Shown here: positions 1 through 57,416 of the stretch, piece after piece
Position numbering within the stretch: the first letter of the stretch is position 1
Layout: every line of letters begins with the position of its first letter
DNA from: Trichoplax sp. H2
Lineage: Eukaryota
Direction: 5' to 3'
Assembly (NCBI GenBank): GCA_003344405.1
Contig: NOWV01000157.1
Coordinates: 124,001 to 181,416 of the forward strand
DNA: 57,416 bases
Program-made: the position numbers and the translations under genes
The notes under the pieces: model-generated
Told to the model about the DNA's origin: nothing
What the model saw: only the letters and a program-made list of their open reading frames with translations
Database searches by the model: none

Positions 1-48
1 AGTCTTAAACCAATCATAATATAAATATTGCTACTATTATACACACAG

Positions 49-3000
49 GTGAGCGATGTTAATCAGCAACCAAGGAAGACGGAAAGAGCCAAAAATGATC
101 TTTCAAAGTTGTTACACAATTCCAATTCTTCAGTTCTTAAGCATGATAACAGGAGTCACAGCAACATTTATTCTACATCTAACGACAAACCTGTTAAATC
201 GCCTATAACCCATGATAGGAATAGCGATCAAAATACAAGTTTAAGAAGCTTCAATCTTGATCATGATATACCGAGCACTTGCGCAATAGACTCTCCAGTA
301 CGATCTCGCGATGGAAAAGATGATAATTATAATTTGCCAGGAATTGATTCGATTTCAAGCTTGCCGAGTTGCTCTACCGTTATGGATAAGGTACCTGAAA
401 ATTTATTGAATTACAAGAACGACGATGTAACAGGTGCAAGGAAAATGGAAGCTTTCTCCCCATTACATTCTGAGACATCACATGGCGAATATCTAGGCAT
501 GTCTACATTAAACGGTGAGAAAGACATCGAAAATGACCCTGAAGCAAGTGAAATAAACCAACTTGATTATACTCGAAAAATGGAATCCGTAGATATGTTT
601 GCGACGAACGCAAAGAAGGATACGCAAAAGCGTAAACGTAAAAGGATTGATAATGCTCAACCAGTACGTGATGATGATTTTAAAATTTTTATTAATTTTT
701 ATATCGTTCCTTAAAGCGTAATAATAACGTGTACAGTATTGTAGCATTGCTGTACGATAATTAATATGATAGTATCTAAATATGACTGATAGAATGACTT
801 AATAGCCATTTTAATCAAGACAGTAATTCAGTAATTAACATGTCATCTATTATGACATAACTCGGTAGAACAGAATTTGATTTTAATTGTAAGTGACACC
901 TAGAATAGTCGACTAAACGTACTAATTGAAGCTGGTGTAGGCTGCATGTGGTAATCAATCACTAACTAATGTTACATTTTTTTCATGCAGTTGTTCATTA
1001 TCTTGTTTGAAGTATAATAAGTACTTTTCGGCCAGGGTACCATCTTTAAGTAACGAAACTTATATCGTTATCTCTGCTATTAATATTATACAATATTTCA
1101 GTTATACGAACATAATGATGATAACAAGAACTCCGGCAATATTTTGTTATCTAGTTGACAGAGAATCGTTAAAATGGCATTCCAGTTTTGAGTGTACATG
1201 AAATTAATTTCTTTCTATAGAGTAACTCTAAGATGCAAAGACAAGAAATAATACAGGAAAAGCGAAAGGCAAAATCTAGGAAAGAGGTATCATAATATAG
1301 TTTAGGCATTTGCAGTTATAGCAACATATTGGATACTTTCTCTTTAAAAGTAATAGTATTTTCCTTATTTTACTTTTTGTTGGAATCTACTAATTTTTTC
1401 ACTACTACCATATTACTAATAATATCAGGTAGAAAAAAAGGTCGCTAAATTAAATACCATGGAACATTGCATTGAAGTAAGCCTAATATTTCGGCGTTTT
1501 CCGTTCATGAAATGTACACCCCTAGCTGACTGCTTTATTGCAACTCTTTAGCTCATGTCTGTCCAAGCGGACCGCCGTTTACTAGAAGTTGACGGTGGTG
1601 AGGAAATTTGGAATTGTCTGAAGAAAAGTAAGGCGCATTGTAAGATAGCCGATAATGATGTAAAAAATACTGTGTTGTGGAAATGTGAAAGTATTGGAGT
1701 TTTCGAAAATGATGACAAGGTATGCGTGTCGTTTCATGATTTAGATGACGGTTAATTATTTTTACCTCCTAAATTCGTACATGACTATTTATTATGCATC
1801 ACTGATATGGTCTACGAATTGTTTTTATTTAAAGATATTTATATTTCATGTTTGTATTACTATCGTTAAGATTAACTTTAGTAATCGTCTGGATGGTGAA
1901 CTTTATTATAAAAATTTATTTTCACTGACTTCAGGTTAAAGTGAATCACACTGCTACAGAAACGGAAGACATCATGGTCTACATCACTTGTTTAAACTTT
2001 TTACAGAAAGTCACGAATGAATACCATGTAATGTTATGTTAAATTTCAGAAGCTGTCATTAATGCTTGACGCAGATTGCTGTTACTGTACTTATAAGTTG
2101 AAGATATTACTGCTTTATATCTAAATTTGACTCTGAGATCGTGCTTAATTATTAATTCGAATGATCATACAGAATGGAGGATGCTCGTCTGGCCTAACTG
2201 CCTTTGTAAACCGGATTAAAAGAATATGCAGGAAAAAAACTGTCTATATTTTTGTTGATCGGATGGCATCCTGTTTTAGGTAACTCAAATGCCCAGTGTT
2301 TCAGTTATGACTTACTACCCTTTGGACTGGTGTAGTTGCTTAATATTATGGATATTTGTCAAAAATTATGCTTGATTGTATGCAGGAGCGATGGTTTGAC
2401 CACTAAAAGCGAGTGGGAAAATCCCTTGAAAAGACATCAGTTGCAGTCGGTATTGCTGGATTTGTACTTTTCTACCAATACTCAGGTCTTTTTGGTAGAC
2501 AACATGGAAATCGTTGGCGATATGATGGCACGCCTCATTAAGGCTGTTGCCCAGAAACCATTTAAGTACTTATACATTTTCCCTGTTCACATTTTGTTAT
2601 GTGTGAAAATACTACTGTTCTATTATTTATTTTTGGCGGTACTACTTACAAAATATTTATACTTAATTTTTTAAATGTTGGTTAAAAAGAAAATCGCGAT
2701 CTCCAAATTTCGATTTTTTTGTTGAGACTGGATCGTCATCAGGAATGAAGTCTACACGAGTATGATAAATTCTATGCTACAGACCATATTTAATTGATTA
2801 TTTTAATATTACTAATGATCGAGAGCATCTTTATTTCGTTTTGTATCAGTATGAAAATAGTTTATCTGACAAGATGCGTGTGCTGTTCCTATTAAATGGA
2901 GGTTCATTGATTTACAGATATCAGAAAAGACTGATTCTGTGTCTGAAGCATGGAAGAATGCACTACTTAATGTTCATAAGCTAGGACAGAATATAGCCGA

Positions 3001-3560
3001 GGCTATCGTGAACGAATATAAAACACCCGGAGACTTAATTATGGTACGTTTAAAAATTGCCTGCTATAGCACGTAAATGATTAAATGAAATTCACTTCTA
3101 ATATCGTACTGATTTGATACGGAATCCGTACCGTAGACCTTAAATCGCAAAGAAAATTTCCTTTTGTATAATGGGTTATGTTTAAGTACTAGACTTTCAC
3201 TTGATTATGACTAGGCATATAGATCTAATGCTGAAGATTGCAATCAACTTTTAGCTAATATCAAGGTATTGATGTTCATTACATATTATGCAAACCTAGA
3301 CTGGTTTACCTAACTTAATCCAATTGTATATTCTTTCAAAGTTGCACGAAGGTGCAGTTGGTAATTGTAATGTACAGTGATTAAGGAGATGCGATTGATA
3401 ATTATACATTATAAGAAATTACTTGACGGGATTGATATACGTATATAAACTATAGGCTCGTCGCGGAGTTGCAGGATCTAGTGAGCGCCGTATCGGACCA
3501 GCATTGTCTAGAAATATTCATAAAATTTTCACTTCGAGTCAACCTTTAGACGAAATTTAA
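49..3560 (+). CDS. EME1: Crossover junction endonuclease EME1 (MUS81 partner); 5'-truncated by the window edge
   Basis: GT-AG exons that keep frame: 49-663, 1221-1286, 1429-1476, 1552-1719, 1935-2027, 2173-2279, 2386-2565, 2690-2759, 2918-3043, 3215-3265, 3456-3560 (TAA). A low-complexity N-terminus precedes an ERCC4-like region (LQSVLLDLYFSTNTQVFLVDNMEIVGDMMARLIKAVAQKPFK), an HhH-like region (AWKNALLNVHKLGQNIAEAIVNEYKTPGDLIMAY) and the EME1-typical C-terminus ARRGVAGSSERRIGPALSRNIHKIFTS. Confidence 0.88.
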
Positions 3561-4499
3561 GACCAACTGTAGGAATGGTATTGAAATAGTCAACTCTGTC
3601 AAGTTTAGTCTTTTACTGTTGTATCATCGATTTATTCTATTGTAACTGACTGTTATAACATAATTTCATATTCTCCAAACTGTTATATTGTAGCTTTTAG
3701 ATAATGTGATTGAAAATTATCCCAATCACCTTCATTATATTAGTATATTTGTGTTATTGTGATAGCATGTAGTGTTATGGTTCTGACAAATGGCTTATTG
3801 GTCTTGTTATCTTTGAATTTTTTGAATATTTGGATTTGCCATTCTAGTTGTAAATGTGTAACAAAGACTTTTTGGTTGTACAACATTACCGTACAGCTAA
3901 ATTTAGTACTGAAAATGTAAAATTCTCTTCCTTAAAATAGAATGTAAGTATTGTATTTACGAAACGATTGTTACAGAGTATTTCATAGCATAGAAGAAGC
4001 TAAATTTCAAGTTGAACTATTCCAATGACCATACGTTTACATCGGTAGGCATCTATAGAACGTTAATGACAGCATATGATGTTTTGATTTATATAATAAT
4101 ATGAATTTCGCATGCTTCTTAATTTCAATAAACTCAAAAACTTTTTGTTCTGTAGTGATATACACGATGTATGTTTATACTACCGTATCAGCACATACAT
4201 TGATCTGGTTTTGCTCAGATTAGCTCAAATCTTCTACATCTCTTATTTAAAACTATTGCATTTATTACATTTATACATACCAAAAGCAGCATCAGGTTGT
4301 ACTTTATAGTTCGCAGCGAGTCATATGCATTACAGTGCAATCATGATGATATGCTGTAAATCATGAGAAACCGTTTTAAATCGATTAATCATAATCGCTG
4401 GTACCTCTGAATAGTACTTACTCTTTAATTAATCAATCCAGAGGTACTTTAGAAACGTAATACGATGCTCATATACGCGTAAGTAAAGTAAGAAACGGC

Positions 4500-7110
4500 A
4501 TTTTGCCGCTAGTCTGTTGCTCATGGCAGTATTCTTATTAGACTAGCCAAGTGTGCGTTGTTCGATTTTTTTAAGGCTCAAGCCATGCTGCACTTATCCT
4601 TGAATTACTGCAGTACATTAACATTCTTCAATACTAAGGTAATGTCACTGAAATGTTTCTTGTGACAGTACTTGCTACAAGAAAATGTTGAGAGCAATCT
4701 TCTCAATCTTTGCTGTTTCCCACAACGATGATTCGCATCGCAGCTACGATGGTGACATAATTTTGTTAGCGAACTTGATTAATGAATGCGAGTAATGGCT
4801 GAATGAGTTATTTTCAGATCGAAATTATGCCACAGCTATCTTTATTCACAGATTGTAGTGAGTACACTAAGTATACAACCACTACCAAGTTTACAGCAAT
4901 GTGGTTAGGTAATTTGCATGCATGAAACTACAATGAGTAAACCGACTACTAAATAAAACATTTCTATCACATTTGTCTTTGTGTACAAAAGCCGCACCTG
5001 ATTACCATTACCAAGTAAATAAACTATCTAGAGCACGTAGTATATCATTAATATTTAAATAATTAAAATATAGTAACGATCATGTACAGTAGGTATTGAT
5101 ATTCACTATTCTAATTCGTTATCCGCTTCAATAAAGGCCTTCACTGTAAACGCTATCATTTATTTCTTACTAACAGAAAATACTGGAGTTAGTTAATTTC
5201 TTTTACTGCAAGTCTCTGAGAGTTAAACTGAGATCAAGTTAGAGTAGATAGTAAAGCTTTGACCCGTTCACATGGCTGCTTAGTAGGCCCATTCATAATT
5301 ATAATAATCTCCATTACTCAGATACTCAGCGTAAATAGCTTAAACGATGGTATGTTATTTTAGAAGTCTTAACCCTTTAATGTATCATCATGTAAGCTAT
5401 TTACGCTAAGTATCTGAGTAATTGAGGTTATTATGAATGGGACCTACTGTACATAGACTATGCTAGGATTAAATACGCATATTAGAAGTAAAATGGTACA
5501 CAGTCGGTATCTACTGGAGTAGATTTCTCGGATTTTAATTATCGCGTAGATGCCTTGACTTTTGATAGGCACAGTATCCTCTAACTTCTACCGCTTCACG
5601 GTGGATAAGAACTATACTGTAGGCCTGTGAGTAGGGTAATTTACATTCTATTTATTTATTTATTCTCCAAACTGAATACTGCCTTGGTGCAGTTCGCGCT
5701 ATATTGTACAGTAGGTAGCCACAAAATGATATCTTCTACTAAGCTAAATACTAGGCAACATGGCGATGCTGTTTGTGACACTGGCAGACAATCTGTCTTG
5801 AGGCTTTCTCTATTTCCATACTAACTTTGTGGCAGGATCAATTACTAACTTAGTGCTCGGCTCCAGGCATTGATTATAACCATAAACCAGGTTATCAATT
5901 CATATATTAAAGCTCAATTCCTGAGACTAATCATAACTATCTGCAACAGGGACTGAGCTAGAAAAATATATCCAATCCACTGGTATAGTGCAGTCGTGAT
6001 TGTAGAATTACGATAGATACTCTCAGCAAGAATCGTTTAAACAAATACTGTACGCAGCTCGACATCTTTTAAATGTTCAATGTGAGTGACTGATTTGTTT
6101 AACTCGTCTTTAGTAATGAATGGCATGGTTCCATTTATAGCGTGCATTAAGTTAACATGGGCTTTCACCAGCAAATCAAATAACCAGCTATTCTCATTAT
6201 GATCTAGTGGAAAAACAAGCATTAATTTATTGCTCACTGAATAATGAGGCAAAGCAATAAAATAACAATAAGTGCCTAAGACAAGAATTGTATCCTGTTC
6301 TAATCCCAATAACTTTTTTAGGAGAAAGATACTGACCATTAATACGAATGAATGTATTCGCAGTATCATACCTTGCAATCACTTTTTCTTAAAGGGTTTC
6401 ACTGACAGGGTGATTATATCGATAGCATGGCCATGGATAGCACGAACGGCATAGTTGCAAGTCTCTCTATTCATAACCATAATGAGGAAGGCAGAAAATT
6501 CTACGATACTTTATAAACTGCTGCGTATTCATATGATAAATGTTTCTAACTTTGACGAAAGTCAATTTTATTGATAGATAGAAAGTTTATCGATTTGCGT
6601 TTAATAAGGGCTGATCAACTGTCAAGCGTTCGACGAGCTACCCCTAAGGCTTGCTACCATGCTGCTATTCTATTTCTCAATTACGTCTTTCAGAACTTTG
6701 TATGTTTTATCATTTTGTTGTGGTTCTCTCGCCAGAGCTGCCGCTAGGTTATCTGATATGACTTCAAAAGAGAAGAGTTGAAAATAGCTATATACTGTAG
6801 TCAGCTGCTTTTTCAAAGTTAAATGCATCTATCGCAGGAGTTAAAAGTTCCACTTCGAGATGGATAGCTTTTAATACGCCCATTGATTATAAATATAAAT
6901 AGTCATCTGGTAATGGAGTGTCATTACCTAATATCCAGATTAAAAAGTAAAAAGTATTTCACCTCACATTGTGGCGCATATATTTCAATGTCGATCGAAT
7001 GCACGTATAAGCTAAAGTCTTCGACCAAATTATTAGATCAAATCCATCAGCATTTTCATTTTTTGGTCTCGTTTCTTGATCCCTTAAGGTAAAAATATCC
7101 GAGCTAGTAG
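4500..7110 (-). pseudogene. Probable decayed multi-exon gene, family unassigned
   Basis: Minus-strand segments bounded by AG/GT read as protein-like: SDIFTLRDQETRPKNENADGFDLIIWSKTLAYTCIRSTLKYMRHNV (~6963-7103) and DHNENSWLFDLLVKAHVNLMHAINGTMPFITKDELNKSVTHIEHLKDVEL (~6054-6203). Neighbouring segments carry stops and frameshifts. Boundaries are approximate. Confidence 0.3.
5282..5448. mobile_element. Long imperfect inverted repeat (foldback / MITE-like element)
   Basis: Left arm AGTAGGCCCATTCATAAT...CTCCATTACTCAGATACTCAGCGTAAATAGCTTA matches the reverse complement of right arm TAAGCTATTTACGCTAAGTATCTGAGTAATTGAGGTTATTATGAATGGGACCTACT. Pairing continues inward with G:U-type mismatches. No ORF. 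Confidence 0.6.
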
Positions 7111-7754
7111 ATCAAAGCAAATTAAAAATTGACGCACGATCTGGAAGTAGGCTTAAAGGTACCGAACAAAATGTAGCTTATGAAATTAATATTCATTCAC
7201 TTTGTTGTTCCAAGTGAAAACATTTGATGATATTTTATTTCAATCAAGTTTATTGAATACGTAGCAGTCTTGTTTATTGTGGAAGCTGTTTTTATTTTAC
7301 AATCATTTCTGAATATACAGCATTGCCTAAGAGATAATTAAATTACAAGCAAATAAATTCAATGCATGGCAATTTGGCAGTATAATGTATCGTTCATTTC
7401 AATCTGGAAGCAATTGATGATGAGAACACCATGTACGGCAAGTTGTTCACATTCAGTGCGATTTCTGCTGAAATGGAACGGTATTGCTTTGAATTTCTTA
7501 CATTTGTGTAGTTTCTCGTAGCCGACTGATAGCTATCTGGCGTTATTATATCTGTCCCTGTAAGTTATTTATGAAGACATCATGGTGTGCTCTTGTCTCT
7601 ATTGGCTAGCTGCAACTTTTCTTTTAGTTATTTACTCAGTAACCTAATGACTAGTAATCAATTTGCCTCATGACTCATCCTATTGGTCATTATAAACTTC
7701 TGGAAATGGCCGTAATTTCTTTCTATTGGATCTCAAAAATAGTTTAGAAACCGA

Positions 7755-8712
7755 ATTCAACTACAACAAATTGAGCCAAGCTTGAAAATGCAATCGGTTT
7801 TATTCACTATAGAACATTAGATGAAATAAAGTTGGTTAACAAATTGAATTTAATCCATTGAAAGGTGTTATTCAATCTTTCTTTGCAACCCAATGGACGT
7901 GTGGAATACATATCGATGTCATGCTGAAAAAATAGAATGGTATAAATTAAATCAAGCCCAAACTAGGTCAATTGTATATGTAGTTTTAGCCTAATAAACT
8001 ATCTGAGGAGATATCCGTCTACGGGTAGATATATGAATATTATACGAAATACAACTTCGATTTTTGAACCACTACAACAAATTGAACCAAGCCTGAAAAT
8101 GCAATCGGTTTTATTCACTATAGAACATTAAATGAAAGAAAGTTGGTTAACAAATTGAATTTAATCCATTGAAAGGTGTTATTCAATCTTTCTTTGCAAC
8201 CCAATGGACGTGTGGAATACATATCGATGTCATGCTGAAAAAATAGAATGGTATAAATTAAATCAAGCCCAAACTAGGTCAATTGTATATGTAGTTTTAG
8301 CCTAATAAACTATCTGAGGAGATATCCTTCCACGGGTAGATATATAAATATTATTAAACAGGAATTTCAAGGGAATACAACTTTTAATTTTTGAACCATC
8401 ACAACAACTTGAACCAAGCTTCAAAATGCGATCGGTTTTATTCAATAGAGAACATGTTGGTTAACAAATTGAATTGATTGAATCAATTTGAAGATGTTAT
8501 TCAATCTTTCTTTGCAACCCAATGGACATGTCTGATTGATTTTGATGGCATGCTGAAAAGATGGAATTGTCTACAGTAAGTTAAGTCAATTATATACGTA
8601 GTTCTAGGCTAATAAAGTATCTGTGGCGATATCCTTCTATGGGTAGATAGATGGAGTAAATATTCTACAGGAATTTCAACGGAATACAACTTGAATAATA
8701 ATTTGGAAACCA
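7755..8712. repeat. Tandem repeat, three copies of a ~311-328 bp unit
   Basis: The unit start CTACAACAAATTGA(G/A)CCAAGC recurs at ~7761, ~8072 and ~8400. Copies 1 and 2 are nearly identical and copy 3 is more diverged. Confidence 0.93.
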
Positions 8713-8859
8713 AGGGGTGCCATGGAAAATAATCAGATTTCAGTATATATTGATTTTGGTTAAACATGGTCAGCTGACCTAGGGAAAAGCGCAAACTATT
8801 TCTATACTGTACTCTGCATTTTTTCGCCCAACAATTTCGCACTGCCGTTCTATGCAATA

Positions 8860-9330
8860 CTGATCATTTTCTCAGCACTAGTCCGTATAGAGAGTGCTGC
8901 AAACTGTGTTCATTACTGCGGTATTCCATTCGGCTCCACCCCCTTCAAACCGGACCAACTCGTTGTAACAATAGCGCAAGCCTGACGTCATCAAACCGGT
9001 TAATAAACAGGTAATCAAAACATTCACTTGCACGTCTAGCTGTGACTATGCAGGAAATGCACAACATGATGCACAAGCAGGCGTCAAGCACCATACAGCG
9101 CCCCCTTCGACAGTCTACAGTACTTACTGTACAATATACTGTACTGTACGTACTGAATGCACTGTACTGTACAAAAGCATCTGTGGAACATACAGTAATT
9201 CTCCACGTCCTGTACTGTACCGTACTGGACAGTATAGCTCGCTGACGTGAAATCTACAGTATAGTACCGTACAGTACAGGCCAAAACTAGATTGCAAAAC
9301 AGGTTTACGGTTTGTTGCATGCGTTACTGT
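8860..9330. promoter_or_regulatory. GC/CpG-richer promoter-like island with a CRE and (CAGTA/TACTG)n motifs
   Basis: Full CRE TGACGTCA at 8983-8990, TGACGTG at ~9243 and dense TACAGTA/TACTGTA at 9111-9280. Composition is visibly less AT-rich than the flanks. Confidence 0.45.
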
Positions 9331-10728
9331 AGTAACTTGCTATTCATCATGTCATCGTTAAGCACCGCTACTGCAATTATTTTTGCTGCTAGAATAGGCA
9401 ACATTGCTTAAATTAAAGAAGAGCTTCAACGTACGCTACTTTGCAAGTTTGCACGATTGCGATCCACAAGCACTGATTGCACTTCTGAATTACACCTCGC
9501 AGTCGAATGGCTGTTTTATGCAGCGCGATACTATGAAATTTCATATGGGCTAAACTGTAGTACCCTGCTGCCTATTTGTTTAATCCCTATTTCAATGAGA
9601 CAGCACTATCTCAAAATGCGTCATAATCTGATACCGTGCAGCCGCCTAGGACACACTCTTTATTCTTTTAGTATACTCTACTGTAAGACTTGTTCTTGTT
9701 TACATTGATATCGGCCGAAATAACAATGTCTGCATTGTAAATCAATAAGCATGCAGCAATAAAGTAATCGACTACTGTGGGAGTGGACGGATCAACAGCG
9801 ACTAAACTGTATCGACTGGCTGCAAGCTGCGCTGTACAGTACAGTACTGTATGGATGGGTACGACTGGAGTACGGATGCAATCATTTTCTTATTTGTGCA
9901 TCACCATCATTTTCAATCAAGTTAACATTAATTAGGTTAAATGCAGTACCCTACTATACTGTAATGGTTGATCAATCATCATTGGCATCATTCTACTCTC
10001 CCTCCCTAACAGTGGAGCGCAAGCAGCGGGGCTACATCAGACTGACAAGAGGCCCTGGGGTAGAAGAGAAATTATACTGTGACTGCGTAATCAAAGGTGT
10101 TTAACATGTTCAAGTGAATGATGATAGCGAATACTGATTGCATTCATACAGTCAAGATGGCGGATCAATTCATGAAATCGTCATTTTCTCCTGAACTGAT
10201 CTACCTCATACATAGAGTGTACTGTATATTAAATTGAATCCAATGAAACAAAATGATACCTTAGTTGGCCGACTTACACTTAATGACTAGTAATTAGACG
10301 GTTGGCATGAAGAGAAAATCTTCAATTTTGATACTTTTAACAAAGGCACGTGACAAGCACCACCGCCCATCGACTACAATGCATTATTCATTCAGTATTT
10401 GTTCAATCAAAGAAATCGCATTTGAAAACCAAGCTATTGACTACTGTAGAATTCGTCGTCCTACATCGTTTCAAGTATTTCCACTTAAATGCTAGCTAAA
10501 ATGACAGATTATGATGTGCTTACAGCATATGAATTAGCTAGCCATCATTCAGTTCATTTAAAACTGGACTGAATATCTTGCTATTTTCCTATACTACACT
10601 GTAGCGAGGAGCATCAACATTGAATGAACAAAAGATTGGTTTGTTTGAAAATCGTTTGTCGGCGCTTGGATCATGAAGACTAGAGACCCTCTCATAGAGG
10701 GTCTAATGAAGACTGATAGTGTCGCCTT

Positions 10729-10785
10729 GTACAGTACAGTACAGTACAGTACTGTACTGTACACTGTACACTCAGTACTGTACGG
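10729..10785. repeat. (ACAGT)n/(ACTGT)n pentamer microsatellite forming a 24-bp perfect palindrome
   Basis: GTACAGTACAGT|ACTGTACTGTAC at 10739-10762, inside (ACAGT)4(ACTGT)2. Confidence 0.9.
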
Positions 10786-12120
10786 TATTACTTGTATTTG
10801 CCGTGCTACTTTATTTATTATTATTACTACGCTTCCCTATTGTTTTTATCTTTCAAATTTAAAAAACTTGTTGGACGAGCTCTTCCTGTCACTCATTTGA
10901 ACGGTGAAATTGTCCAGTAGTGTATAGGACAATACCGTACTACAGGATACAGTAGTTAAACCATACTTGATACTTCAATCTCCAGTCCCGCAGAGTGTTG
11001 TCAATAATAACAACAACAATGATAAGTTATTGCGCAATATTACAGTACTGGATGCGATAGCAACGATATTCAAAGGCAATGACTCAAAATTTATTTACTA
11101 TTTATATGCGTTTCCATCAATTGAAATTAGTCAGTTAATCATTTCAATGCGTGTACATTTCATGCAGTCTTCAATAGGCAAAAGAGAAACTTTGCAACAA
11201 TTTTTCTAGTAGTCATCACTGGATCGATGATAGTTCGTCGGCATTATCCCCACCATCAGTTCAATTTGTCAGCGAGCCAGCCTGATAACTGAGTAATCTT
11301 TCTTTTATCGTAGTCATTGGTATATTGATTCGTTATCAGTTTGCACCGTCAACTGGAAAATTTTCAAGTCGACGTCGATATTGAATAATCGTTTTATAGA
11401 AAATCGGCAATCTACTTTGGCCAAAGCACTGTAAGTTTGACTAAAGATACTGAATTATGATGAATGTTAGAACAGTAAAGATCTGTACAATAATATTCAA
11501 ATAAAATTGAAACACGACACCAACCGTCAACTGTACTGATAAATACTAGTTTTGTGAATCACTTTTTACTCAAGAACATCGTTATGTTCAACGGACGCTT
11601 GATTGATTGTTGCTTAAGCGTTTAGTCATTGCATTACTCGATCTGCTTTAGTGTTTGATGTGTTGATATGCAATGTAATTTTGTCATCAATGTAGCCAAA
11701 TTATTTGTTAGTAAGGCTAATTTACTGTAGTATCAATCCAAATGGTCAAATGGTTTTAGTCTTACGGTATCTTCACAAAGAACGTCAACGCCATCTTATC
11801 CATTTGAACAATATCATACTACCACTTGGTGCTCAATTGGACATGGAGAATGTACGACAGTCGAGATAAAGTAACAAAACTGAAATTCACATTTTACCCT
11901 GGCCATGTTTCATATCCAGTTTAGTGTTGATCTACTGCCATCGACTACTCCCGCTACAGCAGTACTGTCATCTCAATCAGATGACCATGACTGTTGTCAT
12001 CCATTTGTCGCTTCACGTTCTGCTCTATTAGTATGACTATTGGGTTTTGCAGTAATAGGTTGAAGTCGACGCTTGGCGTGTCACCCATTCCGTGCGTCAC
12101 TGATGAAGTCATTTTACATG

Positions 12121-12410
12121 CGTACGTCAATGTTATTGATAGTTGGAAATTAATTTACTACCCAGGAACGCAACTTGACTCAGCTGAGTCAGCAGGCATG
12201 ATCAGCCAACTTTGTCAACATGGGACAAGTTGGAATAGACTGTACTCTACTGTCCATACGGACGTCAATGTGATTGAGTGGCGCTCCCAACTACAAATTA
12301 ATTGACTACCAATTGGCGATACTTTGACTCCGCTGAGTTAGCATGCATAATCAGCCAACTTTGTCAACATGGGAGAAGTTAGAGTCCACTAGACTTACTG
12401 TACTGTATAC
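12121..12410. repeat. Diverged ~140-bp direct duplication carrying AP-1/ARE-like sites
   Basis: ACGTCAATG..ATTGA...AAATTAATT.ACTACC...TTGACTC.GCTGAGT.AGCA.GCAT.ATCAGCCAACTTTGTCAACATGGGA occurs twice, starting at ~12121 and ~12259. Confidence 0.8.
12176..12194. promoter_or_regulatory. Palindromic double AP-1 / NF-E2-ARE (MARE-like) element
   Basis: TGACTCAGCTGAGTCA is a 16-bp perfect palindrome at 12176-12191, followed by GCA. It matches the AP-1 consensus TGA(C/G)TCA twice and the TGACnnnGC ARE consensus. Confidence 0.45.
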
Positions 12411-12547
12411 TGGAGTAAATAGGAAAATTGCATTTCAAGTTTGTGCCACAAAACCGTTATCTTGTCAGTACGGTACCGTACACTAGAGACAATGGTTGCT
12501 TACTGTTGTTCTTGATACCTTGCCTTTGTACAGTACGATACTGCAAG

Positions 12548-12909
12548 CTAAGTGACAGTACATGGACTGTAGACGTTAGGGATCGTATCAAGCAGTCGCT
12601 GGTAGCTTACAGTACAATTTTCCACACTGTGGTCGAGTGGTTCCTGTTGGAAAACCAGTCACTAAGTGACAGTACATGGACTGTAGACGTTAAGGATCGT
12701 ATCAGGCAGTCGCTGGTAGCTTACAATACTGTACAATTTTCCAAACTGTGGGTCGAGTGGATCCTGTTGGAAAACCAGTCATTAAGTGACAGTACATGGA
12801 CTGTAGAAGTTAGGGATCGTATCAGGCAGTCGCTGGTAGCTTACAGTACAATTTTCCACATTGTGGGTCGAGTGGATCCTGTTGGAAAACCAGTCATTAA
12901 TTGACAGTA
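12548..12909. repeat. Tandem repeat, three copies of a 114-120 bp unit
   Basis: The unit (C/T)TAAGTGACAGTACATGGACTGTAGA...GGAAAACCAGTCA starts at 12548, 12662 and 12782, with a remnant at 12897. Confidence 0.93.
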
Positions 12910-12913
12910 ATTC

Positions 12914-13120
12914 AATGACATCAGTCAATACGTTTGACCGCCAGCCAATGACGTCAGATTAGGCTACAATGACAGTAGCACTGCAGATCAGGTGAAATCT
13001 GTCCCGGGCTCAATATTGACGCATTCCATTCTAAACTGGTGTTACTCGACAGTCATTTGCCACCGAGCCTGTTGGGCTATACTGTACTAGGGTCGATCGT
13101 ACTGTACTGTACTGTATAGA
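12914..13120 (+). promoter_or_regulatory. Candidate proximal promoter of SPSB3 (CCAAT overlapping a CRE, plus a TACTG tract)
   Basis: GCCAATGACGTCA with TGACGTCA at 12949-12956, TGACATCA at ~12916 and (GTACT)3 at ~13099-13116. It lies upstream of putative non-coding exons 13306-13404 and 14435-14518. Confidence 0.4.
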
Positions 13121-14518
13121 ATACGCTGGTAGACTGTAAAAGTAGTGTCAAGTGCAGCTAAAACGAGTTGATGATGAATCTTATTAGCTAGTACAACTTG
13201 AATTGATTGCCGCCAAGTTGAAGTATTACTATTCACTTTTTTTCTCTTGCTACAAACTAAAAGTGTTGTATCATCACTTAAACTTTGTATTACTATCCAT
13301 TTTAGGCATTGGTAGCCTCATTGCAAGTACTCAAGGCTAAAACGAAAACGGTCACTCTAGGACAAAAATCTCTGCCATTATTTGTTCAACCTTGGAAGTA
13401 AAGGGTAGGTAGGTTAAACGTAATCTCAAAATGATGATAGATAGATAATGTAGAAATTCATGATTAAAAGCAATGATTGATTGAGTAAGCATCGCATTCT
13501 GCTCTATTTCAATTTTGCTGACCGACACTACTGTAGTATCTTCTTCTTCAACTACAATACGTAATGGCTACTATTTCAGCTTTTGCTGTAGTTGGACTAC
13601 TGTAGGCATAGTCTTCAATGTTCTCTACCTTATCACTAGACTACGGTAGGTCATGGTAACCATCAATGAAAGCAATATCCAGTCATGTAATGTGTACAAG
13701 GTGATAATGCAACTTGAATACGCGTAGGCTAAGAATCAATAGACTCTCAGCGGATTAGTATTTTAAACTGCTTCAACTCGCATTCAATGCTACTAAATGA
13801 CTTCAATTACTGTAACCAAGAATAAGAGCAGTACAAACCGTTGTTGAATAATGCACCTTAGTATAGATGATAGTAAAATTGGATAGCATAAGCAGCAGCT
13901 ACCATCCAAGTGACTTGTACACAATCAATTTCCAATAGATAGCACGTAATCGAATCTTCTGACACACAAGATACTGTACAATGTTATTGTTAACTACTCA
14001 TGTTAGTTAATGCTTGAAATCCTGCTTGTATCGCTTACTAAGCTCGATCCTTGATACTTTTGCCCATTGTGCAATTGTTTACAAGAATTATAAAGTATGC
14101 AATAGTACGGAAGTATTTGCCGCCAATTATGCAATGTCATCTGCGTGTGGAAGTAAAATTAAGTCATTTTAACTACGATAGCCTGATAAGTAAAATGATT
14201 TCGGTATTGAGTTGATAACACCAACTGTAGTTTAATATCCACTTTTCTCTCTCTTAACTTCTTCAATTGGCCGAAGAAGGATGAAGCACCACTATTCTGT
14301 TCATATACTTCAACCTGTCTTGAGGATAAAAACAATACTGTGTACTGATATTGTATTGTTAACTGGATGGAAGAACTTATCCTATTCGCACACCGGCACC
14401 TGACAAGATCCTAATTCATTGTAATAATTTCTAGGTTTACTCTTTCGTTGAAGAAAAAGTTTACTTGCAGCGATCTATTTGTGGTTTCTTTCACACATTA
14501 AATATCTTAGCTATCAAA

Positions 14519-15597
14519 ATGGGTAAGTTGTTACTATTGATTGTAAACTTTCAATCATTCTTTATATTTTACCATTATTTCTACAATAGCTGTAAACTTT
14601 GAAAACAGCTTTTGTAGACAAAGCAGCAGTATGTGATATCAATCGCTAACATCATAGTATACAAAGTTGTTTCTCCGAAGTGAACAATATTGAATTGTAC
14701 TGCTATAGCTCGGCATACATCAATCTAGTAGTTTGCAGTTATATTACCTGCTTGATTGAATAAAGTATCTTCCCAGCACTGTCCATGATTAATAATTAAT
14801 ACCTTAAATGCGCCTACGTACAGGATATCGTTGATGATTTTCATTTGTAGAAGATAAAAAAAGTTCGATATTATCATCAGATTAACCAAAATTGGATATT
14901 TGTATTTGACTTAGTTGCAACCTGTGCGATTGGACCAATTCAAGAAGCTTTCCCTGACAATTGGACGTGGAACATTGACGACAAATCTCCTGATGTCGAA
15001 TTGTGTTCGCGTCGAGAAGGCGCCTACTTTTATACTGATCCTGTTATTGATAGCACTGGCACAGCGGCAGTACGTGGCAGTAAAGGCTTTGATAGAGGTC
15101 TCCATTATTGGGAAGTTACATTGTGTGAGCCAACATTTGGATCATCAGTAATGGTTGGCGTTGGCACTAAGAAAGCCAAATTACGCACCAACAACTACGA
15201 ATACATAGATATATTAGGTACTGATTGTGAAAGCTGGGGCCTAAATTATAAAGGTTATCTATTCCATAATGGTAGACCTACTAAATTCACCGATACATTT
15301 TACGCTGGAACCACTATTGGAGTATTGTTAGACATGAATGTCGGTAAATTAAGTTATTTTAAAAATGGTTCATTCTTGGGAACTGCATTTGACGACTTAT
15401 TGGATATTAATTCTGAACTCTATCCGATGATCGCTTCAACAGCTGCTGAAAGTGAAATGCAATTGGGCATACGCGGATCGAAATTTGTAAGTCTAGAGGA
15501 TCTTTGCAGACGGACTGTACGTCGATATGTGGACTACGCAAATATTGACAAGTTATGCCTACCTCAACCCATTAGAAATGAACTTAAGGTGCTGTAA
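14519..15597 (+). CDS. SPSB3: SPRY domain-containing SOCS box protein 3 (228 aa)
   Basis: ATG-G exon 14519-14522 (donor GTAAGT) plus exon 14915-15597 gives 687 nt. The protein has WTWN..DKS, GTAAVRGSKGF..GLHYWEV, MVGVGT, LGTDCESWGLNYKG, IGVLLDM..GKLSYFKNG, LYPMIASTAA and a C-terminal SOCS box (SLEDLCRRTVR...LCLPQPIRNEL), all typical of SPSB3. Confidence 0.92.
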
Positions 15598-18500
15598 AAT
15601 TCATCAATTGACCAAATATATATGCAAAGAAAACAGAATTACTTATGATGGGTTGTCCTAATCATAAAGAGCATACATGAAAATAGGATTGAAAGTACTA
15701 GAAAGACTGAATGCCTAAACGATGACAAATGTGCATATTATTTTATCCTAAGAGATATTAGAAATTGCGCTATTTTACTCGGAGTGCGATTCTCCATGCG
15801 TGTGGCATTAAACCTAAAGTATTAAAAATATACATGATCATAATAGATGTAAAATATGTGAGACTACCACTGTGTAGCAATACCATATATAAAGCATTTC
15901 TCATATACGTATGATAAATCTACTACAATATTCTATTTATATGCGGAGTTAGTTTATGATTAATGGATTAAAATCATCACCATTGAACAGCTTTTTGCTT
16001 CTATTAAACGTTGATACTCTGATCTCCATAATTATAACGTTTAGTATTTATAAATGTTGTAATTGATAGAATCCTTCAATTTCTGTAAGATGCTCCAGTT
16101 CATAGCGATAACAGTTCTAATTGTATTTAAAATAATCAATCTTAACAAAGCATAGTGATTGATGTTATTTCGATAGATAAAGATGTACAGTTGATTTGTA
16201 AAGTAAGATATTCCTTTTTTGTTAAGACCATAATCTGAAGGGTATTTAAACCAGAGTAGATGAAATCTATTTTGAAATAATAATATTTATCAATAGCAAA
16301 AAAATTTAAATTTAGAAATTCCTTGTAAATATTATCCAGTTTACGAATTGTACTTACGTAGCTCAGTGCAATAAATAAAAATGGTTTTTAAATATCAAAT
16401 ACATGTTGGAAGAAATTGAACATTATAAGGAGTTATTCCTTTAGACTCCATAATCTACAGTGCATTTTTTAACGGAACTTTTAAGGGAGTCTTTAAAACT
16501 ACGTCCAGCAGCTTAATTTGCCAATCTTCACATCCCCTAAATCAATTCTCTCAATACTAGCTCCTCATTTATAAACGTTATTTTATTCAATTGTACAGTA
16601 CACGATGATACCATCTTGTATCATAGCAATTACTACGATACAGAAGCATTCAGATACACTATATCATACTTACGTATTGATGCCAATTTATGATATCTCA
16701 TCGCATTACCCTAACATTTCCATTTTCGAACTATTTCAATCATAAATCATGAAGTCTTTGAGCATTTTAATTTCAATATAGCGCCACAGCTGTTATTACT
16801 GTGCGTAATGTAATTTCTAATCAGAGTTTTAGAAATTAAATTTGCATTCAAAAAAGTTGGTTGAGTCCTTTACTACTCATACTCGTACATCAATATACTA
16901 GTAGCAAATCACAGTAAATATTTTTGGATAAAGTTACAATTTTGCCCCGTTATATATAAATTTACTATTCAAGTAAATTCCTATCACAATCCTATAATGA
17001 ATGAAATACTGTATTCGTAATAGATTTAATTCAAGAGTCTTCACTGATGGCGTTTATAATTTTAACTGTTTTCTTTAAAATTAACGTTGAAGATCATGAA
17101 AACACTGATTTTCCGTCAATTAAATACCTACGTATAACTGACTAATGCGAATGATATACTTTCAAAGTAACCTATACTTACTTGTAAGTTAGACAACATT
17201 GAGAGTTAATACAAAAATGTTTTGTGAATCTATTACAATTTGCGGTATTTATTATTGAGTTTTATCTACTTGACATCTGATGCAGCTTACCTCAGTGATC
17301 GATAATAATTCCCTAATTATTAATTAATGATAGCTATCTTGTCAGACGAATTTATGCTATAGGCTTGTCATAGAAAACTAACATACTTTTATAGAATAAT
17401 TGCCACAAATATTTCGATATTAGAAGCCTAAGCAAATGCAAGCAATGCTACTGTACGATACAGAACTATGCTAATGTTGAGTTATTCTCAATAATAGCAT
17501 AACCGTTAAATATGAAAATTTTACTACAAATGAATTAGAAGACGATCAAGCGATTATAATAAAGTATTTTTTATTTTAATCGCAAATTGAAAGTTAGCAA
17601 TTGCCAAAGTATTTAAAAACTAATTAAGTAAAATTATATTGCAGTAGTAAAATAGCATAGAAGAATTAGTTAAGATACTAGTTACATTTAATCCTAAAAT
17701 GCAGGGAGAAAGAACATTATGTAGTTTATTTTAACTATGCTATTAGTCTATTTTATCATTACAATTTAAAATTGTTTATTAAATGATTTTAGTCGCTTGT
17801 ATTGAGACTATGCGAATGAAGTCTATAATTCATTAAAACAGGAACTAATTATTTTCAGATTTAATACATGGTTCATTAACACTGACTCAAGTGTAATAGC
17901 CTCTGCCAAAAAGTGATACAGACTTACTATAAACAAACTCACAAATGCCAATTTTAAGAGGGCCGCCAAATCGACGTGCCCTAATTTATAATCAAGTACT
18001 TCTTACTAGTCTAGTACCATAGTATTTAATATTCAGTGAGCCAAAATGCGGTTGATCCAAGATGGTTTGTGCAATACCCATTTGATCATTCAAGTTCAAT
18101 CTGGAACCATTTTGCTATATCAGTTCTGGTGATTAAAAGCGATGTATTTTTTTAATGTAGAACGCTATTGGATCTTGATGAACGGATAAAAAGATACATG
18201 GAATCCCTGCCTTGGCGTTTCGAGAAATTTTATGCCCTTGGCAATTTTTGACTAATCGTAAACTTAGCAACAATCATTTGATTATCAATGTAGATTACTA
18301 TATATAGATGTATAGATGATTCTTAATCAGATCATAGAGAGTGTTTTACATGATCTGAAAATTAAAGCTTTCGTCGCATTTTCCGGTATTCTATACATAA
18401 TCACGTTAAAAATGAAACAGTTCAGGTTTATAAATTTTTAATAATACACAGTGCTTTTACTTTATTGAACACCAATATTCTATATCATGACGTGCAAAGG

Positions 18501-19261
18501 AATATATCTAAAGCCTTCGTTCCTGTAATAACTAGTAAAGATACAATTTTTCGGTTTGATATGGTTATCTTTCAAAAGACAAGATAATCATAACTGATAT
18601 AGATAGGCCAAAAAGATGAGATTGCGGCCTGCTATCCAATATTGTTTGTCACTAAATTTTAAAGGATGAAATATTCACCGATATACTGCAAGTTATGTAA
18701 AAATTGCTAGAAACTCCTTTTCCATGCCCAGATACAACTATCCAGTAAAGACTATTCTCCATAGAGCGAATAAGAAATATTAATAATTGGAAGTACCGAG
18801 ACAAGAACTATAATTATTTCTGTTCAATAATTCGCAGGACTACTTTTTCAACCTCAATAGTAAATTCCTGTTGATCATTATTTGGCTAATATTAATCAAG
18901 GTTCTTCAAGTCTTCTCCAATTCTCGAATTCTAAAGCACGTGGAGTATAGTTTAAATTATTGCCACCTGCCATTCTTGTAACTATACTGGCGATTGTTTA
19001 ACAAACGGTCAATAATCTACAGACAACAATGAAAGCATAAGATCAATAAGCCGATAGAATTACAGTATTGAAGTAGTAATACGGATGAACAAATAAGAAT
19101 CGATGAAATATTATTTATTAATTCTACTGTCATAATTCTAAGCCAGACATTAATTTTAATTGGTATTATCAGAAAGGATGTACTGTCACAATTCTATTAA
19201 ATTTCCAACTGTAGTCAAGTCAAAAAGTTGCTAATATAATATTTGCTAACTTTTAGTTTCG

Positions 19262-20300
19262 CTTACTGATAGTATCACGGTCTGCCTCGATAATACCAGA
19301 CAGATTTTTAACGGTATAAGAGTAAAATATCTGTAAGGGCTGCGAAAGCGCGATAATAGAAAGATATTAGATAGAAATCAGCTGAAACGAACCGAAAACG
19401 AAGGACGAGACGAAGGGATAGACTATAAAATAGAAGATATTGAGCAATATCTACAATAAAATAGTCTTGCTTGAAGTAAATTTATCTTATTAGAGGATTT
19501 CCAATCAAAATATTATTCTCATAATGACTAAGTATAATGGATACTGTAGCTTTGATTCCGAAAAGAAGAGGTTATAATGCTAAAATACTTTATTGGAAAC
19601 ATAACATGATGACGAACAGAAAATCGCTATCTGGAAACTTTGCAGACTAGACTAATAAGATGGGCTTCACAGTACTAAGAATTTCCGCAAGATCTTATCG
19701 CTATTTGACTAAATAGATCGAATTAGAAAATCGGTAATTATATCGAAGTATGATATAGAAGCAATTCTATATCCAGCTAAAATAGATAAAGGCGTACCTG
19801 CATAAAAGGCAAGAACAGTTTGTCGTACGAATAATCAGTACTAGTATACTGATATTAATATCAGTATTCACATCTGATTGTGCTGTGGTTTTACCATAGA
19901 AATTAATAAAAAACAATGCGAGACAAATTATCGTTAGAGAATAAAATTATCATGACCGTAGTGAAAATTTGAGTTTTGTTCGGTGCCTTCAAAAATAGCT
20001 GTCATAAACAACTTAAAGTACTAATGCTTTTTAGTTGAAATTTAAAGTATTAGAAAACATATTAGGATCAATCGGTCTATTCAAGTTTTCAACTATATTT
20101 TCGGTAAGAAAACTGACTATCTAATATTTTCAGCTGAATTTTATTGTGCAGGATGGGCATTATCGTTTGGTAAGGCGTAATTTGATAATATGTTCGAAAT
20201 AAAAGTAGGCAGATACACGAGTACCTAATGTAAAGATGGTAATAATCTTTGCAGTAAGTACAAAATTTATTCATTCCAATCGATATACACTCCAATAAAT
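19262..20300 (+). pseudogene. Possible decayed coding remnant, unassigned
   Basis: Single frames stay protein-like for long stretches with sparse stops, e.g. LTDSITVCLDNTRQIFNGIRVKYL*GLRKRDNRKILDRNQLKRTENEGRDEGIDYKIEDIEQYLQ*. No family recognised. Confidence 0.2.
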
Positions 20301-20581
20301 TGAGAATTAGCTAATACATTGAAGGGTTATAAATTTTTAATTTATCTAAATGTAACATTGATAAATGTCATCTAGTTACTGGGTACAGGGATAGAAAAAT
20401 TTTAGCATGCTTCTTTCTTCTAAATGTCGTCCTTATTACTTAGAAAACTTATTAATTATAACGACTACACTACATAGTAATATCTAACTTCCATTAACTG
20501 TAAATAAATCATCCATTTTATGCTTATGTGCACTAATTATAATTGGTCTCTTTTATCTTCAGCTCTTACCTAGTAATATCC

Positions 20582-21649
20582 TTAAGTTGATAATTGATAG
20601 GAGTGATGACGAAATCGTTTACAGCATTGGTTGGAAAGATTACTTAAAGACATTTTAATCGCAATTTTAATATCAGCAGTATAGAAAGCGAATAAGATTG
20701 GATTAACAGCAGGATAAGAAAAGGCGACGAATCGTAATAAATGAATAATATTCAGTTCAGTAGTGGTATATATTAAACCAGGGCGAACATTTAGTATCAT
20801 AAAGGTAATGGCAAAAGGTAAATAACATATTAAGAATAAAGTCACTAAGATAATAATTTGTCTAGCGGCTTTAATATTGTGCCTATTGAGCGATAATTGA
20901 TGACCATGGCCGTCATTTTCGCCTTGCATACGTCGTGCATGAACATTAACGATATAAAAGATACGAGCATAGCATGGTAGAAAGGATGCTAATGGCAAAA
21001 TTAATAAACATGTAAAAATGATTGTTAAGTAAACCTGTTGTGATACACGTGCATCTTCATTTTCAGCGATAATATATACCGCACATCTTGAGCTGTTATA
21101 TTGAACAAATGTCATTAAAGGTAATGCTGCTATCGCCGCAGTCAACAGCCATAGACAAATCAAGATACATACACTCACTTTGTGAGATAAAAAATATAAA
21201 TTACGAAATGGAAATTCAATAGATAGGTAGCGATTTAATGTTAAGATACAAATATGAAAATTTAAATTGACAAGAAATGATGATCCTAAATAGGGCATAA
21301 TTGAGCATGGAAATGGATATTGCATCATGTGATTATTACCAGCCTTAATATGGCGAGGTAAAACGTAGAAAATAGAGGATAATAAACTGCCAATAAACAT
21401 ACTAATCATGTAAGGTGCATGTGGAGTTTGGCGTAATTTTCGATACCAGCCTATGATTAATAGTATACCTAAATTGGTCAAGATGGTAGTTCCACCAGTA
21501 ATACACCACATTACTTCGATTAATGTCGATTGGATTACTATGAGGGAATCATTATCAGCATGATTAGATAGTGGCTTTTCAGGTGTATCTTGATGCATAG
21601 TCATGTTGGTGATCATTGTAGCAGAATGATAACTATGATTAAGATTCAT
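20582..21649 (-). CDS. Intronless rhodopsin-like (class A) GPCR, 355 aa, orphan
   Basis: Single ORF with seven hydrophobic segments: TM1 TN, TM3 LTLNRY, TM4 W...ALP, ECL2 Cys, TM5 P...CY.RI, TM6 FLICYLPF and TM7 NPILFAFY. N-terminal N-glycosylation sequons are present. Confidence 0.93.
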   Translation of the reverse strand: MNLNHSYHSATMITNMTMHQDTPEKPLSNHADNDSLIVIQSTLIEVMWCITGGTTILTNLGILLIIGWYRKLRQTPHAPYMISMFIGSLLSSIFYVLPRHIKAGNNHMMQYPFPCSIMPYLGSSFLVNLNFHICILTLNRYLSIEFPFRNLYFLSHKVSVCILICLWLLTAAIAALPLMTFVQYNSSRCAVYIIAENEDARVSQQVYLTIIFTCLLILPLASFLPCYARIFYIVNVHARRMQGENDGHGHQLSLNRHNIKAARQIIILVTLFLICYLPFAITFMILNVRPGLIYTTTELNIIHLLRFVAFSYPAVNPILFAFYTADIKIAIKMSLSNLSNQCCKRFRHHSYQLST

Positions 21650-22727
21650 TTCTCTTCTTCTTTTTTCTCCTATTACGAGATTCCTTACTTTGATAGATTT
21701 AGAAAATTATTAAGTCAAATTTTTTATTTTATGATATGAAAAGTTATCACCAAAAGATAATTGAAAGGAATGACGATTTCGTCAACTGAGGCAATAGTAT
21801 CTGTAATCTCATCTTAATCATGGTTGACTATATCAATCATTAACAATAGCTAATATTATTTCCATCAATTTTGAATAGTTAATATTGACTAAACCGGTTA
21901 GAAAACCCTTTGAAATTTTATTATTATCTATTGAAATAAGCTGATTGAAAGGTGATAGACATATATTATCTTTATTTTCTATTTATTGTTCTACAATCTG
22001 CTAATTTTAATCTACTTGCAAACAACATACTTACTTGCTGCTATTGAAATTGAACAACAAATTTTTAAAGTTCATCAAAAAATTAAATTCTGCCATAATA
22101 AAGGTACGTAATAAATATTGTTCCTTTAGTAAGGCACGAATAAATATACGAAGCTGATCTACATAGATTAGGACACCATTAAAGATTCACCTTTGAATTG
22201 AATAAGAAATTGAATATAATTGGTATTATGATGGTTTTAAGGGATTAGTTTATTAAACTTGATAGTAATGTAGCAGAAATAGAGACAGTTCGTTCCAAGT
22301 ATATGCTTTTAAATTTATTTTCACCCAAAAATGAGTAAGAGAAGATTCATACAATTGTAGATAGTTATATTTAATCATTGCAATAAATCAATAAGTAATG
22401 ACTTACCATGACAAGAATGATTAATTATTATTTATGAACTATAATGAGCTACTTTTTGCATAACTATGCAATAATATTGGATGTTTTCATTAACGACAGT
22501 ACTAAATTCAGCAAGATAAAGTATTTTTAATGAGATTCCATTCATTTGAAACTCGGCAGAAATTATTACTTTTTAGATAGAATTATCCCTTAGAAAAACG
22601 ACCTTTTTCCATATCTAAAATTAATTTTATACATTGAAATCATAGTCTAGTATACTGTAAAAGTATTTAATATATGAATAAGTTGACAAAATATAAATCT
22701 ATTATTCCAATTTCGGTCATAAATAGA

Positions 22728-23690
22728 ATGACAATAGCTGTTGTTGATGCTGACCTTTGGAACTTATACAATCAATTTAATAAACGTTAACCGATTGGAA
22801 AATGGTAAACTGCGAGAAAGAAAAGAAATAAGTTTCACAGTCTCACTTAATTTATCTTATACTTTAGCAAATTTTGATATTGGCTAATAGAGAATATTTG
22901 AAATATTCATCTGCCATTTTCATCTATAAGTTTGTTTATCATAATATTTATTCTCTGCTCAGATTATTGTTTGAAGCTATTAGGCGAATTGTACCTCCAG
23001 CAATATAGTTGTATGAAAATAATTTTTAATCTTGTATGATATACCGTAATATACATATACTCGTACATATATACAGATTCTATACAGATGGTAGCTGATT
23101 GAAATTCCTATTATAAATGAGGATGTTGTATTGCGTAAATTCCTTTGTTAAAGAGTGATTTGGAATTTATTGTGTAATATCATAAGATTTGGTATTTCCT
23201 CTGGCAAATTTATGACGCAAATCCACAGCGGTATTTAGGTTGATTTCTAAGTTCTATGTAATAGACAAATACCATAACAACGGATAATTTTGCAATTCTT
23301 TTGTATTTCTTATAACGGTATTAGATTAGCCGCAAGACGTGAAAATCCCATAAGCGCTGACATATCTGCTTAGTTTTTACAGTCAACGAGAATAATACTA
23401 TAAATTTAGATTAGCAATTAAAGTGAATTGTCATTATAACAGCTTTCCGGAGATAGCATGAAATACCGAAATAACTTGATGAAAAAATATTTTTTATTTA
23501 TGAAATACTCTAGGCTATGAGTACGAAAGGTTATACTTTAATGAAAGCTTCAATATTTATTCCAAATACTAAGGGATGTAGTAGTTTGCTACAATAAAAT
23601 TTAGTACCGATATAATATTGCATTACTCAAGTTATTATCCTATTGCCTACAGGAAGTCGTTTTTAAGCTTTGCCTGAAAATCTAGAGGAT
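22728..23690 (+). pseudogene. Heavily decayed intronless class A GPCR pseudogene
   Basis: Fragments occur in the expected order across frameshifts and stops: TM1/ICL1 ILILANREYLKYSSAIFIY, TM3-like NIHILVHIYRF then LIEIP, TM5 end FCISYNGIRLAARRE, TM6 AIKV.IVIITAF and TM7/H8 IILHYSSYYPIAYRKSFL. The span is about the length of the intact neighbouring GPCR. Confidence 0.4.
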
Positions 23691-26600
23691 TTGAACTTCC
23701 TACAATTTAGACCTTAATCACTATTTCAATATCTTATCTACTGTTAGTATCGTAGCATTATTCCTTTCATCTAGGAAAGAAATTAAAATTTAATGTTATC
23801 TTCGAGTATAGGTTTCAATATTAATTATCGTCAATTATCGTGTTAATGATAAATATTGAGGATATTACCTGCGAAATCATATTCTGTACTGTTACTACTA
23901 TATCAATGATAGAAAATAGAGTATAGTTTATTACCTTTCGTATATTGTTTTATTTGATTGCAAACCTTTATTAAAAATAGAACTTTTAAATTCTTTGGTA
24001 GAAAGGCAATTGCTTACATGGGCTTACTTTTTATTATAGTCAGGCAGCCTTTCCTGGCTAATTTCTCTGATATCCTGATTAGAGATATCGATATTGTATC
24101 ATAAGGATATTGCATGAAATTACAAGAACTACTAAATCATTGATGGCTTATCATATCTTTAATGGACTTAATAGAGATCTGATTTTAATGAAAGTAAATT
24201 ATATAGAATTATTAATGATAACAGTTATGATTGGAATTGTTACAAGATTTAATTAGAGCATAATCAGTAAGCGCATGGAAGACCTTTCCAATTATATTCT
24301 GATATGTACCAATAAAATATTAAATTCTTGGTGGCTTCAGAGAGAATGATAAATGTGAATACATAAAAATGCGATTTATAATCTTAACTCAAGCTATTTT
24401 TGCGTGTACGAGTATTAATGAGATTGCGTGATTCGCGAATTATTCTTGATTGTTTTCAAATTATTTTATCTAAAATACTATCAAAAATCGTTATGATTCA
24501 AGTAAGCTTTAATAATAGCTAGCTAATCTATGATATATCCGCTATTGGTAGCTTATACTATACATAACAAATAGTAAATTGAGTTAACTATATGTACTTT
24601 AACCTACAATGTGATAACCGTAGCTAATGCGACATGCTTGAAAATGAAAATTTTTTCAGGGCGTATTTCCTAATTCGATAATCGTTTTCTTTTAATCGTA
24701 GCTGAATGTCGTTAATGGGCAAGAAAATTGTCCTTAAAAACTAAAGTATATATTCTAGAAGCAGCTAAATATTATTAAGAATCTAAGATATTACATAGTT
24801 ACATTACTAAGAAGAGTTAAAAGTAAAGGATTGTATATCGAATTACTAAAGACATCAATTACTTATAAATTCAGAAATCACTGATTCATCATTCTTGTGA
24901 GATTAAAATTTGATTGATACATCGTACAATGTTTTGTTTATAACCATATTTAGAGTTTTTTGGGGTGGTTGGCAAAGATCATGGTTCTCAGAACTTAGGA
25001 AAGGTTCGATTACTGTAAGTAAATACTTTATTCTAGGCTTCAATTGAAATTTATAAATATATTAATGTAAAATTTAAAATTTAACGAATATTTTGCAGCT
25101 CTGGTACGATAACTAAGCAGAATACCTATCCTAATTACCTGCGCAACTACTGTCGTATGATCTACTGTATGCCTACTCATCCATACTCGTTTAATGACTA
25201 TTATCTAAGTCAGTAACTTATCACGATATATCACACGATTGTACGCTTACTGTACTGCACTATATATGTGGCTATTAGATGTAACTGGCGCAGTTGTTGC
25301 GTCTCTACGTTGGCTCTATTCTAAAGCTGATCTCTGCTAGTTAGGCATATCTATTTGTTTAATAAAGATCCTTTCTTTATCTCTATAATCCTTTTCCATC
25401 TATCTGAGTTATTATTACAACTACTATAAAAATATTTTAAATAATATTGTTGAATAAATGTTACTGTATTAAATTGCAATATAGTGTTTTCTCTCGCTTA
25501 TTTTAGTATTAATGTGCAAGATTTACTTTAGGTTATCAGAATAGTTATTCTTCTATGGTATTACTTAACGTTAACAGCTTACTTTTGAGAGAATCGATAT
25601 CCGTCATTATTCTACAAACTACAGTTTGGAATTATAGTCATTATGTATGTACTCATGGTTTGTAACATCTAAAGCATAAAGTGGACAGCTTTAGTGGCGA
25701 TATTGGTTCAATATGAAGGAAGTTGATGATAAAGGTGCGAATAAATATCAACCCATTTGATTTCGTTACGGAAACGAGTGGCAGATGAATTAATTATATG
25801 CTTGTTTATCTAGTACATTTATAGTCAATCCGTATAGCCACAGGGTGTTTTGTTGAAATTGAGCAAGTTCTAAGTTGGATTTAATTTTAATCAGGTTTCG
25901 ATGTATTGTTAATTGTGTATTTGTGGTAAGGAGAATAATCTTTCTGTCGCCTTTATTTCCAGACTTTGGGAGATCATTTGAAATGCAAATACTGTATCAT
26001 TGTCACCACGGATACTGATAAATCAAACTATTCCTATTAATATTAATGTGTATCTGTTGTATGTCATGAAATATTTATAGACATTCTAAACTTTCTATTA
26101 TCGATGGTTCTTTTGTAACATGAGCGGATTTCCTTTATATTTTGACCTTAGAAAAATGGAATGCTTAACATTTCATATTTATGCTCTTTGCATGCTATTG
26201 GTTGATAATGAGTAAATGAAGACCTGATGTGACACCAATTACAGTATTTAGTATATGATTGCTATTTTTGATTCATATACTATATATATATATCTATACA
26301 CGAATATTCATCAAATTGCTGTCGGCAAAAATGGACCGGATGCTTAACTGGTATTTTTATTTTTCACTGCATCCGCGATCTGATAGCAAGGATGACTCTG
26401 AAAGTAAAGTATGAAGTGTTTATTGACCTACTTTAAATCCATGCATTGTTATCTTTTAATTAAGCAAGAGTACTTTAGCTCAAGCTCGCATTTAGTTAAT
26501 CAACCCGATCAGCATGACAACTGTGATAAGGTGTTCCGTAATTTATTTTATACGATTATTGGATAGAATATCGTAAATTTTAATTGGTGCAGGTAGACCT

Positions 26601-28119
26601 TTTGAAGAGTGTCATGGATTTTTGCGTAGTCCGTAAGGAGTTGTTCGTATTTTAGCATACGTTTTGAGTTGAAGAACTTAATGCATTCCCCTTGAATCAT
26701 TATCCCGCAATATACCTTAGATTATGATTCTACGGAACATTACCGGTGATTTTCACCTCCATCATATTAAATCAAGTATGTAAATAGCCATAATAAGGAC
26801 TTGCATCATGCACTAAGGGATATATTAGGACAATCAAGGAGCAATTGTCATTTGTCGTGCAGTATTATTTGGCTGAAAGTATTACTGAATCGTTGCGAGT
26901 AGATTAACAACGCACACAAATGCTTATCCCAGGACAGACACATTCTGTCGAACACCTTGACTTGCTGTCGGCTTTGCACCACTTTTGGCTATATCGAATG
27001 CGATAGTATGATCAAGCCTATAGGTCATCGAAATAGGACTTTTCAGATGTAATTACTGTAGATGAACATTCCTTAAGTTTATCCAGTTCGTGATTTAACT
27101 TGGGGACGTTATTATTCTATCACGTATTCCTAATATTTATTTACAGTACAGCATACACTCTTTGATAAGATTGTCATGAATTTGGTGTAAGACTTTACCC
27201 ATAAGAATCGAGGGCTAGTGTTTCTGGGTAAATCAGCCAGTATTTTTGTCATAGAGTTGATTGGATCAAAAACGATGTCATCAGGAGATATTGAATGAAG
27301 TCATCTGGACAAAATTTTAATTGGATATTGCAGGTGCATCGAATTAAATCCCTTCCATTTTCTGGATACTAAAAGCTGTTCAAATTGAGAATTGTTGCAT
27401 TACCCTACTGTAATATGCGAGTGTACGTAGCTGTTTCAGATTGACAGACTAAGGCTGTCATGTTTTCATCTAACCTTGTTCAAATAAAATCAAGAAAAGG
27501 TGCAGTAAAAGCTGTAGCGAAGTCGGTGTTTTCGTTCTTCAAATTTAATCTGAGCCGAAAATGGGCAATACATCGAATGTAATTAATTTAAATCTTAACA
27601 GAGAATAAATTAAACTATGTATGGAGTTCTTCTACAGATTTGAAATGTGCGATACGAGCTATTAATGCCTCGTAGATGCTTATTTAGAATGACTGAAAAT
27701 TGTTGTAAAATTAAAAATTTTTTTCCTGTACTGTCCACTTACAGTAATTTATCAAGTATTGAATTTGAAATTTATTTTCCACACTATTTATTCAAAATTG
27801 CCCATGGATTTCTATCGTATTGAAATGGAACCTGTGCATTAAAGGCAACGAATATCAGAATTTCTACCTGGAATGTCTTGTATCGAAGCGATTGAATTGG
27901 AAGATTATTTTAATGCATTGATAGATAATTAATGAGTAGCACAGCGGCTCCTCCTGCAATGTACTACAGCTTGATAATCATAATCATAACAGGTACTAAG
28001 CAATCCGTTAATCGACCCAAGGTTTATCCATGCACTTTAAAACTGATTTCCCTTGAGAGGATGCAGACGAAAGCAACAACTCCCTTAGGTCGAATAATGG
28101 ACAGGGAGGCGCCATCCGT

Positions 28120-28700
28120 CTGTCTGAAAATGACTCATGCTCCCCGCGTACTGAGTGTACAGTGTACAGAGTGCAGTACAGTACACTACATTACAATACA
28201 ATGTACTGTGACGGAGGACGTCACCGAGTGTAAAAGCACGTTACGTCTACAGTACAGTAAAAAAACGCCACAGTTTATTCCAAACTTTCCACTTTCATTG
28301 CGAATATTAGTCCATTGGCATACCTTTTATCGATATCAATGCTATATTCAGAACAAGCATTCTATTTTCAATCGATTGGTATACAACTCGTGTCGTAAAA
28401 TGAAAACTTGGCGTTTTGGTCTAGTTTGAAACGTCGGGAAAGGATGATCAGACCCCTGGTCTGCCCCAGCACTGTACCGTGTACAGTATGGCGTACTGTA
28501 CACTGTGAACTGTAAGACCGTACCGCGTTGATCACGTGTCCTCTCCAGGCTTGCGTCATACAAAAAATGAAAACGCTGCAGCCAGTATAGACTTGCCGAC
28601 TGGATGGCGTACTGAAGGTTGATGACTTAGAGGGCAGGCAACCAAAGCTAAAAATCTTCTCTTCTTTTACGTCACTTATATCAAACAAGAAACATCTGCT
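28120..28700 (+). promoter_or_regulatory. PICK1 promoter island
   Basis: CpG-richer region directly upstream of the PICK1 ATG exon. It has CRE-like GACGTCA (~28217), GCGTCA (~28553), TACGTCA (~28668), an E-box CACGTG (~28533) and clusters of TACAGT/ACTGTA at 28148-28260 and 28470-28515. Confidence 0.5.
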
Positions 28701-28782
28701 CCAAGCAGCAATCTGTTATTGAAGTAATCCCGACTGTTCCATCCATTCCGTTTGGCTTGTATTCTCCAATTAGACAATTGAT

Positions 28783-31700
28783 ATGAGCAATTGGGTAGCG
28801 CCAACAACACATCATAATCGATCTTTACCAACGTTCAATCAAGGGATGGAGTACGAACTTGATCCAAGGTAATAAGAGTCCAACCAATTTAATCATCATC
28901 ATGAACTTTCCTTACTATCCTTTCATCCATACTCAACTTGGTTATTCAACTTGGTCAATCCATGGATGACCAACTCATTCCTTATTCTTTCTTTTATGTT
29001 CCTTTTTTTATCTCTTATTTTATTCCTCAATTTGAGATCATTTCAAAAGAGAGATTTTCTCTTGATCGCAATCATACTAGTTGTCTTGTAAGGATTTTGT
29101 AACTGTTCTCGTTGGCCAGTTGATTGCATTGCCTATCAACCCCAATGGAAAGGATACAACATGCCTAGGCTACATCATCAATTCAAAGAATATTCTACTA
29201 GTACAGGAGTGGATGAACAGTAGAAATAATTGTATAAAAAAACGTCTTGTCAGATAGCCTAGCCTATTTTTCAATAGCATCGTTTTCTTGCAGTATAAAA
29301 TAAACGTGTATATCGATAGTAAGAAAAGGCCATGCTAGTCATCATACGCTTCCAATCGATACGACAGTCTAGACTAATTCCATGAGGGTAATAAAATGAT
29401 TGCTGATGACAAATGAGTCAGAGGAAAGACAATCGCCGTGACTACTACTTCCATCCAATTCTTGCAGTTCTGTTCACTTTGATTCTTCCATTTTGCTATC
29501 TTATCGTCTAATCTATTGTTTTCCTGATGTTGATTTTTTAACGATCATCCATGGCGGATGATGGTAACAGAAATGTCGGCATTCCTGGCAGTGTCAAATT
29601 AACCAAGGATGCCAAAAATTTAATTGGTATCAGTATTGGAGGTGGTGCGCCGTTATGCCCTTGCTTATACGTTGTACAAGTCTTTGATAATACACCTGCT
29701 GCTAAAGATGCCACATTAAGTGCCGGCGATGAAATTGTCGGAGTCAACAACATCTCGGTCAAAGGCAAAACTAAAGTAGAAGTAGCTAAAAATATTCAAG
29801 CAATCAAGGTAGGTTCCCCCCAAGAAAATAATATCCATACCGTATAGCAGTATATATCTTGGTTGTATTCTCTGGCGATAGAGGTAGAACAAGCATTGTT
29901 GAGATTTCTCGATGAAAGTAATAGTTGTAAAAATATACTTATAGTAGACCAGTATATCTTGGTTGTATTCTCTAGCCATAGAGGTAGAACAAGCATTGTT
30001 GAGATTACTCGATGAAAGTAATAATTGTAAAAATTTACTTATAGTAGACCAGTATATCTTGGTTGTATTCTCTAGCGATAAAGGTAGAACAAGCATTGTT
30101 GAGATAACTTGATGAAGAAAACAGTTGTAAAAATATACTTATAGTAGACCAGTATATCTTGGTTGTATTCTCTAGCGATAGAGGTAGAACAAGCATTGTT
30201 GAGATAACTCGATGAAGAAAACAGTTGTAAAAATATACTTAATAGTAGTCCAGTATATCTTGGTTGTATTTCTCTAGCGATAGAGGTAGAACAATCATTG
30301 TTAAAAGAACTCGATGAAGAAAATGCTTGTTAAACAAACACGTTCCAATTTTTCACCCCTTACAGTATATTGATTCCATTCATATCAATTGTAATCGTCA
30401 TAGTTATATAAAGTATGCCGAGTATTCCTTTTAATCCAAAGGAAAAAATGAAAATGTTGAAAATTACCGTATGGATAGTTGCCTACATCTGGTAGTAAAT
30501 GTCAATACTGTATGCAGAATACAATTTTACCGTCCAAGTGGATTATGTTAACGCATCCGGGTAGATTATGATTATTGCTGTATCAATCTTTTGCTATCTA
30601 CTTACGCTAGTAAAAACTCAATCTTCAAGTCAGAGCTTCTTGACGACTCCATAATTTTATCGAATAGCGATATACGAGTCCATTTCATTGATTAAATTAA
30701 ACAAATGATATTACATGGTATAACTACTGTGTAATAGTAGCATTGTAGCGTACAACGGCATTTGAAATTGGATACCGTAAATTGTTTAGCGAATAGACGA
30801 GATGAAAATGATACAATTAGAAAAGGGGAAAACCTCTATCAACATTCTCTTAGTAGAATGATGAGAACGTGATGTAGCTTGTACTGTAAATGGTACAGTT
30901 TGCCTTGAATGATAAGGTTAAAATATGTACTTGAGGATGTCTTGAATCAGACTTCATTGTCAATTCAATTACTTCAATAGGGTGAAGTAACCATAAATTA
31001 TGTTAAACTACAAGGCGATCCAAAGCAAGGAAAAACACTAGACATAGGTAAGGAAGAGAGTACTAGTTCAATTCATAATCGGTGGTAGTATTATAAACCG
31101 CCAATCTACTGAATACAATAACTACAATAGTTGAAATTTGCTTAAACGATCATCCTTCTTGTAAGTTCTTTTCCAAAGTAAGCTTTATTATAGCTTTTTG
31201 CATGGCATGATGAGACTATTCTATATTATTAATAAATAGGCTGTAGTTTTTAATAGTGCGATAAAGTTACCCAAATTCCTAACTTTAACTACCACAAAAT
31301 TGAAAAGTTATAAACTACTGTTCAAGTGTGAGAGACGTGTAATTTTTGCATTTATAATGAAATGGCAATTAACATGCTTCTTAGACCTCTACAGTTCTAA
31401 TATGAATAGATGGACATATGGTTACGTTACTATTTTACTGTACTGTATTAGCTTCTACACCATCGCACAATGGTCATGTGGCTGACAAGATGTACTATAT
31501 CTTCTACGATAATGTAAACTACAAATCTTTTTTCCGATATTATTGATGAACCATGGTTGTTCTAACAAATACTTGAAGATTGATTTACCCATTAGTTCGG
31601 ACACACGTTATTATGGGTCTTATCTAAAGTAAAATCATTTTTGAGCTATTTAGCATACTATAGTATCGACTGTGGCATGATATTAACTAGGTGTTTTGAT

Positions 31701-34116
31701 TTTAGTGATATTACATTGCTAAGATATCAGTTTGAAAGATCGTACACAGCGATTATAATTAGCATCTAATGGCTGCTGCTAAATATTACTTTTATCATAA
31801 CAGGTAGTAATAATTCATGTAAAAGCGCATCGTATAGATCGTATGCTCGATTGTCCCAAAATTAAGATATAATTAACATTTTTCAAGATTTCATAAAGCA
31901 TGTCTATTCAATGTATATAAAATATGATTAACTAGATAATTTCTCTAGTAATTTTGGTTTAAATGACAATTTATGAATTGGATATGGTCCACGTATGCTG
32001 CATAAATGCACTTTTCTTTCATCATCATTTTTTGAACCTAATATTTTAAAATAACTTACACATGACGAAATATTGTTTTTGTGTAGTGTCATCGAATCAC
32101 ATGCAATACTAAATAAATGTACACTTTTTTTACAGTCTTGAAAAAAGTCAAACATCGCATTGTAGAAAATATGAGTTCTTCCACTGCTGACTCTCTTGGC
32201 TTGAGCAGAGCTATCTTATGCAATGGTACGTATGATTTTAAACGGTTAAAAATCAATAAAGTCAATAGGATGTTGTATCGATCGTTTCACTAATGATAAC
32301 TTGCGATTGTAGACACCCTTGTCAAGCGTTTGGAAGAATTACAACAAAATTCTAGTATTTATTTAGGTGAGTTAGTCTTTCACATTCTATTGAAAGACAA
32401 TTATCATGTTGAATCGCACTAATTCATAATCTGCCTTGATTATAGGCTTGATCGAGAGAGCTAGAGCAATGATGAAAAGTACAGCTAAGTTAATTGCTGC
32501 TCATAAAGGTAAAATATATGCAATGAATAAAGTCTTTGCCTGATTGGCACTTACTGTGAATATCAGGAAATAAAGTAGTTATTGGTAAGAATTTCCTTAC
32601 TCTCATCTATAGCATTTGGCGAAGCTTTTGCTGCAATCGGTGTAAAAGAACCACAAGCAAATGCGAGCTTGGCTTTCTCAAGATTTGGAGAAGCTCATCG
32701 GTGAGATTATGTAAAATAGTATTTGTCACCACCTTATTATTTACCCTGTAATATGCTAGCTTTAAAGCTGTAAGTCATCGTGACTAGAAATTAGGTAGCA
32801 TTACTCGATCATGTTAAGTTAAATTTGTCATTTATAACGCTATTATACTGTAGTAATCTAGAGAGATTTGGAACGCAGCTGCTTCGAAACATTGCACCGG
32901 TAAGGACCAGTCAACACTACAGTTGTAGCAAAATTATCTGTTAATTTTTTTTAAATTATACTGCTACCAACATGAAAATATGAATTTGCTTTATGTTTCA
33001 GATCGTGACTGACCTGATGACCTACTTGAGTAAGGTTAGTGCTCAGGCATCAATCTTACATTATTACGCTTGTAGTAATTTATAACTTGCTGATGATAAT
33101 ACAACTTATCCATATGTTTCTAAATGTATTCTAACTTTGAAAACGATTGATTGTCAATTAATTACCTTCATATCGATCGTACTTTGGCTCAGGCAATTCC
33201 GGATACTCGGTTGACGATTAAGAAATACGCCGATGTTAAATTTGAATATCTGGTATGAAAAGGATTGCTCTTTGAATGACTGTAATATTATAACAATTCT
33301 AGAAACAGCGAAATGTTGACAATGTTCTTGGCTTATTAATTACTAGGCTTATTGCTTAAAAGTCAAGGAAATGGATGATGAAGAATATGGTTACGCGGTA
33401 TCGATAATTTCAAAGCTATATTTTCACTTGTTTAAAGGAGGCTTATTGACGTAGTTATTAACCACTATACTCATATCTGTAATATTCGTTTAGGCGATGC
33501 ATGAGTCTTTATACCGAGTTGAAACGGGCAATTACGAATACAGGTGACTTCAAGATGATGTTTACATCAGGAACTGCTATATTAAATTAGAATTAGTTAC
33601 ATTAAAGGATGTTTAGATTTCGTATGTTGTACATTTTCTAACTCTAAATTGTACTTAGGCTGGTACTAAGATGCCGACATGACGCTAGAGTACGATTTGC
33701 GAAACTTAGGCAAGACGTCATGGTCAAATTGGAATTGCTTGACCATAAGCATGGTAAAAAAAATAATTATCGTCTATGTGGTTGATTCACATATGTAATA
33801 TCTCTATAAAATTTTAACAGCTATCTACTGTATTTCCACTACTCAAGATAGATAGCGATATTATTGTATACGTTTGAAGATGATATAAAGTAGAGTAATG
33901 TTGCCGTATTTTTAGGTGATGTGTTATTTACTTATCATTTTTAACATTGCAGTTCAAGATTTATGCACACAATTACGCCGTCTAATAGGCAGTTTAACAG
34001 AGTACCATCAAGATTGCATAAAAGAAATGGAAGAAACAGATATCTTTCCAATTGAAATCGATTTAAATAGAGCTTTACAGAAAACTGCTCCGACTACAGA
34101 AGTTGAGGCTCAATAG
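28783..34116 (+). CDS. PICK1: PRKCA-binding protein PICK1 (PDZ + BAR/Arfaptin domain)
   Basis: 14 exons: 28783-28868 (alternative ATG at 28846), 29571-29808, 30981-31047, 32136-32225, 32313-32366, 32446-32508, 32613-32700, 32854-32899, 33002-33034, 33193-33252, 33347-33397, 33494-33543, 33659-33753, 33953-34116. Motifs KDAKNLIGISIGGGAPLCPCLYVVQVFDNTPAA, LKKVKHRIVENMSSSTADSLGLSRAILCND, AIPDTRLTIKKYADVKFEYLAYCLKVKEMDDEEY and YRVETGNYEYRLVLRCR are diagnostic. Confidence 0.97.
29848..30333. repeat. Intronic tandem repeat, ~4.8 copies of a 100-bp unit (PICK1 intron 2)
   Basis: CAGTATATCTTGGTTGTATTCTCT...AGAGGTAGAACAAGCATTGTTGAGAT recurs at ~29848, 29950, 30050, 30150 and 30251. Confidence 0.95.
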
Positions 34117-35940
34117 GATGCATAGGATCGTGTCTAATGTATGCTTTGATAAATTGGATATAGCCAAATATCCTGGTCGCTAGGATCGAAATTGATTGGT
34201 ATATTTTTATCAAGTGTTTGAGAAATCTAATCTAATTGAATTTGTAACGACATGCGATGTGTTGTTCTGATGTGACAAATCTTATTAGCTCATAAACGAA
34301 TATTTATAATACTTTTCGTGTATATCGAGTTCTATACAAAGCCCAATATTAATAGAGGAAATACAGTATATTCCGAGCATTATGAGAATGATAAAAGCGT
34401 ACTTAGTTTATAATGTAATATACATTGGAGCAATGACCATACATGGTAATTTATCGTATTGTGTTACGGTTATTACAAGTACGTACCCGATATGTATTAG
34501 TATGCTACTGCACAAAATGTTAAGAAATCAGAAATGCATTTAACGTATATAATATTATAATTATAGTAATATTAAAATCAACTGTCTCGCAATAGAAATG
34601 ATGTAATTATAATTGCAAAATTACGCACGTAGGTGAGCAATATTAATATTTACTGTTAGTAAAACCCACGAAAGCTACTTGGATAGTATTTAACTAATTT
34701 TTAGAAAAGTTAGACCTTGCTCTATTTCGTAATTCATTGCCTGCTGCATTCAGAAGAATGTAATTCGAATAAACTAGTTCGTAATCTACTTAATCATAAG
34801 ACGAAAAAGATCTTTATGTGAGAACACCTTGTTCAGCTAATGTTGGTAATATTGATTTCACTCTGCCAATGATGCAAGGACACTTTGACACGTTTCTAAA
34901 ATGCAGCTTATGTATTTGTAGCGTTGTTCGGAAGAAAACTTTTTATTTCTTCTCAGGTTAATAGTGCAAATATTAATGGTAGAGTAACGATTAGTTCACA
35001 TTTGTTCGATAAAATATTAAATGTTGAATAATAATTATTATAATGGTTTCGAATTTTAAAATCTGCAGTTAATGATATACGGTAGGTATGAACATAGCTT
35101 TTTTTGATCAAAGGATTTTCCTCAACCGTTTGTATGCTGTTTCGTTGGTTTAGTTATATATAATTAGACAAAATCAGTGAATGCCAATCAAATCAAATCA
35201 ATCATGAGACAAAACAATACTAGATAAATCTAGCAAAAACAAGTGAATTTAAATAGCTATAACAATTATCAACCCTTACTACCGTGATCACTATGCGGCA
35301 GGGTAATACACAGAAGCAGATTCAATCAATAGATTTAACTGTCATTAATACTGTACTATGTAAATGCAAAGGATATAGTGAGTAATTTTCTGGTGTGTTT
35401 GAAGAATGGGGCCCGTTCTTGCCAATAGCATACGAATATTAAAGTCCATGGAGTAAAACCATGATTAACAGCTACAGGGTATTTATTTCACTTTTTATAT
35501 ACTGGTAGGCGAAAAATACTGAAGAAGTAAATTTATGTGCACGTAAGAATAAGGAATAGTTTAAAATTTCGGTATATCCAAAGCTTCATGCTTAATTTCA
35601 TAGGACCTTGGCCAATACTTGTAAAAATACGATTGCATGCAAAGCTAATAGTCTTCAGTAGTGCAGGGAGTATAATCCGGCTTGAAATAACGGAAGAAAT
35701 CTCCTTAACCATTTGATCTTTCCTACCGTATATGAATGTGTAGATGCGAAGTTAGTTGAAACTGTATTTAAGTGTTAAAGAATTTGACGAGCTTGTGTAC
35801 AGCTAGACTTCAGTAGCATCGAGCTGAAATAGACAAGTTAAGCAAGGATAGTGAGTGAGAGACGATATTTAAAGAGCTGCGAGTAAGTGCAATGTCCACA
35901 GTGTCTAGTGTATTTGTAAAACGTGCATGTTATCTAGATG

Positions 35941-36582
35941 TTAAACTTGTTTCATTTGAAGTTGCACTTTCAAGCAATAATGGTCGGAAATAAAATTGCC
36001 TTTATCGACACGGAAATCCTTTAACAACCATTCGTTGTTACGGAGATAGACACGATCATATCGACATTTCCATTTAAAAGGGCGATCTACCCACCAACCT
36101 TTATTTTCGTAGCCGTCCATGGTAAAGCGATGGTCAGCAGGTTGGCCAGCGGTCAGAAAAGTGTCATCTAATTCAGAAACATTTTCATCATTTCTCATAT
36201 TTGTGTCACCAGCAACGACAACATACTCATGATTACGCAACTTTGCCATAACCCAGTTAGCACATTTCGATCTTAGAGATTTACTCTCCTTAAATGGTGG
36301 CCAATGAACACCACAAATTAGCCAGCGATCATCGATCAGAGCGCAAGCAGTACCATGTGGCCACTCATCTCCAAACGGATGAGCCATCATGCCTTGTCGA
36401 ACATAGATATGTGTCTCACCGCAATGTGACCGCTGACCGACGATAAATTTAAATCCAGCTTGGGTAATTTCCTTACGACTGGCAGGGTTCGCTTCTTGTA
36501 ATACTACAACATCTTGTTGATGAAGAAATTGTGCGAATCCTTTGGATTGGCTCACATTCCATGTGGCTAAATTGTAACTCAT
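35941..36582 (-). CDS. Intronless endonuclease/exonuclease/phosphatase (EEP) family protein, TDP2-like catalytic domain only (213 aa)
   Basis: ATG at 36582 to TAA at 35941. All EEP catalytic motifs occur in order: ATWNV, VVVLQE, ICGVHW, VVAGDTNMR, FTMDGYEN, CRYDRVY, ISDHYCL. GDTN.R, T.D...N and CR.DR resemble the TDP2 subgroup. There is no N-terminal UBA domain. Confidence 0.85.
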   Translation of the reverse strand: MSYNLATWNVSQSKGFAQFLHQQDVVVLQEANPASRKEITQAGFKFIVGQRSHCGETHIYVRQGMMAHPFGDEWPHGTACALIDDRWLICGVHWPPFKESKSLRSKCANWVMAKLRNHEYVVVAGDTNMRNDENVSELDDTFLTAGQPADHRFTMDGYENKGWWVDRPFKWKCRYDRVYLRNNEWLLKDFRVDKGNFISDHYCLKVQLQMKQV

Positions 36583-36998
36583 GATCGTGTTGATGATGGA
36601 CAGTCGTGAAAAATACCAATCAAACCTTTTCTTGTTTTGCAACAATAAAAGCAATCCCGTTAACTCCTATTAGATAATATTAATATCAGTTTGCTCTTCC
36701 TGCAACAGTGGCCAACGTCCAGATTGATCAGTAGCTAAGACAGTTGAAATCTAGAAATGATTCTTAATAAACGGCAGTGGATGACCAGATTTTTTGCTAT
36801 GAGCTCATTTGCATACTTGCACCTTTGCTCATCTCGTCGGTGTTTATGCCGTGTCTATTTTGAAAATTTGAGAAAGGCCGCTGGTGCACTATTTCATCTC
36901 TCCATCAGCGCATGAGTATTAGCCCGAACCATTTTGCATAAATTACTTGGCGTGAGATTGGACGATTTCTAGATTTTATTTTTTAGAGATGTCAATAA

Positions 36999-39051
36999 AT
37001 GTCTAATGTATCAGTAGGACTGCTTAAACGAAGTGGACAAGGTAATTGATGCAAAATGGTTAGGACTAATGAGCCTATCATAAATGAGACCATACAACTG
37101 GACGAGTACTGTATTGGTATTTGCTGTATTGTATTCTGCTTCATTACTGTAGAAACTAGAGGAAAACTTGCATGGTCCTTAAGCAATACCTTAACTAATT
37201 TCACGTAGTAATCAACTACTTTTATCGAGTCATCCAATCAATGCTAATTTTATAAAGCAGATTTACAACCAAGGAAGAGATGTAAATAAATACTGTATTG
37301 GCTTGCCTAGGTAGAAACTAGAACAAAACTTGTGTGGTCCTTAACCTATACCTTAACTAATTTTACAAAGTAATAAATTACTTTTATCAAGTCATCCAAT
37401 CAATGCTAATTTTATAAAGCAGATTTACAACCAAGGAAGAGATGTAAATAAATACTGTATTGGCTTGCCTAGGTAGAAACTAGAACAAAACTTGTGTGGT
37501 CCTTAACCAGTACCTTAACTAATTTTACAAAGTAATAAATTACTTTTATCAAGCCATCCAATCAATGCTAATTTTATAAAGCAGATTTACAACCAAGGAA
37601 GAGATGTAAATAAATACTGTATTGGCTTGCCTAGGTAGAAACTAGAACAAAACTTGTGTGGTCCTTAACCTATACCTTAACTAATTTTACAAAGTAATAA
37701 ATTACTTTTATCAAGTCATCCAATCATTGCTAATGTTATTAAGCAAATTTGCGACTAAGGAAGAGATGTAAATAAATACTGTATTGGCTTGCCTAGGAAG
37801 AAACTAGAAGAAAAACTTGTGAGGTCCTTAACCAATACCTTAACTAATTTTACAAAGTAATAAATTACTTTTATCAAGTCATCCAATCATAGCTAATTTT
37901 AATAAGCAAATTTGCGACCAAGGAAGAAATGCAAATATACTCAGTGTGACTAGATACAAGAGATCTAGTGATCCAAGGTATGACCATGGGCTACGAGAAG
38001 AAAACCTTCTAGTAGTCCATGCTAAGGCTCAATCATGTAGATTTGCTGGCAGAGAAGATTGCTGAGATGGTAAGGCAGTTTTAACTTTCTTCATCGTTTC
38101 GTTAAGTAGAGTACAAACCGGATATCATATGAGAAATGTACAAATGAATGGCCAAGAATAGAAGTAACACTCACCAATCTGTAACGACTCAGCAGATGAA
38201 CTTCATTCAGCAATACTGTAAACTAAACACAAACATGCGATAGTAGATGTTATGTCTATGTTGTAGTCTTTATTGCTGATACAACACTAACGTTAGCATT
38301 GATTATAATTATCAAGACCTAGATATGTTTTTTTACATAGTGTAATTGTCTTAAATTAGCAATTTGTACTTGAAATGACTGCATAAGATAGACAGCATGC
38401 AAGGGTATACAGTACAAAATAAAACTAAGGAGGGAGAGGGCTCAGAAGATTGTAGAGCCTTTCCGTCTTGACCTTTGATTGAATCATGTTACTCAGTGGT
38501 ATCATATCGGCTTTGGTTTAGCTTTGAGTTCAGGTATTTGTTGGTAACTTCTAATATTAACTACATAAATTGGATAAATTGATGGATCTACAAGTGCAGT
38601 TATTATTAATTGCTGTATCGTAACATTGGGCGCCATAGTACAGTAATTGGTAGTCCGGCATTGTGCCGAATGCAGTCAAATAAGATTACTTTTAGTCATT
38701 ATAATTGCTAGGCCAGATTTATACGTTTATGTGATTTCTGCTAGCTAGTATATGTAAGGGTGTCGGTAAATTAGCGAATGGAGCAGTCTATAGTACTTAG
38801 AAGTCATGCTGGCTCTCGATTCGCTTCGATTCTCTGAGGTTGATCGATTTATTATTGACAATAAATAGTTCAGCATTATTAGTCCAGCGCAATAAATCAA
38901 CTACGATTCTATTTTAGTATTGCTAGGTGCATGCACTGAGCTATCGGGATCGTATACACAAATTTCGGAAAGTGTTGGAAATGGTACGTTCGGAGTGATT
39001 ATGGAATGGATTCCTAGCTTCGGGAGCTACTTTCCATGCAGTAAACTATAA
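36999..39051 (+). pseudogene. Possible decayed death-fold + TKL/tyrosine-kinase-like gene
   Basis: Phase-compatible exons 36999-37041 (MSNVSVGLLKRSGQ) and 37954-38069 (...KKTF**SMLRLNHVDLLAEKIAEM). Death-domain-like LNHVTQWYHIGFGLALSS at ~38479-38533. Kinase Gly-loop-like GVGKLANGAVY at 38759-38791. Subdomain IV-V-like INYDSILVLLGACTE...FGVIMEWIPSFGS at 38896-39051. In-frame stops and a frameshift are present. Confidence 0.35.
37149..37940. repeat. Tandem repeat, ~4.9 copies of a 162-bp unit
   Basis: G(T/A)AGAAACTAGA starts at 37149, 37311, 37473, 37635 and 37797, an exact 162-bp period. Inner copies are near identical. Confidence 0.96.
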
Positions 39052-39395
39052 ACTTGACTGCGATAAATATATATATTTAATTGACCAAAAATCATTATGA
39101 AATGTAGGCTAAATATATAGAATTTGTTATATTTATAGATTACGAAGTACAAATAAATCTGCACAGAGGAAAGAATGCTACAATTTAATATGTAAATTCT
39201 TGGTATAATGGTAATACAGTCATTAAATGCAAATTGGAGGCTTGTAATTTAGCACTCTAATATGATTTCTATTAGTTGCATTTGACATACCACAACATTT
39301 ACGAAAGATTATGTCTTAAATCATGAATAACAATTCAATTTAATCCATCGTCAAGCAGTCACTGTAAAGATAGGAAATTCAGAGCGATCCAATTC

Positions 39396-41984
39396 CTAGT
39401 CTTCTTCGGAGAACAGTTCCATTTTAGCCGAAGGCAAACCTCGAGATGATTTCACGCTATTGCTCCTCTTTTCCTTTCTTGAAGGTTTTACAGTACTATT
39501 TTCTCTCTTTGTTGCGTTCATTTTATAACCGAACTGTTGACGAAGATTATAACGTGTAGGTGAACGAGTCATCCTCTCTGGTGTTGCCTACAATTACAGT
39601 TTAGAAAAATCTTTATGCGCGTAGTCTAGTAAATTATATGAGTAGTTATCATGACCAGACGTATATCACTCTTATGTATGTAAAATCGATTGGCAAGGAT
39701 TGAATGCAATCAATATATGCTAAAATCTTAAATCAAAAAATCGACAGACTAATTAATGGTTTGGTTTACAAAGTCATGCGGTAATTCTCTACACCGCGGG
39801 CTAATTATATTACTAATACAAGCAAATTGAAAAATATAGGCTTACCTCGCCATTCGGTATCTTTTTAGTATCATTAACTACAGATTTCGGTTTTAATCTT
39901 CCTGATGTTTCTGGATGTACAATCGCTCTCATCTCAAAATCACTTTCACAGTCATCAGAAATGCCACTGTCACGCAAACTGGATAAATTTTTACTTTTGG
40001 CTACAACTTGATGCTGTTGATTTCTTTTCATCTGCTTCCCTAAATGTTTGTTTAAAATCTTAGCTGAGGAGTTTTCATTAGCGGAATCCACATCTGGTAA
40101 TGTATCTTCTTTCTCAGGGAAGAGTAACTTTTTATTTAGCAAAGCTTTGATTTCCACATTTTGCTGCGTAATTGCATTAGGGGAATCGATGTCTGATAAT
40201 AATCTACCATCTTCCTTAGCTAAGGGTGATTTATTGTTTAAGAGAGCTTTGATTTCCATATTTTGTTTCGTAATTTTTTCCAGTAAAGCATTATTAATTT
40301 TCTTATAATCGCGATACTTAATATAGGAAATTACAAGAATCATAGTACAGATCCCAATGAAAATTCTCCTACCGATCCATGTTGTGCTATAAATTGTATC
40401 CTATAAGCGTGAAATGCAATAAAATTGTAGCTAGAATAATACTAAATGCAAAATTACTCAGCTATAGATTTTCTATATATTCCTTTCTAACCTTGATTTT
40501 GTTATCGACAGGTCGATAACTGTGTAAAATCGCTGTCAATACTCGTTCAAATATTACATTGATCGTTAAAACTAGATATAACCAAATTCTTGCATTCGCA
40601 GTGGACGGTGTCGTAGTTAGCAAATACGCTAATGAAACACCAATCACATAATAAATGCTGGTATAAATTGTAGAAAATTCTCCCAGAAGTAGCATTTGGA
40701 GCGAAGTCAAATATCGTAAATTATTCCCTAAACTACTAAATGCTGCTCGAATTGTTTGATAATTCTCTTGAGCCTTACTGTTAGTCTTCGCCAAAATATC
40801 AGTCATATCTTCAGTAGAATTTTTGATAGATTCTTTCAAAAGTCTTTCATTTTGAATTATTAACTTTTGATTCTCTAAGGAATTATGTTGCTTTTGTAGC
40901 AGCTACAAGGATATAAAAACAGGTAGAGCATGTATATTATGATTTAGGGTACGGAAAAATATTGCAAATATGCTGTTCAAAGCTAGTATCCAAAGTACTT
41001 TATTGATTATAAGACATGTAAAATCAAGCTATAGTCTTTTGTAGTAGTATCATAAAGAGCTAATGTATCAGCAGCAACGATGATTTTATACTCGTATATG
41101 TAAAACTGCTCCAGCTGTTATAAATCGGGTCCAGTTTGCAGAAGCATGCACGTATTTTAACCCAAGTTTACAACAGCAATTTTTAGTAATTCTTTCAATC
41201 TTGTATCTTTGCTCAAACAAGTTCTTAAAATCTCTCTGGTCAAGTCAAACTTTCTCTTAAATACCGTAATATCCAAATTACCTAATCTAGCGTTCTTGCA
41301 TGGCTAATGAAAGTATTTCAGCTACAACCGTACCGTCTAGTACTATTATACTGTAGAGATCGGTCGATAATCGATGAAATATAATCAAGAAAACGATCTT
41401 ATATGATATAATTATATTATAATTATATAATTATTACTAACCTGTTCATGGTATTGCAACGACTTCTTTAGTTTCTTAGCTGTTTCGAGGGAAGAGATCG
41501 ATAGCTGATTAATAATGAACTCAGTATTTTCTTGCCATTGCTGATTTCTGATGAAAAAACAGATGCTTATAGAATTTGTGAAGAATTCAGTGTAGATGAT
41601 AAAATCTGCTTTATCCATAGTTTGGGTGCATTCTTCAATAGACTGATTATTAGAGCACGGGAATATCGGATGTCCAGATTGTGCTAGATGACAGTTAGTG
41701 AGAGAAATAGCTAGCCTGGATTGATCGATTGAAGAGAGGTGCTTGCAGCCACGCTGAAATTGCATCAAGGCTTCGTGCCAGCATTGTGCTGTCTCGCTCC
41801 ACTTGCGTAATTGACTTAGATAGTTACGTCCATGTTTTATATTTTCACTAGACACAATTTCGAAAGCTGGTTGTTCATATTTATTACTCGAAAAATCGGA
41901 ATTACAAACAAGTGACAACCCAAGCAAAATTATGGCTCCTAAAATTTCTTTATAACCATGACGGAGTATTTCGGTAAGTGCCAT
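39396..41984 (-). CDS. GEX1: KAR5/GEX1/Brambleberry-family nuclear envelope fusion protein (566 aa)
   Basis: Four phase-0 exons: 41984-41442, 40902-40492, 40400-39846, 39587-39396 (TAG). Signal peptide, then the family Cys-rich domain CWHEALMQFQRGCKHLSSIDQSRLAISLTNCHLAQSGHPIFPC...ECTQTM...YTEFFTNSISICFFIRNQQWQ, a coiled coil, three TM segments (..YLLTTTPSTANARIWL..) and a cytoplasmic tail with RYNLR. Confidence 0.88.
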
Positions 41985-42427
41985 TTCTGCAGTAAGATGG
42001 AAGAGAGGGATTTTAAAAAGTTCCAGCTACAAAGTCATCATGTGGTGTAATGCATGCTGCATAAAACTAAAATTAATCATGATTAGTGCTCTTAGTTCAT
42101 GCTTTTCGGAAGAAGTATATGCCGTATGACTTATAAGCTAAATCCGTAGTATTTGCTATATCTACAGTAAGGTATTGCCCAAAAATTAGACTTGATGAAG
42201 TATCAGGTGTCAACTTATTTCTAACTGTAAATAATTATTTTGTAATTTTAATTTACTAAGTTATCATAAAGGCAAGCTTTGCACGAAGATTGAAAAACAT
42301 CCTTTATGACAGTGCTTTGAAGTACAGGTCATGTGCAGCTCTACCTAGGTTCTGTGCAGACATTTTTGCCTTAAGGTGCTAAAGATGATATTACTTCGCA
42401 TGCTATATTTGCATTACGGTGTATCTT

Positions 42428-43297
42428 TTCATTTTTGTTGCGAGCTGATTTCTAGATCTAGTAAAGATTTACATACAATAATTTGCTAGTCCCAGTATTT
42501 CATTAGGAACAACTTTGAATATATATTGCTTGTAATAAATTCTAAACGCTGTCTAGTCTCTACTATCATAAGAGACTCATATTAATGATTAAAACAAATA
42601 AAGGATCTATACTTGTATCGATAAAGCCTAATAATATCATAGGTATATATATAAACCTTTACCTTATTTTTGTGTCAGATTTATCATAGAAGTACTGTAC
42701 TTTGCATTAATATCTCATCAATTTGCTATAGTTCGGCCATTCAGTAAAATAACTGAAAGTTCTTTGCTTTTAGCTGAATGTCATAAAACATTGATTAGTC
42801 TCCTGAATAAACTGATAATAAGTTGTGTTATCCTTAGATCGATTTAAGATGATATTGCAGCACACACAATATCTGTATTATATCTGTTCATTTTTATTGG
42901 ATATAAATTGCTAGATCTGGTAAAGATTTACATATGGCAATTTACTGGTCTCGGCATTTCGTTAGGAACGATTTCCAGCATAGATTGCTGGTAATAAATT
43001 CCAGATACTGTTTAGTCTCTACAACTATACCTCACATTAATAATAAATGATAATGGACCTTTACTTGTATCCATTAAGCCTAATAAGATTTTAGGCATAT
43101 CTAAACCTTTATCTCATTCTCTAATCAGATTTATCATAGAAGCACTTTGTATTAATGTCATTATAATCAAATTATTATAGTTAGACCATTCAGGAAAATA
43201 TATGAGAGATCTTCATCCTAAATTAAACTTTAGATAACTTTGATTAGTCTTCTGAGTAAACTGGTAATAAGTTAAGCTACCTTAAGATCGATTTAAA
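42428..43297. repeat. Old diverged ~460-bp tandem duplication between GEX1-like and IQCK
   Basis: Blocks CTAGATCT(A/G)GTAAAGATTTACATA, GTAATAAATTC, TACTTGTATC, TCAGATTTATCATAGAAG, TTGATTAGTCT and AGATCGATTTAA occur in the same order at 42428-42848 and 42887-43297. Confidence 0.85.
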
Positions 43298-43529
43298 CTG
43301 TTACACTTAACCAATTTTAGCAAAATTTCTCTGAGGTAGAGTATATACGAATGAGAATGCAGTCATCTATATTATCGCCATTTTATACTAGGACAGAACC
43401 CAAGCCACAAGCATTGTTCATACTGAATACTTACTGAATAGTCAAGACTATAGTGAATGATGGAAAGAGACTATTATACAATGAGGGTACTGTTTTATGC
43501 ATAACTACAACAAGTAGTGTAATTTGTGT

Positions 43530-43580
43530 ATTTCGTATGGCGACGACTAGTCATAAAGTAGCCGTTATTGCCATGGCAAC
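43530..43580 (+). promoter_or_regulatory. RFX X-box motif(s) upstream of IQCK
   Basis: ATTGCCATGGCAAC at 43567-43580 is one mismatch from GTTGCCATGGCAAC. A weaker ATTTCGTATGGCGAC lies at 43530-43544. Both are ~180-230 bp upstream of the IQCK ATG. Confidence 0.7.
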
Positions 43581-43759
43581 AAGTCAACTGATGACTCGAA
43601 GCAGGAGATGTTAGAGAGAACGATGATAAACTACAGTATATCGAATACACAAACAAAATTAGTCGCAGCTATTAATTGTACGTGGATAGCAGTAAAAAAA
43701 GGATTTCATAAAGCATTATTTCGATATTACTTCGTTATACAGCTTGAAATATAGACTCC

Positions 43760-45641
43760 ATGGAGACCGGCTATCATAAAGCTTTCACTATTCAAACTAA
43801 ATATAATATTTGGGAGGAAATCTTAAAAGAAAATGACATAATGCAGCAGAAATATACGTCTCAACAGCAAGTAATCAATAAAGAGCCAATCGAGGTCATC
43901 CCTTTCGATCCAGCTAAAGTCACACCAGTCATGCATGGTCAAAGTTGTGAACCTATTTATGAAGCCAATCAAGCAGATGAACTATTTGGTAGGTTTAATC
44001 CGGCCATCATTCATCCAGCTTTTGCTGGCTATAGGGAAATAATCGAGCAAGAGGATGAAAAGGTTTCTCAGCTGTCTGTTGAACTACCAGATTCCAAAAC
44101 GTGTAAGCTATAAAATAGGACTATCTCTATATCAACTAAATGAACTACCGTACTCCTAAGTCAATTTATTAATATGTACGTACTGCTATATATTTAGTCT
44201 TGTATGGATTAATATTTATTATTTCTGATTGTAGTAGCATCTTTTAAACTGAAATTTACGTAATATAAATAATTAGAATAGCTTAAATGCTATTATTATA
44301 TAAAAAGTATAGACTCTCAGCATATACGATTGCTTTAATCATGATAATACATAGGTCCTCCCAAAATATATCTTGAGACGTATATATTTCCAGTTTTAAT
44401 GCCTGCACTGAGGAATTTGATATTACAGGCAAAGAAAGACCGTGCACTAGAGGTATCTTGCCAGTAATTAGAAATTTCTATTCTCTTAAATTATTTTCAT
44501 TGCAATTGAACATAATCCATTTTACGAAAAGCTTCTACGGCAAATTTTATTAAATAATTTACTTATCTATTGTACTATGCTACGTCTGAATTAGGAGAGC
44601 AAACTTCAACATTTTTATATTTTACTTTTTAGAGAAGGCGAACTAAACTTAATGCCTTGGAATGGCTGACGGAGTATATTTATAAGTAAGATTGAGTCAG
44701 TTTCAACTCGTTTCAATTAATTGATGATGCAGCTCTTGCAATTAAATATGTACGGTTACTTTATTTGACGTATATAGCGGAATAAAGAGTGCTAATAGAA
44801 CATTTTTAAGCAGTAGTAGCCATTTTGATTAGTTGACGATGATGTAGCTATTGGAATTTAGTTCAGATATTTGCGTTACTTGATGTATGTCCAGCGTAGT
44901 TAAGAGTGCCAATAGGATATTTTTAGACATGCTAGTAACTATTTCACATACTAATTCACCAGAAATAATCCTAATTACAAAGAAGAAAGAGAAAATATAG
45001 CTTTAGATGATATTCCATTCGTGAAGGAGGTGTTAGAAAAACAGTAAGTGTCTAACTACAATTATCATCATGCTTATTAAAAATTTTCTTGCGTAAGATT
45101 CGGGTTATGAAGGACGCTTTGCGGATGTATGAGGATATATACATATATAATTAACGCCAGTATTTTCAAATTTAAGCTACGTTATGGAAGATCATTTTAC
45201 TAATTTTAATTCTCATAGCCCAAGACCACCACTTCCACTGTCTTTACTGCTGAGTGATGATGAAGCTGCAACTATCATCCAGTCCGCATTCAGAGGATAT
45301 TTGGTATGATAATCTTTAGTAATCACTTCCACAAAGAGTTTAGGTAATTGATTTGATATTCGATTCCAAACTCGTAAATTGCTCTTTCTTACTTACCGCA
45401 GGTTCGTCGTGATGCTGAAGTGCAAGAGCTACGACAATATCAACGTGAAATGAAAGAAGTAAGACAAACTTAACTATCGCTTATACTGGTTTTTATCAAT
45501 AGATGAAAAAATTTCATAGAAAGACATTAAATATGGCTGTATTATATATCATAGATTCCTAAGGACAAAATTATATATGAACCAGTAGACTATTGGCTTG
45601 AAAATGGTGGTAAAGATAAAAAAAATAATGCAGAATCGTAA
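43760..45641 (+). CDS. IQCK: IQ domain-containing protein K
   Basis: Exons 43760-44102, 44355-44452, 44633-44685, 44963-45043, 45219-45303, 45402-45458, 45555-45641 (TAA). The translation includes PDSKTCPPKIYLETYIFPVLMPAL..LILQAKKDRALERRRTKLNALEWLTEYIYKNNP...[53 protein letters not shown], i.e. the IQCK dimerization/docking-like region plus IQ motif. Confidence 0.93.
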
Positions 45642-47179
45642 CTAATATTATCACTATAGAAGATATAATGAATTTTCTTTACGATACGACAACACTTGAT
45701 CAAAAAGCATCGTTCAACCGCACGTATTTGTGTAAATAGATTGTTATATACGAATATATAGCAATGCTTTACTGTAAAATTATCAACATTTGTATTTGGC
45801 TTTATTGCAAGAAATTTTTACTTATTATATTCTATATATATAAAAATATTGTAACACCATAACATCAATATTTCTCAAGATCATTAGGCCATAATATTAA
45901 TTTTCATTAAACTCTACGGAAATGTGCATGATATGTTCGTCTTAAATTCAAATTTTGGGTTTGAATGTGACCCAGTAGATAATGCAACCAATTATAGATG
46001 AAATGTGTTGACTAGCAGATTTCAAGCTAGCTTACCTGTAATAAAGTATTGTAAGGACCATGTCTCGTTTTAAATATCATTTTTATTTGATTGCTGATAT
46101 ACTGAAACAGATGATTATCTTAACTAAACTATAAATACATACAAATTAGAAGTCAAGTTAGACTTTAATTCAATACTTCCTGATTAAACTGTTGCAAATT
46201 AAACAATAACTGACAATTATGGATCGCATACTCTTTGCAGTTAATAAATTAAAACCGGTAATTAAGGTTACAAACTGACAAAATCCCTCAGAGTCAAGCC
46301 AATGTAAGTAGGGAAAGATTCAAAATCTCATTCCGTATACATTAAATCTTTTATTACTCATGGTAGAACATGTTTACAAATTTAAATTTAGCATTGCTAT
46401 GTTAAATAACAACCAAGCAATCAAAAAAATTAAGTTATAATAACCTAGCTACTGCCGTACTGCTATTTGGAATCGTACCGCAGTATATTAATAGTTGCAA
46501 GAGTATATAGAGTATTTGGGCTGTCGCATCATTGGCCATACTCAACTAAAATGCTTTATTCTGTCAACTTACTGAAACAGAATTTTATTAAGGATAGTAC
46601 TACTAAACTATCAGTATTAATATTGTAAAGTATAAATCTTATTATTTATAAACCAATATGTACTTAAACAGAGGTATGTCCTAACATAAGGCCTTTATCT
46701 ACTTTGAAAGTCTTAATTTTCATTTCCATTACTTCAAAAAGATTATATAGTGAAAAATTTTACCATCGTTGTATTTCTTCACCTTAATCTATAGAATATA
46801 GATTTAAACAATTTCTGATACTTGCTTTGATTTAGATGCATTACTTTACGTTTAGTAATACTTTGTTATAAATAATTGAATTTAATGTGAACTTCTTTGT
46901 TGAAAAAATTTAATTAATAAAATAAAATGGGCACACTTAATAAGTCGCAAATATATTACTTTGATATTCAAGAAGAATCTGCGAAATGCAATTTTACAGT
47001 TATTATTTCAACAATTAGCGTACATTAAATTTACATAAGATCCAAGACTTTATGTGAAAGTACGCTTTAGTTGGTACTAAATATCTACAGAGTTACAAGG
47101 ACTGGTTTATCATAGACTAAAAGTCTGAGACTTTCTTTGCTGGAAGCCTTAGGAAAAGCTAACTTCTTAATTATAATTT

Positions 47180-50100
47180 GCAAAGATCTTGGCAATACTA
47201 GTGTGGTACTTTATTAAACGAAACGGTAAGTACCATTCTAAGTAAGATGGATCACAAGAATAAAAGATCATTCCATCACCGAGTTTTGTATAGTGTACTC
47301 TCAGTGTATGCCAGGATCTTGCATCTGTGAAAATTGATATCCATTCGTATGGGTTGGCATGCTTAAAAATAATACGGCTACCTATTAGTTCTCATAATAA
47401 AGTTAAGGAACCTAGTTTGTGTGATATCTTTCTCTGCTAAGGAAATATCTTCTCAGTTTTACTTTGTCAATAACTTAAGCTACAAGAAGAAAAATTTTGT
47501 AATACTTTATTCCGCTGTCCTTCTTCTTTTGTCCTGTAGTGTTTCAGATCGCATTGTAAGCTCTTAACATATCTTTAAATATAGGTATATATTCTTCTTA
47601 ATATAAATATCTTTTCAGTCCATTTCAACTATACTGAAATATAGCTTGTTAAGCTTATTTATTTATAGCATCTACAGTCTTCGCAATTTTCCACAATCGT
47701 TTGCTATAACATAATCCATTATGGCATACCTTGCATCTAATTCTAAATTCCTCTTCTCTGTATGTGCTCTATCTTAAGGACTATAAATACTGATAATTTC
47801 TGTCACAGATTTATTAGTTGCACTCGTTAGTGTTAGTATCTGCATACGTTACTTACTACAGTTTATACATTGATCTTTGAGCAATCGCTACACTATACGC
47901 AGTTGCAATCTACAATATAGTATTCATTTTTCTGATAAAACTCCTTATATAATTATGTTATCAACTTGGTTCTACTCAAAACATCAAATATGCTAACAAT
48001 GGCTTCTAGTAAGGTAAGCAATTTTAAGCTACATCCTGTACGACATAAGCTTTGCAGTCCATAAAGGTCCTAATACATTTTTATTATAAACTACAGCATC
48101 GCACTATCTAAGACTATTAGCAGTCACAAACAACCTAGATTTAATGAAGCTAGAACTGCACAATACTGCTAATTTGGCTGCTGAGATACTGTAATATGCA
48201 AGCATTATCTAATAAAAGGCACAATAATTCACTTTCACATAAGATTAGTATCTAAGTCATTACGCATTAAGTACCGGCAATGATTTATTTGAATACCTTT
48301 ATCTAATAAAGATGATTGAATTAAAATTTTTTCTATCTACTAGACAATTTACAGTATATATGTCTCTGTAGTTCAACACTATTCAAATACTAATATACTT
48401 AATGCGCCATATATCAATCAAAATTTTACGGACTATGCAGTTATACTAAATAACGTAGTGTAACAATGCTGAATTGTGGCATGCAAATTCAATTTATAAA
48501 TATCTCTTTAGTTCACTGTTGCGCTAATACTAGCCCTACAACCCGTCACTTTGCTGTGTTAGCATGAGCCTAGTCTTGCTTGAAACTTGACATGATCTGC
48601 AACATCTTTATTTATAATATCACTTTTAACCTGTTAAAGTATATTACAGTGTTCTATATATACCTTACAGTCTTACAGTTGCCAAGCCTGCGGTATAACA
48701 TATTGCAGTTACAGTAGTAGAGCCTGTTGCCTTAGTGTAAATGCCGTGGTTTAAGTAACATAAGTAATTATTTACGACAAAACTAGGTCGTAACAACATG
48801 TCATTCAATATTTTATGTACTAATCAGTTATACTTAATAATACATTATAACAATGCTCTAATGTGGCTTACAAAATTAATTTATAAATATCTCTGTAGTT
48901 CACCATCTAAAGACGAATAGATCTAATATACTACATATCTGTAGTGCCGCGTAAATTTTAAGGTTCCTTCAGTATTAACTAATTAAGTAATACTCTAGTG
49001 ATAAGTACTTGGTATTATAGAAATAATAGTAATCCGTATGGTGATTCTGCAGTCCTAAGTACTTATCAGGATAATTATCCGGTTTATCTTAGCCAGGTGT
49101 CTTTTAAACAACGTTCTGTATTAAAACAGCACCCTCATACGAAATTGGCAACGGGAATAATCAATAATTACGAATTATTTGGAGTTCAGAATTTTGTCAC
49201 GATCCAATGGTGTACCAATACTGTCTCACTTTGACTCACTTACGATAGTTACTCCACAAAAGAGAGCAGTGTTAATCTGCAATAAAACTTATCGAAATCT
49301 TATGCAGAACCATGGTACTCTGCAATACTTATTTAAACTAGGGCAGGTTCCTGCGGTAAAATATAATAGGACATTGTTACGAGTTAGGAATAGACCTAGC
49401 TTGCAACAAGGATTGAAAGAGTGATTTCTACCCTTTGTTACTGTTAGTTGGAATACCAGACAATTGGTATTCCAAGGCAGATAAGGTTTAAGACAGGGAG
49501 ACCTTCAAGACTTACTAGAAAATCACAATCTAATTTATTGTCGGCGAACTCGCCGTTTATATAGGTTTCCCACCTAAAACCAGTTTAGCTACACAAATGA
49601 CCTCGTCTATTAGAAATTAACCAAATTAATGCTCTAAAGAAATTCTATCTGCACAGATTAGGTACAGTCTAATTCTATTAAATTTACTATAATAGCATTA
49701 AAAAAATCAACGGTTATTAATAGTTTTACATATACATATAAAGCTATCCCACTAAGACATTTCCTCTAAAATTAGCAATTGTACTTTGAACCTTAATAAC
49801 TATGGAGGTGATAGAAATGATCCATTTTAGATGGTTGGCAATTACTATTTTAGTCTATGTAATCCTAAATTAAGGATATTAACTGTTAACCACTAAAATT
49901 ACAATTAAGGAGACCGTAAAAGATTTCTGAGATCTAAACATATATAGAACTGTTACAGTGTTATATACTGTATTAGAGTAGAAATATCTATGCTAGGATA
50001 ATTCTGTTAGACTATCCTTATTTAGTTAACTTATAATTTGGATATACTGTGTTTGAATATAGCACTGACTTTTTATGACAGTGACACTTATACACATACT

Positions 50101-50600
50101 GAAATTAATAGTTATAATAGGGAATGCAAATCATCTACTTACAGTTCGAATCATTGTGATTGTAACTTACTTATGGTAGACTGTAAATTATCATGGAAAT
50201 GTTCCGTGATAGGACATATCGTAATCTGACTATTCTGTATTAGTCATTACATGTCTATATTCGTAAATACTGTTGTCTGCATTTAGGGAGCAGTAGCTAA
50301 AAATAATATCTAATTCAGTAAATGATTCTAATGTTAATTGTATTAACTATGACTCATGAACTATTGAGGAGTAGTATATAAATGCAGTATATCGTGAAAT
50401 AAAGAGAATTCCCCAACTTAGTGTTTAACGTAAAATACGAGGCGTTTAAGTCTTTGTGTAGTCTGCTAGTAGAGCAAAAGTGTTTGTGATAGTGCAGATA
50501 TCGTTCCTTGATACGTGGTTCAAGGAATTGACTTATTGATCGTATATTGCGTTATCTTGTTGCAAAGCTGTTTTGTGACAAGAACGTAACATGAAAATTA
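47180..50600 (+). pseudogene. Possible decayed LRR receptor (LGR-like) gene
   Basis: Signal-like phase-1 exon KILAILVWYFIKRN|GTAAGT (~47182-47225), then LRRNT-like YSQCMPGSCICEN* (~47294-47337), LRR-like scraps (IDLACNK, YYNSIKKIN), diverged ~390-bp-spaced duplications (48432-48518 vs 48820-48904), and hinge/TM1-like HCDCNLL...WKCSVIGHIVI (~50152-50226). Confidence 0.3.
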
Positions 50601-51981
50601 AGTATACGTCGAAGATTACTTTCGTGGCAGACATGAAGACAGGTGTAGCAAACAGCATCATTTAAATAAAATAAATCAATAATATAATTGATTAAAAGAA
50701 TAGAAAAATTAGTTAGTAAACAAATCAAATTAAAAATAGTAATCAACTGTAATTAGGACAATAATATAAATAGGTAAGAAGCCGAGAGTACGCCTCTATC
50801 TCGAAGTTAGGAAATGAAGATTTAATAAAAAGAAAATAATTATGTGACCGCTGCGCATATGTAATTTAATGTCTATACTAAATATACCTAATAAATTACG
50901 AATAAGATGAAAAGAAAACGTAATCCAAAAACTTGGAGTTATTTATAATTATGTCTACGAAATTGTTTTAAATGAAGAGAAGATATTATAAGAAGAAATG
51001 TTCATTCTATAATTACGAATAGGACAAACCTGTACTTACGCTTTGAAAGCCAATTATTTTCTCTTAGTCTAGAAAAGACGATAAAATTCTACTAATATGC
51101 TTATGCTTTATATTTTCTATCAATAAGACTAGTGTATCAATGTCTATTGATTATAGTGTCTATTTTTCGTCCTTAATTATTTTAAGCTGTGTATCTTGAA
51201 TGCCACGCCTTCTAATATAATGATAATATTGTAAAAGACTAAAAGCTCTAGTACCCATTACTTTCTGTATTCGAAAGACTCATCTTGCAACGTAAAGGCA
51301 ATTTTTAGTTATGCTAGAGCCTAAAAGAATATTGCTGTAGGAATACTCGGTATTTAAAAGTAATTGTAAGATCACCAAAGATTGTTCGATATCATAGGAA
51401 GGCAAATTCATGGATGAAGCTTTTTTTGCTTTTGTAAAGGATAATAGATTAAAACAAGTAAATTCCTATTCTAGTAATAACCAAATAGCTGTTATTAACT
51501 CTGTTAAGATAGTGCATTCGTGAAAACATCAACCGAGTCATGGGACCCTTTAATACTAGTTTTCTTTTAACAAGGCAATTCCAATACGCAGTAAAATTAA
51601 TTTTTATTAAATTCAATATATTTTATTTCTTACACAATTTCCTAAATACAAAATTAGCGATAATAATGCTATATCAGTATTCCTTTAAAGAATTTGGCAG
51701 TTTATGTGAAGAAAAATTGGTTATTTACTATTAACCTAAGATAAACGCAATAAAGCCTCAGTGAATCAAAATGCTCGTAAAAACTATAAATTTAGTTTGA
51801 CTCTTGTGCGCACATACATAGAAAAAGCTTTCAAAATATATAATTTTTTAGTAAAGAAATATCTTACTAGATAAAGTAGCCAGATAAAATGTATTATCAT
51901 GATTATTGATCTTCTTATAAGGATACTAACATTATCTGCAATTGAATTACTTTACATACATGCCAGCTATTAGTACACTGG

Positions 51982-54900
51982 ATGACTTCTACAAGATTGA
52001 TGATGATGAAGATATCAATCATATCGATTTGTTACATCATTTTGCAATTTAACCTTTTACAAGCATCAGGTATGAATAACATCTTTTACTTATAGTTCAT
52101 TATTCAGAATTCTATTGATTACATAGAGAAATAGCGTAAATTAGCTTTTTGTTAGATATCATTATAAGATATTATTCGTAACTTGCATACTCAGAAAAGC
52201 TACGGTAAAAGGAGTATATTAGAGCTTAAATATTTTTACGTGAATTTATAGTGCTATTGATATGTTCTGAATTAATAATGCTAGAAGAGATTAATAGACT
52301 TATTCTAATAAAACCCTGAGTTATTAGTTTGAGATTGTGCTGTAATGATAAATTACTACATACGTGCGTTGTTGTACTTTATTAATTACTTTATGAAATT
52401 TCTAATTGGTAATATGATACTGTACAATCAATTGAAATGAAGTATCTTTTCATTTACCGCTTGGAGCGAGCTGCGTTCAAGATTTCATTTTGACTTCATT
52501 TCATCTCTTACGTGTATCTTCAGTCAAGTAAAATTTCTTTTTCTGTTAAAGTGGAACTTTAGTATCAATTACAAATCTAGAGTACTGATAGCTCAAATCT
52601 GCATTGCAAGGCTCCATTTTTGCATTACTCTCAATAATATAGTCATAGTTGTGTGTATACATAACTAGTTTGAATGAATAAGTAATCTTGGTTCCCAACA
52701 CTATCTGCCATTATTTACTTCGTAGGAAATATTAGTTTCGTTTAGAGGGTAAGATATATCCATTCTATTGAAAATATATAAGTCCAGGATCAAATATCGC
52801 CTCCATTATGAAACAGATGGTAGAATTACCCTAGACGTTTTAAAGCAACAATAGTAAAGTCTGCAAAAAGTGAAAATCAAAATTAAAGTAATAAATACCA
52901 TAAAGTAAAAGTACTTTCGAATCGTAAAATTATGATGTGGTTTTGAAGCGTTACATTATTAACATCACAAGTGAAAAGGGGCTAGCAGGGATCAATAGTA
53001 TCAAGTAATAACACATTATTTTATGTAACTTTCTTATTATTGACACATAAAATCGTTCTTGTGCTCTAGTTTCAGAGTTTTGCTAATTTAATCGCTTAGT
53101 TGCAGTATTTTGCATGTATAACGAAGTGATACTTTTGATAATAGACTTATAATCCTTCGATATTAGTAGGCATTATTACTAGCAAGTTAAGAGGCTACGA
53201 GCAGTTTCTCATCATCCTTCTGAAAATCTTTCAATAATGATTAATTGTAAGCGTACTTAAATCGATGTGCCAATTAAAATCGGCGGCAATTGCTAACTTT
53301 ATATACGCGTACATGATGAAAAGGATGCATTACATTTACAGAACCTAACACCGAACTCCTAAGGCTAAAATTTTGATTAAATATTAAACCAGTTATCAAA
53401 TTCTGATGTTCACATACAAACGTAATATTGAAAAGTTGTCTCGCTTTTACTGTATCAGCATAATTATGGTTATTTTGTCATTCTAGGGTCAGCTTTCGCT
53501 ATATCCTTACTTAATGAAAGTTAATTATTACCAAAGATAAATCCTAGTACAAATAGATAAGGAATTTATGCTTGATATTATAGATTTACATATTGATTCT
53601 CGATATCTATTCACACTTTGGTGTTGATTACCTCTAAGATTAGCCGTGTATCTATAGCAGATACTTCACTGCTTATAGTTCTCACTAAGCAATTATGAAG
53701 CGCGCGATAGTTATGTATTGCAATCTAATATTTAGATAGCAGTTCTGTCATACGATATGTCAGTAGAAATTTTCGAATTACCGTAGTTATACCCGTATGC
53801 TGTATAAAATTTGATCAAATGGGCTGCTATTAACATTCCTTAGTATTTTAGCACACTCCTTTAAATAAAACAATATAAATTGAACGTCAGTATATTTAAT
53901 GTCAATAAAATAACTAAGTTTAAGTTAATCAATCTACCTAGAGCCGCAATGTCCTCAAGAATGCCGTTGTCGAAGCAGAACCACCATAACTTGCTGCAAT
54001 TCACTCATCGTCAAATTTCCAGTCACAAATATACCTATGGTTAATGTTACTGAATTGTACGTACATAGCAATATCTTTTGGAGTACTTCCTTTAAATAAG
54101 TAATACATCGCAATTAGCATGGATAGCTTTTTTATGTTTCTTATTTATTTCACAAAAGTGAGGATCCTAACCAATAAACAACGCTCCTTAAATTCAGTAA
54201 CCTTAACGTTCTAATTTCTAATTGGCAAATTATTTACTATGCAATTTATGTTACGGCAAAGAAATATTTCTACAACAAGAATTCGAAGAATCCAGGATAA
54301 TGATCTATATAACTATCCAAATCTGATGATATTGTAAGGAAATCAACAATTATCATATTACCATCCACTTACGTACAATCTGTGCAATTTGCGTACTATT
54401 CATTTAGCTAATGAAAAGAAAATGATATTAACCTACTATTTTATTATTTTAGAAAATTATCACATAATAAAATTGAACGCATTAATGACAAAGCTTTCGC
54501 AAACTTTACAAAGCTGCGATCAATGTGAGCAATTTTGAGATAACATGCTTGAATATTCCTTATAACTTAGAAGTTGGTTTCCTTTTATTTATAATGTCGC
54601 AATAATCTATGATATTAAACTGTAGAGCAGCAAAGTATTAAATAGTAAATTTTTTTGCTATATTAAGCACAGCATCCTTCAGATTTTAAACCGTTATCAT
54701 CCAAAAATACGTAACTAATTGATTACAATCTACCTAGTTGTAACATAACAGACAAATATTGCCGTTTTAATTGTAGCTGCAAATGCAAAAGGCACGAGTA
54801 AATCAACCAGTAAACTTAAGATAACTAAGTAAATACTTTCTAAGCTCTTAAGGGCTAGAGCGGAGTAACGAGTAATAATATCTTCGTTTCGTTAGTTAAT

Positions 54901-57127
54901 GAACATATATCCTAATTTTTCAACAATACTTTCGAAATTTTTGGCACATACTATATTAATTAATCATTAGACAGCTGTATGAGTTAATCTGCTTTCATTT
55001 TTGCATTAATATCTGTACTGTAAATTGATGCAGGTGGCTGTTAGGAAATTTGCTGCATTATTTAAGCTCCGTACGAATATTTCAAGGGTTATCAAACTTG
55101 AAATACTTGTAAGCAACATGTATTGTAATCATAGGTCTCAAAAATGAATAGTTGTATTTCTATTTTTATACCGGCAATAAATGAGTAAGCTTAGACTAGA
55201 CATAATGACAGAAATTTCTATGACCTTTGTAAAGTGATGGTAGTATTAGTCAGCCACTGGTTCAATTGTAAATTTGTATTAGAAACATAATCTTACACTG
55301 TTCCTGAACATTTGACTACTACTAATTTACGATAATACTAAGTTCTCATCTTACGATAAAGTAATACAAGCAGCACCTAGGAGATATTAAACTATAGCGT
55401 TAAAACTTTACTGCCCTACGATGATACTAAGAAACTCATGTTACCGTAAAGTATTACTAGCAGCATCTAGAAGATATAGGACTTTATCGTTAAACCTGTA
55501 AATCATAAAGAAGGCTTAATATTCATTTACCTGCTTCGAGTAAAAAATATATGACAAGAAATTTAATTGTGATTAATTAGATATTTAAATGATAATAAGA
55601 TGGAAAAGATTGCGGACGGAGTGTTTGCGGATTTGGGTAATCTAGAAACGCTGTAAGTTGTTATAACACGATGTTATGTTCCATTGATAAATTTATTGCA
55701 ATTTGTGAATAGTGTTCTTTGATACTTAAAGCCATCATCATCCTATGCTGTAACCTGCATATTTTATTCTTGTACTATATGTATATGTATACCATATTAT
55801 TTGACAAATAATTGCTTAAATCATATCATGTATACTTGTTACAGAGATTTGTCTGGGAATTTACTAAAGGTTCTAGCTTCTCCAAGGATGCTCGGGGGAT
55901 TATCGAATTTGACTGAGCTGTAAGCAAGACATACATTTACATACAAAAACGAGCCATATAGCCCCAAAATCACTTTGAGTAGCTTCTTAATTATAGATTG
56001 CATGCTTTAAATTTATCTGTTACTGCCATGTATAGTTACTGTATAATTAATTATGACAATTATCATGGACTTGTCTATTCAGGCCGACAGTTAAGAGATT
56101 TATAATATTTAGAAAAATCGGATTAATTTTGTTTATAAGAAAACTATACACAATGTTTTTGCTATTTTGAATAATGTTAAAGTCATACATGTGTATAATA
56201 TGAATAATCCTTATAAGAAATGTATGTATAATGATAATAAATTTTTAGCGATGATCTAATTAAATCTAGATACCTTCATAAAAGTAAGATTGAGAAGATT
56301 GGGGATGAAGTTTTTGCAAGTTTACCTAAATTACAAATATTGTAAGTTCTGGCAAGGGATATCAGAAATTGTTACTTGAACACGTTATATTTTAAGTTTT
56401 AGAGTTTACCGAAGAATATTAAAGAAAAGTCTTTGTAATAGTTTATAAATATGTTTATCGTTTCTTTTCCGAAAAAGTAATTAAAATGCATTAATGCTTA
56501 TAACTAACTGATGTAGATGGCTTAATGAAAATTTGTTGAGTGCATTAGCTACTCTAAAAATCTTCAAAGGATTGAAAAGTTTGAAAACATTGTAAGTGAG
56601 AGAAACTTTAATTTCCGGAAATAAGCATTTGATTAAAGAAAGATTAAGATGCTTGATAGTCATTGGTTAAAATAAATTAATATTTAGTATTTCACGTCTT
56701 CTATGTGCAACGCTATTGCATTATAACAAGTACATTAAAATACAGGTGTAGAAATAACCTTTTAATAACATGCAATTGAAAATCATTTTCCGTTTTAGAT
56801 ACTTAGGCAACAATAAAATACAGAGAATTAGCGATGGAGTATTTGCTGGTCTAAATAGTTTACGGACACTGTAAGTTATTACATGGTTACTTCAATACTA
56901 ATGAAAGAACATTAAATTGCAATTTAAGGTGCACAGTGCAGCATAGCTTCATCAGTTTATGTAATTGCTGTAATAGTATGCTCTGAGTACACTTAGTTCA
57001 TCTGGCTATGTAGAATTGCTTTTGAATGATTTTATACTAATAATTGATGTAGAAAATTAAATGGAAATTTATTGACTGCTTTAACTTCCCTAAAACTATT
57101 CAAAGGACTATCAAATTTGGAATCACT
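51982..57127 (+). CDS. Signal peptide + LRRNT + at least 8 typical LRRs (extracellular LRR protein, possibly an LRR-GPCR); probably continues past the window end
   Basis: Exons 51982-52069 (MTSTRLMMMKISIISICYIILQFNLLQAS), 53942-54056 (EPQCPQECRCRSRTTITCCNSLIVKFPVTNIP), then LRR exons 54453-54524, 55034-55108, 55581-55652, 55845-55919, 56270-56341, 56517-56591, 56799-56870, 57053-57127. All have GT-AG boundaries, phase 2-2, an LxxLxLxxN consensus and no stops. Confidence 0.9.
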
Positions 57128-57416
57128 GTAAGTTTTAAATAATTTAGGCGTACATTTAAAAATTATTAGTGCCAGTATATTACTTAAAATAAACATTAGA
57201 TAATTTAATTAAACAGACCTTTCGAAACTACTTGAGTATTACTGATATCTAGTGCTTCTGCGCTATGGCTCTCTTATATGAATTCCTGGTATTTATATTT
57301 CATTCTACAGTGAAGAGCTGATGAAAAGTAATAAGTTATTATTTTGCAATATATTAGAGATATCATTAAAATAAAAGTATCGACTTGTCACAACCCTCAC
57401 TTGTGGCAAAGGAAAG

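What the first reader, a model, noticed from the sequence alone, without database searches (positions are those of the whole stretch)
35941..36582. Intronless, minimal TDP2-like EEP enzyme: candidate horizontal or viral acquisition
Seen: a 213-aa single-exon ORF among intron-dense genes, with the complete catalytic set (N, E, H, GDTN, D, SDH) but no UBA domain, and unusual motifs SHCG and HWPPFKES where animal TDP2 has HLES. Established: TDP2 removes 5'-phosphotyrosyl adducts (topoisomerase II, viral VPg). Inference: from memory, SHCG/HxxPFK-type EEPs are more typical of algae and protists than of animals, so this could be a gene captured from food, a symbiont or a large DNA virus and used in DNA repair or antiviral defence. 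A retrocopy or an APE domain from a LINE is the alternative, but no reverse transcriptase is adjacent.
Basis: partly seen in the sequence, partly recalled or inferred. Interest (0 to 1): 0.7.

Follow-up and report, generated by a model that had tools for sequence, protein, structure and literature searches.

The report
Stripped-down TDP2-like DNA-repair enzyme gene
An animal genome carries an expressed, intron-free gene for a very small enzyme related to the DNA-repair enzyme TDP2, and its nearest identifiable relative lies on a virus-like DNA fragment rather than in other animals.

Summary
Window 35941-36582 (-) is an intact 213-aa ORF. It has an EEP fold (PF03372), all catalytic positions and no room for a UBA domain.

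RNA contigs of three runs cover it without a splice, while the neighbouring gene is spliced in the same runs.

By sequence and by fold the closest solved proteins are all TDP2. It is not a canonical animal TDP2. It carries HWPPFK instead of HLES, plus SHCG and GDTNMR. These motifs mark a separate lineage that includes green algae, a choanoflagellate, Asgard MAGs and giant-virus contigs.

A clade with animal TDP2 is rejected (p-AU 0.0015). In the tree it groups with two 79-81% homologues, an unnamed 37-40% protein and a protein on a 64.5-kb IMG/VR viral contig (99/90).

Relatives are very rare: 88 hits among 1.84 billion representatives. Base composition matches the host's exons, so any transfer is old.

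Lateral origin is plausible but unproven, and its direction is unknown. LINE, retrocopy and contamination readings are not supported. Whether a canonical TDP2 also exists in this genome could not be tested.

The parts
35941..36582 (-). Single-exon coding sequence of the 213-aa TDP2-like EEP enzyme (P0001), stop codon included
   Evidence: ORF list and translation. PF03372 at E 3.5e-13. AlphaFold2 model with mean pLDDT 91.8 and pTM 0.91. The best fold matches are TDP2.
36583..36861 (-). 5' leader covered by RNA contigs. It holds an in-frame stop at 36667-36669 and three short out-of-frame upstream ATGs.
   Evidence: RNA contigs end at 36712 (X16), 36831 (X15, followed by adaptor-like letters) and 36861 (X14), with no joint. 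Stop-to-stop frame limit. Upstream ATGs at 36832, 36814 and 36808 open frames of 11, 5 and 3 codons.
34606..35940 (-). Probable long 3' untranslated region. Its far end abuts or overlaps the 3' end of the convergent plus-strand gene.
   Evidence: Contigs X16 (34606-36712) and X15 (34977-36831) run through it without joints. AATAAA stands on the minus strand at 35487 and 34947. Contigs carry no strand information, so the extent is inferred.
36910..37070 (.). Short repeated element just upstream of the gene; not shown to belong to it
   Evidence: Several RNA-run contigs match only this stretch, with 3 to 7 mismatches in 40-72 bases, and have unrelated loose ends on both sides (tables 7 and 8).

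Best explanation
This is a genuine, transcribed, single-exon nuclear gene. It encodes a stripped-down member (catalytic domain only, 213 aa) of a non-canonical lineage of the TDP2 branch of the EEP superfamily.

Likely mechanism (inferred). It is a Mg2+-dependent phosphodiesterase that removes 5'-phosphotyrosyl or similar bulky 5' adducts from DNA ends, such as those left by trapped topoisomerase II.
- E30 holds the metal.
- D126 activates the water.
- N9, N128 and H201 bind the scissile phosphate.
- D176 orients H201.
These roles are assigned by analogy with recalled TDP2 and APE1 chemistry.

Origin. It is not a derivative of animal TDP2. It belongs to a very small subclade, marked by a shortened loop after strand 1 and an ENxxWW motif. 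The subclade holds two close homologues, one unnamed protein and a gene on a virus-like 64.5-kb contig. This points to an old lateral exchange involving large DNA viruses or their protist hosts. The exchange predates the split of the three close homologues and its direction is unknown.
For: Shown:
- Intact ORF with all catalytic columns.
- Unspliced RNA contigs in 3 runs of 3 studies (X14, X15, X16), in which the neighbouring gene is spliced and 37446-40000 is uncovered. This argues against DNA carry-over.
- The stretch is held by 20 of 24 listed runs, from 9 studies and two species labels. The protein is recorded on a 9.7-Mb contig.
- TDP2 is the closest solved family by sequence, by profile and by fold, with TMq 0.74-0.82.
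- Motif classes among 208 relatives: 114 carry HxxP only (100 of these with GDxNMR, 75 SHCG-like); 37 carry HLES only (1 with GDxNMR, 0 SHCG-like); 4 carry both; 53 carry neither. The window protein is in the first class.
- Relatives of this class are fused to DNA-end or repair modules: zf-RanBP, zf-GRF, HIRAN, Fpg+UDG and RNase_T.
- Tree: the canonical clade scores 100/99 and the animals within it 97/92. The window protein plus its two homologues score 100/100, adding P0003 96/81, adding P0005 99/90, and adding P0043 with a giant-virus MAG protein 93/83.
- A clade with animal TDP2 is rejected (delta lnL 62.9, p-AU 0.0015). A clade with the choanoflagellate protein is rejected (p-AU 0.016).
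- ENxxWW together with short WN-to-LQE spacing occurs in only 6 of 208 proteins, which are exactly this subclade.
- P0005 is encoded 100% on IMGVR_UViG_3300047277_000125. It sits beside two VP39-like PF01358 ORFs in dense, intron-free coding.
Against: - Enzyme activity and substrate are untested.
- The Trp of the conserved (F/Y)TWD motif is Met155 here. If that Trp contacts DNA, as I recall for TDP2, specificity may differ.
- The closest outside relative, P0003, has no known source.
- The 64.5-kb viral record shows no match to MCP, A32, VLTF3 or PolB, and CheckV puts it at 23% complete. Its viral nature therefore rests on IMG/VR's label and on the PF01358 ORFs.
- The branches are long: 1.21 for the stem of the trio, 1.5 for P0005 and 2.13 for P0043. 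Several rows have odd composition.
- Holding the trio together with the whole 19-row HLES clade is not rejected (p-AU 0.064).
- GC 0.417 and GC3 0.35 equal the host's exons, so there is no compositional trace of transfer.
- The 3 differences seen inside the ORF among RNA contigs are all non-synonymous: N183S, V165A and R116G.
- A published report of TDP2-like genes shared by anthozoans, sponges and choanoflagellates (PMC4878875, passages read) makes vertical descent with losses a live option.
Confidence: 0.55

Rival explanations
1. Vertical inheritance. This reading makes it an ancient eukaryotic paralogue of TDP2 (the HxxPFK/GDxNMR lineage). It would have been present in the holozoan ancestor, kept and shortened in this animal lineage, and lost in most other animals. 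Giant viruses would have picked up their copies independently from protist hosts.
For: The wider lineage includes a choanoflagellate (P0013, Salpingoeca punica), green algae and Asgard MAGs. That spread fits an old eukaryotic gene. PMC4878875 (passages read) reports a TDP2-like gene shared by Anthozoa with sponges or choanoflagellates and missing from many Bilateria. Composition is fully host-like. The gene is conserved in three close homologues at 79-88% identity.
Against: An exclusive clade of the trio, P0003 and the choanoflagellate protein is rejected (delta lnL 32.2, p-AU 0.016). The trio shares rare characters with P0005 from a viral contig.
Confidence: 0.3
2. A fast-evolving true orthologue of canonical TDP2 that lost its UBA region and its introns.
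For: TDP2 is the closest solved family. A placement next to the whole HLES clade is not formally rejected (p-AU 0.064). No canonical TDP2 of this genome could be shown to exist.
Against: A clade with animal TDP2 is rejected (p-AU 0.0015). The protein has the HxxP, GDxNMR and SHCG motifs of the other lineage, whereas none of the 37 HLES-only proteins is SHCG-like and only 1 has GDxNMR. Its well-supported sisters, P0003 and P0005, are of the same non-canonical type.
Confidence: 0.07
3. A remnant APE-type endonuclease domain of a LINE, a retrocopy of a spliced parent gene, or contaminating DNA from food or a symbiont.
For: The gene is intronless. A short repeated element lies just upstream, at 36910-37070.
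Against: - LINE-1 endonucleases rank 47 and 50 by fold, with TMq 0.68-0.69 and 12% identity. They score E 1.9e-5 against the family profile, versus 1e-30 for TDP2.
- No reverse transcriptase or other mobile-element domain was found in 20 open frames of 80 aa or more tested in and around 28-46 kb.
- There is no run of 8 or more A after the ORF.
- No prokaryotic relative of the subclade was found in 185,579 species' genomes by pattern scan.
- The gene lies between spliced animal genes and has host composition.
- It is present in 20 runs of 9 studies.
Confidence: 0.04

Closest known systems
Canonical TDP2 (TTRAP/EAPII; solved for mouse, human, zebrafish and C. elegans)
   Same: EEP fold with the best structural and profile matches. 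It shares the TWN, LQE, GDxN and SDH motifs (motif names recalled) and the (F/Y)T.D...N...R(F/Y)DR(I/V) block between them.
   Different: No UBA-type N-terminal domain; the named animal TDP2s carry PF22566 and PF14555. HWPP replaces HLES, SHCG replaces the D-G-Y-F stretch of zebrafish TDP2, GDTNMR is present, and Met stands for the motif Trp. The catalytic domain is about 40 residues shorter. It lies outside the animal clade.
Non-canonical HxxPFK/GDxNMR/SHCG TDP2-like lineage (for example Tetrabaena socialis 'Tyrosyl-DNA phosphodiesterase 2' P0134, Chlorella variabilis P0008, Salpingoeca punica P0013, Asgard MAG proteins P0018 and P0038)
   Same: All three lineage motifs and all invariant columns. 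Many members are likewise domain-only proteins of 220-260 aa.
   Different: Only 25-34% identical. The window protein lacks the roughly 16-residue insert after TWNIS that most members have, and it has ENKGWW. None of this lineage has been characterised, to my knowledge (recalled; not searched exhaustively).
Giant-virus EEP / '5'-tyrosyl-DNA phosphodiesterase' proteins (BFVD: Edafosvirus, Pithovirus, Clandestinovirus and others; IMG/VR loci L001, L002, L003)
   Same: Same fold, with TMq up to 0.78. L003/P0005 is a well-supported relative (99/90). L001 carries SHCG, HLSPF and GDTNMR.
   Different: Named NCLDV proteins are only 16-19% identical. L002 is of the HLES type. P0005 is 28% identical by BLASTP and has two inserts.
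EEP and TDP2-like DNA-repair genes of patchy or lateral origin in corals (Bhattacharya et al. 2016, PMC4878875)
   Same: This is a precedent for non-bilaterian animals holding non-canonical EEP/TDP2-like genes. One was assigned to algal donors and one is shared with sponges or choanoflagellates (passages read).
   Different: I could not obtain those sequences, so it is unknown whether they belong to the same lineage. The figure supplements and supplementary files were not seen.

Membership tests
EEP superfamily (Pfam PF03372) | Score above the curated cut-off over the whole domain | tested here: met
   50.3 bits against a cut-off of 24.5, profile positions 1-225 of 225.
TDP2 branch of EEP (broad sense) | TDP2 is the nearest characterised family by sequence profile and by fold | tested here: met
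   All 9 PDB sequences at E <= 1 are TDP2. The family profile scores TDP2 at 1e-30 to 2.4e-26 and the next protein at 2.8e-11. Foldseek ranks 1-42 of the listed rows are TDP2.
TDP2 branch of EEP (broad sense) | Catalytic motifs TWN, LQE, GDxN and SDH (motif list recalled from the TDP2 literature) | tested here: met
   ATWNV, VLQE, AGDTN and ISDH are present. The columns are invariant or nearly so in the family alignment.
TDP2 branch of EEP (broad sense) | 5'-tyrosyl-DNA phosphodiesterase activity | not testable with these tools
   This needs a biochemical assay.
Canonical (metazoan-type) TDP2 | HLES motif after the central strand | tested here: not met
   HWPP aligns to HLES. 99 of 113 proteins retrieved with the canonical profile have an HLES-like motif.
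Canonical (metazoan-type) TDP2 | N-terminal UBA-type domain | tested here: not met
   The protein begins at strand 1. The transcript is unspliced and has an in-frame stop upstream. None of 27 upstream open frames has a Pfam hit.
Canonical (metazoan-type) TDP2 | Placement inside the animal TDP2 clade | tested here: not met
   The tree places it elsewhere. The AU test gives p 0.0015. A placement beside the whole HLES clade is not rejected (p 0.064).
Non-canonical HxxPFK/GDxNMR/SHCG TDP2-like lineage | The three lineage motifs occur together | tested here: met
   SHCG, HWPPFK and GDTNMR are present. The motif classes are counted.
Non-canonical HxxPFK/GDxNMR/SHCG TDP2-like lineage | Groups with lineage members in a tree | tested here: inconclusive
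   It groups firmly with P0003 and P0005 (99/90). How this 8-row group joins the other HxxPFK rows and the HLES clade is unresolved (69/81, open forks).
LINE APE-type endonuclease | Adjacent reverse transcriptase, and best similarity to L1-EN | tested here: not met
   No RT domain was found nearby. L1-EN is far weaker than TDP2.

The most novel reading that the evidence does not exclude
An early ancestor of this animal lineage captured a minimal TDP2-like gene from a large DNA virus, or from that virus's protist host, and has kept it under selection. It now serves either as the animal's only 5'-adduct DNA end-cleaning enzyme, having displaced canonical TDP2, or as a defence factor that unlinks protein-primed or VPg-linked viral genomes.
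Probability: 0.15. Interest if true: 0.75.

Novelty: new variant of a known kind. Interest (0 to 1): 0.45.

Why it matters
TDP2 is the main enzyme that removes topoisomerase II adducts, and picornaviruses use it to unlink VPg (established knowledge, recalled). All characterised TDP2s are of the HLES type.

This gene is an expressed animal member of a second, uncharacterised TDP2-like lineage, in its smallest form of 213 aa. That makes it a convenient subject for asking what the minimal 5'-tyrosyl phosphodiesterase is, and whether the HxxPFK/SHCG lineage has the same substrate.

Its well-supported kinship with a gene on a virus-like contig, and the extreme rarity of its subclade, make it a concrete candidate for gene exchange between a virus and an early-branching animal. 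If so, it would add to the patchy DNA-repair genes already reported in corals.

It is not a new kind of system, and the gene model itself is already in public protein databases.

Tried and rejected
- Own-genome search for a canonical TDP2: impossible, because no genome is held. The canonical-profile search listed the best 120 of 127 hits among 8000 scored candidates. None could be tied to the window's organism, but names are withheld for the window's proteins, so this says nothing.
- Source of P0003: not found in viral contigs or JGI metagenome contigs. Cluster look-up gives only 'Logan, contig of 4756 bases'.
- Metagenome scan with the subclade alignment: 218 pattern matches, none a relative.
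- Prokaryote genome scan: 50 pattern matches, none a relative.
- Viral scan with P0043: none.
- Second viral scan with the subclade alignment: only the same contig came back, as L004.
I asked only for family matches instead. MCP, A32, VLTF3 and PolB gave no match. On a fragment that is 23% complete this proves nothing.
- ESM Atlas: the nearest clusters are bacterial and archaeal EEPs at 0.94-0.96, with 149-166 shared features. I treated these as leads only. HMMER found no close bacterial relative.
- Earlier findings of this scan: nothing by sequence, by place or by words.
- Literature: 'TDP2' + 'Trichoplax' gave 0 papers. 'tyrosyl-DNA phosphodiesterase' + 'giant virus' gave 1 paper, a TDP1 reference only. 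Other searches gave nothing specific; I saw only their listings.
- Uncovered stretches in RNA contigs (37446-40000) are no proof of silence.
- X17 looks like DNA or very shallow data, with short contigs over introns, and was not used as RNA evidence.
- The label 'DEDD-exo fusion' that I put on L001 in the tree came from my own reading of its N-terminus. Pfam gave 0 families for that ORF, so I drop it.

Full report
WHAT IS THERE

Window 35941-36582 on the minus strand is an ATG-to-stop ORF of 213 aa. The stop-to-stop frame ends at 36666, so an in-frame stop lies 28 codons upstream of the ATG. Pfam finds one family above its cut-off, PF03372 (Exo_endo_phos), E 3.5e-13, covering residues 6-201 and the whole profile.

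In a 13-sequence alignment with relatives, Q29, E30, H53, H93, P96, R104, D126, N128, D140, T154, N160, R174, D176, R177, S199, D200 and H201 are invariant, and N9 is nearly so. An AlphaFold2 model built on that alignment is confident, with mean pLDDT 91.8 and pTM 0.91. It dips only at residues 161-170.

IS IT A REAL, EXPRESSED HOST GENE?

The 1.2-kb stretch around the ORF is held by 20 of 24 listed public runs, from 9 studies and under two species labels. The identical protein is on record on a 9.7-Mb contig.

I laid contigs of four runs on 33000-40000.
- In X14 (recorded as RNA) and in X15 and X16 (guessed to be RNA), the plus-strand neighbour is spliced at five GT..AG introns between 33032 and 33952. 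These runs therefore hold real transcripts.
- In the same runs the ORF is covered by contiguous pieces: X16 34606-36712, X15 34977-36831, and X14 35407-35765, 35815-36401 and 36372-36861.
- There is no joint anywhere in that span, and 37446-40000 is uncovered.
- X17 has short contigs over introns and was not used as RNA evidence.

The dominant transcript is thus unspliced. It contains the in-frame stop upstream of the ATG and has a long 3' tail, with AATAAA at 35487 and 34947. Contigs cannot exclude rare spliced isoforms. None of the 27 minus-strand open frames of 30 aa or more in the 3.2 kb upstream has a Pfam hit at E <= 0.1, so there is no UBA exon to splice to.

Composition is native. The ORF has GC 0.417 and GC3 0.35. 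The neighbour's internal exons have GC 0.416 and its introns 0.289. The neighbours are ordinary animal genes: 7tm_1 GPCR, SPRY+SOCS box and PDZ. The GPCR frame (374 aa, 20582-21706) is also one long open frame, so a single long exon is not unique in this window.

WHAT FAMILY?

- By sequence, the only PDB proteins at E <= 1 are 9 TDP2 sequences, the best at 2e-4.
- A profile of the family alignment hits 13 distinct TDP2 sequences at 1e-30 to 2.4e-26. The next protein (3teb) scores 2.8e-11 and LINE-1 endonuclease 1.9e-5.
- By fold, all listed Foldseek rows from rank 1 to 42 are TDP2 of mouse, human, zebrafish and C. elegans, with TMq 0.74-0.82 and 18-21% identity. LINE-1 endonuclease appears at ranks 47 and 50, with TMq 0.68-0.69 and 12% identity.

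So 'TDP2-like' is right.

It is not a canonical TDP2. H93-W-P-P aligns to H-L-E-S, and SHCG aligns to the D-G-Y-F region of zebrafish TDP2. I classed 208 retrieved relatives by motif.
- 114 have HxxP(F/S/G/Y/N) only. Of these, 100 also have GDxNMR and 75 an SHCG-like motif.
- 37 have HLES-like only. Of these, 1 has GDxNMR and 0 are SHCG-like.
- 4 have both, and 53 have neither pattern.
- Of 113 proteins retrieved with a canonical profile, 99 are HLES-like and 11 match the HxxP pattern.

The window protein belongs to the first class. Named members of that class are:
- Chlorella variabilis P0008.
- Tetrabaena socialis P0134, which its source calls 'Tyrosyl-DNA phosphodiesterase 2'.
- Salpingoeca punica P0013.
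- Two Asgard MAG proteins, P0018 and P0038.
- One Deltaproteobacteria MAG protein, P0123.

Members of this class are fused to zf-RanBP (P0023), zf-GRF (P0030), HIRAN (P0051, P0082), Fpg+H2TH+UDG (P0064), RNase_T (P0036) and a UBX-like domain (P0066). That company is expected of a DNA-end repair enzyme. Canonical animal TDP2s retrieved (molluscs, nematodes, an insect, an annelid) carry the UBA-type domains PF22566 and PF14555, which the window protein lacks.

HOW RARE, AND WHO IS CLOSEST?

HMMER against 1.84 billion representatives gave only 88 proteins at E <= 1e-3, 6 at <= 1e-10 and 2 at <= 1e-30.
- P0002 (79% identical, 214 aa) and its cluster mate P0090 (81%) are close homologues from unnamed assemblies. 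The two are 88% identical to each other, and all catalytic residues are kept.
- Next is P0003: 40% by HMMER and 37% by BLASTP, E 6.7e-33, 231 aa, from a 4.7-kb Logan contig of unknown source.
- Everything else is 34% identical or less over comparable spans.

In a 58-row maximum-likelihood tree (LG+C20+F+G4 PMSF, 265 columns):
- The HLES clade is recovered (19 rows, 100/99), with animals inside it (8 rows, 99/92; 11 rows including oomycetes, 97/92).
- The window protein with P0002 and P0090 scores 100/100.
- That trio joins P0003 (96/81), then P0005 (99/90).
- It then joins P0043 plus the giant-virus MAG protein of L001 (93/83).

P0005 is encoded at 100% identity on IMGVR_UViG_3300047277_000125, a 64.5-kb IMG/VR record.

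Two rare characters support the subclade independently of the tree: a short TWN-to-LQE spacing of 20-22 residues together with an ENxxWW motif. They occur in 6 of 208 proteins: P0001, P0002, P0090, P0003, P0005 and P0091.

AU tests:
- The trio with the 8 animal TDP2 rows: delta lnL 62.9, p 0.0015, rejected.
- The trio plus P0003 with the choanoflagellate protein: delta lnL 32.2, p 0.016, rejected.
- The trio with the whole 19-row HLES clade: delta lnL 20.5, p 0.064, not rejected.

Caveats on the tree:
- Branches are long: trio stem 1.21, P0005 1.5, P0043 2.13.
- Seven rows have odd composition.
- The deeper forks are open (69/81).
- Four partial rows (P0140, P0276, P0280, P0082) were left out before the build.
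- The last two tested groups were chosen after I had seen the tree.

HOW VIRAL ARE THE VIRAL RELATIVES?

- L003, the end of the 64.5-kb record, has dense, unspliced ORFs. They include two with PF01358 (the poxvirus VP39-type poly(A) polymerase regulatory subunit family), a hybrid histidine kinase with a receiver domain, and a C2H2 protein.
- The whole record gave no match to NCLDV capsid, A32, VLTF3 or B-family polymerase, and it is rated 23% complete. Its viral nature is therefore likely but not proven.
- L001 is from a contig named as a giant-virus MAG. Its EEP domain is the C-terminal part of a 579-aa ORF with SHCG, HLSPF and GDTNMR. The ORF lies near another with seven EsV-1-7 cysteine-rich motifs.
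- L002, from a 376-kb IMG/VR contig with Erv1/Alr and ankyrin genes, carries an HLES-type enzyme.
- In BFVD the best fold matches are giant-virus EEPs, some named '5'-tyrosyl-DNA phosphodiesterase', at E about 1e-12 and 16-19% identity.

TDP2-like enzymes of both types are thus common in giant viruses, but the named ones are not close to the window protein.

ORIGIN

The data exclude a recent transfer: composition is host-like and there are three diverged homologues. They also exclude descent from animal TDP2.

They favour, without proving, an old lateral exchange that links this animal lineage with large DNA viruses or their hosts. The direction cannot be read from an unrooted tree.

Vertical descent of an old eukaryotic paralogue with many losses remains a serious rival. 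A coral genomics paper reports a TDP2-like gene shared by Anthozoa with sponges or choanoflagellates and missing from many Bilateria. It also reports a separate EEP gene assigned to algal donors (PMC4878875; I read passages of the Results table and the HGT section). I could not obtain those sequences, and the supplements were not seen.

LIKELY MECHANISM (INFERRED)

The protein is probably a single-metal EEP phosphodiesterase that works on 5'-phosphotyrosyl or similar 5' adducts of DNA. Its catalytic residues and their proposed roles are given under Best explanation.

The block FTMDGYENKGWWVDRPFKWKCRYDRVY aligns with the TDP2 segment that I recall forms the DNA-binding grasp. The model's only floppy part lies there. 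Met155 replaces the Trp that nearly all relatives keep, so substrate handling may differ.

With no UBA or other partner domain, recruitment would have to be by diffusion or through the catalytic domain itself.

EVIDENCE ON SELECTION IS THIN

The three differences seen inside the ORF among RNA contigs are all non-synonymous: N183S, V165A and R116G. All lie at variable positions. The roughly 1-kb 3' tail shows 11 substitutions and 2 indels.

VERDICT

The TDP2-like, UBA-less, intronless and non-animal-type reading is supported. Lateral or viral origin is plausible at roughly even odds against ancient vertical descent. LINE, retrocopy and contamination are not supported.

This is a new, minimal variant of a known enzyme kind, of moderate interest.

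Noticed in passing
window 36910-37070: A short element just upstream of the gene is matched by several unrelated RNA-run contigs, with 3 to 7 mismatches in 40-72 bases and differing loose ends on both sides. It is probably a dispersed repeat.
   Followed up: no
window 29716-30329 (minus-strand frames): Three overlapping open frames repeat near-identical peptides (…LNNACSTSIAREYNQDI…). This suggests a tandem DNA repeat next to the PDZ-domain exon at 29542-29844.
   Followed up: no
window 39813-42026 (-): Three long minus-strand open frames of 195, 146 and 204 aa have no Pfam family above cut-off; there is one weak HEF_HK hit (E 1.8e-4). They are probably exons of one gene of unclear family.
   Followed up: partly
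window 20582-21706 (-) and 14851-15597 (+): A 374-aa rhodopsin-type GPCR frame and a 248-aa SPRY+SOCS-box frame are each one long open frame. Long single exons are therefore not rare in this window.
   Followed up: partly
P0064 (1011 aa, unnamed Logan contig): One protein combines Fpg/H2TH glycosylase, a UDG-superfamily domain and a C-terminal HxxPYK-type TDP2-like EEP domain. It is a three-enzyme DNA-repair fusion.
   Followed up: no
P0051 (498 aa; 11 cluster members) and P0082 (910 aa): These are HIRAN-domain fusions with the TDP2-like EEP domain. P0082 also carries a Bles03 domain.
   Followed up: no
L001 6834-8573 (+): This giant-virus MAG ORF of 579 aa has a long Asp/Asn repeat and a Cys-rich stretch before the SHCG-type EEP domain. 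Pfam assigns nothing to it at E <= 0.001. The next ORF but one has seven EsV-1-7 cysteine-rich motifs.
   Followed up: partly
L003 1490-3499 (-), 4340-6076 (+), 6203-7627 (-): The IMG/VR contig that carries the nearest identifiable relative also encodes a hybrid histidine kinase with a receiver domain and two VP39-type (PF01358) proteins.
   Followed up: partly
window 34575-34977: The 3' ends of the convergent plus-strand gene (contigs end at 34575-34890) and of the EEP transcript (contigs start at 34606-34977) abut or overlap.
   Followed up: no
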